The notes under the pieces are model-generated. The model was not told the origin of the DNA. It searched no databases and worked only from the letters and a program-made list of their open reading frames with translations. Both the position numbers and the translations under genes were made by a program. A stretch of DNA of 64,000 bases from a virus: positions 1-64,000 of the IMG/VR virus record IMGVR_UViG_3300020463_003399; one strand, 5' to 3'. Shown piece after piece: positions 1 to 64,000 of this stretch. Numbering within the stretch: the first letter of the stretch is position 1; the number at the start of each line of letters is the position of its first letter.

Positions 1-107
1 AAGAACAAAAAACAAATAAAGATAGCAAATATACTCAATACAAAGCCTTCAGATGCAAAAGTATTACTAGAAATAGAAAACTATATTATTATTAAGGTAC
101 CAGTATA

Positions 108-854
108 ATGTGGACAAATCCAGTAGAAAAAGAAGTCTGGATACTAGATGATTTTCTTCCAGAAGATAAAGTTGATGAACTATTAGAAAAGTTAAACGCA
201 ACTAACTATAGAACTATCGGTGAAACAATCAAATCAGAATCACAATTAAAAGACAGTAAAGTAGAACAAGATACACAAACAGTATCAGACTTTTCATATA
301 ACGTACATGGTGACGTAAAGATAAGAGAAGACTTTGTGGTTAGAGATTCTATTGCTGAACAACTGTCAAAAATATTTCCGAAAGAAAGTGTAGCAGACTA
401 CACAGACAGAGATAATGAACTTTTTCCTTTACAACTTTTCATGAAAAGTCACGGAGTGGGAAGACGTTATTCACTTCATTCAGAATCAATTAGTACATAT
501 GGTACTCATGGATTTATGATATTTTTAGATGAAGTAGAGGGTTGTGATTTAGTATTTCCAAGTGAGAAATCTTTACCTGCATTGTGGGAAAAATATCCTC
601 TATGGAAACCCATATGGGAAAAGAATAAAGAGACTATACCAACAAGTAGATACTTAGATGACTTTAGATATTCACCAAAAAGAAATCAATGTATTCTATT
701 TAAAATTGAATCTGCACATTATGTTGATGAACCACAAGGAGAATTCATTGATAAGCCTGGTTCTTGGCGTCACTCAATACAAGGTTGGCCATGGGTTGAA
801 TCTGAATTTCAGAAAAGAATGTTAAACAAAATATCTACATATAGCGATAGATAA
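108..854 (+). CDS. 2OG-Fe(II) oxygenase-like protein (prolyl-hydroxylase-like)
   Basis: N-terminal ILDDFL, HxE (YSLHSES), distal His (SAHYV) and terminal Arg (WRHSI) in the order typical of 2OG-Fe(II) oxygenases. Confidence 0.55.
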   Translation: MWTNPVEKEVWILDDFLPEDKVDELLEKLNATNYRTIGETIKSESQLKDSKVEQDTQTVSDFSYNVHGDVKIREDFVVRDSIAEQLSKIFPKESVADYTDRDNELFPLQLFMKSHGVGRRYSLHSESISTYGTHGFMIFLDEVEGCDLVFPSEKSLPALWEKYPLWKPIWEKNKETIPTSRYLDDFRYSPKRNQCILFKIESAHYVDEPQGEFIDKPGSWRHSIQGWPWVESEFQKRMLNKISTYSDR

Positions 855-881
855 AAAATTAAAAAAAAGTTAAAAAAAGTA

Positions 882-910
882 TTGACACAGGTATTCAAAT
901 TTGTTATTAT
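882..910 (+). promoter_or_regulatory. sigma70-type promoter with extended -10
   Basis: TTGACA (882-887), 17 bp spacer, TGn-TATTAT (905-910), A-rich UP element upstream. Confidence 0.8.
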
Positions 911-915
911 TAAAG

Positions 916-1022
916 TATTAAAGATGTCAAGTGTCTCCTCTCAACCTCTCTCATCTAGCTAGGCATCTTTAGTATTCTCATACGAGAGCGAGTATTATCC
1001 CGGCTACGGCCGGGATAATTTT
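916..1022 (+). ncRNA. putative small RNA or structured leader with CU-rich anti-SD loop
   Basis: Starts just after the promoter; 13-bp stem 916-928/962-974 with two G-U pairs encloses CTCCTCTC and ACCTCTCTC; small hairpin TCTC-ATAC-GAGA; terminal cUACGg hairpin with short U tract. Confidence 0.6.
994..1022 (+). terminator. intrinsic terminator-like hairpin
   Basis: ATTATCCCGGC-TACG-GCCGGGATAAT followed by TTT. Confidence 0.65.
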
Positions 1023-1034
1023 AAAGAGGTTCAA

Positions 1035-1208
1035 ATGGATAAAAACGAAAAGAAAAAACTAGAAAAAGCCGAACTAGAAAAACAGATACAAAAGTATCTT
1101 AAAAAAGGTGGCAAAGTAGATTATTGTCCTGAAGGTGCAATCACAGATGAAGGACAAATGAATTATAAGTTTCGTAGGAATAAAAAATCCCCAAAATCAA
1201 GTGGTTAA
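1035..1208 (+). CDS. 57-aa SutA-like (RNA polymerase-binding domain-like) protein, not in ORF track
   Basis: RBS GAGG; MDKNEKKKLEKAELEKQIQKYLKKGGKVDYCPEG...; the LExQIxxYLxKGGKV motif resembles the SutA RNAP-binding domain. Confidence 0.55.
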   Translation: MDKNEKKKLEKAELEKQIQKYLKKGGKVDYCPEGAITDEGQMNYKFRRNKKSPKSSG

Positions 1209-1253
1209 CTTAACAACGTTGTTAAGTATCTTTAAATTTCCATAAATATTAGT

Positions 1254-1481
1254 ATGAAAATACTAATGGTAATAATATTCGTCCTATCAAATGGAAAAGA
1301 AATATATCCAACGCAAGAAGGTTGGAGACCTACAGTTATGGATTCTTTGGAAGCATGTGAAATAAGAAAAGCGGCCGCTAAAGAATATATAGATTGGTCT
1401 TTTGAAACTGGAAACATGCCTAGCTATTATGCAGGATATAAAATTCTTTGTGAAGTTACCGGAGGAGATAAAGATGATTAA
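1254..1481 (+). CDS. hypothetical protein with hydrophobic N-terminus
   Basis: 75-aa ORF; overlaps the next gene at ATGATTAA. Confidence 0.5.
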   Translation: MKILMVIIFVLSNGKEIYPTQEGWRPTVMDSLEACEIRKAAAKEYIDWSFETGNMPSYYAGYKILCEVTGGDKDD

Positions 1482-1602
1482 ATGGCATAGAAAACAAACT
1501 GAATACTGGCAAAAGAAATTTAATGTAGACGCATATGGTCTTGCATGGATTGCCTGGGCTAAAGGTCTTGTAATGGGTTTATTGATTGCTTGGTTTATTT
1601 AA
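1474..1602 (+). CDS. small membrane protein (42 aa; start revised from 1402)
   Basis: GGAGGAG RBS before ATG 1474; C-terminal TM helix YGLAWIAWAKGLVMGLLIAWFI. Confidence 0.55.
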   Translation: MIKWHRKQTEYWQKKFNVDAYGLAWIAWAKGLVMGLLIAWFI

Positions 1603-2125
1603 CACCATCGATACAATGATATTCAAATCTTTCAGTATTGTATAACCAAAATTCTTCTGTACTTAAAACTATCCAAGTACCATATTTCTCAGAATTATAT
1701 TTAACATGAATAGGGCTTCTCCAGCCTTTATTCAATAATACTTCTTGAAATGCTACGTAAGTTCCCTTACGACTAAATTTCATAAAAACGATATTCACAT
1801 CATTTTCTTCTGCGATATCCATAGTCTGATTTATCCAACCTTCTAAAAGCGGAATTTTTTTATTGTGTAGAAAATGGTGAAAAGGAAAATCAGCATAATT
1901 TTTGCATTCGCAATTAAAATACTTCCAATTATCAGGAGGTATAATATCTCCTTTAAAACCTCTTACTTGTCCTTCACTTAAATTAGATGCTCTATGGAAA
2001 TTACTTCCACCTATATATGCACCACTATTAGGTACACGTACAAAGCTACCATTATATTTCTCACTTAGGAACTTAGCTAACTCTCTTTCATAGCTACTAC
2101 CTTTTGCTTTACTTTTACTTGGCAT
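1595..2125 (-). CDS. Holliday junction resolvase (Hjc-like PD-(D/E)xK nuclease)
   Basis: KGSSYERE, PNSGA, GDII and ECKN motifs. Confidence 0.75.
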   Translation of the reverse strand: MPSKSKAKGSSYERELAKFLSEKYNGSFVRVPNSGAYIGGSNFHRASNLSEGQVRGFKGDIIPPDNWKYFNCECKNYADFPFHHFLHNKKIPLLEGWINQTMDIAEENDVNIVFMKFSRKGTYVAFQEVLLNKGWRSPIHVKYNSEKYGTWIVLSTEEFWLYNTERFEYHCIDGVK

Positions 2126-2220
2126 AAATTATATCTTCCATTATTAAAGGTCTAAAGACCTAATCCCTTTTAATTCTCAATCGCTTTGCTCTTTCGAATT
2201 AATTCGGTATTTGTTTTATT

Positions 2221-2249
2221 AGTATATATCATTAATGGGTATATGTCAA
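2221..2249 (-). promoter_or_regulatory. sigma70-type promoter for the resolvase gene
   Basis: Minus strand TTGACA (2249-2244), 17 bp, TATACT (2226-2221). Confidence 0.7.
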
Positions 2250-2259
2250 TAGTATTAGT

Positions 2260-2754
2260 CTCTGTCCCGTGAAGAAGCCATAATTGCCCTGTTGCCAGGA
2301 CAATTAAAAAATGGCTGTACAGAAAATCTTGTCTTATCTGTCCCTTGCTCATCGCCTCTATGTCTAAGTTAGTCGCTAGTTACGACGGAGTCGGTTGGCG
2401 ATCCCTCCTTAACTTAGTATTGCATCTTTCGATCCAACGGCACTCTTTATAATCCACATAGATAGAAACTATAAAAAGCAGATAGTGTTATAAAAACCTA
2501 TCATCGGTAATATTATTACTAGTCAACCATGTCCTTCAGAGACCATGGCTGTTTTATGATTATGAATACTCTTTTGTGGTTTACGAGAAGAATGTCAGAA
2601 TTCATCCTGACTAGTCCGACGGCAAATCTTAAATTTGCAATCTCAATCCCGTGTCGGCAACCCGACAAACGATTCCACTATGTATGCTGAGATATTAGTC
2701 ATTCCCTATTCCTATTCACCGAGTTATATATTAGATGTATTAGTCGTATTAGTT
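2260..2754 (-). ncRNA. putative large structured non-coding RNA, family not recognised
   Basis: About 500 nt without a credible gene in a gene-dense genome; many nested helices with G-U pairs on the minus strand, GCAA/GAAA tetraloops and two pseudoknot pairings (see findings). Confidence 0.7.
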
Positions 2755-2990
2755 TTACAATATTGGCATTCCTGCCTTTTTACTCATTTCAAAGTTTTTC
2801 TCAATAATTTTATTGAGATGCTTAATATGAGACACTGGCATATCGTGTAGATCCCGAATCGAAACCCCACCTCTCATATACCAACTTAATTCTAACAAAT
2901 TATAGTGTAGTTTGTCAAGTTCTTTTTCAAACTTTTTTTGTTTTTCTACAATTTCTTCACCGCTGGCGGTTGCTAACCAGCTACGGAAAA
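2755..2990 (-). CDS. -1 frameshift extension of the upstream gene (gp51/tail-chaperone-like C-terminal domain)
   Basis: Open -1 frame FRSWLATASGEEIVEKQKKFEKELDKLHYNLLELSWYMRGGVSIRDLHDMPVSHIKHLNKIIEKNFEMSKKAGMPIL*, with no good start of its own, entered at slippery site A AAT TTT (2994-2988). Confidence 0.75.
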
Positions 2991-3818
2991 ATTTATAGGG
3001 TTCATTTCTAAGCTAATTGTCTCTTTATGACCGCAATCTTCAACTGGACAAACAAAGTTAAACTTGTTTAATTCTGCTGGTTTTCTTGTAATTTTTTCTA
3101 CTGATTTGTTGATATTAGTTACTAAACTTGCAGGTATATTAGCTAGAAATTCATTAATTTGTACTCTATCTGTTATATCTGCCTCTTTAGTACGTATCAT
3201 AGAAACTGTTTCAGATAATAAATCTACATTTTGTCTAGCAACACGTTCAAAACTTGAATAAAAACGTTTGGCAAGTTCTAACTCATCAGCATCATCTTTA
3301 CTTTGTGTTTTGATGTTATTAACAATTCTTTGTTCTTCTAGCTGAATGAGAGCAACCCGTGTTACACTCTCTAAACTCGGTGGTTTAACATGTATCTCTA
3401 AATCTTCATACATTATAGGTTCTACAACATCTATATCTGGAAATTTGTTCAACAAAAAGTTAATGTCAATGTTAAAATCGCTTTGATTATCACATTTAGT
3501 ACATTTGTGTGTATGTGTGACTTCTTTTCCATATGTAGCATAGCTGATAGCTAAAAATAATGCCTCAGCATCAATGTTGCATAAGTTTCTTGGGTTCGGT
3601 ATTGATGGACAACAACTTTTAAACAAACTAATCATAGCTTCACCGTTTAATAGTGAGTCAGGGTTTCTTAAAGTTATTTCATCAATAGCCGTCATAGGCA
3701 TAACGCCTATTTCATCAATAATAGTTTGGTCTATTTCAGGATTAAATCTTCCTTTAGTAGGCAAACTTACATAAATTGCCGGCTTTCTAAAATACTTAGT
3801 TAGCGGATTCTCGTTCAT
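2973..3818 (-). CDS. baseplate hub/tail assembly chaperone (T4 gp26-like)
   Basis: NPL..YFRKPAIYVSLP N-terminus, MTAIDEI, two Cys pairs (CTKC, CPVEDC), C-terminal NF; divergent from the tape-measure-like gene. Confidence 0.7.
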   Translation of the reverse strand: MNENPLTKYFRKPAIYVSLPTKGRFNPEIDQTIIDEIGVMPMTAIDEITLRNPDSLLNGEAMISLFKSCCPSIPNPRNLCNIDAEALFLAISYATYGKEVTHTHKCTKCDNQSDFNIDINFLLNKFPDIDVVEPIMYEDLEIHVKPPSLESVTRVALIQLEEQRIVNNIKTQSKDDADELELAKRFYSSFERVARQNVDLLSETVSMIRTKEADITDRVQINEFLANIPASLVTNINKSVEKITRKPAELNKFNFVCPVEDCGHKETISLEMNPINFSVAG

Positions 3819-3835
3819 TATTAATTCCTTGATTT

Positions 3836-3843
3836 GATAAATA
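3836..3843 (+). promoter_or_regulatory. T4-late-like promoter GATAAATA
   Basis: The same octamer precedes most structural genes in the window. Confidence 0.65.
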
Positions 3844-3929
3844 CACTTATATAAATTACTAAGTGGTTATATACGTATATTTAGACATATTATAAACTAC
3901 GAAGTTTAACTTGTCAAGAGAGAAATTTA

Positions 3930-6269
3930 ATGGCTGAAGGCGATGTAACAATAACAGGTTTGAGTCCGAATGTACCACAATGGTCTACGGAACAAACATT
4001 ACTTAAAGTAACGCAGATTTTACAGAAAGAAAATCTACTTACTTCACAGGTTATTAAAAGTATTAATGCCCTGGCGTCAGGTAATGCCGAAACAGTAAAA
4101 GAAGTACGTCAAAATGTACAACAAGCCAGAGAAACCGCTAAAGCAACAAAAGAATTAGAAAAAACCACTGCACAATCAGTACAAGAAGAAAAGAAGTCTT
4201 TTAATATCTTTAGTAATATCTACAAAGGCATAGAAAGACTAGTAAGAGTCGAAGAATTACAAAACACATTACAAGAAAAAAGAACAAAAGCACTTGAAGA
4301 AAAAATATTTCAGGCAACAATGAAATCGGCACCTGATGGCGATGTACAAGCGGCTAGATTAGATGCAAAAATGAAGGCGGCAACACAGGCAACGAAAAAC
4401 TCTGAAACAAATATTCTTAGTGGTGACATTAATCCTAACTTTTTTCAAAAAACTATTAAAGGTATTGCAGGCATGACAGTTGCGGCAGAAGGATTTAATG
4501 CATACTTAGGTCAAAACTTTGAAGATAGATTTAATCTTGCAAACGAAATAAGACAATCTGGTTTATTTGCAGGTTTAGATTCTGCTTCTGCAGGATTAAT
4601 TGGGTTTTCAGAAACAGTTAATGATAGTAACTTTACATTAGGTCAAGCGGCAGAATTTACTGAAAGATTTTCACAAGCAGTTGGTAGAACAGGCGTTGAG
4701 GCGGCAATGAGATTTGTAAACGCCATGGCATATGATAGGCAACTTGAAAATGGAGAAAAAGCATTAGGCTTGATGGAAAGATTTGGTATGGACTTTAGAC
4801 AAGTTAGTATTGTGTCAGGTGAATATCTAGAATCTTTAAGATCCGCAAACGTATTAGGAAAATTGTCACAAGCACAAATGGAAGCAGGCATGGAAGACTT
4901 TATGGATGGGGTTACTGCAACATCTAACGTCTTAAAAATTAGTTTAGAAGATTCTGCAAAGATGATTGCAGATAGATTGAACAGAGATGATATTGCTGGG
5001 TTCATGGCTCTTATGAGTGATGATAAAAAACAACAAACAACGGCGGCATTAGCAGGTGTTGGTCTTGAAGATGGAAGTGTATTAGGTGAGGCAATTATTA
5101 AAAGGATTGCAATGGGTAGTGAAGGATTTTTAGTTTCAGATGACAGAGCCCAACTAATGGAAACAGCCCAAGGTGCAGAAATAGTTAGACTTATTGAACA
5201 AGTAGGTTTAATTGCAGACCAAGGCGGAGACGTAAGTGCGGCGATGAAAACATTTATGTCTGGCGCAGGACAAATGGTTGATGCTAATCAAGGTGATGCT
5301 ACTGCTAAATTACTGATGGCTACTGGACAAGGCAATATAGGAAAAATGTTTACTGAAATTGAAAAATTTTCAGGAACTATTGGTGACATTGACAAAGGAA
5401 TTACACCGTTAGCTGAGGCAGACGTTGCCCAAGTTGCTAAAGACGATATTGCAAGAACGGCCACAGTTGCTATCGAAGGATTGGTAAACACACAAATGCC
5501 AGTCTTTGCAGAAAACTTAAAAGGTATCAATACACAAACTGCTGGTATAATTAACAACTTAGAACAAGTAGGACTTAATCTAGCACCAGCGGCCTCGGTA
5601 GCCGCTAGAACGGCAGGAATAATAACTGAGGCAGGCAGAGGCATTGGAGATGCAATGCTAGACGCCTTAGAATTTATAACATCACCATTAGATAATGCCG
5701 TTACAGGTACTGTAAAAGTAATTGGAGCAGATGATACTAAAACAGGACAAATTATTACTGATACTCAACAAACAGATGAAGAAAAAGATAAAAACATAGC
5801 AACAAAACGACAGACCAAAGATATCACAAAGGGCGAAGAAAGTTTACGTGAAGGTGGTATTGTTAATATGTTGATAGATGGTCAAGCAAAAAATATGTTT
5901 GACGAATTATTTGAAGTTTTATTAAAAGATAAAAATGCTGATATATCAGGAAACGTATCTGAACTATCAGATTTAATGGGATTTGATAGTTTCTTTAAAG
6001 ATGATGCAGAATCTATAAAAGAAAGTCAAGCAGAATTAATGAGAGCAATCGAAGCCATTAAAGAAAAAGACGAATTCAGGGCTGAAGGTGGACAAGAAAA
6101 ACTACAGAAATTATTAGATGCACTAGAAGCCATGCAATCAGAAACATATGAAAAGAGTATGTTCAGAGGTGACGAAGCAACAAAGGCAAGAAACGATGAA
6201 AACGCCACAGAAAAAGACGCTTTAGTTGGAGCAATTAGAGATTTAATAGACTCAATCAAGAGGCAATAA
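3930..6269 (+). CDS. putative tape measure protein
   Basis: 779 aa, Ala/Gly/Gln-rich, appears mostly helical; late promoter; next to the frameshifting chaperone. Confidence 0.5.
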   Translation: MAEGDVTITGLSPNVPQWSTEQTLLKVTQILQKENLLTSQVIKSINALASGNAETVKEVRQNVQQARETAKATKELEKTTAQSVQEEKKSFNIFSNIYKGIERLVRVEELQNTLQEKRTKALEEKIFQATMKSAPDGDVQAARLDAKMKAATQATKNSETNILSGDINPNFFQKTIKGIAGMTVAAEGFNAYLGQNFEDRFNLANEIRQSGLFAGLDSASAGLIGFSETVNDSNFTLGQAAEFTERFSQAVGRTGVEAAMRFVNAMAYDRQLENGEKALGLMERFGMDFRQVSIVSGEYLESLRSANVLGKLSQAQMEAGMEDFMDGVTATSNVLKISLEDSAKMIADRLNRDDIAGFMALMSDDKKQQTTAALAGVGLEDGSVLGEAIIKRIAMGSEGFLVSDDRAQLMETAQGAEIVRLIEQVGLIADQGGDVSAAMKTFMSGAGQMVDANQGDATAKLLMATGQGNIGKMFTEIEKFSGTIGDIDKGITPLAEADVAQVAKDDIARTATVAIEGLVNTQMPVFAENLKGINTQTAGIINNLEQVGLNLAPAASVAARTAGIITEAGRGIGDAMLDALEFITSPLDNAVTGTVKVIGADDTKTGQIITDTQQTDEEKDKNIATKRQTKDITKGEESLREGGIVNMLIDGQAKNMFDELFEVLLKDKNADISGNVSELSDLMGFDSFFKDDAESIKESQAELMRAIEAIKEKDEFRAEGGQEKLQKLLDALEAMQSETYEKSMFRGDEATKARNDENATEKDALVGAIRDLIDSIKRQ

Positions 6270-6275
6270 ATGGTG

Positions 6276-6304
6276 TTGACACGGTATCTTAAATATGATA
6301 CTAT
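6276..6304 (+). promoter_or_regulatory. sigma70-type promoter upstream of portal
   Basis: TTGACA, 17 bp, TGn-TACTAT. Confidence 0.55.
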
Positions 6305-6322
6305 AGGAGATAAGGATTAAAA

Positions 6323-8023
6323 ATGAGTTGGAAAAAATATTTTAAAACGTATGACGGTATGCCCGAAAAAATGCCAGCATCAACAGGTGCAGGTGTACAG
6401 GCAGACGCCGATACAAAAAGATACTCTAGTTGGCTCCCAGAAGTCTATCAAGGACAACCTAATCGTGTTCAAAGATACGGACAGTATGACCAAATGGATT
6501 TAGATAGTGAAGTGAACACTGCATTAGATACTATTGCAGAATTCTCTACACTAAAAAATGAATATACAAAATTACCCTTTCAAGTTGAATACAACGAAGA
6601 GGCAAGCGATACTGAAAATGATATCATTCAGAAGTCTTTAAAACAATGGTGTAACTTAAATGAAATACACAAACGTATTTTTAGAATTTTCAGAAACTCA
6701 GTAAAGTATGGTGACCAAGTTTTTGTACGTGACCCAGAAACATATAAATTATTTTGGGTAGATCCTGCAAAAATTGAAAAAGTTATTGTCAACGAAGGTA
6801 AAGGAAAAAAGATTGAGGCATATTATATTAAAGATATGGATATCAATCTACAAAGTTTAAATGTAACCGCAGACGAAAATAAACTCTTACACTCATCAGC
6901 AGGATATCCTAACAATCCTAATGTCAACGCAAACACAACTCAAGGATATGCCGCTGGTTCTGTAGGAGGAACAAGATACGTTTCGGAACAAACATCAACA
7001 CCAGTTGATGCAAAACACGTAGTACATATTTCATTAAGTGAAGGTATCGATGGCTTCTGGCCATTTGGTAATTCAGTTTTAGAACCTGTATTTAAAGTTT
7101 ACAAACAAAAAGAATTACTAGAAGATGCAATCTTAATCTATCGTGTACAAAGAGCACCAGAACGTAGAGTATTCTACATTGATGTTGGTAATATGCCTAC
7201 ACACAAAGCAAGAGCCCACTTAGAACGTATCAAAAATGATATTCATCAAAGACGTATTCCAAGTAAAACAGGTGGTGGACAAAACATTACAGATAGTGCA
7301 TACAATCCATTATCAATTATGGAAGATTATTTCTTTGCACAAACGGCTGAAGGTCGTGGTTCTAAAGTTGAGACATTACCAGGTGGCGAAAACTTAGGAC
7401 AGATTGATGATTTGAAATATTTCAATGATAAGTTAATGCGTGGTCTAAGAGTACCGCCAAGCTATCTAGGAAGTTTAGATAGTGATGGTAATGGTTACAA
7501 TGATGGACGTGTAGGTACTGCGTTTATTCAAGAATTCAGATTTACAAAATTCTGTGAAAGATTACAAAAAATAGTCGGTGAAGAATTAGATAGAGAATTT
7601 AAAATGTTCTTAAAACACAGAGGTGTTATAATTGAAAGTTCTTTATTTGATTTAGTATTCAATACTCCACAAAACTTTGGTAAGTATCGTCAAGCAGAAG
7701 TAGACCAAGTAATGATGAATGTATTCACTGCTATTGAAGGTGCTGAATACGTAAGTAAACGTTTTGCAATGAAACGTTTCTTAGGTTTAACAGATGAAGA
7801 AATCTTAGAAAACGAAAAACTTTGGTCCGAAGAAAAAGGCACATCAGATCCTGAAGGACAAGACGGTCTGAAATCTGTAGGAGCATCAGTTCCTGGAGGA
7901 GACTTTGAAGGCGGTGCTGAACCTGAGTTTGATGAAACAGATGCCGAAGGCGCAGATACAGAGTCAGGAGATTCACCAATCTCGGGCGCTGAAGGCGATT
8001 TAGTATCAGATGATGAAGAATAA
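6323..8023 (+). CDS. gp20: portal vertex protein
   Basis: LEDAILIYRVQRAPERRVFYIDVGNMP, EDYFF, GSKVETLPGG: T4 gp20 signatures. Confidence 0.95.
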   Translation: MSWKKYFKTYDGMPEKMPASTGAGVQADADTKRYSSWLPEVYQGQPNRVQRYGQYDQMDLDSEVNTALDTIAEFSTLKNEYTKLPFQVEYNEEASDTENDIIQKSLKQWCNLNEIHKRIFRIFRNSVKYGDQVFVRDPETYKLFWVDPAKIEKVIVNEGKGKKIEAYYIKDMDINLQSLNVTADENKLLHSSAGYPNNPNVNANTTQGYAAGSVGGTRYVSEQTSTPVDAKHVVHISLSEGIDGFWPFGNSVLEPVFKVYKQKELLEDAILIYRVQRAPERRVFYIDVGNMPTHKARAHLERIKNDIHQRRIPSKTGGGQNITDSAYNPLSIMEDYFFAQTAEGRGSKVETLPGGENLGQIDDLKYFNDKLMRGLRVPPSYLGSLDSDGNGYNDGRVGTAFIQEFRFTKFCERLQKIVGEELDREFKMFLKHRGVIIESSLFDLVFNTPQNFGKYRQAEVDQVMMNVFTAIEGAEYVSKRFAMKRFLGLTDEEILENEKLWSEEKGTSDPEGQDGLKSVGASVPGGDFEGGAEPEFDETDAEGADTESGDSPISGAEGDLVSDDEE

Positions 8024-8060
8024 AGATAAATACATTTGTTAGAAACATTGGATTTTTATA

Positions 8061-8279
8061 ATGAAGTACTCAGAGATTAAGGAAAATTATTCTCCTGACA
8101 GAGATAAACACAATAGTATAGAGTTAGGCGATACTAGAAAGAAACGTCTAACACTTTCGCACCTTAATGATTTGAGAAAAATGAGAACTTATAGAGAATA
8201 TAAGAATGACGAAAAGAAAGGTCAACTTAAAGCCCAATACGGCGGTTCTGCTAAAGGTTCTGAGCAACCTGAACTATAA
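8061..8279 (+). CDS. small basic head-module protein
   Basis: Late promoter GATAAATA at 8025-8032; lies between portal and core genes. Confidence 0.65.
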   Translation: MKYSEIKENYSPDRDKHNSIELGDTRKKRLTLSHLNDLRKMRTYREYKNDEKKGQLKAQYGGSAKGSEQPEL

Positions 8280-8417
8280 AACGTCAAATTTCTTACATAC
8301 ATAGTGCAATATGTACGTATTTAAAGAACATAAGTAGTATTCTAAATAACTTATGATCCATAATGGCTTAAAAATTAGCCATTTTTGCACATTTCCGTAA
8401 TAAACCCCAAATACCTC

Positions 8418-8425
8418 TATAAATA
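8418..8425 (+). promoter_or_regulatory. T4 late promoter TATAAATA
   Basis: Exact T4 late consensus upstream of the core/protease/scaffold/capsid operon. Confidence 0.75.
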
Positions 8426-8505
8426 CATGTGAAACAAATTAGAAGTGTTTCTACAACCTTGCCACAGTTCATGTTTTGTGGCTTATATAGATAAGGAGAC
8501 GTATT

Positions 8506-9423
8506 ATGTCAAGAAGTACACTAGAAAACGTACTAGAACTTCTTATCAACGAGGAGCGTGAAGCCGCCGAAGCCATGTTACATGACTTTATAGTGGCCGA
8601 GGCTCGTAGAATCCATGAAGAACTTCTGAACGAAAGTGACGAAGTTGTAGAAGAAGACCTTGAGGATATTGACGAGTCTGAGGACGAAACCGTTGAAGAA
8701 GCATCGATTGAAGCCGATACAGAAGAAAATAATAACGAAATTGAATCTGATAAAGCAGAAATCGAGAACGAAGAATTCTATGACGAAGACGAATCAGAAG
8801 ATGAAGCAGTTGACGACCTAGAAATGGGTGATGCAGAATCTAAAGACGAAGAAATCGAGGATCGTGTAGACGACCTAGAATCGAATCTTGCTGATTTAGA
8901 AGCAGAATTCGAAAAAATTATGTCAGGCGAAAAAGATGACATGGAAGATGAAGCCGATGAAGAAGAGGCTGAAATGGACATGGAAGCTGAGGCAGTTGAA
9001 GAACCATCAATCGAAGAAACATCAGAAGTAGAAGAATCATCAGATGAAGATACAGAAGATAAAGTAGAAGAAGGTTCAGAAGACGAATTAGAACTTGACC
9101 TAGAAGAATCAGATGAAGATTCAGACGATGCGGAAGAAGAAAAGTTGGAAGAATATAAAACTCCAATGACTGCAAAAGCAGGCGATAATGGCGACAACGC
9201 TAAATCACCAGTTAATGCAAATCCAAAACGTCCTGGAGATGATTCAAGTGCGGCACCAGTAAAAACCCAAGATGGAAACACTGCGGGTGGTAAAGGTGAT
9301 GCGCCAAAAGATATGAATACAAAAAATGTAAACGTGTCTGGAAACAGTAAAGCACCAGCAATGAAGTCGGCAACGGCATCAGCAGGTGATAATGGGGCTA
9401 ATACTAAGTCTATTAGTTCCTAA
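8506..9423 (+). CDS. highly acidic prohead core protein (gp67-like position)
   Basis: Extremely D/E-rich; lies between portal and protease; many [LIV]xE sites. Confidence 0.6.
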   Translation: MSRSTLENVLELLINEEREAAEAMLHDFIVAEARRIHEELLNESDEVVEEDLEDIDESEDETVEEASIEADTEENNNEIESDKAEIENEEFYDEDESEDEAVDDLEMGDAESKDEEIEDRVDDLESNLADLEAEFEKIMSGEKDDMEDEADEEEAEMDMEAEAVEEPSIEETSEVEESSDEDTEDKVEEGSEDELELDLEESDEDSDDAEEEKLEEYKTPMTAKAGDNGDNAKSPVNANPKRPGDDSSAAPVKTQDGNTAGGKGDAPKDMNTKNVNVSGNSKAPAMKSATASAGDNGANTKSISS

Positions 9424-9445
9424 TAAAGACTTTTGGAGATAACCA

Positions 9446-10075
9446 ATGACCGTTCTTATAGAAAGGCTATCACACAATCAAGCGAAAGTTAAGTCAAGAA
9501 TCGTTGAGGGTGATGACGGTGGTAAAAACATGTTTATGGAAGGCATTTTCGTTCAAGGTAACGTTAAAAATGCTAACCAACGTGTGTATCCGGTTAACGA
9601 AATTGCGAAAGCAGTTGAGTCTGTACAAAAGAAAATCGAAGACGGTTTTCCAGTACTAGGCGAATGTGACCACCCACCAGAATTGACCGTTAACGTTGAC
9701 AGAGTTTCGCATATAATTGAATCTATGTGGATGGATGGACCGAACGGGTATGGGAAACTTAAAATTGTTCCGACACCAATGGGTAACATTATCAGAACAT
9801 TAATCGAGTCGGGCGCCACTTTAGGCGTTTCATCTCGTGGTTCAGGTGAAGTTGGCACATCTGGTGAAGTGAAAAATTTTGAGATTGTCACTGTAGACAT
9901 TGTAGCACAACCAAGTGCTCCAGAGGCCTACCCGAAGGCAATCTACGAAGGTTTAATGAACATGCGTGGTGGTTACCAAACTTGGCAACTAGCACAAGAT
10001 GTACAAAAAGACAAGGTCGCTCAAAAGTACTTGTCAGAACAATTAGTTAAGTTCATCAATGAACTTAAACTTTAA
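9446..10075 (+). CDS. gp21: prohead protease
   Basis: EGIFVQ, NQRVYP, LGECDHP, GVSSRGSG, DIVAQPSAPEA. Confidence 0.95.
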   Translation: MTVLIERLSHNQAKVKSRIVEGDDGGKNMFMEGIFVQGNVKNANQRVYPVNEIAKAVESVQKKIEDGFPVLGECDHPPELTVNVDRVSHIIESMWMDGPNGYGKLKIVPTPMGNIIRTLIESGATLGVSSRGSGEVGTSGEVKNFEIVTVDIVAQPSAPEAYPKAIYEGLMNMRGGYQTWQLAQDVQKDKVAQKYLSEQLVKFINELKL

Positions 10076-10089
10076 CAGGAGAAGCAACA

Positions 10090-11208
10090 ATGGCAAACGA
10101 AATCCTTGCTAATCTTCTAGAGACTGGTGTATTATCCGAAGAGGCTAGTACACAAATTAAAGAGGCTCTGGACAAAAAACTTATTGAAGCAAGAGAGGAG
10201 ATTACAGCCGAGTTGCGTGAGGAGTTCGCACAAAAATTTGAACACGACAAATCAGTAATTGTTGAAGCTATGGACAACATGCTAAACAATTCAATTAAAA
10301 CTGAAATGGAAGAGTTTAAATCGGACCGTGAACAACTTATCGCAGAACGAGTTGCATATAAGAAATCTATTTCTGAACATGCAAAACTCCTTGAAAAATT
10401 CATTACTTCTCGTTTGGCGACCGAAGTTAAGGAACTTAGAAATGATAGAGCAAAAGTTAACGAAAATCTTGAACAAACTAAGAAATTCGTTGTTAAGCAA
10501 CTATCACGTGAACTATCTGAGTTTCATAATGATAAACGTGAATTAGTAGATACTAAGGTACGTTTAGTAGCAGAAGGCAAAGAACTACTTAACAAGACTA
10601 AGCAGAACTTTGTTAAACGTTCAGCAGAATTAGTAGAGAGTACAATTAAAAACGCTCTACGTTCAGAAATGAAAACGCTAAAAGAAGATATCCAATCAGC
10701 TAAAGAAAACGAATTTGGCCGTAAGGTATTTGAAGCGTTCTCAGGCGAATTTATGACTTCACAATTAAATGAAGGCACAGAAGTAGCTAAAATGAACAAG
10801 AAGTTGAATGAATCAGCTACTAAGGTTAACGAACTTGAAAAAGTGATTGCTCAAAAAGATTCAAGCATTGAAACTGCTGAAAAGGCAAAACGTGTACTAG
10901 AAGACAAGATTAATCGTAAAGAGGTTATGTCAAGTCTAATGGCACCGTTAGGCAAAGAAAAAGCTAAAGTAATGAATGAACTACTTGAGTCAGTAAAAAC
11001 TTCAAATCTAAAAACTGCATTCAAAAAATACCTACCAGCAGTATTAGACGAGAAAAACGTTTCAACGAAAGAAGAAACACAAACATTAACAGAAGGCAAA
11101 ATGACCGAACAAACTGGTGACCGTGAGGTAGTTACGGAAGAATCACAGTCGTCAGGAAGTGATGCCGAAATCATCCAGCTTAAGAAATTAGCTGGGTTGA
11201 AAAATTAA
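10090..11208 (+). CDS. gp22: prohead core scaffold protein
   Basis: Coiled-coil-like protein between protease and major capsid genes. Confidence 0.8.
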   Translation: MANEILANLLETGVLSEEASTQIKEALDKKLIEAREEITAELREEFAQKFEHDKSVIVEAMDNMLNNSIKTEMEEFKSDREQLIAERVAYKKSISEHAKLLEKFITSRLATEVKELRNDRAKVNENLEQTKKFVVKQLSRELSEFHNDKRELVDTKVRLVAEGKELLNKTKQNFVKRSAELVESTIKNALRSEMKTLKEDIQSAKENEFGRKVFEAFSGEFMTSQLNEGTEVAKMNKKLNESATKVNELEKVIAQKDSSIETAEKAKRVLEDKINRKEVMSSLMAPLGKEKAKVMNELLESVKTSNLKTAFKKYLPAVLDEKNVSTKEETQTLTEGKMTEQTGDREVVTEESQSSGSDAEIIQLKKLAGLKN

Positions 11209-11234
11209 CCAGGATAATATCAGGAGAATAAAAG

Positions 11235-12389
11235 ATGGAAAATCTTTTTGAAGGAAATAACTGGGACAACACAAGAAATGCCTTACTAGAAGGTCTAGAA
11301 GGTACAAAACGTGACACAATGTCCGCAGTTTTAGAAAACACCAAAGTCGCTCTTAATGAGAGTGCAACTGCTGGTGCAACACAGGCTGGTAACATCGCAA
11401 CACTTAACAAAGTGATCCTACCAGTTATCCGTCGTGTAATGCCAACAGTTATCGCAAACGAAATCATCGGCGTACAGCCAATGACAGGCCCAGTGGGTCA
11501 AATCCACACATTACGTGTAAGATACGCAGAAGCAAAAGCTGGCGTATCAGCAGGTGATGAGGCTCTATCACCATTCGAAATTGCAAACGCTTACTCAGGT
11601 GACGCATCAGCGGCACCGGCGGCGACTGCATCACTAGAAGGTGAGCCAGGCTCAAAAATGTCAATCCAAGTTCTAAAGCAAACTGTAGAAGCTAAAACAA
11701 GAAAGCTATCTGCACGTTGGACTTTTGAGGCGGCACAAGATGCTAACTCAATGCACGGTCTAGATATTGAAGCTGAAATCATGGCGGCTCTAGCAATGGA
11801 AATCACTGCTGAAATCGACCAAGAAATCTTAGGCTCACTATCTGCTCTAGCAACAACAGGTGGAACATATGACATGTCAGGTTCTTTCACAGGTACACCA
11901 ACATTTATCGGTGACAGACATGCCGTTCTTGCGACACTAATTAATCAACAAGCAAACCTAATCGCTCAACGTACTCGTAGAGGCGCGGCGAACTGGGCAG
12001 TGCTTTCACCATCAGCTTTAACAGTTCTACAATCTGCTACAACATCAGCATTTGCTAGAACAACTGAAGGTACTTTTGAAGCACCAACAAATACTAAATT
12101 CGTAGGTACTCTAAACGGTACAATGAGAGTATATGTAAACACATATGCATCTAACGATGACGTACTACTTGGTTACAAAGGTGCTGGCGAAATCGATGCG
12201 GCGGCTTTCTATTGTCCGTACGTTCCGCTAATGTCTTCAGGCGTTGTAGTTGATCCGGCTTCTTTTGAGCCAGTAGTATCATTCATGACTCGTTATGGTT
12301 ATGTTGAACTAACAAACACTGCATCATCTCTAGGTAATGCGGCTGACTACGTATCTAAAATCGCAGTTAGCAATCTAGCTTTCGTATAA
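11235..12389 (+). CDS. gp23: major capsid protein
   Basis: GVQPMTGPVGQI, AKTRKLSARWTFEAAQD, AFYCPYVPL, FMTRYG. Confidence 0.97.
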   Translation: MENLFEGNNWDNTRNALLEGLEGTKRDTMSAVLENTKVALNESATAGATQAGNIATLNKVILPVIRRVMPTVIANEIIGVQPMTGPVGQIHTLRVRYAEAKAGVSAGDEALSPFEIANAYSGDASAAPAATASLEGEPGSKMSIQVLKQTVEAKTRKLSARWTFEAAQDANSMHGLDIEAEIMAALAMEITAEIDQEILGSLSALATTGGTYDMSGSFTGTPTFIGDRHAVLATLINQQANLIAQRTRRGAANWAVLSPSALTVLQSATTSAFARTTEGTFEAPTNTKFVGTLNGTMRVYVNTYASNDDVLLGYKGAGEIDAAAFYCPYVPLMSSGVVVDPASFEPVVSFMTRYGYVELTNTASSLGNAADYVSKIAVSNLAFV

Positions 12390-12413
12390 TATTATATTAT
12401 ACTGCTATTAAAG

Positions 12414-12442
12414 AAAACCCGGGAGCAATCCCGGGTTTTTTT
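12414..12442 (+). terminator. intrinsic terminator after capsid gene
   Basis: AAAACCCGGGA-GCAA-TCCCGGGTTTTTTT. Confidence 0.9.
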
Positions 12443-12507
12443 GTTTCTACTTTCCTAACAAAACTGATAAATACATTTATAAATCATTCGTTTGAGAGAG
12501 AAAACAC

Positions 12508-14256
12508 ATGGCAGAACAAATTAAATTTGGTGACAGATTATTTTTAAAGGGTGCAAAAGTCTTTTTAGATAGTGGTCCAACAGACAATGCTATACTAGAA
12601 ACTAGAAGTGGAACAGTAGAGATTGCAGGTAATCTTGTAGTTCAAGGTTCTACTACTACAGTAAATTCAGAAACAGTTTCAGTTGCAGACCCATTTATGT
12701 TATTAAATGGCGACCACACTGGTGCGGCATCAGAAGATGTCGGTATCGAAATTAATAGAGGTTCAGATGCCAATGTTAAATTTGGTTGGAATGAAACAAC
12801 AGGCACATTCTCAACTTTCGCTGAAAGTTTAGAAACAGGTGCAATATCGGCTACAAATATTGTAGCATCAGCAGGTATTGTTGCTGATATCAATTCAGAA
12901 AATGCAATAAAAATCATTGATATAACAGGTGATGGTACAGTTGATATAAATGCAGGTAATATAGATGGTACTGTAATAGGTGCGACTACACCAGCACAAG
13001 CAACTTTCACTCAACTTACTTGGAACACAACAACTAATACTACAGATGATTTACCAGAAGGTACAAATCAGTATTTTACAGACCAAAGAGCAAGGGCGGC
13101 AATCAGTGTTGAAGCCGCAAGTGAACTTTCTTATGATCCTGCAACAGGTGAAATATCTTTCTCAGGAAATTATTATTCTGATACAGATGCAAGACAGGCA
13201 ATTTCTGTAGCAGGTAATGAAATAGGTTATGACAATACAACGGGTATTATCAGTTATGATGCACCAACAGATTTTGGTTCACTTATAGATCCAAATGTTA
13301 TATCAGGATCAACAGGCGGAACAACAGGTTCAAGTTTACCAACAGATGTAAGTTCATTTACAAATGATGCTGGTTACTTAACACAAATAGTTACAGACAC
13401 TACACCTAAGTTAGGTGGTCATTTAGATACAGACAACTTTCAGATATTCTCAAATAAGAGTGTAGATAGTCTTGTTTTCTTAGACTATGATTTAGCATCA
13501 GATAGTTCAAAAGGTCTTGCTATAGGTGGCGGTTCTTCTATAAACTTATTCTTAGATAAAAATAATATTCACGGCACAAATGCTTATTTCAGTATACATT
13601 CAAATAGAGATCCTTTAGTAGATACAGTTAATAAAGCAAACTCTATATTCTCTGTAGCTGAGAATGGTAATGTTACTATAACAGGTGATATCACACAAGC
13701 TACTACAGATAATTTAGGCGAAGGAACTACTAATCTTTATCATACACCTGCAAAAGTACAAAACGTATTAACAAATATGACAACTGGGTTATTCCCATCA
13801 CAGGATAATACATACGATATTGGTTCTACAAACTTTCAATGGAGAAAAATATTTGGTCATACAGTAGAGGCAACATATGCTGACTTGGCAGAAAGATATG
13901 AGGCAGATGCTGAATATGATCCTGGAACAGTAGTCGTGTTTGATGGTGAAAAAGAAATAACAACAACTGATATAGAAGCAGATTACAAAGTAGCAGGAGT
14001 TATTTCTACAGATCCAGGATTGAAAATGAATTCAAACGCAGGTGAAGATAGTACTCATCCTTACGTTGCGTTAAAAGGAAGAGTCCCTTGTAAGATTGTT
14101 GGACCAGTCAAAAAAGGCGACTTGATTGTGACATCTAGTACACCAGGATATGGTAAATCAGTAGGCGGTGCAGACATGGGTCGTTCAGTTTTTGCTAAAT
14201 CTTTAACAAATAATGACGATTCTGGTGAAAAAATCATCGAAGTTGCAATTATATAG
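12508..14256 (+). CDS. fibre/virion structural protein with C-terminal YADLAE chaperone-like domain
   Basis: GNLVVQGSTTTVNS, GIEINRG, TDDLPEG repeat, YADLAERYEAD...VALKGRVPCK; late promoter at 12466. Confidence 0.7.
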   Translation: MAEQIKFGDRLFLKGAKVFLDSGPTDNAILETRSGTVEIAGNLVVQGSTTTVNSETVSVADPFMLLNGDHTGAASEDVGIEINRGSDANVKFGWNETTGTFSTFAESLETGAISATNIVASAGIVADINSENAIKIIDITGDGTVDINAGNIDGTVIGATTPAQATFTQLTWNTTTNTTDDLPEGTNQYFTDQRARAAISVEAASELSYDPATGEISFSGNYYSDTDARQAISVAGNEIGYDNTTGIISYDAPTDFGSLIDPNVISGSTGGTTGSSLPTDVSSFTNDAGYLTQIVTDTTPKLGGHLDTDNFQIFSNKSVDSLVFLDYDLASDSSKGLAIGGGSSINLFLDKNNIHGTNAYFSIHSNRDPLVDTVNKANSIFSVAENGNVTITGDITQATTDNLGEGTTNLYHTPAKVQNVLTNMTTGLFPSQDNTYDIGSTNFQWRKIFGHTVEATYADLAERYEADAEYDPGTVVVFDGEKEITTTDIEADYKVAGVISTDPGLKMNSNAGEDSTHPYVALKGRVPCKIVGPVKKGDLIVTSSTPGYGKSVGGADMGRSVFAKSLTNNDDSGEKIIEVAII

Positions 14257-14372
14257 AAATAAATCATAAACACTCAAAATCACAAATTCTAGATAAATAA
14301 TGATAGATTATACAGAGCCGGACTCTGTGTTGTCTAATATGAAATCGATTTTTTATAGACGGGAGAAATAAT

Positions 14373-16397
14373 ATGGCGGCATATGCAATTCAGTTCCGTC
14401 GTGGTACAACGACTCAACATTCATCATTCACAGGCTTGTTAGGTGAAGTGACAGTCGATACAGACAAGAAAACACTTGTCGTTCACGATGGTTCTACAAC
14501 AGGCGGCTACCCATTAATGCGTGAAGGTGCGGCATCAACCTCGACAACAGGTTCATTCTCATCAAACGTAACGGTAGGCGGCACATTAGCAGTAACTAAC
14601 ACGGCAACATTAAGTGGCGGTGTAGATGTTACAGGTAACTTGGACATGACAGGTCACATTTTACCATCTGCTAACATTACATATGACTTGGGCTCAACTT
14701 CACTAATGTGGCGTGATATTTACGTAGGTCCTGGATCTTTATACGTTAACGGTAAAAAAGTTATCGAAGATGATTCTGGAACTATCTCAATTTCAACGGA
14801 CGTAGACCAAGCATTAAAAGTAGCAACATCAGGTACAGGTACATTACAGATTGAATCTGCAAACGGTATTCAGTTCACAGGTGAATTGAAAACATCATCA
14901 GGTGATATTCAAATCGGTGACCACATCGATATGAATTCTAACTTGATTAAAGCAGTTTCAAGTCCAGTATCAGGTACAGATGCGGCAAACAAAACTTATG
15001 TTGATAGTGCGATTACTACAGGTATTGGTGCAGGTACGGCGGCAGTTTCAGGTACAACTGGTGCTTTCTCAAGCAACGTAACAGTAGGCGGCGACTTAAC
15101 AGTTAACGGTACAACAACTACAATTAACACATCAGAAATTAATTTAGCTGATAATATCTTACTCTTAAACTCAGACGCAACAGGAAATGCTACGGCATCT
15201 GGTGGTATTGAGATTGAAAGAGGTGATGACCTAAACGTTCAACTATTATGGGACGAAACAAATGACAGATGGTCAGTAGGTGCAGAAGACATCTATTCAT
15301 CAGGTTCATTTATTGGTAATCTAACAGGTAATGTTGTAGGTGATGTTGTCGGTGACGTAACAGGAACAGTTTCAGACGTATCAAATCATACAACGAATGA
15401 TATTGCTGAAGGCGGTTCAAACTTATACTTTACAGATTCACGTGTTAGAAACGCAATCTCAGTATCAGGCGACTTATCTTATAACTCAACAACAGGTGTA
15501 ATTTCTACACAAGGTCTTGCATCATCAGATACAGATGACCTAGCAGAAGGTTCAACTAACCTATATTACACAACTGCACGTTGGGACGCTAAGATGGCTA
15601 CAGCCGATACAGATGATTTATCTGAAGGCTCAACAAACCTTTACTACACAACTGCACGTTGGGATACAAAAATGGCGGCGGCAACTTCTGACGATATGTC
15701 AGAAGGCTCAGCTAATTTATATCACACAACTGCACGTGCAAGAGCGGCAATTTCTGCAAACAGTGATTTAAGCTACGATAGTGCAACTGGTATCATGTCA
15801 TACACGACACCAACAACTATCGCTAGTATCGCCAATCATACATCAGATGATTTAGCAGAAGGTTCTACAAATCTATATCACACATCAGAGCGTGTTGATG
15901 ATAGAGTATCGGCGTTAATGACTGCAGGTACAGGTATCTCATTATCTTATGATGATGCGGCTGGTACTTTAACAGTAACAAACACTCAAACAGAACTTAA
16001 TGACTACGTAGATAGTGCATCATTCTCAGGTGGTACATTAACTCTATCAGTCAGTTCGCAACCAGATGTTTCTGTTTCACTAGACGGACGTTATGTCAAA
16101 CTAGCTGATTCAACTAAGAAACATTCAGATGCTTACGAAGTAACTGCTCAAGACGAAACAGACAATAGTTCAGCTACATTAACTAAAACATGGGCTCAAC
16201 TAACTGCAGGTAAGATTGACATCGGTGGTATTGATTTTGCATCAGAAATCAACGATTCACCTTACGCAGTAGTATACATCAACAGAATGGTCGCAAGACC
16301 AAACGAAGTAACAGTTTCTTCAACTGGCTTAACATTCGCTATAGGCGTTGTAGCAGAAGACGATGAAATTGAAGTTGTATACTTTGACGAAGCATAA
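14373..16397 (+). CDS. fibre protein with Mtd-N-like N-terminus and internal repeats
   Basis: IQFRRGT...GEVTVDTDKKTLVVHDGSTTGG N-terminus; repeated TDDLxEGSxNLY; late promoter at 14292. Confidence 0.7.
   Translation: MAAYAIQFRRGTTTQHSSFTGLLGEVTVDTDKKTLVVHDGSTTGGYPLMREGAASTSTTGSFSSNVTVGGTLAVTNTATLSGGVDVTGNLDMTGHILPSANITYDLGSTSLMWRDIYVGPGSLYVNGKKVIEDDSGTISISTDVDQALKVATSGTGTLQIESANGIQFTGELKTSSGDIQIGDHIDMNSNLIKAVSSPVSGTDAANKTYVDSAITTGIGAGTAAVSGTTGAFSSNVTVGGDLTVNGTTTTINTSEINLADNILLLNSDATGNATASGGIEIERGDDLNVQLLWDETNDRWSVGAEDIYSSGSFIGNLTGNVVGDVVGDVTGTVSDVSNHTTNDIAEGGSNLYFTDSRVRNAISVSGDLSYNSTTGVISTQGLASSDTDDLAEGSTNLYYTTARWDAKMATADTDDLSEGSTNLYYTTARWDTKMAAATSDDMSEGSANLYHTTARARAAISANSDLSYDSATGIMSYTTPTTIASIANHTSDDLAEGSTNLYHTSERVDDRVSALMTAGTGISLSYDDAAGTLTVTNTQTELNDYVDSASFSGGTLTLSVSSQPDVSVSLDGRYVKLADSTKKHSDAYEVTAQDETDNSSATLTKTWAQLTAGKIDIGGIDFASEINDSPYAVVYINRMVARPNEVTVSSTGLTFAIGVVAEDDEIEVVYFDEA
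15531..15737 (+). repeat. 78-nt (26-aa) tandem coding repeat, about 2.7 copies
   Basis: Units begin at 15531, 15609 and 15687: TDDLAEGSTNLYYTTARWDAKMATAD and variants. Confidence 0.85.
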
Positions 16398-16496
16398 AGT
16401 TTAACTTAACAAGATAGTGGAGGGAATAATCCCCTCCACTAGTTCAGTTATGAACATGAGGTCAACTAAAAGACCTCCCGATTTAAGGAGACACTA

Positions 16497-17480
16497 ATGG
16501 GAAGAAAACTTAGACATAATGGTGCTACGACAACATCTATTGCTCGTGGTACAACATTTAAATACGACACATCTGGTAACTTAGAACAAGTTACTGGTAC
16601 AGTAGATACAACAACTGACGATATTCTATTTACTGGTACAAAATCAAACTTAAGACGTATTGCTGACTTAGAACGTAACGTATCTATTCTTGCATCACAA
16701 GATAGAGGTGACGGTGGTTCAACTGTTGGTAAAAACTTTCGTGGTAAAGTTAAAATGCATAATGCTCTTGAAGTTGATGGTACGACAGACCTTGATGGTA
16801 CAACAAACATCAATGGTGCATTAACACTATCAACATCAGCACAAGGAACAATCAATGCATTGATTTCAACAGGTACACAAGCAGTTATCGACGGCGCCCC
16901 AGGTGCTTTAGATACACTTAACGAGTTAGCGGCCGCTTTAGGTGATGACTCAAATTTCGCAGGTACAATGACAACTAACCTAGCAGGCAAAGTTGCTAAA
17001 GCAGGTGACACTATGTCAGGTGACCTAAACATGGGCGGAAATGACATTACTAATGCAGGTACATTTAACGGTGTTGCAACATCGGCACAATACGCCGACC
17101 TTGCAGAGCGTTATGAAGCAGACGGTGAATACGATGAAGGAACAGTAATGATGTTCGGTGGCGATAAAGAAGTTACAGCCGCTGAAGGTTATGGCGCAGG
17201 CAAAATGGCAGGCGTTGTTTCAATGAAACCAGCATATCTAATGAACGATGGTGCAGGTTCAGATGCAACACATCCAGCAATCGCATTACAAGGTCGTGTT
17301 CCAGTAAAAGCTATGGGTAAAGTAGAAAAAGGTGACATCATGGTTGCCTCAGACCACAAAGGCATGGCTCAAGCATGGAAAGAAGATTCAGATCCAAGAT
17401 GTACGGCATATATCGGTATCGCAATCAAAGATAAAATCGAAGAAGGCGAAGGTATGGTCGAAGTTAAGGTTGGTAAGTAA
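16497..17480 (+). CDS. fibre-associated protein with YADLAE C-terminal domain
   Basis: GAPGALDTLNELAAALGDD, KAGDTMSGDL, YADLAERYEAD...IALQGRVPVK. Confidence 0.7.
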   Translation: MGRKLRHNGATTTSIARGTTFKYDTSGNLEQVTGTVDTTTDDILFTGTKSNLRRIADLERNVSILASQDRGDGGSTVGKNFRGKVKMHNALEVDGTTDLDGTTNINGALTLSTSAQGTINALISTGTQAVIDGAPGALDTLNELAAALGDDSNFAGTMTTNLAGKVAKAGDTMSGDLNMGGNDITNAGTFNGVATSAQYADLAERYEADGEYDEGTVMMFGGDKEVTAAEGYGAGKMAGVVSMKPAYLMNDGAGSDATHPAIALQGRVPVKAMGKVEKGDIMVASDHKGMAQAWKEDSDPRCTAYIGIAIKDKIEEGEGMVEVKVGK

Positions 17481-17502
17481 TATCTTATCTATATATTCTA
17501 AG

Positions 17503-17533
17503 AAGGAGGGCGTCTTTATGGCGCCCTTTTTTT
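17503..17533 (+). terminator. terminator between convergent genes
   Basis: GGGCGTC-TTTAT-GGCGCCC followed by T7. Confidence 0.75.
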
Positions 17534-18221
17534 ATGAGAAAAAGTTTTTAAGAGTTTTGATTAAAGATCCACTTTCTTCTTTAATGTAATTTTCATCAAC
17601 CCATTCAGGGAATTTAGCAAACAATCTTTTCCATTGTTTCATTTCTGTATACATATCTAGTATCTTTTTATGATACTCACTTCTATTAGAAAATCCAAGT
17701 TCTTTTCTTAATCCGTTTATTCTATTTTTACATTCATTTAAATCTTCTAAATCTCTATCTACTGCAAATAATATTTCTTCAAAAGATTTTTTATCAGAAA
17801 ACTTTTCTATTAGAAATTTGTGGTGTTTGTTTTTTGGTTTTCCATTGTAGAGAAACATAATCTCTTGTAAATCATAGTATAATGCTTTAACAGGATTTAT
17901 AGTCTCTCTATATCTTTCAACTACTTCTGGTATATGAAACTTAGTACTATCAGTAGCCATGCTTTCTAAAGTACTTAATGCTACAATGTTTATCTTTTGT
18001 CTGTTTGCAGTTATTTCTTTTTGAGAACGTTGTTTTACTTTGTTTATAGTAGCATCTATAACTTTTTTAGTATCTTCACTTTCTCCTTTTTTAAGATAAT
18101 CAATGTAACTAGGCGAGGCGGTGGCAATGACTTCTTTAAGTTCTAAAGTCGCTTTGTTTGACTTTAAAAACTCAATAGAATCTCTTATAAATTTCTGTTT
18201 TTTGAAATCTATTATATCCAC
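17532..18221 (-). CDS. hypothetical protein
   Basis: 229-aa ORF at the end of the minus-strand neck/tail operon. Confidence 0.6.
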   Translation of the reverse strand: MDIIDFKKQKFIRDSIEFLKSNKATLELKEVIATASPSYIDYLKKGESEDTKKVIDATINKVKQRSQKEITANRQKINIVALSTLESMATDSTKFHIPEVVERYRETINPVKALYYDLQEIMFLYNGKPKNKHHKFLIEKFSDKKSFEEILFAVDRDLEDLNECKNRINGLRKELGFSNRSEYHKKILDMYTEMKQWKRLFAKFPEWVDENYIKEESGSLIKTLKNFFS

Positions 18222-18261
18222 TGCTATCTCCTCTATTGTATTTAATAGAATTTTGGAAGAT

Positions 18262-18687
18262 TTATAGTGACGATATAATGTCTCTAATCACTTTAAGTTT
18301 ATTCTTCTTAAATAGTGTTCTTCTAGTACCTGGATGTAATGGCTTTGGAAAATACTCATGTTCTACCCAAGCATAACCTCCACTCTCATGATTTAGTCTT
18401 GGAATAAATTCTTTCTTAACAATTATCACAAATGAGTAGTAACTAAAGTCTTTATTTCTTGAATGATATTGATCCAATGGATATATTTTGGATACATCTT
18501 TCTTGATATTCACCCTTAATTCTTCACAAACTTCTCTCAATAATGCTTGTGAAATATTCTCGTCTTCTTCCACTTTACCACCCCAAAATCCCCAATTTCT
18601 AGGATGAGAACTATGTTTGTCTCTTTGTTGTAGTATTATTCTTTTAGTGTCTTTTGCTATTATACATGCACCTGCGGCTTTAATCAT
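18262..18687 (-). CDS. NUDIX hydrolase
   Basis: Nudix box GGKVEEDENISQALLREVCEEL. Confidence 0.85.
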   Translation of the reverse strand: MIKAAGACIIAKDTKRIILQQRDKHSSHPRNWGFWGGKVEEDENISQALLREVCEELRVNIKKDVSKIYPLDQYHSRNKDFSYYSFVIIVKKEFIPRLNHESGGYAWVEHEYFPKPLHPGTRRTLFKKNKLKVIRDIISSL

Positions 18688-18700
18688 TTATGTAACTTTC

Positions 18701-20077
18701 TTATTGTAATAGTTCAAGTCTCCAGAAGCCTGCATCATATATTCCTTGGAATGTATCCGACCATTCACTGTTTTCAAATTTAAATTGTTGTCCTGTGAAA
18801 GTATTTGTTACATATGCACGTAATGTATAAGCACTAGCATCAAATGATTTAATCCATGCTGAACCGTTATATTCTATAATATCGTTCATACCTATATCTA
18901 TACCCCATACACTGCTAGAATTAGCAGAAGTTAAAGAAAGATATCTTTGTCCTACTGCTGGTTGAGGAATACTGTTAAATCCTGGTCTGGCTGTTTCTGC
19001 ATCTATTATTCTGTCTACTGCATTTATAGTATTAGTAGGTAAAGTATCTTTATCTACGTCAAATGATAGAAACTCTGGATCATTGGTGTTACTTAGTGTT
19101 CCAATAACGTCTGCATCTAAGTTTTCTAATTCGCCATGATATTTAAGTCTAAGTCTTGAAATGCCATCGTCAAGATTACCATAATATTTTAGAACATCTT
19201 CCCATTTTACACCATCATCATAGTTACCATTTCTCAATACTTGTGCTAGATAATTTCCGTTATTTTCTGTCATCTTTAATGAGAAATTCTCAGGTGTAAC
19301 AATAACAGTAGATTGCTTTTTCAAATCGCTAAAGAATTCAAAAGCATCTGGATCATAATCTAGTGTATCTATGTCAGTATAGTTATATATGTTGTGTATA
19401 ATATTTCTAATTACGTTTTGTCTTGTAACTTGTGCTGGAGGATTAATCCAAATTGGTATTTGAAAAAACATCGTTGCAATATCTATTTGGTCTTCAATAC
19501 CTGCAGGAATACCTCTACTACTCCATTGAATATCACTTAATTCTACAGTAGTAATTGTTGTCCAATCTACAGGATTATCATTGTGTTGTATTTCTAGTGC
19601 TGGATTAAACAGTACTAATATCTGTTCCATTAGTTGTAACTTTTGGTCAGTATTACTTGTCCAAACATCTACTTGCATATTCAAAAGATAAGGAACTGGC
19701 ATAAGTCTTCTTACGTTAAATCTATTACCAGTTTCATTTACATACTTTTGTGTAGTGTCATCAAATTTTCTTTCTGTTACTGATACTGCATCGTTAAAAA
19801 ATGGCTCTTGTACTCTAGACCTGTCTGGTTGTAAACTTTGTATCCAACAACCAATAAATGGTGTAGAGTTTACTATGTTTTCAGAATTGCCTTTCATGAT
19901 AGTAGCGGCCATACGAGAAATATCACCGTAACGTGCTGGCACACGAATGAAGTAATCAGTTGTATCGTCATTCATTTTCTTTCCTGTTTTTACACTGAAC
20001 CCACTAAACAATCTTATAAATTGTAAAATGTATCTTCTTATTTGTTCATCGTAAAAATGAGTTTGTTTTATTGCCAT
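18701..20077 (-). CDS. gp15: tail sheath stabiliser/terminator
   Basis: FYDEQIRRYILQF, MPVPY, QLMEQILVLFNP; follows the neck gene. Confidence 0.8.
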   Translation of the reverse strand: MAIKQTHFYDEQIRRYILQFIRLFSGFSVKTGKKMNDDTTDYFIRVPARYGDISRMAATIMKGNSENIVNSTPFIGCWIQSLQPDRSRVQEPFFNDAVSVTERKFDDTTQKYVNETGNRFNVRRLMPVPYLLNMQVDVWTSNTDQKLQLMEQILVLFNPALEIQHNDNPVDWTTITTVELSDIQWSSRGIPAGIEDQIDIATMFFQIPIWINPPAQVTRQNVIRNIIHNIYNYTDIDTLDYDPDAFEFFSDLKKQSTVIVTPENFSLKMTENNGNYLAQVLRNGNYDDGVKWEDVLKYYGNLDDGISRLRLKYHGELENLDADVIGTLSNTNDPEFLSFDVDKDTLPTNTINAVDRIIDAETARPGFNSIPQPAVGQRYLSLTSANSSSVWGIDIGMNDIIEYNGSAWIKSFDASAYTLRAYVTNTFTGQQFKFENSEWSDTFQGIYDAGFWRLELLQ

Positions 20078-20078
20078 A

Positions 20079-21074
20079 TTAATCTACCTTTGGTTTAACT
20101 GCTTTCGATAAATTAACTTTACCTGCAATTATGGTACCATCTTCTAATTTAACGACACCGTCATTATTAATAAATTGATGATGCAAGTGATGTCCAACTT
20201 CCCAACCACCGTCACTGTCTTCAACTTTGTACCACTTATCATCTCTATACTGAAATAGTCTAGCAGGTGAATAATCTGTACGTAAGAAGTATGTGTTCTC
20301 TGGTGGTTCATTAGGAAACTGTGTGCCACTAGCAACTGTCGCCATGTCTATATCTTTAGGATGTTGTCCTTCTTCTGCATATTGTAAATTATTTGTTCTA
20401 TAATCCCAATATCTTCCTGGAACATTTTCTTGAGCCTCATCAACGATTGCATCATTGATTTGAAGTTCTTTATTGTAAGTAGACAAGATGTTTTTTAAAT
20501 CATCAGCCTCTTCACCAGTTCCAAGAATATCTGCATACTCTTGTGAATCTTGTAATTGTTTACAACGTATACGCCAAATATGTGGCCACCAACCAGGGTC
20601 AAACCCTTCTGCGGCCTTCGATGCATCTTGCACAACCCAATATTGATTTACTGCCGGAGATTCCTCATCAAGTAACATATCTTCTCTCATATGAGGTAAT
20701 TCAATAACGTCACCTGTCATTAACTTTCTTCCTATCTTTTCTACCATATCATTTAGATGTAGTGTAAAGATTATTTGGTCGTTTCCTAGAAACATTCCAA
20801 ACTGAGATAAGTCCATGTCTTGGTCTGTTACTGTATAAACACCACGCAAATCATAAATGTTATCGTCATATTTTCTATCACGATTTTCCATGAATAGCAA
20901 ATCTTGTATCGCAGGTTTTGTAGGATCATAATTAGGATCAGTTGTGTCTTGAGATCCTAGATACTTATGGACAAGTAGTGAAGTTCCACCATGTTCAAAG
21001 TGGGCTTTCACTGTTTTATCTATAAACTTATAATCATTTCCCTTACGTGGGTTCCATAAACTTAATCTTGGCAT
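20079..21074 (-). CDS. gp14: neck protein (gp14-like)
   Basis: QDLLFMENRDR, LSQFGMFL, GDVIELPH; minus-strand late promoter at 21099-21106. Confidence 0.7.
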   Translation of the reverse strand: MPRLSLWNPRKGNDYKFIDKTVKAHFEHGGTSLLVHKYLGSQDTTDPNYDPTKPAIQDLLFMENRDRKYDDNIYDLRGVYTVTDQDMDLSQFGMFLGNDQIIFTLHLNDMVEKIGRKLMTGDVIELPHMREDMLLDEESPAVNQYWVVQDASKAAEGFDPGWWPHIWRIRCKQLQDSQEYADILGTGEEADDLKNILSTYNKELQINDAIVDEAQENVPGRYWDYRTNNLQYAEEGQHPKDIDMATVASGTQFPNEPPENTYFLRTDYSPARLFQYRDDKWYKVEDSDGGWEVGHHLHHQFINNDGVVKLEDGTIIAGKVNLSKAVKPKVD

Positions 21075-21140
21075 ATTTTTTTCCTTGACTTCTATACGTA
21101 TTTATCTTATTATAACTAAATAGATTTAAAGGGAAAGAGC

Positions 21141-21836
21141 ATGAACTACGATAATCAACTAGGATATATTGTTGTCAGAGACTATTTACCAAGTTTTGCA
21201 ATACAACAATTCAAATTATGGGCATTAAATCCTGAAAGAATTCACAGAGGCAATGCATGTGACGGAAAATACTACGATTCTCATGAATTAGGTAGAGAAT
21301 ATGATGTTTGGTGGACTACTAAACCGCCTTCTGAATTTTGGAAACCTGTAGTTTGGGGATTAGTAAGTCATATTGATGCAATATTTCAAAAAGGAGCATG
21401 GGGAATTCATGCAGTTGATTGTATTACAACAAGAGGTGGATCCTCAAAAGTTTATGCACATATAGATACCCCTTATAGATTTAAAGAATTTAATCAATCT
21501 GATAGAGTACTAGGAGTACAGATAATTATACCACTAGATCCTTTCACATTAGAGAATGGTGGTACTGCATTTTTACCTGGTTCTCATTTAGAAAAGATTG
21601 ATTTTGAAGATTTGGAAGAGAATCGAGAAGCCTACAATGAAAGGCTTTTACTTGATGGACAACAATTCTTAGCTAAACCAGGCGATGTTTTAATGTATGA
21701 CGGAAGAACATTACATAGTACTATGCCTAATCATTCCAATCAATTTAGAAGTGCCTTACTGATAAATGCTTTACAAAGAGATGTTATAGAAGATGTAAAA
21801 TATCTTGATAATAACACGGATAAAGTTAAAACTTGA
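21141..21836 (+). CDS. phytanoyl-CoA dioxygenase (PhyH) family 2OG-Fe(II) oxygenase
   Basis: HID, LDPFTLENGGTAFLPGSH, GDVLMYDGRTLH; TTGACT-17-TATTAT promoter at 21085-21113. Confidence 0.85.
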   Translation: MNYDNQLGYIVVRDYLPSFAIQQFKLWALNPERIHRGNACDGKYYDSHELGREYDVWWTTKPPSEFWKPVVWGLVSHIDAIFQKGAWGIHAVDCITTRGGSSKVYAHIDTPYRFKEFNQSDRVLGVQIIIPLDPFTLENGGTAFLPGSHLEKIDFEDLEENREAYNERLLLDGQQFLAKPGDVLMYDGRTLHSTMPNHSNQFRSALLINALQRDVIEDVKYLDNNTDKVKT

Positions 21837-21908
21837 CAAAAATCGACTATTGTAGTTAAATAGAAACTATAATAAAACGATTCGACAATAATTATTAGGG
21901 AGTCATTA

Positions 21909-23186
21909 ATGGCACTGGCAAAACGAAAGAAAAATATCAAGAGAGCCTCGCCTAGGCGCGGAGCGAAACTTGAATCACCTAAATGGGACGGTTGGGAAGA
22001 ATGGTCTGGTGAATTGTTTCATCGTAAACACTCAGCGGCCAGAGAGTTTTATTATCAAAATTATAAGCCAGCAGATTTATATCCTTTTGCTATTCAGTGG
22101 ATGCAAAAGAATGATTACACTAAAGAAGATATTCGTTGTGTAAAAGCCGCACCAGATTACGAATTAAGTATTACTGCGGCCATATCCTGTAAACTACTAT
22201 TAGATGGTATGCCAGAGTTCAATCAGAAAGAAGATGATTACTGGCAAACACTTGCTGGTACAACAGGTCATATACAACCTGCATCTATCTTTATCAAAAA
22301 AAGAATAGCACAAGCTATAGAAAAAGGTAAGTCAATTAAAGAAGAAAAAGAAGAAAAAGAAAAAGAAGAATCAAAGAAAAATAATCTTTATCGACCTTCT
22401 ATTCAAGAACTATTACGTGCTAAAGCATTCTCTATGACAAATGAAATTGATGACTTTATCAATGATTTTGAAATGACAAGTGGTGCTTTGAAAAACTTTA
22501 AGCCATTAAGTCTATTAAGAAAAGTTCAAGCAAAAGCAAATCATGCCAAGATTATCAAAGAATTATATAATGGTTGCTATCTAGAATATGATGAACTTAT
22601 TAATCCACCGTCTACAAAAGGTATGACAGAAAAAGAACTTGATTGGCATAATCAGTTAATCGAAGGATATACATATCTAGAAAAATCCGAAATTAAAGCA
22701 ATGTATGAAATGTATAAAAGCATTGTACAAGCATGTGACATGATTATTGCTAATGCAAAATTTGACCGAAAGCCTCGTAAGAAGAAACCAGTGAGTGCAG
22801 AGAAAGTAGTATCTAGACTCAAGTTTTGCAAAGAGCATACAGATACTGGTTCAGTAAGTATCAATCCAGTTGAACTTGTAGGTGCCAATATTGCAGTTAT
22901 CTATAATGTCAAAACACGTAAGATAGGAATATATCATGCAAGTAATGTTGATCCTATGGGTCTTGGCAGAGATGGTTCTGGATTAAGTGTCAAAGGTACT
23001 ACAATGATACGTTTCAGAGAAGATGAAAGTCTTCAAAAGACATTACGTAAGCCACAAGAACAACTCCCTATCTTCAAAAAGATAACAAAACGTTCATTAA
23101 ACAAAGAGTTTTCTGCTATCAAGTCTGTAGAGACTAAGATGAATGGTCGAATTAACGAACATACACTGCTTCTCAAGGTTTTTTGA
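21909..23186 (+). CDS. hypothetical protein, C-terminus resembling conserved T4-like phage proteins
   Basis: 425 aa; C-terminal KTLRKPQEQL...NGRINEHTLLLKVF. Confidence 0.6.
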   Translation: MALAKRKKNIKRASPRRGAKLESPKWDGWEEWSGELFHRKHSAAREFYYQNYKPADLYPFAIQWMQKNDYTKEDIRCVKAAPDYELSITAAISCKLLLDGMPEFNQKEDDYWQTLAGTTGHIQPASIFIKKRIAQAIEKGKSIKEEKEEKEKEESKKNNLYRPSIQELLRAKAFSMTNEIDDFINDFEMTSGALKNFKPLSLLRKVQAKANHAKIIKELYNGCYLEYDELINPPSTKGMTEKELDWHNQLIEGYTYLEKSEIKAMYEMYKSIVQACDMIIANAKFDRKPRKKKPVSAEKVVSRLKFCKEHTDTGSVSINPVELVGANIAVIYNVKTRKIGIYHASNVDPMGLGRDGSGLSVKGTTMIRFREDESLQKTLRKPQEQLPIFKKITKRSLNKEFSAIKSVETKMNGRINEHTLLLKVF

Positions 23187-23258
23187 TAAATATACTTGTA
23201 GGAGATACTGACGAGTATCACTATCATTGATAATAATTTTATCCCGGGAGAAGATACA

Positions 23259-23738
23259 ATGACAGATAAGAAAAGGTATTACTTTGCAGAAGTAAACATT
23301 CCAGAAGCCATCAAAACGGCTAATTCTGACATGGATCCGGCAGAAATCTTAAAGATTAAACTAGAAGAATATGTAGATGCAACAAATGGTTCAAAAAATT
23401 CCAGAGCATTGAAAGATATGATTTACGAAGATATTAAGATTTATGGTTGGCACCCAACAGATACAACTAAAACTGCATATTGTTTAACATTTATCAACGC
23501 AAGACATTGGGACGCATTTAAGGTATATACACCTGATTTCAGAACTTGGTTAAATGATACACACAACATAACGTATACACATGAGGCGCATTCAGATTTG
23601 CCTTTCGAAATCGCAGATAAAGATAATCTAAATGGTGCGGCTGTTTCACATGAAGGTCATAATATGAATTATGAAGTTGCGAAACACAAAGCCTTTTTAG
23701 AAGATTTACCATCATCACGTGGTTTTGAATTTAATTAA
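23259..23738 (+). CDS. hypothetical late protein
   Basis: GATAAATA at 23185, GGAG RBS, own terminator. Confidence 0.65.
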   Translation: MTDKKRYYFAEVNIPEAIKTANSDMDPAEILKIKLEEYVDATNGSKNSRALKDMIYEDIKIYGWHPTDTTKTAYCLTFINARHWDAFKVYTPDFRTWLNDTHNITYTHEAHSDLPFEIADKDNLNGAAVSHEGHNMNYEVAKHKAFLEDLPSSRGFEFN

Positions 23739-23762
23739 TCTAAAATAATCACACATTTAAAG

Positions 23763-23787
23763 ACCCACTCTTAGGAGTGGGTTTTTT
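23763..23787 (+). terminator. intrinsic terminator
   Basis: ACCCACTC-TTAG-GAGTGGGT followed by T tract. Confidence 0.85.
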
Positions 23788-23832
23788 ATTATCTCCCTAA
23801 AATGATAAATACATTATATTGGAGAATAATCA

Positions 23833-24582
23833 ATGCCAAAGAATAGCAAAGTTAGAAACAATTTAATCAAAGAAGTAAGACTACTGCTTGGTGACGGAAT
23901 GATTGATATAGAATTAGATCCGGATCACTATGATTTAGCAGTAGAAGTTGCTATATCTAAAATTCAGCAAAGATCCGAAAATGCAGTTGAAGAAGATTTC
24001 TATGCAATGGAATTAAAAAAGGATCAAGATGAGTATACCCTTCCTGGTGAAATTATGGAAGTAAAACAAATTCATCATCGTTCATTTGGACATGGTATAT
24101 CAGGCGGTGTTGACATGGATCCATTTGAGTTAGCATATGCTAATTCATATTTCTTTTTAAATAATCATATTGGCGGTATAGCTACATATGATGCATTTTC
24201 ACAATATCGTGAATCATTAAATAGAATTGCGGCAACAGACATTCAATTTATTTGGAATCCAACCACAAAAAAATTAAAGCTATTACGTAGAATGAGGGCA
24301 GATGAAATGGTATTATTACATGTTCATCTTGAAAGACCAGAAGAACAACTGATAGAAGACCCTTATTTGAAATCATGGATGAGAGACTACACTCTTGCAT
24401 ATTGCAAGAAAATGTTAGGCGAGGCAAGAAGTAAGTTTGGTTCATTACCAGGCGCACAAGGAGGTGTTTCTTTAAACGGAGACGCCATGAAACAGGAAGC
24501 AGATGTACTGCTAGACAAATTAGAAACTGACTTGCAAACCTACTCAGACGGGTCTGCACCATTGAGTTTCGTAATAGGCTAA
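23833..24582 (+). CDS. gp13: neck protein (gp13-like)
   Basis: LLGDGMIDIELD, WMRDYTLAYCK..LGEARSKF..LPGAQGGVSLNG. Confidence 0.8.
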   Translation: MPKNSKVRNNLIKEVRLLLGDGMIDIELDPDHYDLAVEVAISKIQQRSENAVEEDFYAMELKKDQDEYTLPGEIMEVKQIHHRSFGHGISGGVDMDPFELAYANSYFFLNNHIGGIATYDAFSQYRESLNRIAATDIQFIWNPTTKKLKLLRRMRADEMVLLHVHLERPEEQLIEDPYLKSWMRDYTLAYCKKMLGEARSKFGSLPGAQGGVSLNGDAMKQEADVLLDKLETDLQTYSDGSAPLSFVIG

Positions 24583-24583
24583 A

Positions 24584-24907
24584 ATGGAATTCATACTTAA
24601 GGTTTTAATATCAGGGTTACTAGTGGCATCGGTTAGCATGATGGCACAAAGAAACGCAACAATGGCGGCTCTTTTAATGGGCATACCTTTCACTGCTTTT
24701 CTTTCTATGATTTTTATGTGGTGGTCAGGAATTGACCCACAGACATTTCAACAATTCTCTTTTGAGACTATATATTTCGTATTGACAAGTCTAGTATTTT
24801 TTGTTATAGTAGGGATACTAGTAACAAAAGTAGGCTTCTGGTTAAGTGTAATGATAGGAACATTTGTAACAGTAATACTATATAATATTCTCTTGAGGTT
24901 TTTATGA
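24584..24907 (+). CDS. small multi-pass membrane protein (DUF3147-like)
   Basis: KVLISGLLVA...AALLMGIPFTAFLSM; about four hydrophobic segments. Confidence 0.55.
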   Translation: MEFILKVLISGLLVASVSMMAQRNATMAALLMGIPFTAFLSMIFMWWSGIDPQTFQQFSFETIYFVLTSLVFFVIVGILVTKVGFWLSVMIGTFVTVILYNILLRFL

Positions 24908-25530
24908 AAAAAATTGTCGGTATCTGTGGACTAATAGGACATGGAAAAGACACAGTTGCAGGTCATCTAATAGAGCAAGGCTATCAAAGAATTAGTTTTG
25001 CAGGTGTTTTAAAAGATGCATGTGCAAATATATTTGGTTGGGATAGAATCTTGCTTGAAGGTAACACTTCTGAAAGCAGAGCATTCAGAGAACAAGTAGA
25101 TGAATGGTGGGCTAAGAGATTAGATATAAAAAACTTCACTCCAAGATGGGCTTTACAACACGTAGGCACAGACGTATTCAGAACACATTTTCATCCTGAT
25201 ATATGGGTAGCGGCTTGTGAAAGACAAGTAGAAATGGCAGATAAAAATGTTGTTATTTCTGATTGTAGATTTTACAATGAGTTAGATGTTATCAAAAGAT
25301 TAGGTGGAAAAACTACAGTAGTATGGAGACATGATAAGCCAGAGTGGTGGAATACTGCATGTATACAAAATCAATCTACATCAGACAGAATGATGAATGG
25401 CATGAAAAGATATCCAAATGTTCATAGAAGTGAATATAGTTGGGCAGGATGGGACTTTGATATAGAATTTGATAACTCTGGTGACCTAAAAAATCTTTAT
25501 AGTCAAGTTTCAGGTGCATTGTCTACGTAG
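24904..25530 (+). CDS. deoxynucleoside monophosphate kinase (T4 gp1-like)
   Basis: GICGLIGHGKDT P-loop, TPRWALQHVGTD, VISDCRF, HRSE. Confidence 0.9.
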   Translation: MKKIVGICGLIGHGKDTVAGHLIEQGYQRISFAGVLKDACANIFGWDRILLEGNTSESRAFREQVDEWWAKRLDIKNFTPRWALQHVGTDVFRTHFHPDIWVAACERQVEMADKNVVISDCRFYNELDVIKRLGGKTTVVWRHDKPEWWNTACIQNQSTSDRMMNGMKRYPNVHRSEYSWAGWDFDIEFDNSGDLKNLYSQVSGALST

Positions 25531-25634
25531 TTAACTCAAAAAAGACACTTTTTTCTCCATTTCCGATAAATAGTAGTAGCAATTACATTAATTGTAATAT
25601 AGTAATTAAGTAATTAAGAAAAAGGAGAAACAGA

Positions 25635-28316
25635 ATGCCTACATTAGTATCACCGGGCGTGTCAGTTACAGTAGTCGATGAATCGCAATATGCGGCGGCT
25701 ACTCAAGGTACACTTCCACTAATAGTTGTTGCAACGGCAACAAACAAAACAGACGCATCTGGTTCAGCTATCGCTTCTGGAACATTGGCCGCAAATGCCG
25801 GTGTTGCATATCTTGTTTCTTCACAACGAGAATTAGTTGAGACTTTCGGAGAACCTAAGTTCTACGAAGTTGGCGGATCGGTTGTGCAAGGAGCAGAAAC
25901 GAGTGAATATGGTTTATTATCCGCTTATCAATATCTAGGTGTATCAAACAACGCCTATGTTATGAGAGCAAATGTAGACTTAGCACAGTTAGAAGCAACT
26001 ACAACTGAACCTGCAGGAGCAATCGCGGCTGGAACATATTGGCACGACACATCTAAATCTTCTTTTGGAATCTTTAGGCACGACGGTACAGACTGGGTTG
26101 CTTATACTCCAAAAGTTTTGACAGATGCACCTGGAACAGGTGATGTCGAAGCCATCAACGCAGACGGATTTGCTTCACCAACAAACACATATGGAGCGGC
26201 AGGCGAGATTGCAATCGTAGCCTCAACCGCAAAAATCACTTACTGGGAAAAAGTTGGTGTAAACTGGGTCGTATTAGGCGACACCGGTTCAGCCGATTTC
26301 CAATTTTCAAGATTTGCACCTACAACACAGTCAGACGGATCAACACCATTATCAACTGGTAATGTTTATGTACGTTTAACAAAACAAGGTGGAGGTATTG
26401 ACTTTGGAGTTTCAGTATATGATGCAACATCAGGATTATTTACGGCGGTTCAAGCACCAATGTATTCTACAGATGACTTAGCAAGTGCAGATTTAATCGA
26501 CACAGGCGATGTATATGCTAGATACAATGCTACACAAGGTTTTGTAGAACTACGTAGACACACTGGTAAAGCACAAACACAAATTACATCAGGTGTTATT
26601 CCAAGCACTACATCTATCACTGCTGACTTTACAGTAGAAGGTGTACAGTTTCAACCAAATGCATCTACACTTGATGCACTAATCATTTCAATGCAATCAA
26701 ATTCATCTTTGAATGCGGCAAATGTAAATGTTGAAAAAGTTGGATCTAACAAAATCAGAATGACTAAATCAGATGGTAAAGAACTTAATGTTAACTTTAC
26801 ATCAGGCTTTGGTGCATTAGGATTTGCACAATCTGATAATGTAGATAGTGTTTGGGGTGACTTATCATATGAAGCCAAATCTACACAACCAACAGGTGTT
26901 GTAAGTGACGGTACTCTATGGTACAATCCAGACTTAAAAATTGAGATTTTGAAAAATACATTTGACGGTACAAACATGGTATGGAATAGATACACATGGT
27001 CAGAAGACGCAGATGGTTTACTAGGTACAGAACTACAGTTACGTACAGGTATGCCAACAGCCCGTAAAGATGGAACAAGTCCATTACAAGCGGGTGATAT
27101 ATGGGTCGATGGCGATGAGTTACCATATCCAGCAATCTATCTATATGATGGTACAAAGTTTGTTAAACTAGATAATGCTGACCAATCATCACTTAACGGT
27201 GTTGTATTTGGACATTATCATGATGAGGCACCGTACGATGCAAACGGTAATTTCGTATCACGTACACCTCACTCATTAACACCAAACGCAGAATTACACC
27301 CAGAAGGCATGTTACTAGTTAACATGGATTACTCTACATACAATGTTAAAAAATATGTAAGTAACAAATGGGAATGGGCATCAGGTCTAAACTTAGATGG
27401 CTCAGGTAAATTCGGCGCACATGCACAACGTCACATGGTTGTAGAAGCTATGCAGGCGGCAGTTTCAAGCAATGATGGTATACGTTCAGAAGCCGTATAC
27501 TTTAACTTGATTGCGGCACCAGGCTACTACGAACTAATGGATGAAATGATTGCACTAAACAAAGATAAGAAAGAAATCGCATTTGTAATCGGTGACACAC
27601 CGTTACATCTAAAATCAGATTCTTCTTCTCTTAAGAATTGGGCAACAGATAACGTTCCTGCAGAAACATATGCAGGTGTTTATTACCCACATGGTCTATC
27701 TACAGACTTATCAGGTAATGATGTTGTTATCCCTTCATCAGCGGTAGCATTACGTACTATTGCATTTTCAGACCAAGTATCATTCCCATGGTTCGCACCA
27801 GCAGGCTTGACACGTGGTGTTGTAACTAACGCAAGTAGAGTTGGTTATGTAAACGATGAAAATGAGTTTACACAAGTTAAACTAAGCAATGGTCAAAGAG
27901 ATGTTCTTTACACAAGTCGTGTGAATCCAATCGCAGACCTTCCAAATCAAGGTCTAGTAGTTTATGGTCAAAAGACAACACAGGCATTTGCATCAGCACT
28001 TGACCGTATCAATGTTGCAAGACTTACAAACTACATGCGTTTCAACTTGGATCAATTATCTCGTGGTTTCTTATTTGAAATGAATGATAAAATCACACGT
28101 GATAATATGCGTGATGCAGTAGAACGTTTCTGTGGTGAGTTAGTCACACAAAGAGGTCTATTTGACTTCTTAGTAGTTTGTGACGAATCAAACAACACAC
28201 CAGCACGTATCGATAGAAATGAATTATATGTTGATGTAGCTATTCAACCAGCTAAAGCAGTAGAATTCATCTATATCCCGCTACGTATCAGAAATACTGG
28301 CGAATCTCTAGCATAA
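25635..28316 (+). CDS. gp18: tail sheath protein
   Basis: LVSPGVSV, WFAPAG..RG, GQKT..SALDRINVARL, NNTPARIDRNEL. Confidence 0.95.
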   Translation: MPTLVSPGVSVTVVDESQYAAATQGTLPLIVVATATNKTDASGSAIASGTLAANAGVAYLVSSQRELVETFGEPKFYEVGGSVVQGAETSEYGLLSAYQYLGVSNNAYVMRANVDLAQLEATTTEPAGAIAAGTYWHDTSKSSFGIFRHDGTDWVAYTPKVLTDAPGTGDVEAINADGFASPTNTYGAAGEIAIVASTAKITYWEKVGVNWVVLGDTGSADFQFSRFAPTTQSDGSTPLSTGNVYVRLTKQGGGIDFGVSVYDATSGLFTAVQAPMYSTDDLASADLIDTGDVYARYNATQGFVELRRHTGKAQTQITSGVIPSTTSITADFTVEGVQFQPNASTLDALIISMQSNSSLNAANVNVEKVGSNKIRMTKSDGKELNVNFTSGFGALGFAQSDNVDSVWGDLSYEAKSTQPTGVVSDGTLWYNPDLKIEILKNTFDGTNMVWNRYTWSEDADGLLGTELQLRTGMPTARKDGTSPLQAGDIWVDGDELPYPAIYLYDGTKFVKLDNADQSSLNGVVFGHYHDEAPYDANGNFVSRTPHSLTPNAELHPEGMLLVNMDYSTYNVKKYVSNKWEWASGLNLDGSGKFGAHAQRHMVVEAMQAAVSSNDGIRSEAVYFNLIAAPGYYELMDEMIALNKDKKEIAFVIGDTPLHLKSDSSSLKNWATDNVPAETYAGVYYPHGLSTDLSGNDVVIPSSAVALRTIAFSDQVSFPWFAPAGLTRGVVTNASRVGYVNDENEFTQVKLSNGQRDVLYTSRVNPIADLPNQGLVVYGQKTTQAFASALDRINVARLTNYMRFNLDQLSRGFLFEMNDKITRDNMRDAVERFCGELVTQRGLFDFLVVCDESNNTPARIDRNELYVDVAIQPAKAVEFIYIPLRIRNTGESLA

Positions 28317-28341
28317 TAATAGAGAAAATAACAAATTTATT

Positions 28342-28370
28342 AAAGCCCCTTAGAAATAAGGGGCTTTTTT
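28342..28370 (+). terminator. intrinsic terminator
   Basis: AAAGCCCCTT-AGAAAT-AAGGGGCTTTTTT. Confidence 0.85.
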
Positions 28371-28454
28371 ATTAACTACAACTTTAATTCCAAACATATT
28401 TGATAAATACTCTTATAAACAAAGAAGTTTCGAAACTTTTTAGGAGACAAAAAA

Positions 28455-29054
28455 ATGGCAAGAACATTAAATACTTTCGGTGTACCTACAGATTCCGGTG
28501 ATGGAGTTACTGGCTCAGGTATTCTACAGCCAAAACTGAATTATCGTTTCCGTGTACAAGTTGCAGGTTTCGGTGGTGTATCAACAAATACTACTGAATT
28601 CACAAGACAAGTTATGAACGTAACTAGACCTAAAATCACACACGAATCAATTCCAGTAGATTCATACAATTCACGTATGTACATGATGGGTAAACATACT
28701 TGGGAACCTATCACAATTACTTTACGTGATGATATAGCTAACAACTTAACAAAACTAGTTGGTAGACAAGTACAGTCTCAGTTGAACCACAGAAATCAAG
28801 CTGGTCCGGCGGCAGGTACTAACTATAAGTTTTCTACACTAATTGAAATTTTAGATGGTAACTCAGGTAACCCTAACGAACAATGGCAACTAGAAGGTTG
28901 TTTTGTTCAGAATGCAGATTATTCTCAATCAGACTACTCAGTTTCAGATCCTGTGACAATCGCACTAACACTACAGTACGATAACGCAGTATTCACTGAC
29001 ACTGAAATTATGCCTGATATTGCTTTTACAAATAATTCAAGCATTCTTGGTTAA
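28455..29054 (+). CDS. gp19: tail tube protein
   Basis: PKLNYRFRV, GKHTWEPITITLRDD, WQLEGCF, LTLQYDNA; follows sheath. Confidence 0.85.
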   Translation: MARTLNTFGVPTDSGDGVTGSGILQPKLNYRFRVQVAGFGGVSTNTTEFTRQVMNVTRPKITHESIPVDSYNSRMYMMGKHTWEPITITLRDDIANNLTKLVGRQVQSQLNHRNQAGPAAGTNYKFSTLIEILDGNSGNPNEQWQLEGCFVQNADYSQSDYSVSDPVTIALTLQYDNAVFTDTEIMPDIAFTNNSSILG

Positions 29055-29072
29055 TCTTTGAGGTAGTCAACT

Positions 29073-30695
29073 ATGGCTAAATCTAAGCAAGGCGGTCAGA
29101 ACAAGCAAGGCAATATTGTTTTTCAGGACAATAAAAATGCCGTAACAAGATTTGGGTTCGGCGGTGTCGGACCCATCACTCTTGCACCTAAAACAGGTGA
29201 GATGTTTTACATTGAGTTTCATGACTCAGCCGGCACCAATAAAAAACTTCCATACACTAGATTTGCAAAAGGGGTAGGTGGTATTTCAGTTGTCACTCAA
29301 TCTCAACCAGTCGATAGATATGGTAAACGTGTGTATGTTCCTACACGTGTAGATTTCCCTGAAGTTCAATTATCAATGTATGATGTTGTTGATGGACAGA
29401 TGTTTGATTTCGCAAATCAGTTATATGAACAGTTCTTTAGAAATTCATCAATGCAAACTGATTCAGCTAACATTGAAAATGCAATCGATTCAAATCCAGA
29501 TACAAACATGGGTAGAAAGTTTTCTGAAAAAGGAAAACTCTTTCATCAAAGTTTAGAAAAGATAGTAGTATTTCATTTCTTTGGTAATCTTGATGGTTCA
29601 ACTGGTGAAAGTCAATTTTCTCAAAATGAGAGAACAGTACCAAGAAGTGGTAGTTTACAAAAAATAGAAATAATAAATCCATTAGTAACTAATATCACAT
29701 TCCCACCAAGTGACTATTCAGATGGTACTCTTAGAACTATAGAGATATCAGTACAACCAGAAAACGTTAAATTTGAAACAGTTAAGGATAGAGTAACATT
29801 CCCTGATTGGTTAATGAACGGTTTACCAGTTGAAATAGAAACTGCAATAAGTGATTTAGAAAGTGGACAATATTCTACATTCAAGACAAAGTTTTTAACA
29901 GATAAACTAAATCAGTTAATCAGTAAAAACGCATTTGATGGCGATGAGACTTTTGTACCAAATACAAATGAGGCATATCAAAGTGCGTTGAACAGTAGAC
30001 AAAAATTTAATGCTCAAAATACCCTTATAAATCAACAAAAACACGATGAGTTAGCGAAACTTTACAATGCTACACAACAAAATAATCTATCTACATTAGG
30101 TAGACAAGATGGCATCGATCCAAATCAACAATTTACACCAGAACAATTAGCAGGATTCTCTAGTGTATTAGATGCACAGAATGAAATAGCAGAAGCAGAG
30201 TTTGAGGAAGCAAAATCAAGACAAGGTTTCTTAGAAGTTCTTCCTACAGAACCTAGATTTAGTGATCCTTTTGTACCAGAAACCAAATATCCTCAAGTGG
30301 CAGATTTTGCAAACTTAGGAAATACATATGATGGTGGTACAGGAAGATACGGTGGAAGTAACTTTGGTGGAGCAATAAAAAATGAATTAGTAAATGCTTT
30401 CTTCAATGGAAGAAGTATAAATTGGGGTAACATAAGAGATTCAGCGGCACAAGGTATTCTAGGAAATACTAATATAGGATCATTACAAAATTTAAGTAAA
30501 ACATCTCAGAGTAAATTCGGTATCGCAGGAGATATTGTTAGAGATGGAATTCTTAGATCCTCAACTGCTAGTGGAGGACAGATACAAACCACAACTGTTC
30601 CTTCAAACATAAATGCTAATTCTTCCAGCACTGTTTTAAACAATGCACAATCAAGTATTGCTAATTTAAAAAACTTAACAAATGGGATTAGATAA
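29073..30695 (+). CDS. tube-fold baseplate protein (tube initiator-like)
   Basis: N-terminal tube-like motifs (DRYGKRVYVPTRVDFPEVQLSMYD, INPLVTNITF); follows tube gene. Confidence 0.5.
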   Translation: MAKSKQGGQNKQGNIVFQDNKNAVTRFGFGGVGPITLAPKTGEMFYIEFHDSAGTNKKLPYTRFAKGVGGISVVTQSQPVDRYGKRVYVPTRVDFPEVQLSMYDVVDGQMFDFANQLYEQFFRNSSMQTDSANIENAIDSNPDTNMGRKFSEKGKLFHQSLEKIVVFHFFGNLDGSTGESQFSQNERTVPRSGSLQKIEIINPLVTNITFPPSDYSDGTLRTIEISVQPENVKFETVKDRVTFPDWLMNGLPVEIETAISDLESGQYSTFKTKFLTDKLNQLISKNAFDGDETFVPNTNEAYQSALNSRQKFNAQNTLINQQKHDELAKLYNATQQNNLSTLGRQDGIDPNQQFTPEQLAGFSSVLDAQNEIAEAEFEEAKSRQGFLEVLPTEPRFSDPFVPETKYPQVADFANLGNTYDGGTGRYGGSNFGGAIKNELVNAFFNGRSINWGNIRDSAAQGILGNTNIGSLQNLSKTSQSKFGIAGDIVRDGILRSSTASGGQIQTTTVPSNINANSSSTVLNNAQSSIANLKNLTNGIR

Positions 30696-30964
30696 TGGCG
30701 TTTGACATTGATGTACTAAAAGCTAAACTAACAAAGAAAGGCTTCACAGATGAGAAGGCTAATATATTTGCTAGAGAGTTAGTCAATGTAGCAAGGTCCT
30801 ATGGTTTAAGTCCATACAATTTAGTTGATGAAATCAGTTCAGATTTCAAACTCAATGACTTGGGTTCATTCATAATTAATAGCACTTTGCGATTTGGTTA
30901 TCAAACAGGTAAAATAAAACCTCAAAAGCCAAATAAATATGTCGCAAGGGCTATAATTGAATGA
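30695..30964 (+). CDS. hypothetical protein
   Basis: 89 aa, overlaps both neighbours at start/stop codons. Confidence 0.55.
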   Translation: MAFDIDVLKAKLTKKGFTDEKANIFARELVNVARSYGLSPYNLVDEISSDFKLNDLGSFIINSTLRFGYQTGKIKPQKPNKYVARAIIE

Positions 30965-31422
30965 GACAAAAATATCATCAAGGAAAATACACTATAAAAA
31001 ACCCACAGAAGTATTCTGGGAAGGGCGAACCTACCTTTAGAAGTAGTTGGGAATATACTTTTATGAATTTCTGTGACGATAACCCAAGTGTAGTAGCTTG
31101 GGCAAGTGAACCTTGCAAAATAACTTATCAAAATCCTTTAAATGGGAAAGTAACTGCATATGTTCCTGATTTTGTAATAGTATATATGGACAAAAAAGGA
31201 AATAAGAATGCAGAGTTAGTAGAAATTAAGCCATCATCACAATCTAATCCAGAACTTGCACGAAGACGTACTGATAAAATGGCAGTTGTACAGAATTATG
31301 CTAAATGGGATGCGGCAACTCATTGGGCAAGAAAAAGAGGTATGCGTTTTCGTGTACTTAACGAAGGTGATATCTATCAAAACACTAGAAAACCGAAGCC
31401 TGTTAGAAGAAAGAAAAAGTAA
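30961..31422 (+). CDS. gp4: head completion nuclease (T4 gp4-like, TnsA-like fold)
   Basis: NPQKYSG, RSSWE, WASE, YVPDF, VEIKP. Confidence 0.9.
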   Translation: MRQKYHQGKYTIKNPQKYSGKGEPTFRSSWEYTFMNFCDDNPSVVAWASEPCKITYQNPLNGKVTAYVPDFVIVYMDKKGNKNAELVEIKPSSQSNPELARRRTDKMAVVQNYAKWDAATHWARKRGMRFRVLNEGDIYQNTRKPKPVRRKKK

Positions 31423-31462
31423 AGTTAGAAGTTAATAAATAGAGTAATGAAAGGCATTACAT

Positions 31463-31981
31463 ATGACCAAAAAACTAGAAGAAACATTTAATATATCTGA
31501 CGGAGAGGAAGAAGATAAGAATACTCCTACTATTGAAGAATCTCAAGAAATAACAGAATTATTAAATACTGAAATCGAGAATACTGAAAAAATCGATGCC
31601 GCATTACCTATGGTGACTGACTTAAACGAGCATGATAGAGAAATGGATGATATTCATGCTAAAGCATTAAAGACATTTGAAGATTTACTACAATTAGGTA
31701 TGAATGTCGAAGTACATGCAGGTGCAAAGATACTAGAAACTGCTAATCAACTGTTAAAAACTGCAAAAGAGGCAAAAGACAGTAAAGTGGACAGAAAATT
31801 ACGCATGATTAATCTACAACTACAAAAAGCTAAGTTGGATCATCAAAAAGATAGGGATACTAGCAAATCAGACGATGAATTAGCTACTGAAGGCTCTTTA
31901 AATATCGATAGAAACGAATTATTGCGTAGAATTGCTTCTGCACAAGAACTATCAGATAAGGTAAAAGAACAAAATAAGTAA
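31463..31981 (+). CDS. putative terminase small subunit
   Basis: Helical ~170-aa protein with C-terminal DRNELL, upstream of TerL. Confidence 0.55.
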   Translation: MTKKLEETFNISDGEEEDKNTPTIEESQEITELLNTEIENTEKIDAALPMVTDLNEHDREMDDIHAKALKTFEDLLQLGMNVEVHAGAKILETANQLLKTAKEAKDSKVDRKLRMINLQLQKAKLDHQKDRDTSKSDDELATEGSLNIDRNELLRRIASAQELSDKVKEQNK

Positions 31982-32025
31982 AATATGAATAAAATGATAA
32001 ATAAGAGTATACGTTGGAGTACAAC

Positions 32026-32592
32026 ATGAAAAGTTTTAAAGAATTTTTAACAGAATCAGAAAAAGAGCATAAAATGACTCTACGTTTTTGTTGTAATATA
32101 GATGAAAACGCAGAAGATAGAATCGAACAGTTTTTAGGCAAATATGATTTAAGAAATATGTCAAAAACTTCAAAGACACCTATCTCTAAAAATCCTATGT
32201 TCTTTAAAGATGTAGAAAATTCAGAAGTGTCTAAGATTGATGTAGTTACAGGTTACCCTGTATCGGCAGATATATTACGTCAACAATTAGCAGACCAATT
32301 AGGAATGCATATCAAACATGTAACAGTACATCCTGAGGGATGGGAACCAAAAGAGGAAGAAGAAAAAGAAGATAAAGAGCCTTTACTTACTTCCGAAGAA
32401 AAATCAGAATCAGATGACGGAAAAACATACGGCAGAACGTTCATTGATGATTTCTTAAAAACTTTAACACCAAAAGAAACAGAAACACATGAAAATGAAT
32501 TAAGCCCAAAAGAAAAAAGAGACCCGGCACCTGAGCAAATGGATAAAGAAGAAAAATCAAGTCCTTCTGTTATCTCAGGAGATGAAAAATGA
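32026..32592 (+). CDS. putative internal head protein with capsid-targeting-like N-terminus (start revised from 32014)
   Basis: GATAAATA at 31996, GGAG RBS, begins MKSFKEFLTE (T4 internal-protein leader is MKTYQEFIAE). Confidence 0.6.
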   Translation: MKSFKEFLTESEKEHKMTLRFCCNIDENAEDRIEQFLGKYDLRNMSKTSKTPISKNPMFFKDVENSEVSKIDVVTGYPVSADILRQQLADQLGMHIKHVTVHPEGWEPKEEEEKEDKEPLLTSEEKSESDDGKTYGRTFIDDFLKTLTPKETETHENELSPKEKRDPAPEQMDKEEKSSPSVISGDEK

Positions 32593-33866
32593 GTAAGCAT
32601 TACAATTTAACTGTTACTGATGATAACGGCAAATCAGTTACTACTTCAAATACAAGCACAGAACATCCAGAAGAAGTTCTACGTATGATGCAACTTGCAG
32701 GTATGCAATCAGAACCACAATGTGGTATGGAAAGTGTTGAAGAAAATGAATATCAGCCTACACCAGCTAACGATAAATTAGATTTAGAAGATTACTCTAA
32801 AAAGTCAGGCGAAAGCATTCCAAAGCAAAAGAAAAGTTTAGATAAAGCACCTTCAAGAGGTGATAACCCTCTAGAGTATTCTCTAGATGAAAATGAAATC
32901 TTTGAATCACTAATGAACGAATTTAAAGTCGATGTGGAAGAAGGTAAACTTAATCCAGGTCTTCAAGCATACTTAGATAAGAAAAAAGGCAAGAAAGACG
33001 ATAAAGACGATAAAGAAAAAACTGATGAAAAAGCAAAACCAGATTTTGCTGACATTGATGGCGACGGTGATAAAAAAGAAACAATGAAAAAAGCCGCTAA
33101 AGACAAGTCTAAAAAAAAGGCTAACGAAGGCGTAGAAGAAATTTCCGAAAAAGTAATAAAGGAAGCGACTTGTGGTTGCAACCCTGAAGGTGATTGTTGT
33201 AAAGATAATCATTCTAAAGAAGAAATTGGTCAAGTTTGTGAGTGTTGCGGAAATGATATCGTAGCAGTTGCTAACGAAGAACAAATCAATGAAGAAAAAT
33301 GTCGTTACTGCGGTGGCGATTGTCCAGATGATCCAAATCATGCATGTGATGGGTTCATAGGTGATATCGATAATTTATACGGATCATATGACAAAGACGA
33401 TGAAGATGATATGGACGAAAATGCAGATTTAAACAGACTAAGAAAATTAGCAAATCTTCCAGAAAAAACTGACGAAGTACAAGAAGGCTCAGAAGTAGAT
33501 GAAGTTAAAGCAATTCTAATGAGTTATCCAGAAGATGTTGAGAAAATGAAACAGATGGGTGATATAGATACTGGTTCACAACTTTACATGGATCTATTTG
33601 GATTCTATCAAGATGAAATGCCATACGGAACTCAAAAAGCTAGAGACGGTGACCCAGTAGAATGGATCATGAATAGACTAGATGATTTGGGTATGACGGA
33701 AGATAAACAAGTTGATGAAGTAGGACCATTAGCAGTGTTGGCACCAGTAGCGAAAGCAGTCGGTGGTGCATTGTTAAAGAAAGGCATCAAAGGAACGGCG
33801 GCACGTGCTGGAGCAAGTGCAGTTGCTAGTAAGATGATGTCTAAACCATCTTCAAACGTACAATAA
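32589..33866 (+). CDS. acidic modular protein, putative protease-processed internal head protein
   Basis: Repeated [VIL]xE motifs, DIDGDGD loop, Cys clusters, LNRLRKLANL motif. Confidence 0.55.
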   Translation: MSKHYNLTVTDDNGKSVTTSNTSTEHPEEVLRMMQLAGMQSEPQCGMESVEENEYQPTPANDKLDLEDYSKKSGESIPKQKKSLDKAPSRGDNPLEYSLDENEIFESLMNEFKVDVEEGKLNPGLQAYLDKKKGKKDDKDDKEKTDEKAKPDFADIDGDGDKKETMKKAAKDKSKKKANEGVEEISEKVIKEATCGCNPEGDCCKDNHSKEEIGQVCECCGNDIVAVANEEQINEEKCRYCGGDCPDDPNHACDGFIGDIDNLYGSYDKDDEDDMDENADLNRLRKLANLPEKTDEVQEGSEVDEVKAILMSYPEDVEKMKQMGDIDTGSQLYMDLFGFYQDEMPYGTQKARDGDPVEWIMNRLDDLGMTEDKQVDEVGPLAVLAPVAKAVGGALLKKGIKGTAARAGASAVASKMMSKPSSNVQ

Positions 33867-33897
33867 TCCTTATAATCCAATAAATACTAGTGCAATA

Positions 33898-34353
33898 ATG
33901 CACAACAAAACCACCTTAGGTAAAGAGGAGACAATCATGTACGATAAAGAAATGATGATACAAATGATGGAAGACCTTCAGCATCAAGCATCAGAAATGG
34001 AAAAGAACGTTAAAGATATGCTAGAAGCAGAAGGAAGAGCATGTGGTGTTGAACTTGATAAAAGAAAAAATGCACGTGACCTTATGGAAGAACTAGTAGA
34101 ACACCAGGACAGTCAAGATGATGCACCAGCAATGACATGGGCATATGTACCAGAAGAACAGGTTAACTATGATACTCATGCAACAGATTGGACTACAGAC
34201 ATGCATACACAAGCACTATACGAAACAGGTGCAGATATGACACATCACGAAGATGATTGGGAGAACGATGATATGGAACCTGCAGAAGATATTCATGATA
34301 CATTGCCTAGTGATGTAGAACCAATGGACGATGAAACTGAACATAAAGAATAA
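33898..34353 (+). CDS. hypothetical acidic protein (probable start 33937)
   Basis: GAGGAG RBS before ATG 33937; late-promoter-like AATAAATA at 33879; terminator-like hairpin 34374-34403. Confidence 0.55.
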   Translation: MHNKTTLGKEETIMYDKEMMIQMMEDLQHQASEMEKNVKDMLEAEGRACGVELDKRKNARDLMEELVEHQDSQDDAPAMTWAYVPEEQVNYDTHATDWTTDMHTQALYETGADMTHHEDDWENDDMEPAEDIHDTLPSDVEPMDDETEHKE

Positions 34354-34435
34354 ATTCATCAAAAACTTAAATAAGAGCAGGCATTTTCTTGTCTGCTTTT
34401 TTTATGCATAAATATAATTAAATGAGTATTTAATT

Positions 34436-35995
34436 ATGGCAGATTTAACTAAAAAAGCATATCAAAAAACACAGTTTAGCAATCAGCAATTACTAGATTT
34501 TAGTAAGTGTGCAAATAACCCTTTCTATTTTCTGAATAATTACTTTAAGATTCAGCATCCTACAAAAGGTAGTATGACATACGATGCATATGAATTTCAA
34601 AAAGGACTGTTACACTCTTATCACGATTACAGATTTTCTATTTCTATGTTAGGTAGACAGATGGGAAAATCTACCTCTGCGGCTGGATATCTTTTATGGT
34701 TTGCAATGTTTAATCCTGACCAAACTATTTTAATTGCGGCTCACAAATATTCAGGTGCCCAAGAAATCATGCACAGAATTAGACATGCTTATGAATTATG
34801 CCCTGACCATATTAGAGCAGGTGTTACAAGTTATAATAAAGGTAGTTTAGAGTTTGACAATGGTTCACGTATCATAGCACAAGCAACTACAGAAAATACA
34901 GGTCGTGGTCTTTCAATTTCTTTACTATATTGTGACGAGTTTGCATTCGTTAGACCTAATATTGCAAAAGAGTTCTGGACTTCAATATCTCCTACTCTAG
35001 CAACAGGTGGTAAAGCAATTATTACTTCAACACCAAACTTAGATGATGACCAATTTGCTCTCATATGGAGTGGTGCTAATAAAAATATAGATGAACATGG
35101 TAATGAAAAAGAAACAGGTATTAATGGCTTTAAACCATTCAAAGCTATATGGGACGAACACCCTGATAGAGATAATGAATGGGCAAAAGAAGAAAGAACA
35201 CGTGTAGGTGAAGAAAGATTTTTACGTGAACACGAATGTCAGTTCATTGCTTTTGATGAAACTTTAGTAGATAGTATTAAACTATCTCATTTATCAGGCA
35301 AAGAACCTCTTATGAAAACAGGACAGGTCAGATGGTATGAAAAAATTAATAAAAATTCTACTTACATTGTTGGTCTTGATCCTGCTATGGGTACTGGAGG
35401 AGATTATTCAGCAATCGAAGTTTGGAGTTTACCAGAACTAGTACAAGTTGCAGAATGGCAAAGTAATCGTACAGATGTTAGAGGTCAAGTAAAAACAATG
35501 CATGACATACTAACTATTCTGAAAGAAGAAATGGCTGAACTTGGAAATAATAGTCCAGAAATATATTGGTCAGTTGAAAATAACTCATTAGGCGAAGCCT
35601 CTCTTATAGTAATTGAAGAAATGGACGAAGATAAATTCCCTGGTGAATTCTTACATGAACCAAAGAAAAAAGGAATACAGAAAGCAATAAGAAAAGGCTT
35701 TACTACTTCATATAAAACAAAAATTACTGCATGTATGAAAATGAAGTCTTGGATAGAAAGCGATAAAATGGTTCCTCTGAGTAGAAATTTAATCAGAGAA
35801 TTAAAAACATTTATAGCAAAGGGTAAAAGTTTTGAGGCAAAATTGGGGGAAACAGACGATTTAGTATCTGCAACACTTTTATGTATACGACAAATACAAG
35901 TAATATCACGATTCGATGAAGAATTTATGGAGACATTAGGGGAATCATTGGATAGTGATGATAATTACAATGACCCTCTTCCTGTGATAATTTGA
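34436..35995 (+). CDS. gp17: terminase large subunit
   Basis: GRQMGKS Walker A, LYCDEFAF Walker B, ITSTP, VGLDPA, DDLV. Confidence 0.95.
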   Translation: MADLTKKAYQKTQFSNQQLLDFSKCANNPFYFLNNYFKIQHPTKGSMTYDAYEFQKGLLHSYHDYRFSISMLGRQMGKSTSAAGYLLWFAMFNPDQTILIAAHKYSGAQEIMHRIRHAYELCPDHIRAGVTSYNKGSLEFDNGSRIIAQATTENTGRGLSISLLYCDEFAFVRPNIAKEFWTSISPTLATGGKAIITSTPNLDDDQFALIWSGANKNIDEHGNEKETGINGFKPFKAIWDEHPDRDNEWAKEERTRVGEERFLREHECQFIAFDETLVDSIKLSHLSGKEPLMKTGQVRWYEKINKNSTYIVGLDPAMGTGGDYSAIEVWSLPELVQVAEWQSNRTDVRGQVKTMHDILTILKEEMAELGNNSPEIYWSVENNSLGEASLIVIEEMDEDKFPGEFLHEPKKKGIQKAIRKGFTTSYKTKITACMKMKSWIESDKMVPLSRNLIRELKTFIAKGKSFEAKLGETDDLVSATLLCIRQIQVISRFDEEFMETLGESLDSDDNYNDPLPVII

Positions 35996-36023
35996 TAAAT
36001 ACATCTATAAAGGAATTTATAAA

Positions 36024-37469
36024 ATGGCTGTTAATTATTCAACAATCGCAGAAAAAATTATGCGTTTTATTCAAGGAAATGGTCTTTCTTTGAAAATGTT
36101 TGATTCGTCAAATGGTAAAAGTGTGTCTACTCCAGATGATGCACGATTTTTCTATATCGATGAACCAAATATGATGGTAACAATAGACGAATCTTCAAAA
36201 GAGATAAAGTTACATTTAGGAGAAGGCGTTGATATTGATAAACCAAAAGCAGAAAAAATAATGAACAGTCTTAAAAAACTTTCAAGTGAGTATATGTTAG
36301 ATTTTGATGTTAGGTCTTTTGGCAAACACATCGAACCAAAAAACTATGCTTACAAATTAGACAAAAATAAGGAGCAGACTATGAGTGATGTATTCAATGA
36401 AGGTATGTCCAAATTAGAAGGATCTTCACGTACTAGTCGCCAGACACTGGAAAATGTAAGACTAATCGTCAAACACCGTGCGCCAGTAAACGAGGAGCAA
36501 CGTGGAGCACGTTCTCGTAACATTTCATCAATCTTTGTTGAAAATGCAGACGGTGAACGTTTCAAGTATCCGTTTAAACATTTAAATGGTGCTAGAGCAA
36601 TGGCGAGACACGTATCACATGGTGGTGTACCTAGCGACATGGTGGGCGAAGCAATTATAGAACTATCAACTAACTTATCAAAGTTAAAAGAATTTATGAA
36701 TGTTGTTAATAAGCAATCTCTTATTAATGAAAACAATCGTTCAGTTGTACTAAATGTAAAACGTAGAATGGAATCGATTAAAGAATCTATCAAACGTGTA
36801 CAAGGTGCAAAAGGGTATCAAGCATTTGTTGAAAAACTAGCTATCAAAGAGCAAGAAGAAAACAAAGCTGAGATTACAGAAGATACAGTAGATAACTACG
36901 TTAAAAAATTTACTAAAACAACTTTTGAAGAATCATTAAGAGAAGTTTTACCATTAATTCATCGTATCAATGAAGAAGAAATGGAAGATAATCGCATGAA
37001 TCAAATTCAAACAGTAATGAGCATAATTACTGCAAAGGATAAAAAGACAGGCGACAAAATGAATCGTATCTACTTCCCAGGTCGTACTGATGGTTTTGAT
37101 TTTGATAAAATTAAAAAACAATACGCAGAACCTCGTTCTAAGGATGAAGCAGAAGAACAGAAGAAAATGAAACTTGCTTTACAGATTGATGATTTAGCAC
37201 ACCGTGTAGACGTTGATGCTAGAGATGACAAGAAACGTAAAAACAAAGGTCATGATAGAGCGGCTGAATTATCAAACTTCTTAGGTGATGTTGCAGATGA
37301 TATTCGTGCAGGAACAAACTTAACACAAGACAAATTAAAACTTGCAGGTTATCTTATGAAGTTATCTAAATCTGCTACAGAAAACGAAGAAGTTCAAGCA
37401 CAGAACATCGAAGAAAAATTCGATACAATGCTATCAGAAGCATTTTCGAAGTTTGAGATACCGGCGTAA
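36024..37469 (+). CDS. hypothetical late/structural protein
   Basis: GATAAATA at 35994; 481 aa. Confidence 0.6.
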   Translation: MAVNYSTIAEKIMRFIQGNGLSLKMFDSSNGKSVSTPDDARFFYIDEPNMMVTIDESSKEIKLHLGEGVDIDKPKAEKIMNSLKKLSSEYMLDFDVRSFGKHIEPKNYAYKLDKNKEQTMSDVFNEGMSKLEGSSRTSRQTLENVRLIVKHRAPVNEEQRGARSRNISSIFVENADGERFKYPFKHLNGARAMARHVSHGGVPSDMVGEAIIELSTNLSKLKEFMNVVNKQSLINENNRSVVLNVKRRMESIKESIKRVQGAKGYQAFVEKLAIKEQEENKAEITEDTVDNYVKKFTKTTFEESLREVLPLIHRINEEEMEDNRMNQIQTVMSIITAKDKKTGDKMNRIYFPGRTDGFDFDKIKKQYAEPRSKDEAEEQKKMKLALQIDDLAHRVDVDARDDKKRKNKGHDRAAELSNFLGDVADDIRAGTNLTQDKLKLAGYLMKLSKSATENEEVQAQNIEEKFDTMLSEAFSKFEIPA

Positions 37470-37474
37470 TAGAT

Positions 37475-37780
37475 ATGATTATAACAATTATTGGTGAGCA
37501 AGAGTTTGTTAAAACTACAGAAACTACAGTAAGTGATGCTAAAAGAGTTTATATATCTTGGGCAAAAGAATCTGTAACTACTGAAGGTAAGTATATCGAA
37601 CATAAAGAACTTACTGACAAAACTCAGCCATATGACGAATCTACAAATCCATATGTATCAATTGGTAAAGTATACATGACTAAAGAGCAACCTATTGTTA
37701 TAAGAAAGTATCCAACAGACGTTCTTATATCAAACGTAGGATCAAATGTCATATCAGCGACACCGATTTTCGATAGATAA
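37475..37780 (+). CDS. hypothetical protein
   Basis: 101-aa ORF followed by a terminator. Confidence 0.55.
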   Translation: MIITIIGEQEFVKTTETTVSDAKRVYISWAKESVTTEGKYIEHKELTDKTQPYDESTNPYVSIGKVYMTKEQPIVIRKYPTDVLISNVGSNVISATPIFDR

Positions 37781-37802
37781 TATTCAAAAAATTCAATAAA
37801 AT

Positions 37803-37828
37803 AGGGGCGTTTTGGCGCCCCTTTTTTT
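37803..37828 (+). terminator. intrinsic terminator
   Basis: AGGGGCG...CGCCCCT followed by T tract. Confidence 0.8.
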
Positions 37829-37865
37829 ACCCACAAAAAAATTTCAAAAAATTCGTATTTAATGC

Positions 37866-37894
37866 TTGACTTTGCATAAAAAGATAAGTATACT
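37866..37894 (+). promoter_or_regulatory. sigma70-type promoter of the SSB operon
   Basis: TTGACT, 17 bp, TATACT. Confidence 0.7.
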
Positions 37895-37930
37895 TAGTAC
37901 ATGTTTGAATATATTTTTGTAATATGTACT

Positions 37931-37963
37931 CAGGCTAATATAAAACTAATACAGGCTAATATA
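37931..37963 (+). repeat. CTAATA repeats in the gp32 leader
   Basis: CTAATA at 37935, 37946 and 37956 (CAGGCTAATA twice), directly before the AGGAG RBS. Confidence 0.7.
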
Positions 37964-37974
37964 GGAGAAATATA

Positions 37975-39000
37975 ATGGCAACTTTAGCAGAAATACGTGC
38001 AAAACTTCTTGCACAAGACTCTAAATCGGCAGACAATGCCAACGCAAATCGTGGGGTAGACGCAATCTATCCTTTCTGGAATATGGATACTGATTCAACA
38101 TCAGTTATTCGTTTTCTCCCAGATGCGGACAACTCAAATACATTTTTCTGGCGTGAACGTCAAATCATTAAGATGCAATTCCCTGGTGTAAAAGGTGGGG
38201 ATACGTCTAAGCCAGTTACTGTACAAGTTCCGTGTGTGGAAATGTGGGGTGACACGTGTCCAGTTCATGCTGAGATACGTCCTTGGTTCAAAGATCCAGC
38301 AATGGAAGACATTGGAAGAAAGTATTGGAAAAAACGTTCATACATCTTTCAAGGTTTTGTTGTAACGGATCCTATGAATGAGGAAACTCCTGAAAATCCA
38401 ATACGTAGATTTGTAATTGGACCTCAAATTTTTAAACTTCTTAAATCTGCTCTTATGGATCCAGATATGGAAAATCTTCCAACTGACTATGATGCAGGTA
38501 CAGATTTTCGTTTAACGAAAACTCAAAAAGGTCAATATGCTGACTACTCAACTTCAAATTGGGCACGTAAAGAACGTTCTCTAAATGAAGAAGAACGTAA
38601 AGCTATTGAAACTCATGGGTTATACGACTTAAACGAGTTCATGCCAAAACGTCCTAGTGATGAAGACTTACGTATCATCATGGAGATGTTTGAATCATCA
38701 GTTGATGGTAACTTGTATGATCCAGAGAAGTTTGGTTCTTATTATAAACCATATGGTTTGGATTTGGGTAATACAAAATCAACTCCAAAAGCAGAGGCAA
38801 CAACGAAAGTTGCTGAAACTACTACTGCTCCAGTTCAAGAAACTGCTCCAGTTCAAGAAACTCCTGCTCCAAAGGCAGAAGTTAAGGCTGAACCAGCAAT
38901 GGCTGAGGCAACAACTGCACCAGCAACTGCTAGTGTAAGTAATGGTAGTACAGACGCCGCTGATATCCTGGCGATGATTAGAAATCGTAAATCTGATTAA
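37975..39000 (+). CDS. gp32: single-stranded DNA-binding protein (gp32-like)
   Basis: IRFLPD, CPV, YWKKRSY, YADYSTS; immediately upstream of uvsX. Confidence 0.85.
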   Translation: MATLAEIRAKLLAQDSKSADNANANRGVDAIYPFWNMDTDSTSVIRFLPDADNSNTFFWRERQIIKMQFPGVKGGDTSKPVTVQVPCVEMWGDTCPVHAEIRPWFKDPAMEDIGRKYWKKRSYIFQGFVVTDPMNEETPENPIRRFVIGPQIFKLLKSALMDPDMENLPTDYDAGTDFRLTKTQKGQYADYSTSNWARKERSLNEEERKAIETHGLYDLNEFMPKRPSDEDLRIIMEMFESSVDGNLYDPEKFGSYYKPYGLDLGNTKSTPKAEATTKVAETTTAPVQETAPVQETPAPKAEVKAEPAMAEATTAPATASVSNGSTDAADILAMIRNRKSD

Positions 39001-39057
39001 ATCATCAATTAACTTAAGAGGGAGGGAAACCTCCCTCTACTATAAAAGGAGTAAAAG

Positions 39058-40149
39058 ATGCCAAGAGCATTTGATGTAAGTAAATTTAGAAAGAGCATAA
39101 CAAAATCGGTACCCGGTGTTAGTGCAGGATTTCGTGATCCAGATACATGGGTATCAACAGGCAATTATTGTCTAAACAGATTAATTAGTGGAGACTTTCA
39201 TAAAGGTGTTCCATTAGGAAAAGTAACAGTACTAGCAGGCGAAAGTGGTGCAGGTAAATCATTTATTGCCGCAGGTAATGTTGTTAGAAATGCACAACAA
39301 AAAGGTATATACGTAATTCTTATCGATAGTGAGAATGCGTTAGATGAAAAATGGCTACATGCGTTAGATGTAGATACAAGTGAAGATAAGTTATTGAAAT
39401 TAAATGTAGCAATGATTGATGAAGTTGCTAAGATTATTAGTGATTTCATGAAAGGTTACAAAGACGATTACGCAGATGCAGATGATGAAGATAGACCAAA
39501 AGTACTCTTTGTACTTGATTCGCTTGGAATGATGTTAACACCAACAGATGTTGACCAATTCAATAAAGGTGATATGAAAGGTGATATGGGTCGTAAACCT
39601 AAGGCACTGGCGGCACTTGTAAGAAATTGTGTTAATATGTTTGGTGATTATAATGTAGGTATGGTTGCAACAAATCATACATATGCATCACAAGATATGT
39701 TTGACCCTGATGATAAAATTTCAGGTGGTCAAGGATTTATCTATGCGAGTTCGATTGTTGTTGCAATGAAAAAACTAAAATTAAAAGAAGACGAGGCAGG
39801 TAATAAAATTTCAGAAGTACGTGGTATTAGAGCCGCTTGTAAAGTTATGAAAACTCGTTATTCAAAACCTTTTGAAGGTGTGCAAGTAAAAATTCCATAC
39901 GAAACAGGAATGGATCCGTATAGCGGTCTAGTTGATTTCTTTGAATCAAAAGGTGTTCTTGTAAAGTCTGGTAATAAACTTGCTTATACAACTTCATCAG
40001 GTGAGATAATGTCAGAGTTCAGAAAAAACTGGACAGGTGATAAACTTGATGTTATCATGAAAGAATGGGGAACAAAAGATTTCTACGATGAATCAGAAGA
40101 ACTAGAGACTCTAGTAGAAGAAAAATTAGAAGTAAAAGAGGAAGCATAA
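39058..40149 (+). CDS. uvsX: RecA-like recombinase UvsX
   Basis: AGESGAGKS, DSENA, LDSLG, NHTY, SGGQGFIYASS. Confidence 0.92.
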   Translation: MPRAFDVSKFRKSITKSVPGVSAGFRDPDTWVSTGNYCLNRLISGDFHKGVPLGKVTVLAGESGAGKSFIAAGNVVRNAQQKGIYVILIDSENALDEKWLHALDVDTSEDKLLKLNVAMIDEVAKIISDFMKGYKDDYADADDEDRPKVLFVLDSLGMMLTPTDVDQFNKGDMKGDMGRKPKALAALVRNCVNMFGDYNVGMVATNHTYASQDMFDPDDKISGGQGFIYASSIVVAMKKLKLKEDEAGNKISEVRGIRAACKVMKTRYSKPFEGVQVKIPYETGMDPYSGLVDFFESKGVLVKSGNKLAYTTSSGEIMSEFRKNWTGDKLDVIMKEWGTKDFYDESEELETLVEEKLEVKEEA

Positions 40150-40595
40150 TGAGTAAATATTTTTCGACTAAGTGTTATGGGCATAACATCGGACTAAGTG
40201 CGGTGTTTAGACAGCCATTAGCACACTCACATTGTAAACTATTACATGGATATAGTTTATCATTTAAATTCACATTTGGTTGTGATGAACTTGATGAACG
40301 TAATTGGGTAGTAGATTTTGGTGGACTTAAGCCTCTTAAAGCATGGCTTGAAGATACTTTTGACCACAAGGTTGTAATTGATGTAAATGATCCTAAAAAA
40401 AATGATTTACTATTACTAGAGACTCAAGGTCTTGCAAGTATTGTACAACTTGATGGTGTGGGGGTCGAAAAGTTTTCTGAACATGCTTGGCGAAAGGCAG
40501 ACGAGTTAGTAAGGAAAATGACAGATAATCGATGTAGATGTATTCGGGTTGAATGTGCAGAACATGGCGCAAACTCGGCAATTTATGAGGTGTAA
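40149..40595 (+). CDS. queD: 6-carboxytetrahydropterin synthase
   Basis: HCKLLHGY, VVDFGGLK, FDHK, EHGANSA. Confidence 0.85.
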   Translation: MSKYFSTKCYGHNIGLSAVFRQPLAHSHCKLLHGYSLSFKFTFGCDELDERNWVVDFGGLKPLKAWLEDTFDHKVVIDVNDPKKNDLLLLETQGLASIVQLDGVGVEKFSEHAWRKADELVRKMTDNRCRCIRVECAEHGANSAIYEV

Positions 40596-40820
40596 ATGTC
40601 TTCTATTGATATTGAAACAGTATTTGAATTATGGGAAAGAATAAAACCATGTGTACCAGCAAAAGACAAATTAGAAGTTGCAGAAATTTTTATTAAGGTA
40701 ACAGACGAGGCTGGTGTACCAAAAGAAGATATAGAAGATTTAGTATCGCAAGATAAAATATTAGAAGAGGCATTTGACCGATACTATGAAGATGATTATG
40801 AAGAAGAAGAGGAATGGTAG
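40596..40820 (+). CDS. hypothetical protein with acidic tail
   Basis: 74-aa ORF within the operon. Confidence 0.6.
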   Translation: MSSIDIETVFELWERIKPCVPAKDKLEVAEIFIKVTDEAGVPKEDIEDLVSQDKILEEAFDRYYEDDYEEEEEW

Positions 40821-40823
40821 TTT

Positions 40824-41291
40824 ATGAATTGGTATAGCGAAGTTGTAAAAAATTGGGGTAAGATTCCTGATATGGTTGATTTCTATGCTAATGAGTTATT
40901 AGAGGCTAGAAAAGAAGTCAAAATATATGGCAATGTGGAAAAGAACTCCACACAACTTCCTGCATATGTTGAACTACGATTTTCTCAATTACAAGAACTA
41001 GAGGCAGTACTAGAGCATCTTAATATTCAGTTACGAAAGAAAAGAAGTGAATACTTGAGAAAGTATCTAGAGAACTATAATAAGGCTCTCAGTTCACGTG
41101 ATGCAGAGAAGTATGCAGATGGTGAGCAAGAAGTCGTAGCGATAAGTGAATTGATTAATCAAGTTGCTTATACAAGAAACCAATTCTTAGGTATAACTAA
41201 GGGATTTGAGATTAAACATTTTCAGTTAACCAACATAATTAAACTACGGGTTGCAGGAATGGAAGATGCTGAAATAAACAATAGACATTAA
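40824..41291 (+). CDS. uvsY: recombination mediator UvsY-like
   Basis: KYLENYNKALSSRDAEKY, FQLTNIIKLRVAG; near uvsX. Confidence 0.75.
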   Translation: MNWYSEVVKNWGKIPDMVDFYANELLEARKEVKIYGNVEKNSTQLPAYVELRFSQLQELEAVLEHLNIQLRKKRSEYLRKYLENYNKALSSRDAEKYADGEQEVVAISELINQVAYTRNQFLGITKGFEIKHFQLTNIIKLRVAGMEDAEINNRH

Positions 41292-41348
41292 GAATCTTGT
41301 ATCTTGGTTAAATACAAGACCATGATAGAAAGAGGATAGGGAGATAGA

Positions 41349-43652
41349 ATGACACAAATTCAAGTAGAAAAAAGGGACGGTAAAAGAGAACCGTTAGACT
41401 TGGAAAAAATGCACAAAGTGGTTATGTTTGCATGTGAAGACATTACTGGTGTTAGTGCAAGTGAAGTAGAATTAAAGTCTCATATACAATTTTATGATGG
41501 TATTAAAAGCGAAGAAGTACAAGAGACACTAATCAAAGCGGCATCCGATTTGATTTCAGAAGAAACACCCAACTATCAATGGGTCGCAGGAAATCTAGTT
41601 AATTATCATATTAGAAAAATGGTATATGGTGATTTTGAGCCTTGGCATATTCTAAAGGTTGTAGAAGCAAACGTCAAGGAAGGCTTTTATGATTCAGCAT
41701 TACTAGAAGATTATTCTAAAGAAGAATGGGAAAAGATTAACGGATTTATTAAACATGAAAGAGATTTTGAAATTGCTTACGTAGGTATGGAGCAGTTTCG
41801 TGGTAAATATCTAGTACAAAATAGAGTTACTGGAAGATTATATGAAACTCCCCAAGTAACATATATTCTTATTGCGGCTACATTGTTTTGTTCTTATCCA
41901 AGAGAAATCAGATTGAAATATGTTAAAGATTACTATGATGCGATTAGTACCTTTGATATTTCTTTACCAACTCCTGTTATGGCAGGCGTCAGAACCCCTC
42001 AAAGACAATTTTCGTCTTGTGTTTTAATTGAGACAGATGACTCACTTGATTCTATAAATGCTACCGCAAGTTCAGTTGTTAAATATGTTTCACAAAAAGC
42101 AGGTATCGGTATTGGTGCAGGTAGTATTCGTGCTATCAATTCGCCAATTCGAAATGGTGATGCCAGTCATACAGGAGTTATTCCTTTTTATAAACTATTT
42201 CAAGCAAGTGTAAAATCTTGCTCACAAGGTGGAGTACGTGGTGGTGCCGCTACTTTATATTATCCAATTTGGCATTTGGAAGCAGAAGATTTACTTGTTC
42301 TAAAGAACAACAAAGGCACAGAAGATAATCGTGTACGTCATATGGATTATGGTGTACAGTTCAATAAACTTATGTACGAAAGATTGATTGCTGGTGAAGA
42401 CATTACATTGTTTTCTCCAAGTGATGTTCCAGGTCTTTACACTGCTTTTTTTGAAGACCAAGATAAGTTTAGAGAATTATATGAAAAAGCAGAACGTAAT
42501 AAAAAGTTAAGAAAGAAAGTTATACCTGCTATTGAATTGTTTTCAATCTTTATGAATGAAAGAAAGAATACAGGAAGAATTTATTTGATGAATGTAGACC
42601 ATGCAAATGACCATGGTTCATTCTTACCAGAAGTTGCACCAATTAGACAATCAAATCTTTGTTGTGAAATTAATCTACCAACAAAACCATTAACACATAT
42701 AGGTTGTGATGAAGGCGAGATTTCATTGTGTACATTGAGTGCTATTAATTGGGGTAATATCAAAGATCCAGGTGATTTTAAAAAGCCATGTGATTTAGCA
42801 GTACGAGGACTTGATGCATTATTAGATTATCAAAAGTATCCTGTACTTGCGGCTGAGTTATCTACTAATAACAGAAGACCTCTTGGTATTGGTATTATTA
42901 ATTTTGCCTATTGGTTAGCTAAAAATGATACAAACTATTCAGATCCAGATTTACAATTAGTAGATGAATGGGCTGAGGCTTGGTCTTATTATCTGATTAA
43001 AGCATCTAATGAACTAGCAAGAGAAAAAGGTGCATGTCCTAAGACAAAAGAAACAAGATATGGACAAGGCATCGTTCCTATGGATACACGTAAAGTTGAA
43101 GTAGATGAACTAGTAAAACACAAAGAAAGAAGAAAATGGAAAGAGTTACGCAAAAGTCTAGCAGACTATGGTATACGTAATTCAACTCTGATGGCTCTTA
43201 TGCCTGCTGAAACATCAGCACAGATTTCAAATTCAACCAACGGTATAGAACCGCCAAGAAGCTATGTCAGTGTGAAGCAGTCAAAACACGGCGTTTTAAA
43301 GCAAGTTGTACCAGGGATTCACAAGTTAAAGAATAAATACGAGTTACTATGGGATCAAAAGTCTCCTGAAGGATACTTAAAGATTATGGCTGTTTTACAG
43401 AAATACATAGACCAAGGTATTAGTGTAAATACAAGTTATAACCCAATCTTTTATGAAGACGAAAAGATTCCAATGAGTGTAATGTTACAACACCTTGTTA
43501 TGTTTTACAAATACGGTGGTAAACAGTTATACTATTTTAATACTTTCGACGGACAAGGTGAAATTGATGTCAGTAAAGAAGGTATGAAAACAAGAGAAGA
43601 ATTCGATACACAGGAGCAATATGATGATTATTGTGAAAGTTGTACGATTTAA
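41349..43652 (+). CDS. nrdA: class Ia ribonucleotide reductase alpha subunit
   Basis: ATP cone VEKRDG, QFSSC, QSNLCCEI, CTL, C-terminal CESC. Confidence 0.97.
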   Translation: MTQIQVEKRDGKREPLDLEKMHKVVMFACEDITGVSASEVELKSHIQFYDGIKSEEVQETLIKAASDLISEETPNYQWVAGNLVNYHIRKMVYGDFEPWHILKVVEANVKEGFYDSALLEDYSKEEWEKINGFIKHERDFEIAYVGMEQFRGKYLVQNRVTGRLYETPQVTYILIAATLFCSYPREIRLKYVKDYYDAISTFDISLPTPVMAGVRTPQRQFSSCVLIETDDSLDSINATASSVVKYVSQKAGIGIGAGSIRAINSPIRNGDASHTGVIPFYKLFQASVKSCSQGGVRGGAATLYYPIWHLEAEDLLVLKNNKGTEDNRVRHMDYGVQFNKLMYERLIAGEDITLFSPSDVPGLYTAFFEDQDKFRELYEKAERNKKLRKKVIPAIELFSIFMNERKNTGRIYLMNVDHANDHGSFLPEVAPIRQSNLCCEINLPTKPLTHIGCDEGEISLCTLSAINWGNIKDPGDFKKPCDLAVRGLDALLDYQKYPVLAAELSTNNRRPLGIGIINFAYWLAKNDTNYSDPDLQLVDEWAEAWSYYLIKASNELAREKGACPKTKETRYGQGIVPMDTRKVEVDELVKHKERRKWKELRKSLADYGIRNSTLMALMPAETSAQISNSTNGIEPPRSYVSVKQSKHGVLKQVVPGIHKLKNKYELLWDQKSPEGYLKIMAVLQKYIDQGISVNTSYNPIFYEDEKIPMSVMLQHLVMFYKYGGKQLYYFNTFDGQGEIDVSKEGMKTREEFDTQEQYDDYCESCTI

Positions 43653-44251
43653 TGAACGAAGAATGGAGAAAAGAAAGTAGACTTTGTTATAGACCTGTCT
43701 GGCACAATAGCAATCATCCATGGGCAAAACGTCCAGATTTAAGTCATAGATTAGGATGGTTTAAGACTTGTGAACATACAAATGAAGAAGAACATTTAGG
43801 AGACACGTTTTATAATAACTTAGATAAAGTTTTTAATTTTGTAGATTTAAAAGTATCTAATAAAGTAAAATTTGAAAACTATGAAAAGTTTTTAAAAACA
43901 TGGGTCAAAAGAGCAAATATAAGAGTATGCATGTTGCATATTTCAAATAATAACTTAGACGAAGATTTACTTGATTGTACATACTGGAAAGAGATTGTAG
44001 AATACTTAACCAAAAATGTACGAAATAAATGGATGCTAGAAATAGCAAACAAAAGAACAGAATTAAGCTACAAGCCAGTGGATCCTGGTTTGTTGAAAAT
44101 GTATAGAGATTGTGGAAACCTGATTTTCATGTCAGTTAGACAAGAAGTATATGATTTAAAAAGAGCGGTTGATAAGACTCCTTTCCAAATAACGGAATCA
44201 ATAATCAACTTTAAAGATAGAGTACCCAAGGAGTTTTGGGGTAATTTTTGA
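43652..44251 (+). CDS. hypothetical protein between nrdA and nrdB (start revised from 43640)
   Basis: TAATG overlap with the nrdA stop; about 199 aa. Confidence 0.55.
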   Translation: MNEEWRKESRLCYRPVWHNSNHPWAKRPDLSHRLGWFKTCEHTNEEEHLGDTFYNNLDKVFNFVDLKVSNKVKFENYEKFLKTWVKRANIRVCMLHISNNNLDEDLLDCTYWKEIVEYLTKNVRNKWMLEIANKRTELSYKPVDPGLLKMYRDCGNLIFMSVRQEVYDLKRAVDKTPFQITESIINFKDRVPKEFWGNF

Positions 44252-44279
44252 GAAAGAAGTAAAATAGGAAATAAAAAAA

Positions 44280-45410
44280 ATGTCAGTATTCAATTCAGAA
44301 AATAAAGCGGATCACACAAAGGCGTTAGCATTTTTGGATCCATCAGGTGGCGTAACTATTCAAAGATATGATATGCTAAAATATAAACAGTTCGATAAGC
44401 TAACTGATAAGCAGTTAGGTTTCTTTTGGAGACCAGAAGAAGTAGATGTTTTAAAAGATGCAAACGATTTTAAAAATCTAACAGAACATGAAAAACATAT
44501 CTTTACTTCAAATCTAAAAAGACAAATTCTTTTAGATTCAGTACAAGGTAGAGCACCTGTTGAGGCATTTTCACCTATTGTTTCTATTCCAGAATTAGAG
44601 GCATGGATTCAAACTTGGACATTTAGTGAAACAATTCATTCACGTTCATACACACATATTATTCGAAATGTATATGCTGACCCATCAAAAATCTTTGACG
44701 AAATGATGGACATTAACGAAATTATGGATTGTGCGGATGATATTTCTAAAAACTACGATGAATTGATTGAAATGACTAGTTACTTCAATTTATTAGGTGA
44801 AGGTACTCATACTGTAAATGGTAAAAAGGTAAAAATATCAAAATACGAAATTAAAAAATCTCTTTATAAAACTCTTATGAGTGTTAATATTCTTGAAGGT
44901 GTTCGTTTTTATGTTTCATTTGCTTGTAGTTGGGCGTTTGCTGAACTTAAGAAAATGGAAGGTAATGCAAAGATTATTAAACTTATTGCACGTGACGAAA
45001 ACTTACACTTAGCAAGTACTCAAACACTCTTAAAACTACTTCCAAAAGATGATCCAGATTACATCAAAATTGCAAAAGAAACAGAAGAAGAATGTATTAA
45101 AATGTTTGTAGATGCAGTAGAACAAGAAAAAGCATGGGCTGAATATCTATTTAAAGATGGCTCAATGATTGGTCTAAATACGGCACTTTTAAATGAATAT
45201 ATTGAATGGATTTGTTGTAAACGTATGACGGCAATTGGTCTAAAATGTCCATATAAAGTCACACAAGCTAACCCATTACCTTGGACACAAAAGTGGATTG
45301 CAGGTGCAGAAGTACAAGTTGCTCCTCAAGAGACAGAAATTTCAAGTTATGTTATTGGTGGTGTAAAACAAGATGTTGATAAAAAGACATTTGGCGGTCT
45401 TTCTCTCTAA
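44280..45410 (+). CDS. nrdB: class Ia ribonucleotide reductase beta subunit
   Basis: FFWRPEE, ETIHSRSY, EGVRFYVSF, RDENLH, VAPQETEISSY. Confidence 0.97.
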   Translation: MSVFNSENKADHTKALAFLDPSGGVTIQRYDMLKYKQFDKLTDKQLGFFWRPEEVDVLKDANDFKNLTEHEKHIFTSNLKRQILLDSVQGRAPVEAFSPIVSIPELEAWIQTWTFSETIHSRSYTHIIRNVYADPSKIFDEMMDINEIMDCADDISKNYDELIEMTSYFNLLGEGTHTVNGKKVKISKYEIKKSLYKTLMSVNILEGVRFYVSFACSWAFAELKKMEGNAKIIKLIARDENLHLASTQTLLKLLPKDDPDYIKIAKETEEECIKMFVDAVEQEKAWAEYLFKDGSMIGLNTALLNEYIEWICCKRMTAIGLKCPYKVTQANPLPWTQKWIAGAEVQVAPQETEISSYVIGGVKQDVDKKTFGGLSL

Positions 45411-45526
45411 CGAGTCATCTTAATACACAACATTACAAATAAGATTAAACTTATTATTACAAGTATTCCCATAGCCATTCCTATGACTAGGGAAAACTGG
45501 TCTAAGTGGTTAACAAGATTCGCCAT
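45407..45526 (-). CDS. 39-aa single-pass membrane protein, not in ORF track
   Basis: Minus-strand TATAAATA (45555-45548), GGAG RBS, MANLVNHLDQFSLVIGMAMGILVIISLILFVMLCIKMTR*. Confidence 0.6.
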   Translation of the reverse strand: MANLVNHLDQFSLVIGMAMGILVIISLILFVMLCIKMTR

Positions 45527-45697
45527 ATCCAAGATTCTCCATATCCCTATTTATAAAAGCTAGGGATTCCAACGAAAATTAAAACTTGACAGATCCTTTG
45601 ATTTATGATATTCTATACCATAAGAAAAGGAGGTACTATGTTTAATTGGTTAAACTTGAGTACAAAAAAATCTTTTTCACAAGAAAAAGGAGAAACG

Positions 45698-45958
45698 ATG
45701 AATACATCAAAACTAACAAAACAAGATAAACTTGTTAATGCTCTTAAAGATGGAGAGGCTTTAACGGAATCAGCAATGAAACACAGATTTTCTATTGCTA
45801 ACCCTAGAGCGACAGTATCCGCATTGAGAATGAAAGGATACGCCGTATATGCTAACAAAAGCAAAAACGGTAAGACTATCTATAGATTAGGAGCTCCTTT
45901 AAGAAGAGTCGTAGCCGCAGGTTACAGGGCTCTTGCTGACGAAAAGGTGTTTGGGTAA
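45698..45958 (+). CDS. HTH-like DNA-binding protein (start revised from 45605)
   Basis: AGGAG RBS; LVNALKDGEALT..RFSIANPRATVSALR..GYAVYAN..YRLG; TTGACA promoter at 45586. Confidence 0.6.
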   Translation: MNTSKLTKQDKLVNALKDGEALTESAMKHRFSIANPRATVSALRMKGYAVYANKSKNGKTIYRLGAPLRRVVAAGYRALADEKVFG

Positions 45959-45972
45959 TAAACATTAACTAA

Positions 45973-46272
45973 ATGAGTCCCTGGCCCGGAGACGATATGC
46001 CGGATTGGCCTGATTGTCCAATATGCGGTATATCAATCGATGAATGCGAATGTCTCTGGGCCGGAGACAATTATATGACTAGAAAAATTAAAGTAAAAAT
46101 TACAGACGATAAAGAGTTCACAGAAGAAAAAGAAGGTTTAGGATTAAAGAAAATATTCAAATCTGTATCAGGTTCTGCACCTAAGGGAACAACACACTTA
46201 AGAGTAGAATATACTAATAGAAAAGGTACTCCAATTAATCGTTTAGTAAAAATTCCAAAAAATAAAGACTAA
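45973..46272 (+). CDS. hypothetical protein (alternative start 46075)
   Basis: Cys-rich N-terminus; GGAG before an internal ATG. Confidence 0.45.
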   Translation: MSPWPGDDMPDWPDCPICGISIDECECLWAGDNYMTRKIKVKITDDKEFTEEKEGLGLKKIFKSVSGSAPKGTTHLRVEYTNRKGTPINRLVKIPKNKD

Positions 46273-46276
46273 AAAA

Positions 46277-46319
46277 TAGGCGAAAAACTTGACAGAATCA
46301 AGAATCGTGCTATTATAAT
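46277..46319 (+). promoter_or_regulatory. phage early promoter, copy 1
   Basis: TAGGCGAAAAACTTGACAGAATCAAGAATCGTGCTATTAT; similar to 47659-47698. Confidence 0.7.
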
Positions 46320-46346
46320 TAAGTAATCAAGAGAGAGGTACTTAAT

Positions 46347-46766
46347 ATGGCTTATATTTCAACTAACGAAGTTAAAGAAGTTCGTAAATCACTTAAAGAA
46401 AAGTTCGGTAAAAATCTAAAATTTTCAGTAACACGTGACCATCATTCAAGTGTCAGTGTTTCTCTCATGGAAGGTGTCATTGATTTCTTTGACGGATCAA
46501 TGGACATGACCGACAAATATTCAGGGCGAGTTCAAAAGTTTGATGGACATGCTCAAATCAATCATTATCATACACATTTCTATGGTAAGCATGAACAGTT
46601 ATTTAATGACATTAAAGATATTTGTCATACTGCTCCTGCTAAAGCAGAAGGTGGACGAGCATATTATAATAACTCAGATGCAATGATTGATTATTTTGAT
46701 ACTGCATTTTACGTGCATATCAATGTTGGTAAATGGAACAAGCCTTACGTTCTTAAGGCGGCTTAA
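46347..46766 (+). CDS. early protein, LPD29-like
   Basis: EVRKSLKEKF..KFSVT..HSSVSVS and DAMIDYFD motifs; GAGAGAGG RBS. Confidence 0.5.
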   Translation: MAYISTNEVKEVRKSLKEKFGKNLKFSVTRDHHSSVSVSLMEGVIDFFDGSMDMTDKYSGRVQKFDGHAQINHYHTHFYGKHEQLFNDIKDICHTAPAKAEGGRAYYNNSDAMIDYFDTAFYVHINVGKWNKPYVLKAA

Positions 46767-46792
46767 TCTTAAATCAATAAGGGGATTCAAAA

Positions 46793-47053
46793 ATGAATCT
46801 AGCAGTAACTAATACCTTGGAAGGTGCCTTAAAACTCCGGCACCCTGTTTTCGTAACCTACCGTGAAGATAATAAAGAAATCGTTGATTGGTATGCATTT
46901 GGTGAAGGTCTTGCAAAAGGCTCTGCCGATATGCGTAATGCCAAAGAAGGACCTGACAGTTATAACTTTACTAGTTGGGAAAAATATGTTATCATACGGG
47001 ATAATTATAACAAACATATAATGCAATTAGAAGAAATTGAAAGACGTTTATAA
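46793..47053 (+). CDS. hypothetical protein
   Basis: 86-aa ORF with RBS. Confidence 0.55.
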   Translation: MNLAVTNTLEGALKLRHPVFVTYREDNKEIVDWYAFGEGLAKGSADMRNAKEGPDSYNFTSWEKYVIIRDNYNKHIMQLEEIERRL

Positions 47054-47661
47054 TGCCAACTTATAGAGGTGATACATACTCTAAACCCAGACCTGTTTGT
47101 CTGACAAAGGGGTGTACAAATTTAGCACATAATACTGCAAGTGCAGAAAATCCAAGATGGAGAAAATACTGCGGTACGTGTCATAATGTAAGAAGAAAGA
47201 ATTTTCAAAGATTATCAGCAAATATAAAAAAGAGTAGTTATCCAACTTGTTGTATAAAAAATTGTAGAAAGAAAGTAACTCTAATAGGAACAGACCATAA
47301 CGGTAATTTGAAGTTTTCTCAATATTGTCAAAAACATGGAGGTACTCCTTATCATCTACAATGGAGAAAAACTTATTGTGAGAATATAGATGGAAGACTT
47401 GGATTCGTATGCACAACAACTATTCCTTATGATCCGCCACTTCCTGAGAATATCAAATGGGTAGTAGATTATAGTTATCCACAACCCATGCTAGAAGTAG
47501 ACCATATAGACGGGAACCCATTTAATGAACCTGTAGATGGCTCTAATTTCCAGACTTTATGCTCATGTTGTCATAAGTATAAAACTTGGAAATCTGGTGA
47601 TGGATTGACCGCAGGTAGAAAAAACATTAAACCAGCAAGTGTAATCGAGAAATTAAATTAG
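47053..47661 (+). CDS. HNH endonuclease with Cys-rich repeats
   Basis: LEVDHIDGN...NFQTLCSCCHKYKT; two Cys/His-rich units. Confidence 0.75.
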   Translation: MPTYRGDTYSKPRPVCLTKGCTNLAHNTASAENPRWRKYCGTCHNVRRKNFQRLSANIKKSSYPTCCIKNCRKKVTLIGTDHNGNLKFSQYCQKHGGTPYHLQWRKTYCENIDGRLGFVCTTTIPYDPPLPENIKWVVDYSYPQPMLEVDHIDGNPFNEPVDGSNFQTLCSCCHKYKTWKSGDGLTAGRKNIKPASVIEKLN

Positions 47662-47698
47662 GTGAAAAACTTGACAGATTACAGAATCATGATATAGT
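47659..47698 (+). promoter_or_regulatory. phage early promoter, copy 2
   Basis: TAGGTGAAAAACTTGACAGATTACAGAATCATGATATAGT. Confidence 0.7.
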
Positions 47699-47707
47699 GT
47701 AAACATA

Positions 47708-48739
47708 ATGATTAAAACGAAAGGTGAGAATATGAGTGAGAATCAGTTCGTAGCACAAATCAACAAAGGTTTGTATAGAAATCAAAAAGTAAAAGGTGCG
47801 TTTCCAGTTATTTCAGAAATGAAACAAGCTAAGGACGGTAGTTGGTTTATTACTGTCAATGCACAGGAAAGCAAATTCAAAAAAGATAAAATTAGGGTTA
47901 AAGTAGATCCTGAAAATGTTACAGTTTCAGAAGGTACTGTCGAATCAGTAAATGAAACAGATGAACAGGCAATGAATAGGATTGCTGAAAGATTTAAAAT
48001 CTTAGATGAAATGACCGAGGCAACAATCGATGGTCTTGTTAGAGGCATGGTAGTTTCAGGCCCTCCAGGTGTTGGTAAAACATTTGGTGTTGAACAAGTT
48101 CTTGAAAAAGATTCGTTGTTTGATATGATGGCTGATAAGCCACTAAGGCATACATTCGTAAAAGGTACAATGTCTGCTATCGGTCTTTATTCAACTCTTT
48201 ACAAATACTCTGATCCAAAGAGTATTGTGGTACTAGACGATTGTGATAGTATCTTGTTTAATGAGGATGCTCTTAATATTCTTAAGGCGGCACTTGATAG
48301 TGGTAAGAAGAGGAAGATTTCTTGGAACTCTGACTCACACTTCTTGAGAAGGGAAGGTGTCCCTGATACTTTTGAGTTCAAAGGTTCAGTTATCTTCATT
48401 ACAAACTTAAAGTTTGACTATATGAGAGCAACTAAAATCAAGGATCACTTAGAGGCGATTCTTTCAAGGTGTCACTATCTTGATTTGACAATGGATACTG
48501 CTAGAGATAAGATTTTGAGAATCAAGCAGATTGCTAGAGACGGTGGTCTATTTGATACTAAAGGTCTTACTAAGGATCAAGAAGTTGAAATTATCAACTT
48601 TATGGTTGACAATCAAAAGAGACTTAGAGAAGTTTCTTTGAGAATGGCTCAGAAAATTGCAGACCTTAGAAACATGTCTAAGATGGGTGACAGATGGAAG
48701 TCACTTGCAGAGTCAACTTGTATGAAAAGAACTGCATAA
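47708..48739 (+). CDS. P-loop/AAA ATPase (probable start 47732)
   Basis: GPPGVGKT Walker A, VVLDDCD Walker B, FITN sensor, SRC arginine finger. Confidence 0.8.
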   Translation: MIKTKGENMSENQFVAQINKGLYRNQKVKGAFPVISEMKQAKDGSWFITVNAQESKFKKDKIRVKVDPENVTVSEGTVESVNETDEQAMNRIAERFKILDEMTEATIDGLVRGMVVSGPPGVGKTFGVEQVLEKDSLFDMMADKPLRHTFVKGTMSAIGLYSTLYKYSDPKSIVVLDDCDSILFNEDALNILKAALDSGKKRKISWNSDSHFLRREGVPDTFEFKGSVIFITNLKFDYMRATKIKDHLEAILSRCHYLDLTMDTARDKILRIKQIARDGGLFDTKGLTKDQEVEIINFMVDNQKRLREVSLRMAQKIADLRNMSKMGDRWKSLAESTCMKRTA

Positions 48740-48781
48740 TAAGGTTAATAAGGTTAGGTAGGCCAAACGGCCTACTTACAT

Positions 48782-48826
48782 AAGACGGATTGGGTTTCTC
48801 TCACTCACCTAATCCGTCTTTTTTTT
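48782..48826 (+). terminator. intrinsic terminator with CU-rich loop
   Basis: AAGACGGATTGGGT-TTCTCTCACTC-ACCTAATCCGTCTT followed by T tract. Confidence 0.85.
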
Positions 48827-48874
48827 ATTTGTAGTGTTGCAATCCCATTTAAATTATGTTATAATCTATATATT

Positions 48875-49216
48875 ATGAGTATTGAAGAAACAAAAGAAAA
48901 GATTATACAGAACCTTAAAGGCGTTCAAGACCCTGAAATGGGGTGTGACGTTTACAACTTAGGATTGATTTACGATATCAATGTAGGAGAAATGTCAGAT
49001 GGCAAAAAGTATAGTAATATTACTATGTCTCTAACAAGTGCATTTTGTCCTGCGGCTGATATGATTGTAAATGACGTTAAAGGTGCGGCTCTAACTGTAG
49101 AGGATGTTATTGATTGTCAAGTCGAAGTAACATTTAACCCTCCTTGGGATCCCTCTAGATTAACAGAAGAAGGTCATGCTTATTTAAATTACATGTATTC
49201 GGATCATATGGACTAA
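48875..49216 (+). CDS. DUF59/SufT-PaaD family Fe-S cluster maturation protein
   Basis: VQDPE..VYNLGLIYDI, MSLTSAFCP, FNPPW. Confidence 0.88.
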   Translation: MSIEETKEKIIQNLKGVQDPEMGCDVYNLGLIYDINVGEMSDGKKYSNITMSLTSAFCPAADMIVNDVKGAALTVEDVIDCQVEVTFNPPWDPSRLTEEGHAYLNYMYSDHMD

Positions 49217-50661
49217 TGAAAGATTGTATTATTAATATAAAAGATGAAGTCAATATCAAACTAGAAGGATTAGATCCTGCTACACGTAGAAAGTGTTCTA
49301 ATAAACTTAAGTATTTTCTTCCACATGCATATCACATGCCAGCTTATAAACTTGGTCGTTGGGATGGAACGGTTAGGTTCTGTGATGTTGGAGGTAGAAC
49401 GTTCTTAAATTTACTAGATGATATTCTTCCAATAATCATGCAGGAAGGGTATGATATAAAAATTAATGATGCAAGAGAAAAACATGATTTAGTATTTGAT
49501 AAGGTACAGGAAGATTATTGGGGTGATGCAGTATGGCCAGCAGGTCATGTATCAGAAGGCCAAAAGATACGTTTAAGAGACTATCAGGTAGATATAGTGA
49601 ATAAGTTCATAGAACACCCTCAATGCTTACAAGAGGTCGCCACTGGCGCAGGAAAGACTATAATAACTGCTACGTTATCTAGCTTAGTAGAAAAATATGG
49701 TAGAACTATTGTTATCGTACCAAACAAAGATTTAGTTAGGCAGACATTTGAGGATTACGAAAACTGTGGTCTAGATGTTGGTGTATATTTTGGTGACAAA
49801 AAAGATATTGGAAAGATGCATACAATATGTACTTGGCAGAGTTTAAATTCTTTATTGAAGAAAACTAAAAAAGGCGAAGATGATATTGATGCTTTTATCG
49901 AAGATGTAATTTGTGTTATGGTAGATGAAGTACATCAAGCCAAAGCAGAAGTATTAAAAGATTTACTTACAGGTGTGTTTTCTTATATACCTATTCGATG
50001 GGGTCTAACAGGAACAATACCAAAGACAGATTGGGAGTCTGCATCTTTAAGAAGTTCATTAGGAGAAGTTATCAATAGATTGGCGGCAAAAGAATTACAA
50101 GACCAAGGAGTATTAGCAAAGTGTCATGTTAATGTTGTCCAAACTTGTGAAACTGCGGACTATCCAAACTATCAAAGTGAATTAAAATTTTTATTAGAAG
50201 ATAAGTCACGTATGAAGTATGTGGCAAATATGATTGAAGAAGTATCTAAGACAGGTAATACTTTGGTACTTACAGGGAGAATTAGTAATGGTAATTTATT
50301 ACAAGAGTTATTACCCGGTTCTGAGTTTGTTCAAGGCTCAATGAAAGTTGTAGATAGAAAAGAAACATACAACGATATTAATCATGCGACTAATTCTATA
50401 ACTATTGCCACATATGGTGTGGCGGCAGTAGGGATTAACATTCCAAGAATATTTAATCTGGTACTACTTGAACCAGGTAAGAGTTTTGTCCGTGTTATAC
50501 AATCAATAGGCAGAGGTGTTCGTATAGCTAAAGATAAAGATTTCGTACAAATATGGGACGTAACAAGTAGATGTAAATTCAGTAGGCGTCATTTAACAGA
50601 AAGAAAAAAGTATTATAAGGAAGCTGAATATCCTTTTACTATAGATAAGGTCAATTATTAA
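49216..50661 (+). CDS. uvsW: SF2 helicase UvsW
   Basis: ATGAGKT, DEVH, GLTGT, QSIGRGVR. Confidence 0.9.
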   Translation: MKDCIINIKDEVNIKLEGLDPATRRKCSNKLKYFLPHAYHMPAYKLGRWDGTVRFCDVGGRTFLNLLDDILPIIMQEGYDIKINDAREKHDLVFDKVQEDYWGDAVWPAGHVSEGQKIRLRDYQVDIVNKFIEHPQCLQEVATGAGKTIITATLSSLVEKYGRTIVIVPNKDLVRQTFEDYENCGLDVGVYFGDKKDIGKMHTICTWQSLNSLLKKTKKGEDDIDAFIEDVICVMVDEVHQAKAEVLKDLLTGVFSYIPIRWGLTGTIPKTDWESASLRSSLGEVINRLAAKELQDQGVLAKCHVNVVQTCETADYPNYQSELKFLLEDKSRMKYVANMIEEVSKTGNTLVLTGRISNGNLLQELLPGSEFVQGSMKVVDRKETYNDINHATNSITIATYGVAAVGINIPRIFNLVLLEPGKSFVRVIQSIGRGVRIAKDKDFVQIWDVTSRCKFSRRHLTERKKYYKEAEYPFTIDKVNY

Positions 50662-50663
50662 AA

Positions 50664-51167
50664 ATGAAAATATTAACTCCAGAAAATCACTGTTATGAAA
50701 TGAACAGTTTACCAGAGAATGAAATAGAAGACATAAGATATTGTGTAATGGATGTAACAGATAAAGCAGAACCAGATTTCTTTTTTATTCCATTAGTATT
50801 CATCGAAACATTTAATGCACCAAGTATAAGTCTTAATATTGGAAAACATCAAATAGAAATGCCAATAGATTGGAATATATTAATAGGAGATAGAGATATA
50901 GGTGAACTAGAATTTGTGCCTCTTACAAGCATAAATGAAAGAACTTTTCAAACTATCTTGACAAATCCTCTAGGAGGATTTACAATGACATGGGAAGACA
51001 TAAAAGTAAACAATGTATTTGCAGATGTAAAATGGTTTTTTCCAAAGTTAAAGTATGGACATATTTTAACAGTTCCTTTAGAACATGGACCAAAACCAAA
51101 GTGTGCATATTTCGTTAAAGACTTGAATAGAATTCCAGACGTATTACATAGTTATGACTTTTTTTAA
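50664..51167 (+). CDS. hypothetical protein, apparently beta-rich
   Basis: 167 aa, directly after uvsW. Confidence 0.6.
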   Translation: MKILTPENHCYEMNSLPENEIEDIRYCVMDVTDKAEPDFFFIPLVFIETFNAPSISLNIGKHQIEMPIDWNILIGDRDIGELEFVPLTSINERTFQTILTNPLGGFTMTWEDIKVNNVFADVKWFFPKLKYGHILTVPLEHGPKPKCAYFVKDLNRIPDVLHSYDFF

Positions 51168-51176
51168 GGAACTAGA

Positions 51177-51659
51177 ATGGCTGAAAAGATACCACTAAAA
51201 GAAATCTTAGGTGCGATGGATCGCAAAGATTTTGATTGGTTTTCTAGATTAAGTGACGAAAAGAAAAAGCAATGGAGCAGTTGGTTGTTTCTTAGATATG
51301 CCAGTAGTGCAAAAGGAAAAGATAAAGAAGAATTATTATTAAACACAAATGAATTTGTAAACAAGTATTATAAAGACTTGTTCAAATATCCTGAGTTGAT
51401 GTGGAAGTTGTTTTGTTTAACTAGTACAGGAAGAAGTCAATTTCATGAGTATATAAAGCCACCTAACTCAAGAGTTAAAACTGATACAGTTTCGCAGTTT
51501 ATTTTACGCATGTTTCCGCATATGAAAAGCGATGAAATAGATTTGTTTAGAAACCTGAACAGTATTGACGATATAAAACAGATGGCTGTAGATTTAGGTC
51601 TAACTGATAAAGAACTTGACGAAATTTTTGGTAAAACTAAAAAGAGGAAAAAGAAATGA
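51177..51659 (+). CDS. possible clamp loader small subunit (gp62-like)
   Basis: Size, helical pattern (FLRYASS..NEFVN..PELMW) and replication context; weak. Confidence 0.4.
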   Translation: MAEKIPLKEILGAMDRKDFDWFSRLSDEKKKQWSSWLFLRYASSAKGKDKEELLLNTNEFVNKYYKDLFKYPELMWKLFCLTSTGRSQFHEYIKPPNSRVKTDTVSQFILRMFPHMKSDEIDLFRNLNSIDDIKQMAVDLGLTDKELDEIFGKTKKRKKK

Positions 51660-51904
51660 TGGAACCATATCACAATAAAGGCTTTGGCTGGGCATTTTTT
51701 TGGATTGTAACTTTGGGATTTGTTTTCCCGGCAGTTATAATGTTATCAATAGATGATGGCTGGGCAAAATATAAAGCCATGAGAGGATTTAGTGGTGATT
51801 GTTGGGAGAATAGTAAACATGAAAGAGTATGTAAAGACGACAACACCTGTCTCATAGGAAGAAACTTTTGCATACCAGAAAAATACAGATGGAGGTCTGA
51901 ATGA
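51656..51904 (+). CDS. small membrane-anchored protein
   Basis: N-terminal TM helix followed by a four-Cys domain. Confidence 0.55.
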   Translation: MMEPYHNKGFGWAFFWIVTLGFVFPAVIMLSIDDGWAKYKAMRGFSGDCWENSKHERVCKDDNTCLIGRNFCIPEKYRWRSE

Positions 51905-52113
51905 CAAATGACGAACTTATAACACATATTAGAGTACTTGAAACTGAAATCAAAGTACAGAAATCAAGAATTGAACCGCATGATACTGGTCATATTCACA
52001 CTACTATAGGTGTTCTAGAAGATAGAGTAGAAGAACTTTTAGTAGAAGTCAAGAATGGTCCAGTGCCAGGCACAGTAAGAGCAGGCACATGGGTACCAGA
52101 CATGCCAATGTAG
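51901..52113 (+). CDS. hypothetical protein
   Basis: GGAGG RBS; 70 aa. Confidence 0.55.
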   Translation: MTNDELITHIRVLETEIKVQKSRIEPHDTGHIHTTIGVLEDRVEELLVEVKNGPVPGTVRAGTWVPDMPM

Positions 52114-52124
52114 TTCAACCGAAC

Positions 52125-52201
52125 GGACCCGTAACTCAGCTGGATAGAGTGCTTGTCTACGAAACAAGATGTCGGGAGTTCGAATCTCTCCGGGTCCGCC
52201 A
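52125..52201 (+). tRNA. tRNA-Arg (anticodon ACG)
   Basis: Acceptor GGACCCG/CGGGTCC-G-CCA, D arm CTCAGCTGGATAGAG, anticodon arm CTTGT-CTACGAA-ACAAG, T loop GTTCGAATC. Confidence 0.95.
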
Positions 52202-52214
52202 ATGAGTTTAATAT

Positions 52215-52886
52215 ATGTTTGATTGTAAATTTTGTGGGAAAACTTTTCAAAGAGAAAAGACTCTTTCTGCCCATATGTGCGAACAAAAACGCAGATGGGT
52301 TAATAAAGATTCTAAGTATGTTAGATTAGGTTTTCTCGCATATAATCGTTTCTATGAATTGACTACACAAGGTAGTAAAAAAAGAACATATGAAGATTTT
52401 GCAAGAAGTAAATATTACACAGGCTTTACAAAGTTTGGTAAATATATGCTAGATGTAAATGCAATCGACCCAGAAAAATTCGTTGACTTTGTTATAACAA
52501 CAAGTGTAAAACTTGATAAATGGACAAGCGATGCAGTTTATGAAACATATATTAGAGAACTTAATAAAAAAGAAACTGCCGAACGTGCAGTTGAAAGAGG
52601 CATCTTATTGATGCAACAATGGGCGAGGGAAAATGATAAACCGTATAATGTATTCTTTAGGGAGATTAGTAGGCCACGTGCTATACATTGGATCAAATCC
52701 GGACGCATTAGCCCTTGGATTATTTTTAATTCTGTATCTGGTAATGAACTTCTAAACAGTTTCAATGACCATGAATTAAATTTAATCAATGAATATCTTG
52801 AACCAACTTTTTGGACAAGAAAATTTGAAGTAAGAAAAGATGATGTATTATTTGTTAAAGATATATTACAAAAGGCAGGTATTTAA
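52215..52886 (+). CDS. hypothetical protein with N-terminal zinc finger
   Basis: CKFCGKTF..E.TL..HMC. Confidence 0.65.
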   Translation: MFDCKFCGKTFQREKTLSAHMCEQKRRWVNKDSKYVRLGFLAYNRFYELTTQGSKKRTYEDFARSKYYTGFTKFGKYMLDVNAIDPEKFVDFVITTSVKLDKWTSDAVYETYIRELNKKETAERAVERGILLMQQWARENDKPYNVFFREISRPRAIHWIKSGRISPWIIFNSVSGNELLNSFNDHELNLINEYLEPTFWTRKFEVRKDDVLFVKDILQKAGI

Positions 52887-52888
52887 AA

Positions 52889-53080
52889 ATGAAATTAACA
52901 AATCAAAGTGACAAAGCAATTCTTGATAAACTTGAAGAAGTCGAAGAAAAAATCGATATAGCATTAAAAAGAATAGACACTTTAAATGAAAAGCTAAGTA
53001 AACATATAGATTTTATAGGTAAGACATACGATGGATTAAGAAGTCCTATCGATGCGGCTAAAAGATTTTTAGGAAGATAA
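52889..53080 (+). CDS. hypothetical coiled-coil protein
   Basis: 63 aa within the operon. Confidence 0.55.
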   Translation: MKLTNQSDKAILDKLEEVEEKIDIALKRIDTLNEKLSKHIDFIGKTYDGLRSPIDAAKRFLGR

Positions 53081-53081
53081 T

Positions 53082-53297
53082 ATGGGAACTAAAAAAGTAT
53101 CAAGAGAAACAAGTAAAATGGTTCTAGTCAAGGAACATCCAGACACTAAAGAACTATATTTTGAATTGCCTCCTGGTATTTTAAGAAGTCTCGGTTGGAC
53201 AGAAGACGATGAGTTAGAGTGGTATAAAACTCAAGACGATAATTGGGCTTTGAGAAAAGTCAAACTTTCGGAAGAACCTAAAATAAAAAAGGAATAA
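53082..53297 (+). CDS. AbrB/MazE-like small DNA-binding protein
   Basis: LYFELPPGILRSLGWTEDDELEW pattern. Confidence 0.55.
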   Translation: MGTKKVSRETSKMVLVKEHPDTKELYFELPPGILRSLGWTEDDELEWYKTQDDNWALRKVKLSEEPKIKKE

Positions 53298-53301
53298 TAA
53301 T

Positions 53302-53847
53302 ATGGGCTCAGATATGGATGATATTGATAATATGATTAAAAAGTATATTTACGAAAGTCCTGATGGCGGGAAAACAGTGTATCAAAGACCCTTTGGTGCA
53401 CCTCATGAAGAAAGAGAACTTGTTCCAAGTCAAGAAGAAAGAGACAAAATGGACGACAAGGAACTTATGAGATTAGCACATGAGTATAAAGAGTTATGCG
53501 ATGATGACGATGACATGACATTTGAATTAGATACATCAAATTCTCTATATGGTTTAGATACAACAAATACTATAACAATGTCAAGTATGCCTTCAATGGG
53601 TATGACACATTCTTTTTCATCATCAGCGGCACATACTTTGACGATTGGTGATGGTTATATGGATCCAGGCGATGATCCAATTGAAGAAATGGAAAAGAGA
53701 TTAACTGCTATAGAAGATAGATTAAAGATACTAAAACCAGACCCTAACAAGCTAAAAGAATATAAGATACTAGAAGGTCTATATGAACAGTATAAGGCGG
53801 CTGAGGCGCTTCTAAACGCACCAGGACCGGGCGATAAGAATGAATAA
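53302..53847 (+). CDS. hypothetical protein
   Basis: IYESPDGGKTVY motif; 181 aa. Confidence 0.6.
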   Translation: MGSDMDDIDNMIKKYIYESPDGGKTVYQRPFGAPHEERELVPSQEERDKMDDKELMRLAHEYKELCDDDDDMTFELDTSNSLYGLDTTNTITMSSMPSMGMTHSFSSSAAHTLTIGDGYMDPGDDPIEEMEKRLTAIEDRLKILKPDPNKLKEYKILEGLYEQYKAAEALLNAPGPGDKNE

Positions 53848-54304
53848 GACTATTACTTACAGTTGGCAAAATGTAGACAAAGCAATACAAACTATTGCTA
53901 TGCAAATGTATGAAAGTCAATGGAGACCTGATTACATAGTAGGTATTACACGTGGAGGATTAGTTCCAGCAGTAATGTTGTCTCATATGACTAATATACC
54001 AATGCATACTCTTTGTGTTCAGTTAGGTGCAGAAGGTCTTGAAGAAAATATTGAAAGCAATATTAAAATGGCAGGCGATGCCATTAATGGTAAAAACATT
54101 TTAATCATTGACGATATCAATAGAGGCGGTGATGCATTAGAATGGATTATAAATGATTGGGCTTTATCTGAGGAATCCTTACATGGAAATGTTAAATTTG
54201 CTTCACTAATTATAGATCCAAATTCTAAAGTTGATACAGATTTTTTCTATGAAGAATTAGATAATGAAAATGAAATGTGGGTCAACTTTCCTTGGGAACA
54301 ATGA
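53840..54304 (+). CDS. purine phosphoribosyltransferase-like (type I PRTase)
   Basis: IVGITRGGLVPA, PRPP-binding ILIIDDINRGG, WVNFPWE. Confidence 0.85.
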   Translation: MNKTITYSWQNVDKAIQTIAMQMYESQWRPDYIVGITRGGLVPAVMLSHMTNIPMHTLCVQLGAEGLEENIESNIKMAGDAINGKNILIIDDINRGGDALEWIINDWALSEESLHGNVKFASLIIDPNSKVDTDFFYEELDNENEMWVNFPWEQ

Positions 54305-55089
54305 AACATATTATACCTGAACAACTTGAACAAGAAACACATCTATTAGAATATTTTGCAGGTACATATGGTGATTATGTATGTGGTATTATATCATATT
54401 CTATAGATGGTTACTATGATGATTATGTTGATTTAGAAGATGAAAGAAGATACTGGAAAGTAGAACATTCTCTAGTAAAGAGAAATAGATATTCATTAGG
54501 TCTCAGAGGCAACGGTTATGAGCATGTAGAAAACTATACAGATTTTATGTTGGCTCATAAAATATGGTTAGAATTTCAACCTCACTTTGATACAGTATCT
54601 CCAACAAAAGTATTATTCAATACACACCCAAGATTATACAATTCAAATTATAATGATCCTTTAATATATAGAACGATTACAAATAAATTTAAGAATACAA
54701 AAACAAAAATTATATCAATACCTTTAGAATTTGATGCTATATTTAAAGTTGCATGTAATGAATATTATACTAGTAGAATGCATAAGCTAGATGCTCCATC
54801 AGATTTAAAAGCATTTTATGGTATATTTAAATCACACGTAGATAAACAAAAAGGCATACTAAATCATATTCCAGAAGAACAACGTTTTGCTATAAATGAT
54901 ATAGATAAGCTATCACCAAAAGATATTGTATCATATGGCGATGTAGATAGAGAAAAGTTTGAACACTATCAGAAATTATACAACGATAAAAAGATGGATG
55001 TTTTAAACTGGCATACAAAAAGACTGTATGAAAAAACTAAAAAAAGTAGACCTGGATATATTCTTGATTTAGAAAATTATCTAAAGTGA
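54301..55089 (+). CDS. hypothetical protein (start revised from 54277)
   Basis: ATGA overlap with the PRTase stop. Confidence 0.55.
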   Translation: MKHIIPEQLEQETHLLEYFAGTYGDYVCGIISYSIDGYYDDYVDLEDERRYWKVEHSLVKRNRYSLGLRGNGYEHVENYTDFMLAHKIWLEFQPHFDTVSPTKVLFNTHPRLYNSNYNDPLIYRTITNKFKNTKTKIISIPLEFDAIFKVACNEYYTSRMHKLDAPSDLKAFYGIFKSHVDKQKGILNHIPEEQRFAINDIDKLSPKDIVSYGDVDREKFEHYQKLYNDKKMDVLNWHTKRLYEKTKKSRPGYILDLENYLK

Positions 55090-56100
55090 TTCAATAAACT
55101 CTTTTAATATCTTTCTATCAACATAAGGTCTTATGTTGTGAGTTTGACTTTCTGATATCTTATAATCTATTTCTTTTATAGATAGATTTTCACATTCAAA
55201 CTGTTTTATATAATGTAGAAAACTTACATAGTCAGTATCATATTTTCCATACAAATAGTCTACTTTGATATTTGGATAATCAGATAAAAATCTAAAAGGA
55301 TCTATAATTTCATTATTAAGATTTAGCTTTTTAAATTTCCAACATCTTACTATATGCAATATTGCAGGATATATCATTGCTAACTGTTGGTCTTTTAAAT
55401 GCTCTGGTCTATTATGCCATTTCATATATTGTTTAACCCAAGGAGAATGATTCCAAGAAAATGTAGCTTGACCTCCTGTGAGAAATACATTTGTAACTAT
55501 ATCTTTTAAGTGATATGCAAGACTTAATGAACAAGCTACATGTTTTGAATCAGCATAGATGACTACGTTTTTATATTCTTTTTTAATATACTCTCGTATT
55601 TGATTACAAGTTTTTTCTTGTGTATTGTTTTGTTCACTTACGCCTAACATCATTACACTAGGATATAATGATTCTGGATATCTAAATGGGTCTTCATTTA
55701 CAATCAGTAAATCAGTATCTAAATTTATTATCTTATCACTTACATTTGTCAGTGGACTAGTTAATCTTCCTTCATGTCCTGCGTAACTAGTGAGTAATAT
55801 AATTAGCTTATCATGTTCTTTGTTTGTCTTTTTCCAGCACATAGTAAAGTCTTTACTTACATTTTCAAAACGTTCTTCATCGTAAGTATGCACAATATCT
55901 TTATATGCGTCCCAACTTCCTGTATTGGCTCTACGCAGATAAGTGTCTGTTACATCTTTTTTGTATATTTTAGTATAGATATCTGTACTTGTTAAAGACT
56001 CAAGTTGTTTTATTTTGTCGTATATTAATGTTTCGTTCAAAAAGAAAAGGTCTACTTCACTATCGAGGTCAACGTCTATACCACGTATATGTATTTTCAT
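55081..56100 (-). CDS. hypothetical protein, possibly alpha/beta-hydrolase-like
   Basis: VVIYADSKH (degenerate nucleophile elbow), YLYGKYD, terminal THN; abuts the radical SAM gene. Confidence 0.4.
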   Translation of the reverse strand: MKIHIRGIDVDLDSEVDLFFLNETLIYDKIKQLESLTSTDIYTKIYKKDVTDTYLRRANTGSWDAYKDIVHTYDEERFENVSKDFTMCWKKTNKEHDKLIILLTSYAGHEGRLTSPLTNVSDKIINLDTDLLIVNEDPFRYPESLYPSVMMLGVSEQNNTQEKTCNQIREYIKKEYKNVVIYADSKHVACSLSLAYHLKDIVTNVFLTGGQATFSWNHSPWVKQYMKWHNRPEHLKDQQLAMIYPAILHIVRCWKFKKLNLNNEIIDPFRFLSDYPNIKVDYLYGKYDTDYVSFLHYIKQFECENLSIKEIDYKISESQTHNIRPYVDRKILKEFIESL

Positions 56101-57039
56101 TTAGTATATACCTTCGTTTTCTTTTGCATGTTCGTAGAATGGTGCAAGTTTGAAGTTTTCTGTTATTCTGCCTCTACGTTTACTTCCTGGATCTGGGATA
56201 CCACCTTCGTTATCTGTGTCCCAATTAGTTATTTTTACCCATCTTCCTCTATTCAACATTTTGTTACCTTCTCTTAATGGAAATAGAATACTGTTCTGTT
56301 CATTAAACTTATTGTAGTAAGGCACCCCATGAAAACTCCATATATAGTCCTCTGATATGTTAAACTGGTCTGCACATAGTTTTACTAGTCCATTCAATTT
56401 AATGTTACCATCTTTGTCTTTTTGATATCTACCAAGTTGACCAACGTTTTTAATTCTCATCATTATGTTTCTGATGTTTTCTTTTTCTACGAGTTCTTTT
56501 AATTTCGCAGGAGCCTCATAGTTTATTTCAGGAATAATAATTGTACCTGTATTTAAATTCATCTTTCTATCTACAATGTTACGAAGTGCTTTTAGTTTCT
56601 TTTTAGCACAACGCATTTCATCAATTTGTTCATACCAGTCATCATTATCAACACCATTCAAACTTAAAGTCACACTACGTAATCCTGCTTGAATTAGTGA
56701 ATCTAAATATTTTGCATGTGATAATCTTAGACCATTTGATACTAATGTACAACTGTGTTTTCTTCCATCGGTTCTGCCATGCTGATAAACTGCACGAATA
56801 AACTCTGCACAGTCCTTAGCCATAGTAGGCTCAGCACCGATAATACGAATAAATGCTCTACCACCTAATCTATCCATAAAGTCTTTGAATTTATCTAAAT
56901 CCATATCAGGTGGTTCTCTGTTTGGTATGTAACAATTCTTACAAGTCATGTTACATTTATGCGTTATATCAGCACAAATATCCACAAAGGTATTATTCTC
57001 TGGTTCTGTAATTTCATAATTAAAGAGTTTTATGCTCAT
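56101..57039 (-). CDS. radical SAM protein
   Basis: CNMTCKNC (CxxxCxxC), IIGAEPT, LVSNG, SLNG; minus-strand late promoter at 57070-57077. Confidence 0.88.
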   Translation of the reverse strand: MSIKLFNYEITEPENNTFVDICADITHKCNMTCKNCYIPNREPPDMDLDKFKDFMDRLGGRAFIRIIGAEPTMAKDCAEFIRAVYQHGRTDGRKHSCTLVSNGLRLSHAKYLDSLIQAGLRSVTLSLNGVDNDDWYEQIDEMRCAKKKLKALRNIVDRKMNLNTGTIIIPEINYEAPAKLKELVEKENIRNIMMRIKNVGQLGRYQKDKDGNIKLNGLVKLCADQFNISEDYIWSFHGVPYYNKFNEQNSILFPLREGNKMLNRGRWVKITNWDTDNEGGIPDPGSKRRGRITENFKLAPFYEHAKENEGIY

Positions 57040-57095
57040 TCATTCGCCTTAATAAATAGTGTATAGACGTATTTATCGTCCTAGGAGAAGCTAAA

Positions 57096-57701
57096 ATGTT
57101 AGAGCATTTATACAAATTTAACTATGATATTGATAGAGAGCAACTTGTAAAAGAGAACGAATCAATGAGTGCAAGTGGCGATACTTCTTTACTTACAGTG
57201 AATACAGAACTAATAGAAAAAGTAAATGCAGGCAGAGAAACAGGAGAAGACATATTTCCGACATATCATGATTTGAAAGATAAAGAGCAATGGGATAATA
57301 TGGATACTCTAAAAATAAGAATGTTCGATGAATATAAATTTCAAAATGATTGTCCTGAGATGAAAAGATTAACAATAGATTTTGGTAATATAATAGGAAG
57401 CAAAGATATAACTCCTTTCTTTGTACATCAAGAAAAAGATTCAGACTTTCCATTTCATATAGATATGGGGTTTCAATGTGCTATAAATGTTATAGTAAAA
57501 GGTGGGGATACACCAATACTTTTTAGAGATAATGACGAAATACATGAGTATCATTACGAGAATGCTCTGCTAAATATATGTAATATTTTTCATAGTGTGC
57601 CTGTACAACAAGACACAAATCGCATGTTATTAAAATTTAGAATTAAAGATGTATCATATGAAGATGCATCAAAAAGAATGATGGAGCATTTTGGTGAGTA
57701 A
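57096..57701 (+). CDS. 2OG-Fe(II)/cupin-like oxygenase, paralog 1
   Basis: HID..CAIN, NALLN..HSV..R; AATAAATA at 57051. Confidence 0.6.
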   Translation: MLEHLYKFNYDIDREQLVKENESMSASGDTSLLTVNTELIEKVNAGRETGEDIFPTYHDLKDKEQWDNMDTLKIRMFDEYKFQNDCPEMKRLTIDFGNIIGSKDITPFFVHQEKDSDFPFHIDMGFQCAINVIVKGGDTPILFRDNDEIHEYHYENALLNICNIFHSVPVQQDTNRMLLKFRIKDVSYEDASKRMMEHFGE

Positions 57702-58260
57702 TTCGATACAAGATATAGACTTTACAATAAACAAAGAAATGCTAATCGAAGAAAGTAAAGTTTGTGATTACGTACCTATCAATCGTGTAACTCTGAGGCG
57801 TGTAAAGATGGGAAGTTATGCAGAAACAAAAGGTAAGAAGTTTTCTGATTTTCTAAATGAAGAAGACAAAGATTGGTGGTTAAAGCAAAATACATGGCAA
57901 TCTAGTATGAATGCAGATGCAGAAATGTTATTTAAAATGCCAGAAACTACAAGAATACTTGCACACTTTAAAGAGAAATTACAAACAGAAAATATTGAGG
58001 CAAACTTCTTTACTCAAAAACAAGGCACAAGTGTAAAGATGCACGTAGATGTTGGAACACCATGTGCTATTAATTTTATTATAAAAGGCGAAGAAACGCC
58101 TATCGTATTTGAAGATGAAGGTACTTTCTTTTATAAAAATGCTTTGCTTAATGTAAGTAAAAAACATATGGTACCAGAACAAGAAACAACTGATAGAATG
58201 CTTTTCAAGTTAAGAATATTAGACTTAACTTTTGACGAAGCAAAGGAAAGGCTATGCTAA
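57691..58260 (+). CDS. 2OG-Fe(II)/cupin-like oxygenase, paralog 2
   Basis: HVD..CAIN, NALLN..HMV..R. Confidence 0.6.
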   Translation: MVSNSIQDIDFTINKEMLIEESKVCDYVPINRVTLRRVKMGSYAETKGKKFSDFLNEEDKDWWLKQNTWQSSMNADAEMLFKMPETTRILAHFKEKLQTENIEANFFTQKQGTSVKMHVDVGTPCAINFIIKGEETPIVFEDEGTFFYKNALLNVSKKHMVPEQETTDRMLFKLRILDLTFDEAKERLC

Positions 58261-58931
58261 ACAAAAGTCAGATATTCATATTACTACATCACATATCTTT
58301 AGCTATTGGACTTGCTATGTATGGCTTTCAGTGGCAATGGGCTATTGTAGTATTTCTATTCAGTATGTTTTGGGCATGGATAGTAGGCAATAATATAAAT
58401 CACTATTACTTTGCACATGCAACATACAAAGATAGCTTAAAAAGTTATTTCTATACTTTTCTTTGTTTAACATCTGGACTAGGTTCACCTTTATCTTTTA
58501 GTGCATCACATAGACAACATCACAAATATACAGATACAGAAAAAGATCCACACTCACCTCATCATATAGGCTGGAAACGTGTTTACTTTTTAGATTGGGC
58601 ACCACAGAATATCAGTCGTGGAATAATTAGAGATTTTGTTAGAAGTAAGTTTCAAATATGGGTTCACAAACACTGGTATCAATTACACATTGGTATCGTA
58701 ATTATCATTGCTCTTATAGATTTAAGACTATTGTTTTTTGGTCTTTCTCCAGGAGTTCTTTATAGTTTTCATAGTGGAAGTCTAACAAACACACTTTCTC
58801 ATATAGGTGGAGAACATAGAAACGTTTGGTATCTAAGACCTTTTATTTGGTGGGGTTGGGCACATGGTGACCATCATAGTGGTAAGTTTGACAGATATAA
58901 AAGCAGTAGAGTCTATTCAGATAACTATTGA
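58254..58931 (+). CDS. membrane fatty-acid desaturase family protein
   Basis: His boxes HYYFAH, HRQHH and HGDHH; DTEKDPHSP; TM segments. Confidence 0.85.
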   Translation: MLNKSQIFILLHHISLAIGLAMYGFQWQWAIVVFLFSMFWAWIVGNNINHYYFAHATYKDSLKSYFYTFLCLTSGLGSPLSFSASHRQHHKYTDTEKDPHSPHHIGWKRVYFLDWAPQNISRGIIRDFVRSKFQIWVHKHWYQLHIGIVIIIALIDLRLLFFGLSPGVLYSFHSGSLTNTLSHIGGEHRNVWYLRPFIWWGWAHGDHHSGKFDRYKSSRVYSDNY

Positions 58932-58981
58932 CAATCAATATTAAAAAATGTATAATACATATATAATACGGAGTTGAAGCC

Positions 58982-59290
58982 ATGGCTGAAATGTTGAAAC
59001 ATTCAAATGTCAAAGAAAGATTAAAAAGACTTAGAGAAATAAGCGGTAAGGTAGAACATCTTAGAAGATTTCACAGTGACTTTGAAAACAAAGAATTTTT
59101 AAAATGGACACCAATAACTCATGAGGATATCAATTATGATAGACTTATTTTGTTTCAAAAAGCAGGATATGTTACTCAGTTAGTCGATTGGTGCAATACA
59201 CATTGTCAAGACTATTATGTTGCGTATCAAGGAAAATTCTACTTTAAGAATGAAAATGATGCCGCATACTTTACAATGTACTGGAAATAG
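58982..59290 (+). CDS. hypothetical protein
   Basis: TTGACA-17-TATAAT promoter from 58928; 102 aa. Confidence 0.6.
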   Translation: MAEMLKHSNVKERLKRLREISGKVEHLRRFHSDFENKEFLKWTPITHEDINYDRLILFQKAGYVTQLVDWCNTHCQDYYVAYQGKFYFKNENDAAYFTMYWK

Positions 59291-59304
59291 TATATAATAA
59301 AGAT

Positions 59305-59892
59305 ATGAAAGTACAAACAGATATTGATATTGATGTTGTCGATAGAGATAGTGTGCTAACACATTTTCGACACATAAATGCAAGTATTAAAAAAGGAAAA
59401 GAATATACAAAACATAACAGTGGTGTATATCTTCAACCTATTCCTTTTGATCCTATTTCTGAATTAGCAACTATAGAATACAAAGAGGCAGAAGAAAGAG
59501 GATATTTTAAATTAGATTTTCTCAATAATACTTTGTATGAAGGTATCAAAGATGAAAAGCATTTAGATGAATTAATTGCAAGAGAACCTATCTGGGATTT
59601 ATTGCAACACGAAGATGTGATTAAAAATCTAGTGCATGTACACAATCACTTAAATGTCTTACAAGTAATGAAACCTAAAAGTGTTGAAGAATTAGCAGAA
59701 GTTCTAGCAGTGATTAGACCTGCTAAAAGACATTTACTTAATGAAAGTAAAGAAAAGATTAGTAGTGAAGTGTGGGTAAAACCCGATGATGGATCTTACT
59801 ATTTCAAAAAAGCACATGCTATTGCATATGCATTAAGTATTGTAGTTCAGCTTAATCTATTTTGCGAACAAGTTGAACAGAACGCCTCTTAA
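59305..59892 (+). CDS. miniature DnaE (family C DNA polymerase alpha)-like protein
   Basis: DIDID, KHNSGVY, YFKLDFL, KPKSVEELAEVLAVIRP, YFKKAHAIAYA in DnaE order. Confidence 0.8.
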   Translation: MKVQTDIDIDVVDRDSVLTHFRHINASIKKGKEYTKHNSGVYLQPIPFDPISELATIEYKEAEERGYFKLDFLNNTLYEGIKDEKHLDELIAREPIWDLLQHEDVIKNLVHVHNHLNVLQVMKPKSVEELAEVLAVIRPAKRHLLNESKEKISSEVWVKPDDGSYYFKKAHAIAYALSIVVQLNLFCEQVEQNAS

Positions 59893-60256
59893 TACGTTTC
59901 TTAATAATATTAGATAGACTTGTTTCAGGACCCCATAGTACTTGGGTGTCTTTTGAATTCATATTAAGTATCCAATTTCTATATAAACTTATCTGACTGC
60001 CTAAGAATAAATTGATAGGCATAAGTCTATTTGATTCCCACCACCATTGTTCACCTAACTCAATGAACTTTTTTCTTAACTTAGGTGATGGTATTTCTTC
60101 AAAGTTATACATTGAAGTTATCACTTGGTCAGAATTTATTATTATACCTAGATACTCTTTATACTCTTTCTTATTACCGTACCTGACATACGAAAAGAAA
60201 GGATAATTTTCTTGCATCCATTTGACTTTATCTTGCTCCATCGTTATATTTAGCAT
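59852..60256 (-). CDS. hypothetical protein (probable start 60241)
   Basis: ENYPFFS, LGEQWWWESNRLMPINLFL. Confidence 0.6.
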   Translation of the reverse strand: MLNITMEQDKVKWMQENYPFFSYVRYGNKKEYKEYLGIIINSDQVITSMYNFEEIPSPKLRKKFIELGEQWWWESNRLMPINLFLGSQISLYRNWILNMNSKDTQVLWGPETSLSNIIKKRIKRRSVQLVRKID

Positions 60257-60292
60257 GGTTAGGAAAGTGGTCTCTGGGAGATAAATACATAT

Positions 60293-61093
60293 ATGATAAA
60301 CGTCAATATGTATCAGTATGAAAGAGATATTGAAATTGCTTGTTTAGATGGTGACAATACAAGCACTATGACAAACTACCTGGGGAATATGCCAATGTAC
60401 GATGTAACACACAAACTTCATAAGGGTATTGATAATACTCTTAGATTTAAATTAAAAGATACAGATAGAAAACCTATCGATTTAACTAACAAAACTATTA
60501 TATGGAAAATGTATGATAGGGAATCAAGAGAAAATGTACTATTCAAATACCTTACTGTCACCAACGGAACCAAAGGTATGGCATCTTTAGTAGTTCCAAC
60601 AACTGATACAATCATGCTTTCTCAGGGCTTTTATCAATTTGCAATGTATACAGTAGAAAATGGTGTAGAACAAATCATCTATACAGACACAAATGACAAC
60701 GCAAAGGGATCGATTGAATTAATTGACGATGTTTATCCAGAATTCGAACCATCACAAGAGTCAACTTCATTCTTTGATGATGGTAATTACTTTATATCTA
60801 CTGCTTTTGATGGCTCAGGCAAGACATCAAAATCAAAATCAATACATACTTTAGCATTATACTTTGATGGTTTTACAGGTACAGTAGAAATACAAGGTGA
60901 TTTAAGTGAACAACCAAGTAGTACTCATGACGATTGGTTCTTGATATCACCAAAACTATTTTCAAATCCATCGATTACTATCAATAACGAAACAGGCGTA
61001 CAAGCATTTGTACTTGAAGCAAACGTAAATTGGATAAGAGTTCGATATACTGCGACAGCCGGAACAATTAAAAAAGTACTTTTAAGAAACTAA
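60293..61093 (+). CDS. virion structural protein (Ig-like/BppU-like N-terminus)
   Basis: GATAAATA at 60280; KGIDNTLRF..DRKPIDLT motif; beta-rich. Confidence 0.55.
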   Translation: MINVNMYQYERDIEIACLDGDNTSTMTNYLGNMPMYDVTHKLHKGIDNTLRFKLKDTDRKPIDLTNKTIIWKMYDRESRENVLFKYLTVTNGTKGMASLVVPTTDTIMLSQGFYQFAMYTVENGVEQIIYTDTNDNAKGSIELIDDVYPEFEPSQESTSFFDDGNYFISTAFDGSGKTSKSKSIHTLALYFDGFTGTVEIQGDLSEQPSSTHDDWFLISPKLFSNPSITINNETGVQAFVLEANVNWIRVRYTATAGTIKKVLLRN

Positions 61094-61133
61094 TTCGCTT
61101 GACTTCCTGGTCCTAGTTTGCTATTATACTAGT

Positions 61134-62135
61134 ATGGACCTTCAGCAAAAAATATATCAGCATATACCTGGTAAGAATAGACAATCAAGTGGTGGTTGGC
61201 TTAGTTTCAACTGCCCTTGTTGTGTCGAGGAAGGCGAATCTCGACTAGATAATAGAATGCGTGGGGGTGTTCGAAGTGACGGTGACTCCATATCATACCA
61301 CTGTTTTAACTGTGGATTCACTGCAAGTCATCGAAATGGCAGAATACTTAACAAGAAGTTTATAAAACTCATGCGTAATCTTAACATTTCTGAAAGTGAT
61401 ATAAAACGTTTACAGTTGGAAGCTATCCGTCAGAAAGAGTTATCTGAAGGTCCATACCTTTTTGCAAACAAAGTAAAGCAAATAAGAATACCAAAGTTTC
61501 AAGAAACTGAGTTGCCAGAAAACTCAGAAAAATTAGAAGTTCTTTTAGCACAAGACAATCCTTCAGAAGGTGCCATCTTTGCAGTTAAGTATTTGATTGA
61601 TAGAGGTGTCTATGACCACATAGATAATGTCTATTGGTCTTCACATATGAATTTCAAAAACAGAGTTATATTTCCGTTTATTCAAGGAGATGATATAGTT
61701 GGTTACACTGCACGTGATATAACTGGCAAGTCTTCTTCAAAATATATTACAAAATCTCCTAAAGCATTTTTGCACAACACAGACAAAATAAAAAGCAAGA
61801 CTAAATATCTTATAGTATGTGAAGGCATTATAGATGCGTTAGCATTAGATTGTGTGGCTATCACAAGTAACGAAGCCTCACAAGACCAAATTGATTATAT
61901 CAATCAGTTTAGAGGCGAAGTGATTGTTTGTCCTGATAGGGATAAAGCAGGAGAGAAACTAATCAAACAAGCCCAGGAAAATGGCTGGAGTGTATCTTTT
62001 CCTATGTGGGAAGATGATATCAAAGATGCCGCTGATGCAATACAACGATATGGAAAGTTGTATACTTTAAAGAGTATCATAGATGCACGTATTAGCAACA
62101 ACACTAAAATAAGTGTGAAAATGAGAATAGGATAA
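61134..62135 (+). CDS. DNA primase (T4 gp61-like)
   Basis: Zn finger CPCC...HCFNC, TOPRIM EGIIDAL and PDRDKAG. Confidence 0.88.
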   Translation: MDLQQKIYQHIPGKNRQSSGGWLSFNCPCCVEEGESRLDNRMRGGVRSDGDSISYHCFNCGFTASHRNGRILNKKFIKLMRNLNISESDIKRLQLEAIRQKELSEGPYLFANKVKQIRIPKFQETELPENSEKLEVLLAQDNPSEGAIFAVKYLIDRGVYDHIDNVYWSSHMNFKNRVIFPFIQGDDIVGYTARDITGKSSSKYITKSPKAFLHNTDKIKSKTKYLIVCEGIIDALALDCVAITSNEASQDQIDYINQFRGEVIVCPDRDKAGEKLIKQAQENGWSVSFPMWEDDIKDAADAIQRYGKLYTLKSIIDARISNNTKISVKMRIG

Positions 62136-62138
62136 AAA

Positions 62139-62777
62139 ATGAAAAAGAAAATGACGATTATTCCAGAGCCAAAAGAACAACCAAAACCAACTCCACCACC
62201 TCCAATGCCTCAACCGCCTGCTCCTCCAAAACTACCGGGAGAATACAGTAAAGACAATGGTGTTCTGTTTATGGACAAAGAGTTTAATCAAGAAAACTGC
62301 ATGCCTTTGGTAAAAATGATTATTGAATATAATCTTATGCCAAAAGATAAAGCACCAAATACAATTCATCTGTATATTAATTCTCCAGGAGGGTTAGTAG
62401 ATAGTTGTATGCATTTAATCGATACAATCAAGCAATCAAGAATTCCAGTTCATACATATGGTATGGGATCAATCGCTAGTTGTGGCGTCATGCTTATGAT
62501 GTCTGGTGTAAAAGGTCATAGATATCTTACACACAATACTGCGGTCATGTCACACGAATTCAGTGGTGGGCAAAAAGGTCAGTATCATGATATGCTAGAT
62601 AGTAAAAAGCATATGGATTGGACTAACGAAAAGCTATTAGAACATTATATCAAATGTACAGGTAAAACAAAAACTTACATTCGTAAGCATTTACTAGCAC
62701 CAAAGACGGATCATTGGTTAACACCAGAAGAAGCGGTCAAACATGGTATCGCTGATAAAGTAATTAAGACTTATTAG
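62139..62777 (+). CDS. clpP: ClpP-family protease
   Basis: YINSPGG, catalytic IASCG, MSHE, TDHWL; Pro-rich N-terminus. Confidence 0.88.
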   Translation: MKKKMTIIPEPKEQPKPTPPPPMPQPPAPPKLPGEYSKDNGVLFMDKEFNQENCMPLVKMIIEYNLMPKDKAPNTIHLYINSPGGLVDSCMHLIDTIKQSRIPVHTYGMGSIASCGVMLMMSGVKGHRYLTHNTAVMSHEFSGGQKGQYHDMLDSKKHMDWTNEKLLEHYIKCTGKTKTYIRKHLLAPKTDHWLTPEEAVKHGIADKVIKTY

Positions 62778-62860
62778 ACCTTTTTTCAAATTTATCATTG
62801 ACAATCGACAATAAATTTGCTATTCTAGTAGTATTAAACTAGTTCAGAGGTGTAAAGTGT

Positions 62861-63829
62861 ATGAAAATTATATCTGGTAACAGTAATAGAGAATTGGCTC
62901 AATCTATTGCTGAACATTGTTTCAGTGATTTAGTGCCGGCTAACATTACTACATTCGCAGATGGCGAGTGTAACATAGAATTTCAAGAAAACATTAGAGG
63001 TGAAGATGTTTTTATAATTCAAAGTACAAGTAGTCCAGTAAATGATAATCTAATGGAACTTATGATTATGATTGATGCGGCAAAACGTAGTTCAGCAAAA
63101 AGAATTACGGCAGTTATTCCTTACTTTGGATATGCAAGACAAGACAGAAAGAGTGCATCACGTACTCCTATCTCTGCAAAACTTGTCGCTAACTTAATTA
63201 CTAAAGCAGGTGCTGATAGAATTTTAACTATGGACTTACATGCTGGTCAAATTCAGGGCTTCTTTGATATTCCCGTAGATGATTTAACGAGCAGGTTGGT
63301 CTTTGTCAAAGATATCAAAAAGACTATTGGTGTCATTGACGATCCAGCAGTAAATCAAGTAGAAACAGTATTCGTTTCACCAGATGCTGGTGGTACAGTA
63401 AGAGCAAGAAAATTTGCTGATATGTTTCATGCCAATTATGCTATCGTTGACAAACGTAGACCTGAGGCAGGAAAAAGCGAAGTAATGAATCTTATAGGTG
63501 ATGTTAAAGGAAAACATGCAATTCTTGTAGATGATATAATTGATAGTGGTGGAACTTTATGTAATGCCGCCAAAGCAATTATGGATCAAGGTGCAATGAG
63601 TGTTAGAGCATATATTACACATGGTGTTTTAACAAATGGTGCTTGTAAGAAAATTGAAAAGAGTGTGTTGGATGAATGCATTATCACAGACAGTATAAAA
63701 TTTAATTGTCCTGATGGTTGCAAAAAGACACGTGTAGTTAGTGTATGTAGTTTATTTGGCGAAGCTATACGTAGAGTAAGTAATGAGGAAAGTGTAAGTA
63801 GTTTGTTTACACATAAAGTTCCTAATTAA
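62861..63829 (+). CDS. prs: ribose-phosphate pyrophosphokinase
   Basis: [39 protein letters not shown]. Confidence 0.96.
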
Positions 63830-63843
63830 TAGTAAGGGGTAAA

Positions 63844-64000
63844 ATGATTAGAGAGACAGATTGGTCTAAGAAATTACATTGGACAACAACAGTAAGTGAA
63901 AAATTATTATTAGGTGTCGTAGGTACACTAACGATGGTTGCGGCTGGGTTAGACATTTACGATATGATAATAGTAAAATTCAAAATTGAACTAGCAGATT
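63844..64000 (+). CDS. PsiE-like membrane protein (partial, runs off window)
   Basis: MIRETDW...EKLLLGVVGTLTMVAAGLDIYDMIIVKFKIELAD; TM helix followed by IELAD. Confidence 0.45.
   Translation, partial: MIRETDWSKKLHWTTTVSEKLLLGVVGTLTMVAAGLDIYDMIIVKFKIELAD

What the first reader, a model, noticed from the sequence alone, without database searches (positions are those of the whole stretch)
2260..2754. Large, pseudoknotted, unrecognised structured RNA between the tail chaperone and resolvase genes
Seen: this is the longest gap in the window that lacks a credible gene, and on the minus strand it folds almost end to end. Helices (+ coordinates): TGTCGG/CCGACA hairpin (2652-2667) inside ATCTCAG/TTGAGAT; GCAAAT/ATTTGC; 8-bp ACTAGTCA/TGACTAGT (2608-2615 with 2518-2525) closing a multi-hairpin domain; a ~13-bp G-U-rich stem (~2442-2479); ATC-GAAA-GAT; CTAAGTTA/TAACTTAG (2410-2417 with 2364-2371) closing GGAG/CTCC and GTCG/CGAC; an 11-bp stem with GCAA tetraloop (2281-2306) extended by AGCCA/TGGCT. 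The 13 nt immediately 3' of the CTAAGTTA helix (ACATAGA-GGCGAT, 2363-2351) are complementary to two different upstream loops, TCTATGT (2462-2456) and ATCGCC (2402-2397), giving two adjacent pseudoknots. G-U pairs and GNRA loops read correctly only on the minus strand, which argues for RNA-level function. A possible promoter (TTGACA 2918-2913, 18 bp, TAGAAT 2894-2889) lies in the upstream coding frame, and the resolvase promoter bounds the 3' end. I do not see the hallmarks of tmRNA, RNase P or group I/II introns. Inference: a large phage ncRNA, comparable in complexity to ROOL/GOLLD-class RNAs and possibly a ribozyme or scaffold; alternatively a transcribed replication-origin primer element.
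Basis: partly seen in the sequence, partly recalled or inferred. Interest (0 to 1): 0.92.

Follow-up and report, generated by a model that had tools for sequence, protein, structure and literature searches.

The report
New knotted RNA of marine giant phages
The gene-free stretch is a real gene for a roughly 435-base, intricately folded RNA with at least two knots; no RNA catalogue lists it, uncultured marine giant phages keep it and ocean RNA samples contain it, and its job is still unknown.

Summary
Window 2260-2700, minus strand, encodes a real structured non-coding RNA. It matches none of the 4,227 Rfam families and is not a tRNA or tmRNA. I found about 100 IMG/VR loci and 97 marine metagenome loci, giving 104 distinct full-length sequences. 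On 43 aligned sequences, 94% of cells pair, against 35-43% when partners are slid. 43 of 107 pairs show compensatory double changes, and 0 of 500 shuffles reach this. Fourteen helices and two pseudoknots are supported. His second stays unproven. Two of his helices, including the 8-bp ACTAGTCA/TGACTAGT, are not conserved; that segment forms a different, covarying pseudoknot instead. One metatranscriptome holds a 438-base contig spanning 2264-2698. No member turned up in bacterial genomes or GenBank phages. New here: the next gene is almost always a small nuclease, but its family (PDDEXK_15 or SegE-like GIY-YIG) switched at least three times. The RNA leader carries CUAAUA boxes; in a complete 342-kb relative, tandem boxes occur elsewhere only in the gp32 leader. 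Function is inferred: a trans-acting folded RNA tied to gp32-type control. This scan found the same family earlier on three other genomes (e1-5692630, e1-5771475, e1-5771478).

The parts
2264..2698 (-). Core of the structured RNA (about 435 nt); the conserved block is 2260-2700
   Evidence: The core is 70-72% identical in loci whose neighbouring gp26 protein is only 56% identical. Covariation supports the fold. A 438-nt metatranscriptome contig spans exactly 2264-2698.
2729..2752 (-). Three CUAAUA boxes at 9-nt spacing in the RNA leader, directly after the stop of the extension ORF
   Evidence: Relatives carry 4-6 boxes at this place.
2693..2698 (-). Last CUAAUA box, about 15 nt before P1; four of its six positions (AAUA) are invariant across the 43 aligned sequences, and the metatranscriptome contig starts here
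2889..2918 (-). Candidate sigma-70 promoter for the RNA (TTGACA, 18 nt, TAGAAT, with TG), inside the extension ORF
   Evidence: A TTGACA plus TAAAAT pair sits at the same codons in G002. The main clade instead has TTGACA-N17-TAGTAT just after the ORF stop.
2675..2682 (-). 5' strands of P1 (CAU, 2680-2682; tentative; pairs with 2279-2281) and P2 (GUGG, 2675-2678; pairs with CCAC 2576-2579)
   Evidence: P2 is invariant. P1 shows only one-sided changes that keep pairing.
2652..2667 (-). P3 hairpin
   Evidence: 4 of 6 pairs show double changes; 100% paired.
2584..2651 (-). P4 (CGGGA/UCUCG) enclosing hairpins P5 (2618-2642) and P6 (2594-2611)
   Evidence: P4 is invariant. P5 has 6 pairs and P6 has 3 pairs with double changes.
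2524..2551 (-). P7 hairpin
   Evidence: 5 of 8 pairs show double changes.
2518..2522 (-). 5' strand of pseudoknot PK-B (CUAGU); pairs with the P13 loop ACUAG at 2376-2380
   Evidence: Variants CCAGU/ACUGG, CCAGAGA/UUUCUGG and CUGGU/GCCAG.
2481..2502 (-). P8 hairpin
   Evidence: 3 of 5 pairs show double changes.
2442..2479 (-). P9 hairpin; its loop (2456-2462, UCUAUGU) is the 5' strand of pseudoknot PK-A
   Evidence: 7 of 10 stem pairs show double changes. PK-A variants are listed.
2419..2438 (-). P10 hairpin with a GAAA loop
   Evidence: 2 pairs show double changes; 100% paired.
2364..2417 (-). P11 three-way junction enclosing P12 (2387-2408) and P13 (2372-2386)
   Evidence: P12 has 2 of 4 and P13 has 3 of 4 pairs with double changes. 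P11 is mostly invariant.
2351..2363 (-). 3' tail: ACAUAGA (2357-2363) is the 3' strand of PK-A; GGCGAU (2351-2356) is the 3' strand of tentative PK-C, pairing with the P12 loop at 2397-2402
   Evidence: PK-A is proven. PK-C has 4 invariant pairs and no double change.
2279..2305 (-). P14 hairpin (2282-2305, GCAA loop in this clade) and the 3' strand of P1 (2279-2281)
   Evidence: 90% paired, 2 pairs with double changes.
2221..2249 (-). Promoter-like site for the downstream nuclease gene; it bounds the RNA on its 3' side
1595..2125 (-). Neighbouring gene, not part of the RNA: PDDEXK_15 endonuclease. Other clades carry a SegE-like GIY-YIG endonuclease at this position.
37935..37961 (+). Related feature elsewhere in the window: three CUAAUA boxes in the leader of the gp32 gene (37975-39000)
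   Evidence: The same arrangement occurs in G001 and G002.

Best explanation
Shown: window 2260-2700 (minus strand) is a gene for a compactly folded non-coding RNA of about 435 nt, belonging to a family with no catalogued relative. The fold has a 5' domain (P2 enclosing P3 and P4[P5, P6]), a middle set of hairpins (P7-P10) and a 3' three-way junction (P11[P12, P13]). Two covariation-proven pseudoknots tie these together. PK-A joins the P9 loop to the strand just 3' of P11. PK-B joins the segment after P7 to the P13 loop. P14 and a short P1 bring the two ends together. Uncultured marine giant phages related to T4 keep the RNA.

Inferred (about 0.6 as a whole): it is transcribed by the host sigma-70 polymerase from a promoter just upstream. 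It is probably trimmed near the last CUAAUA box to a stable species of about 435 nt. It acts in trans as a folded RNA, either as a protein-binding scaffold or as a catalyst, rather than by base-pairing to a target.

More speculative (about 0.3): its leader carries the same CUAAUA boxes as the phage's gp32 mRNA leader. The same RNA-binding factor, most simply gp32 itself as in the T4 gene 32 operator, would then bind both. That would couple the RNA's level or maturation to the pool of free single-strand-DNA-binding protein, or let the RNA compete with the gp32 mRNA for that factor.

The biochemical job of the folded core is not known.
For: - No ORF in the gap. No Rfam match at gathering threshold or at E up to 10. 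No tRNA or tmRNA.
- Only the minus strand folds better than shuffles.
- The core is 70-72% identical where the neighbouring gp26 protein is 56% identical.
- RNAalifold: 23 of 84 pairs have compensatory changes.
- My structure on 43 sequences: 94.4% of cells paired against 35-43% when slid, 43 of 107 pairs with double changes, 0 of 500 shuffles as high. Invariant G-U pairs fit only this strand.
- Pseudoknot variants: PK-A has UCUAUGU/ACAUAGA, CUGUGU/ACACAG, UCUGUUU/AAACAGA and UUCAUGU/ACAUGGA. PK-B has CUAGU/ACUAG, CCAGU/ACUGG, CCAGAGA/UUUCUGG and CUGGU/GCCAG.
- Six metatranscriptome runs hold 36-43% of the stretch's sampled words. In one of them a 438-nt contig equals 2264-2698. In the other three laid, contigs pile on 2249-2844.
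- Promoter: 2918-2889. The main clade has a conserved TTGACA-N17-TAGTAT between the ORF stop and the RNA.
- Boxes: in the complete 342-kb genome G001, tandem CUAAUA boxes occur only at the RNA leader and the gp32 leader. G002's RNA leader has six boxes and its gp32 leader has two. The gp32 assignment is PF08804 above cut-off.
- In L220 the RNA is intact, with a fresh compensatory change, in a different gene context. This argues that it works on its own.
Against: - Assembled contigs cannot show strand, true ends or level, and DNA carry-over in RNA libraries is possible (the tool's own caveats).
- In run X15, contigs bridge the RNA's 3' part and the nuclease gene, so read-through or co-transcription is not excluded.
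- There is no intrinsic terminator after P14.
- The CUAAUA link to gp32 rests on shared motifs only. CTAATA is not enriched overall in the window (67 seen, 79 expected), and no binding was tested.
- No target, ligand, protein partner or cleavage site is known.
- Effective sequence diversity is modest: five clades, and the model built from them had an effective sequence number of 1.27.
Confidence: 0.6

Rival explanations
1. The RNA is a cis-acting giant leader of the downstream nuclease gene. It would control the nuclease's transcription, translation or mRNA stability, in the manner of a riboswitch.
For: A small nuclease gene follows in the same orientation in 153 of 154 loci with enough downstream sequence. 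A palindromic hairpin (2148-2161) before the ribosome-binding site is kept in front of both nuclease families. Contigs in run X15 bridge the RNA's 3' part and the nuclease ORF.
Against: An 11-of-12 promoter lies between the RNA and the nuclease (2249-2221). A 438-nt contig ends at 2264, about 140 nt before the nuclease start. In L009 and L010 a radical-SAM gene is inserted between the two. In L220 the RNA is intact without either nuclease. The nuclease family switched at least three times while the RNA stayed the same. The size, three domains and two or three pseudoknots far exceed known leaders.
Confidence: 0.15
2. The RNA is a self-splicing or otherwise mobile ribozyme (similar to a group I intron) that travels with a homing endonuclease. 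Alternatively, the RNA gene is simply the conserved landing site of free-standing homing endonucleases.
For: GIY-YIG and PD-(D/E)XK are both families used by homing endonucleases (established knowledge). The two alternate at this one site, with at least three switches on the RNA tree. The RNA is very conserved, as homing targets tend to be.
Against: No group I or group II Rfam match even at E up to 10. The covariation-derived topology lacks the P3/P7 pseudoknot around P4-P6 and P8. There are no exons: the upstream ORF ends in a stop, and the main clade has a promoter between it and the RNA. No joint skips 2260-2700 in four RNA runs. The RNA is present in every relative with enough flank rather than sporadically. 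Each nuclease is single-copy in complete genomes. The landing-site version explains the neighbour, not what the RNA does.
Confidence: 0.06
3. The stretch is a replication-origin element. Its transcript would prime DNA synthesis, as with ColE1 RNA II or the R-loop at T4 oriF/oriG.
For: A promoter-driven, structured, non-coding transcript lies near recombination and repair genes. The boxes shared with the gp32 leader could be read as single-strand-binding sites.
Against: The GC-skew turns at about 1600 and 3900 simply follow gene orientation. The covarying helices, the invariant G-U pairs and the two long-range pseudoknots point to selection on a compact RNA fold, beyond what an R-loop primer needs. 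No AT-rich unwinding element or iteron array lies downstream of the fold. A discrete contig of about 438 nt fits a stable RNA.
Confidence: 0.05
4. There is no functional RNA: the stretch is a decayed gene, a chance fold, or conserved DNA-level signals only.
For: None beyond the lack of a known function.
Against: 43 pairs show double compensatory changes. 94% of cells pair against about 38% when slid. 0 of 500 shuffles reach this. There is no conserved ORF. The stretch is present in RNA libraries.
Confidence: 0.01

Closest known systems
GOLLD (RF01998) and ROOL (RF03087), large 'ornate' RNAs often carried by phages and prophages (cryo-EM in PMC12286853)
   Same: Several hundred nucleotides long, many helices, several pseudoknots, phage-borne, own transcription unit, function unknown.
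   Different: No match to either covariance model. This RNA is smaller (about 435 nt against about 580 and 800). The helix plan is different. It occurs in marine T4-related giant phages at one fixed locus. Homo-oligomer formation, the defining structural finding for those RNAs, could not be tested here.
T4 gene 32 translational operator (a structured element next to an unstructured run of short A/U-rich repeats, bound cooperatively by gp32; established knowledge)
   Same: The phage's own gp32 leader has a hairpin followed by three CUAAUA boxes up to the ribosome-binding site. The RNA leader carries 4-6 copies of the same box next to a large fold.
   Different: In the RNA the boxes lie 5' of the structure and no translated gene follows them. 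Binding by gp32 is not shown. The box sequence differs from T4's UUAAA/UAAA repeats.
Group I introns of T-even phages with GIY-YIG homing endonucleases (td/I-TevI)
   Same: A conserved structured phage RNA of a few hundred nucleotides, next to a small GIY-YIG or PD-(D/E)XK nuclease gene.
   Different: No model match, a different pseudoknot topology, no exons, no spliced joints, and presence in all relatives.
Candidate structured RNAs of IMG/VR (PMC10690425)
   Same: Same data source (IMG/VR intergenic regions) and same kind of evidence (covariation).
   Different: That catalogue holds motifs of 29-151 nt only, so it could contain fragments of this RNA at most. I could not check its supplementary alignments against this RNA.

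Membership tests
Any Rfam 15 family (4,227 models) | Covariance-model score at or above the family's gathering threshold | tested here: not met
   Whole window: only a tRNA at 52125. Region 2000-3100 at E up to 10: three chance-level hits, none inside 2260-2754.
Group I intron | Match to the group I covariance models | tested here: not met
   No hit at E up to 10.
Group I intron | Core topology: P3 and P7 form a pseudoknot around P4-P6 and P8 | tested here: not met
   The covariation-derived plan is P2[P3, P4[P5, P6]], P7-P10, P11[P12, P13]. Its pseudoknots run from loop to tail and from junction to loop.
Group I intron | Flanking exons that join into one gene; spliced product present | tested here: not met
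   The upstream ORF ends in a stop, and the main clade has a promoter before the RNA. No joint skips the RNA in four RNA runs.
tmRNA | tRNA-like domain plus a tag reading frame | tested here: not met
   ARAGORN finds no tmRNA in the window. No Rfam tmRNA hit.
RNase P RNA | Match to the RNase P models with their conserved regions and P4 long-range helix | tested here: not met
   No Rfam hit.
GOLLD / ROOL | Match to RF01998 or RF03087 | tested here: not met
GOLLD / ROOL | RNA-only homo-oligomeric assembly | not testable with these tools
   Needs cryo-EM or native sizing. Covariation cannot tell contacts within one molecule from contacts between molecules.
gp32-type translational operator | Run of short unstructured repeats beside a structured element in the gp32 mRNA leader | tested here: met
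   Met for the gp32 leaders: window 37935-37961, G001 and G002. The RNA leader shares the boxes.
gp32-type translational operator | Cooperative binding by gp32 with repression of a downstream start codon | not testable with these tools
   No start codon follows the boxes in the RNA leader. Binding needs a bench test.
Cis-regulatory leader or riboswitch of the nuclease gene | Continuous with the regulated mRNA and always followed by the same gene | tested here: inconclusive
   For: a nuclease follows in 153 of 154 loci, and X15 contigs bridge the two. Against: a promoter lies between them, a radical-SAM gene is inserted in L009/L010, the nuclease family switches, and L220 lacks the nuclease.

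The most novel reading that the evidence does not exclude
The fold is a new catalytic or self-assembling RNA of marine giant phages. It could be a ribozyme, an RNA-only multimer in which PK-A or PK-B are contacts between copies, or an RNA cofactor that gives target choice to the domain-only nuclease encoded next to it. The third option would explain why two unrelated minimal nucleases, neither with a DNA-binding domain, can replace each other behind the same RNA.
Probability: 0.15. Interest if true: 0.95.

Novelty: categorically new. Interest (0 to 1): 0.8.

Why it matters
Large, highly structured RNAs with no known job are rare, and past examples turned out to be ribozymes, RNP cores or RNA-only cages. 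This one has many sequences to work with (104 distinct full-length versions). It has a well-supported fold with two proven long-range knots. Assemblies of ocean RNA libraries contain it. It sits in abundant but uncultured marine giant phages. Two leads make it testable: a motif shared with the control region of the phage's single-strand-DNA-binding protein gene, and a neighbouring slot in which two unrelated minimal nucleases alternate. At about 435 nt it is small enough for in vitro transcription, chemical probing and cryo-EM without needing the host.

Tried and rejected
- **Rfam.** At gathering and permissive thresholds: nothing in the element.
- **ARAGORN.** No tmRNA.
- **GenBank phages.** blastn of 2130-2972 gave no match.
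- **Cultured relatives.** The closest by gp26 are Agrobacterium phage Atu_ph07 and Sinorhizobium phage Phosso, at 32% amino-acid identity. nhmmer with the family profile found nothing in the syntenic regions. A covariance model of the 3' domain (R1) found nothing in either whole genome.
- **Bacterial and archaeal genomes.** A 23-base pattern scan of one genome per species gave one hit, which is a chance match. In the metagenome scan, 13 of 110 hits were one unrelated GC-rich coding sequence.
- **Loose pattern.** GTGCCGTTG...GCAATAC gave mostly chance matches.
- **L030 and L059.** These were chance matches and were dropped.
- **Antisense targets.** I searched the window for complements of the conserved single-stranded segments. 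Only 8-10-mers at chance level turned up.
- **GC skew as an origin signal.** It follows gene orientation only.
- **CTAATA as a general promoter motif.** It is not enriched overall (67 seen, 79 expected). Only the tandem clusters stand out.
- **Ranking expression by contig depth.** Not valid according to the tool. I use only the contig extents.
- **Parts of the window without RNA contigs.** Not used as evidence.
- **Literature.** Full-text searches for large phage RNAs found no description of this family.

Full report
**What is in the window.** Between 2125 and 2755 there is no credible ORF. The flanks, all on the minus strand, are these:
- A T4 gp26-like baseplate hub gene at 2973-3818 (PF12322; phrog_150).
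- A 47-aa continuation ORF at 2755-2898.
- A PDDEXK_15 endonuclease gene at 1595-2125 (PF24608).

The record is an 89.6-kb IMG/VR fragment. By gp26, its nearest cultured relatives are the giant phages Atu_ph07 and Phosso, at 32% identity. The window also has a T4-type portal gene and a gp32 gene.

**Is the fold more than chance?**
- Alone, the minus strand folds to -128 kcal/mol (z = -2.69; none of 100 shuffles as good). The plus strand gives z = -0.78. That is suggestive only.
- Homologues are decisive. Nineteen IMG/VR loci found through gp26 all carry the same gap. Its core (window about 2357-2699) is 70-72% identical in DNA where gp26 itself is only 56% identical in protein.
- Pattern scans and a profile search raised this to about 100 IMG/VR loci and 97 marine metagenome loci. 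Together they give 104 distinct full-length sequences in five clades.
- RNAalifold on 34 sequences predicted 84 pairs, 23 with compensatory changes.
- I then wrote a structure by hand and counted it on 43 sequences. 94.4% of cells pair, against 35-43% when every 3' partner is slid by 1-3 columns. 43 of 107 pairs have changes on both sides. None of 500 shuffles reaches any of the five measures.
- Invariant G-U pairs (P4, P10) read as pairs only on the minus strand.

**The fold** (coordinates in the parts list).
- A short P1 and P14 bring the ends together.
- P2 encloses P3 and P4, and P4 encloses P5 and P6.
- Hairpins P7, P8, P9 and P10 follow.
- P11 closes a three-way junction with P12 and P13.
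It pairs the P9 loop with the seven bases right after P11. It covaries cleanly: UCUAUGU/ACAUAGA, CUGUGU/ACACAG, UCUGUUU/AAACAGA and UUCAUGU/ACAUGGA.
It pairs the segment after P7 with the P13 loop: CUAGU/ACUAG, CCAGU/ACUGG, CCAGAGA/UUUCUGG and, in L220, CUGGU/GCCAG.
His ATCTCAG/TTGAGAT is also clade-specific.
- PK-C, his second pseudoknot, would stack on PK-A, but it has only four invariant pairs and no compensatory change. It remains possible.

**Is it an RNA in nature?**
- Twenty public runs from 15 studies hold the stretch, all marine. Six are metatranscriptomes holding 36-43% of its sampled words.
- I laid four of these on 1200-4400. One run has a single 438-nt contig covering exactly 2264-2698. 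The other three have contigs piled on 2249-2844.
- Contigs cannot give strand, ends or level, so this is a hint of a discrete, stable species rather than proof.
- Two runs have contigs that run from the upstream ORF into the RNA. This fits the promoter-like site at 2918-2889 (11 of 12, with TG).
- The main clade has a conserved TTGACA-N17-TAGTAT directly after the ORF stop.
- In run X15, contigs bridge the RNA's 3' part and the nuclease gene, so some read-through is possible.

**What it is not.**
- It matches no Rfam family, even at E up to 10, and it is not a tmRNA.
- For group I introns the model, the topology, the exons and the spliced joints all fail.
- It is absent from 50,697 GenBank phage records by blastn.
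- It is absent from one genome per prokaryote species by a 23-base pattern.
- A covariance model of the 3' domain finds nothing in Phosso or Atu_ph07.
- The published IMG/VR catalogue of structured RNAs stops at 151 nt (PMC10690425).

**Leads to function.**

First lead, the CUAAUA boxes:
- The RNA leader carries CUAAUA boxes: three at 2729-2752 and one at 2693-2698. Relatives have 4-6.
- In the complete 342-kb relative G001, tandem boxes occur at only two places, the RNA leader and the gp32 leader.
- The window's gp32 leader has three boxes between a hairpin and the ribosome-binding site. G002's has two.
- This layout recalls the T4 gene 32 operator. I infer a shared RNA-binding factor, possibly gp32. 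This is inference only.

Second lead, the neighbouring nuclease:
- The next gene is a domain-only nuclease in 153 of 154 loci. It is PDDEXK_15 in some and a SegE-like GIY-YIG in others.
- The family changes at least three times on the RNA tree, even among near-identical RNAs such as L092/L099 against L094/L096.
- Each nuclease is single-copy in the two near-complete genomes.
- The hairpin in front of the nuclease start is kept across the swap.
- This could mean replacement of one enzyme by an unrelated equivalent, alternating homing endonucleases beside a conserved target, or a working partnership with the RNA.
- Against an obligatory partnership: L009 and L010 have a radical-SAM gene in between. 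L220 has an intact, still-covarying RNA in a different context without either nuclease.

**Verdict.**
This is a new family of large, knotted phage RNA.
- I put above 0.9 on 'real structured RNA gene', about 0.6 on 'independent trans-acting folded RNA', and about 0.3 on the gp32 link.
- The same family was reported earlier in this scan from three other genomes, with the same overall reading. My tests were made independently on this window.
- This report adds the repeated nuclease switching, the out-of-context copy L220, the genome-wide exclusivity of the tandem boxes, and the negative searches in Phosso, Atu_ph07 and prokaryote genomes.

Noticed in passing
window 1595-2125 (-); L012:5768-6205, L092:5352-5792, L099:7423-7863, L147:1544-1981: The gene after the RNA is PDDEXK_15 in the window clade, L094 and L096. 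It is a 145-146-aa SegE-like GIY-YIG nuclease in the main clade, L147, L092 and L099. The family switches at least three times on the RNA tree. Each nuclease is single-copy in the near-complete genomes G001 and G002.
   Followed up: yes
window 37935-37961 (+); G001:226353-226368; G002 near 237745-237830: Tandem CUAAUA boxes lie between a hairpin and the ribosome-binding site of the gp32 gene. In the complete 342-kb genome G001 the only other tandem cluster is the RNA leader. In G002 the gp32 leader (GGCUAAUAUCUAUC...ACAUAG) also resembles the RNA's own 5' end.
   Followed up: partly
window 2148-2161: A palindromic hairpin, AGGTCT-TTAG-ACCT, lies just before the nuclease ribosome-binding site. 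It is conserved in front of both nuclease families. The scan also reads it as terminator-like on the plus strand.
   Followed up: partly
window 2755-2996 (-); L012:4837-5058; L211:3834-4064: The ORF that continues gp26 ends at the same relative place in all relatives. In several of them (for example L012) an ORF with its own start codon begins 4 nt before the gp26 stop. Phosso annotates it as a separate overlapping gene.
   Followed up: partly
L211:5233-6246 (Sinorhizobium phage Phosso, PV764938.1 229759-230772): Phosso has a 1-kb unannotated, hairpin-rich gap directly upstream of its resolvase gene, the same position as the RNA here. There is no detectable homology to this RNA. It gives a sub-threshold hit to the EGFOA RNA (RF02955; 29 bits against a gathering score of 37.7) on the opposite strand.
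   Followed up: partly
L009:4921-6129 and L010: A 402-aa radical-SAM gene is inserted between the RNA and the GIY-YIG nuclease gene in one subclade.
   Followed up: no
L220:7531-7949: An intact copy of the RNA sits behind an 1800-aa ORF of no known family. Neither gp26 nor either nuclease lies nearby. A weak His-Me endonuclease-like ORF lies 1.3 kb downstream.
   Followed up: partly
window 14373-16397 (+): A 674-aa protein starts with an Mtd_N domain (major tropism determinant N-terminus, PF18454). This may hint at a diversity-generating retroelement target or a tail fibre.
   Followed up: no

Follow-up and report, generated by a model that had tools for sequence, protein, structure and literature searches.

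The analyzed window is the 64-kb part of an 89.6-kb IMG/VR virus record; its DNA is of marine origin and AT-rich, with about 35% G+C. The whole record (G000) is classified in IMG/VR as a provirus; with its T4-like portal, its jumbo-phage hub module and a CheckV completeness of 24%, it looks like a piece of a lytic jumbo phage genome. One of the minus-strand genes of the window, located at positions 3818 to 2973, encodes a protein of 281 amino acids (aa) that belongs to the gp26/gp51 family of baseplate hub assembly proteins. The Pfam profile PF12322 (T4_baseplate) matches this protein with 52.8 bits against a cutoff of 24.5 and over profile positions 38 to 212 of 219, and the PHROG family phrog_150, annotated as "baseplate hub", matches it at 1e-19. 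Searches of PDB sequences with the hub protein, as well as with the extension described below, yielded no match.

The hub gene ends with the sequence CCT ATA AAT TTT TCC GTA GCT GGT TAG (…NPINFSVAG*), its TAG stop codon lying at 2975-2973. Within this stretch, the Asn and Phe codons form in zero frame a slippery heptamer, A_AAT_TTT (2994-2988, minus strand), which has the X XXY YYZ pattern. Six nucleotides (nt) past the heptamer begins a predicted hairpin (2981-2962, minus strand) that consists of a 6-bp stem, formed by GCTGGT (2981-2976) and GCCAGC (2967-2962), and of an 8-nt loop (2975-2968) holding the zero-frame TAG; its minimum free energy was calculated as −9.6 kcal/mol. The −1 frame is open from the heptamer for 77 codons (FRSWLATASGEEI…WYMRGG…KKAGMPIL; 2988-2755, minus strand) up to a TAA codon at 2757-2755. 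A slip by one base at the heptamer would join 277 zero-frame residues to these 77, giving a predicted long form of 354 aa (3818-2755, minus strand) with the junction …NPINF|FRSW… and with ETISLEMNPINFFR as the junction-spanning tryptic peptide. A first-pass annotation, made from the sequence alone, had proposed from these elements that a programmed −1 ribosomal frameshift fuses a gp26-like protein to a hidden C-terminal domain, and the heptamer, the hairpin with its spacer and the open −1 frame are exactly as it had described them. It had also noted that the extension lacks a start codon and a ribosome binding site of its own, which holds as well: the upstream stop of the −1 frame lies 22 nt ahead of the heptamer, and from there on the first ATG, GTG or TTG encountered in this frame is a TTG at 2898.

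Taken by itself, this single gene provides only moderate evidence for frameshifting. In-frame slippery heptamers occur within the open reading frames (ORFs) of the window at a background rate of 0.0035 per codon, and in 5 of 55 window ORFs the −1 frame remains open for at least 70 codons past the stop, so that chance is not negligible without relatives; the conservation described below settles this question. Four plus-strand ORFs of the window (53839-54301, 57738-58257, 39057-40146 and 52214-52883; 0-based coordinates) have a −1 frame that is open for 71 to 268 codons past the stop, and three of the four also bear an in-frame slippery heptamer; these cases probably represent ordinary overlapping downstream genes.

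Conservation of the slippery heptamer and of the −1 frame

The locus was compared with 85 relatives, comprising six cultured jumbo phages (Atu_ph07, Phosso, CBB, PA5oct, RaK2 and XbC2) and 79 IMG/VR contigs, whose hub proteins share 32 to 84% identity with that of the window. All 85 carry an in-frame A_AAT_TTT and/or T_TTT_TT(C/A) located 9 to 45 nt ahead of the stop codon. A second set of 80 loci contained a slippery heptamer in 73, and T_TTT_TTC was present in every one of these 73 frameshift-type loci. The alignment that the first-pass annotation had suggested as a check found the heptamer retained in all frameshift-type loci of both groups; in the wider relatives, it takes the form T_TTT_TTC and lies one codon downstream of the position that it occupies in the window. 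Such conservation is far beyond what chance would produce.

The pattern of variation around the heptamer is also instructive. Among the 37 distinct marine relatives, the three A and five T residues are invariant, and the first A of the heptamer, at a third codon position, is retained whether the codon it belongs to reads GTA, ATA or GCA. Where the T-run comprises only five residues, as in the window, AAA always stands in front of it; where it comprises six, the upstream bases vary freely. This dependence on AAA, together with the invariant third-position A, indicates that selection acts on the slippery site as such. To our knowledge, neither A_AAU_UUU nor U_UUU_UUC ranks among the most efficient slippery sites of bacteria.

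The frame entered by the predicted slip is equally well preserved. Measured from the heptamer, the open −1 frame spans 72 to 79 codons in all 85 relatives; the +1 frame of the same relatives is open for just 1 to 25 codons. The encoded protein is conserved from the heptamer on, with the pattern FF-x-x-W/R-L…EEI…WYMRGG…N-x-E-x-S/T-K-K…, and most marine loci have no ATG ahead of the Met codon of WYMRGG, which lies 98 nt beyond the stop of the hub gene. Ahead of this Met, diversity is lowest at the second codon position, higher at the first and highest at the third, which is a coding pattern. The conservation across 85 loci and this type of diversity bear out the initial impression that the −1 frame is protein-like. 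An AlphaFold2 model of the extension consists of four helices and is entirely helical (pLDDT of 89). Foldseek searches of PDB and BFVD and VIA-wide searches, run with the models of the extension and of a natural long form (see below), returned generic helical matches only, so no fold can be assigned, and in HMMER scans of 29 extension peptides against PHROG, phrog_150 was not matched. A single metatranscriptome contig found in Logan covers positions 2714 to 2868 only.

The downstream hairpin

In the 37 marine relatives, the hairpin is paired in 95.5% of cells. Three observations favor a constraint on it at the RNA level. In the codon located in the 5′ arm, the third position is invariably C while the encoded residue varies among G, H, N, R and S; in the sequences with a broken 3′ arm, the same 5′ arm re-pairs with a displaced arm; and in 32 of 36 distinct marine sequences, the native sequence folds better than its synonymous resamples (P < 0.05). 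The hairpin of the window itself does not fold better than its resamples (P = 0.13), and a covariation test detected little covariation, not above that of shuffled alignments, in arms that are both also protein-coding. Outside the marine clade, no common structure was found, and the hairpin is absent or different. The conservation of the hairpin, which had been named as a further check, was therefore confirmed for the marine clade and not for the other clades, and the hairpin is probably a modest stimulator of slippage in the marine clade of the window only.

Natural single-ORF long forms and gene copy number

A search of 1.84 billion representatives with a profile of the extension found 415 proteins. 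The bulk of these were short ORF calls of 44 to 102 aa; about 20 clusters, however, consisted of proteins of 319 to 351 aa with the extension at their C terminus, and PF12322 was present in all 10 of these proteins that were scanned. The junction of these natural fusions (…LDLDxxxxFRxKLI..EEI…) is colinear with the zero-frame end and the −1 frame of the window. At seven such loci, the DNA contains a single Phe codon at the junction and no T-run, and these are therefore genuinely uninterrupted genes, which means that the long form exists as a real protein in nature. The model of a natural long form is one compact unit (pLDDT of 91, pTM of 0.86). Two further database proteins with parts of the extension stand apart: P0123, encoded on a contig of 656 nt, in which the extension domain follows an N terminus similar to 3-hydroxyacyl-CoA dehydrogenase, is probably chimeric, and P0125, in which the second zinc ribbon is joined straight to the middle of the extension, is a deletion or partial variant or an artifact.

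In all five records with a fused gene, a second PF12322 gene lies adjacent to it. The four loci that were read (L176 to L179), all from uncultured jumbo phages, have the long, fused gene and the short gene side by side (322-1395 and 1396-2265 in L176), and the second copy is devoid of the extension motif in each of them; in L176, it stops exactly at the end of the hub domain. These natural long forms resemble the predicted product of the window in domain order, in the colinear junction (…LDxxxxFRxKLI..EEI…WYMRG…) and in the presence of an adjoining short copy, but they differ from it in that two genes are used, with a single Phe codon at the junction and no recoding. Such a tandem pair of long and short PF12322 genes is a third architecture, next to the divergent genes 26 and 51 of T4 and the frameshift arrangement. 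The complete genomes of Atu_ph07, CBB, PA5oct and RaK2 contain one PF12322 gene each, whereas T4 contains two, a pattern of copy numbers which suggests that one short plus one long form is maintained, whether through two genes or through a single gene with a slip.

Relation to T4 gp26 and gp51

The comparison with T4 gp26 and gp51 made in the first-pass annotation proved apt. Both T4 proteins match PF12322 over the full length of the profile, and both belong to phrog_150, within which gp51 reaches about 45 profile positions further than gp26, so that gp26 (208 aa) and gp51 (249 aa) share both families with the window protein. They constitute a pair of versions, one short and one long, of which the long one has an additional C-terminal tail, in parallel to the two forms predicted here. 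In T4, however, the two versions are the products of two paralogous genes; gene 26 has no slippery site, ends with EFFELL* and is directly followed by gene 25, and the tail of gp51 is about 25 residues shorter than the extension of the window. Gene 26 of T4 is annotated with two products, gp26 and gp26′, the latter from an internal start. Both gp26 and gp51 are tabulated as hub assembly chaperones (Leiman et al. 2010, PMC3004832, Table 2), and gp51 is described in the same paper as essential, not present in the particle and lacking a known function.

Identity is too low for a direct HMMER alignment: a profile of the fused long form scored under 10 bits against gp26 and gp51 and was misaligned. 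Comparison by hhalign with the single sequence of gp51 was uninformative and family alignments were needed. With these, the 100 C-terminal residues of the long forms, zinc ribbon included, aligned with the 75 C-terminal residues of the gp51 family across 80 columns at a probability of 72%; the score was 30.0, compared with 11.5 ± 2.4 for column-shuffled controls, none of which (0 of 60) scored as high. When the zinc ribbon was removed and the tails alone were compared, the score was 21.7 against a null of 9.9 ± 1.8 (maximum of 15.0 in 100), with a probability of 28% over 38 columns located at both C termini. This weak similarity makes homology between the gp51 tail and the extension likely but not proven. 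In precomputed annotation, the gp51 homologues P0276 to P0367 carry a second Pfam family, PF28602, which is not listed for the fused protein P0124 and which presumably corresponds to the C-terminal tail of gp51.

Alternative explanations

The split frame could be explained by an indel in sequencing or assembly or by the decay of a once continuous gene, since homopolymer runs are prone to error and continuous homologues of 319 to 351 aa do exist. The same frame structure is, however, shared by 158 loci of different metagenomes and by six cultured phage genomes, the identical 281-aa protein is called on 9 to 10 contigs, and the junction of the natural fusions differs in sequence and lacks a T-run. 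Moreover, the site is spanned in contigs of three further samples and studies, and the single-base error that the first-pass annotation had named as a possible refutation was looked for in these independent marine contigs and not found. On these comparisons, an assembly error as the cause of the split is excluded, and we give this explanation as a whole a negligible probability. Stuttering of the RNA polymerase at the T-run, with insertion of an extra U into some transcripts, would yield the same long protein from an edited mRNA, and the site is indeed a homopolymer (T5 in the window, T6 in others). Known sites of transcriptional slippage are runs of about 8 to 9 residues or more, and the runs observed here are shorter than that. 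In addition, the lineages with five T residues always hold AAA in front of them, which would matter for slippage of tandem tRNAs and not for stuttering of the polymerase, and the hairpin of the marine clade lies at a spacing typical of ribosomal stimulators. We consider stuttering improbable, though less so than an indel.

Of the alternatives, the one with the best claim, even if we rate it as only slightly more probable than stuttering and still as a small chance, is that the downstream frame forms a small gene in its own right, whose product is not a fusion and whose translation relies on termination-reinitiation coupling or on a noncanonical start. It is favored by the ATGA overlap in Atu_ph07 and Phosso and the TAATG in XbC2, by the ORFs annotated at this place in Atu_ph07, Phosso, XbC2 and CBB (phrog_18291), and by the many database proteins of 44 to 102 aa that correspond to the extension. 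Given these start codons at the overlap, independent initiation may add to slippage or replace it in Atu_ph07, Phosso and XbC2. Elsewhere, the observations count against such initiation: apart from the TTG mentioned above, no ATG, GTG or TTG lies ahead of the WYMRGG Met in the window and in most marine relatives, and the extension of PA5oct contains no ATG at all. The residues that precede any start (FFRxWLxTAS..EI) are nevertheless conserved and show the coding pattern. The annotated starts vary between phages, the CBB ORF beginning at an internal ATG, and in RaK2 and PA5oct nothing is annotated at the extension. A small gene would also leave the universal conservation of the heptamer, its synonymous site included, and the colinearity of the natural single-ORF fusions over the junction without an explanation. 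Homologs that lack the heptamer and have their own start had been named in advance as grounds for rejecting the frameshift; the heptamer is kept in 85 of 85 relatives, and a start codon at the overlap is present in Atu_ph07, Phosso and XbC2.

Discussion

We consider programmed −1 ribosomal frameshifting, which would make a short and a long hub chaperone from one gene, the best explanation of this locus, with a probability of about 0.88. The first-pass proposal is supported by the conservation of the heptamer, by that of the extension and by the existence of natural fusions. According to the proposed mechanism, a single-copy gene of the gp26/gp51 family of hub assembly chaperones would be decoded in two ways. 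Most ribosomes would stop at the TAG at 2975-2973 and release the short form of 281 aa, while a fraction would slip back by one base at A_AAT_TTT, either with tRNA-Asn and tRNA-Phe slipping in tandem or, at the minimum, through P-site slippage on U_UUU, probably aided by the hairpin 6 nt downstream. The ribosomes that slipped would read 77 more codons and produce the long form of 354 aa with its predicted four-helix C-terminal domain. That slippage occurs, at some rate, is inferred from these signals in the sequence. By analogy with gp26 and gp51 and with lambda G/GT, both forms may be needed in a set ratio for initiation of the hub or tail.

A broader reading, to which we assign even odds, is that, as a rule, a contractile tail of T4 type requires both versions of one hub chaperone, short and long, at a defined ratio and that evolution has satisfied this requirement along three interchangeable routes: divergent paralogues, as in T4 26/51, tandem paralogues or a single gene recoded by a −1 frameshift. 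If true, this reading would carry the G/GT principle, by which one gene yields two forms, over to an apparently unrelated protein family and would provide a concrete, testable model for the roles of gp26 and gp51. The three alternative architectures would then serve as a natural experiment, one that points to a requirement for both forms, and the poorly understood gp26 and gp51 of T4 would be linked as the short and the long member of one system.

Frameshift-made pairs of tail assembly proteins are already known; the pair predicted here belongs to a different protein family. In lambda G/GT and P2 E/E+E′, a −1 slip near the 3′ end of the gene gives rise to a short and a C-terminally extended form, and Xu, Hendrix and Duda reportedly described in 2004 a conserved −1 frameshift in tail assembly chaperone genes. 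The arrangement in the window resembles these systems in that two forms would be made from one tail assembly gene and in that it is conserved despite sequence divergence. The proteins appear, however, to be unrelated, and the role of the window gene concerns the baseplate hub. The locus would add a second, apparently unrelated family to the classic tail assembly chaperones controlled by frameshifting. We found no joined coding sequence annotated in the records of the six cultured phages (Atu_ph07, Phosso, CBB, PA5oct, RaK2 and XbC2), no mention of a frameshift in the PA5oct and CBB papers, and no published report of this frameshift in searches of the full-text literature, the coverage of which does not extend to subscription journals. 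The annotation of a core gene would be corrected in every RaK2-, PA5oct- or Atu_ph07-like jumbo phage examined, several of which are candidates for phage therapy or biocontrol.

The first-pass annotation had further suggested that the gp26-like protein is a chaperone of the tape measure and that its transcription divergent from a tape-measure-like gene is unusual. The first suggestion is speculation based on an analogy of logic with lambda G/GT: the hub gene does not lie between tail tube and tape measure genes, the position characteristic of the lambda G/GT type, and no TAC family is among the Pfam or PHROG matches of the window protein. The second was mistaken. Gene 26 of T4 is likewise transcribed divergently from genes 51-27-28-29, so that the divergent layout, which is found also in RaK2, CBB, PA5oct and XbC2, is that of T4 and not unusual. 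The divergent neighbor in the window (3930-6269, plus strand) encodes a protein of 779 aa without any Pfam or PHROG match and is followed by the portal gene. Its language-model feature score in Atlas is 0.93 to TMP families, and an annotation note in RaK2 points the same way, which makes its identity as the tape measure a lead only; in RaK2, CBB and PA5oct, its homologues bear the annotation of virion structural proteins. On the other side, downstream of the hub gene, lies a gene for a PDDEXK_15/RusA-like Holliday junction resolvase (1595-2125, minus strand). The same slot is occupied by endonuclease VII in RaK2 and CBB and by a "Holliday junction resolvase" in Phosso, and the presence of a resolvase at this fixed position may reflect nonorthologous replacement.
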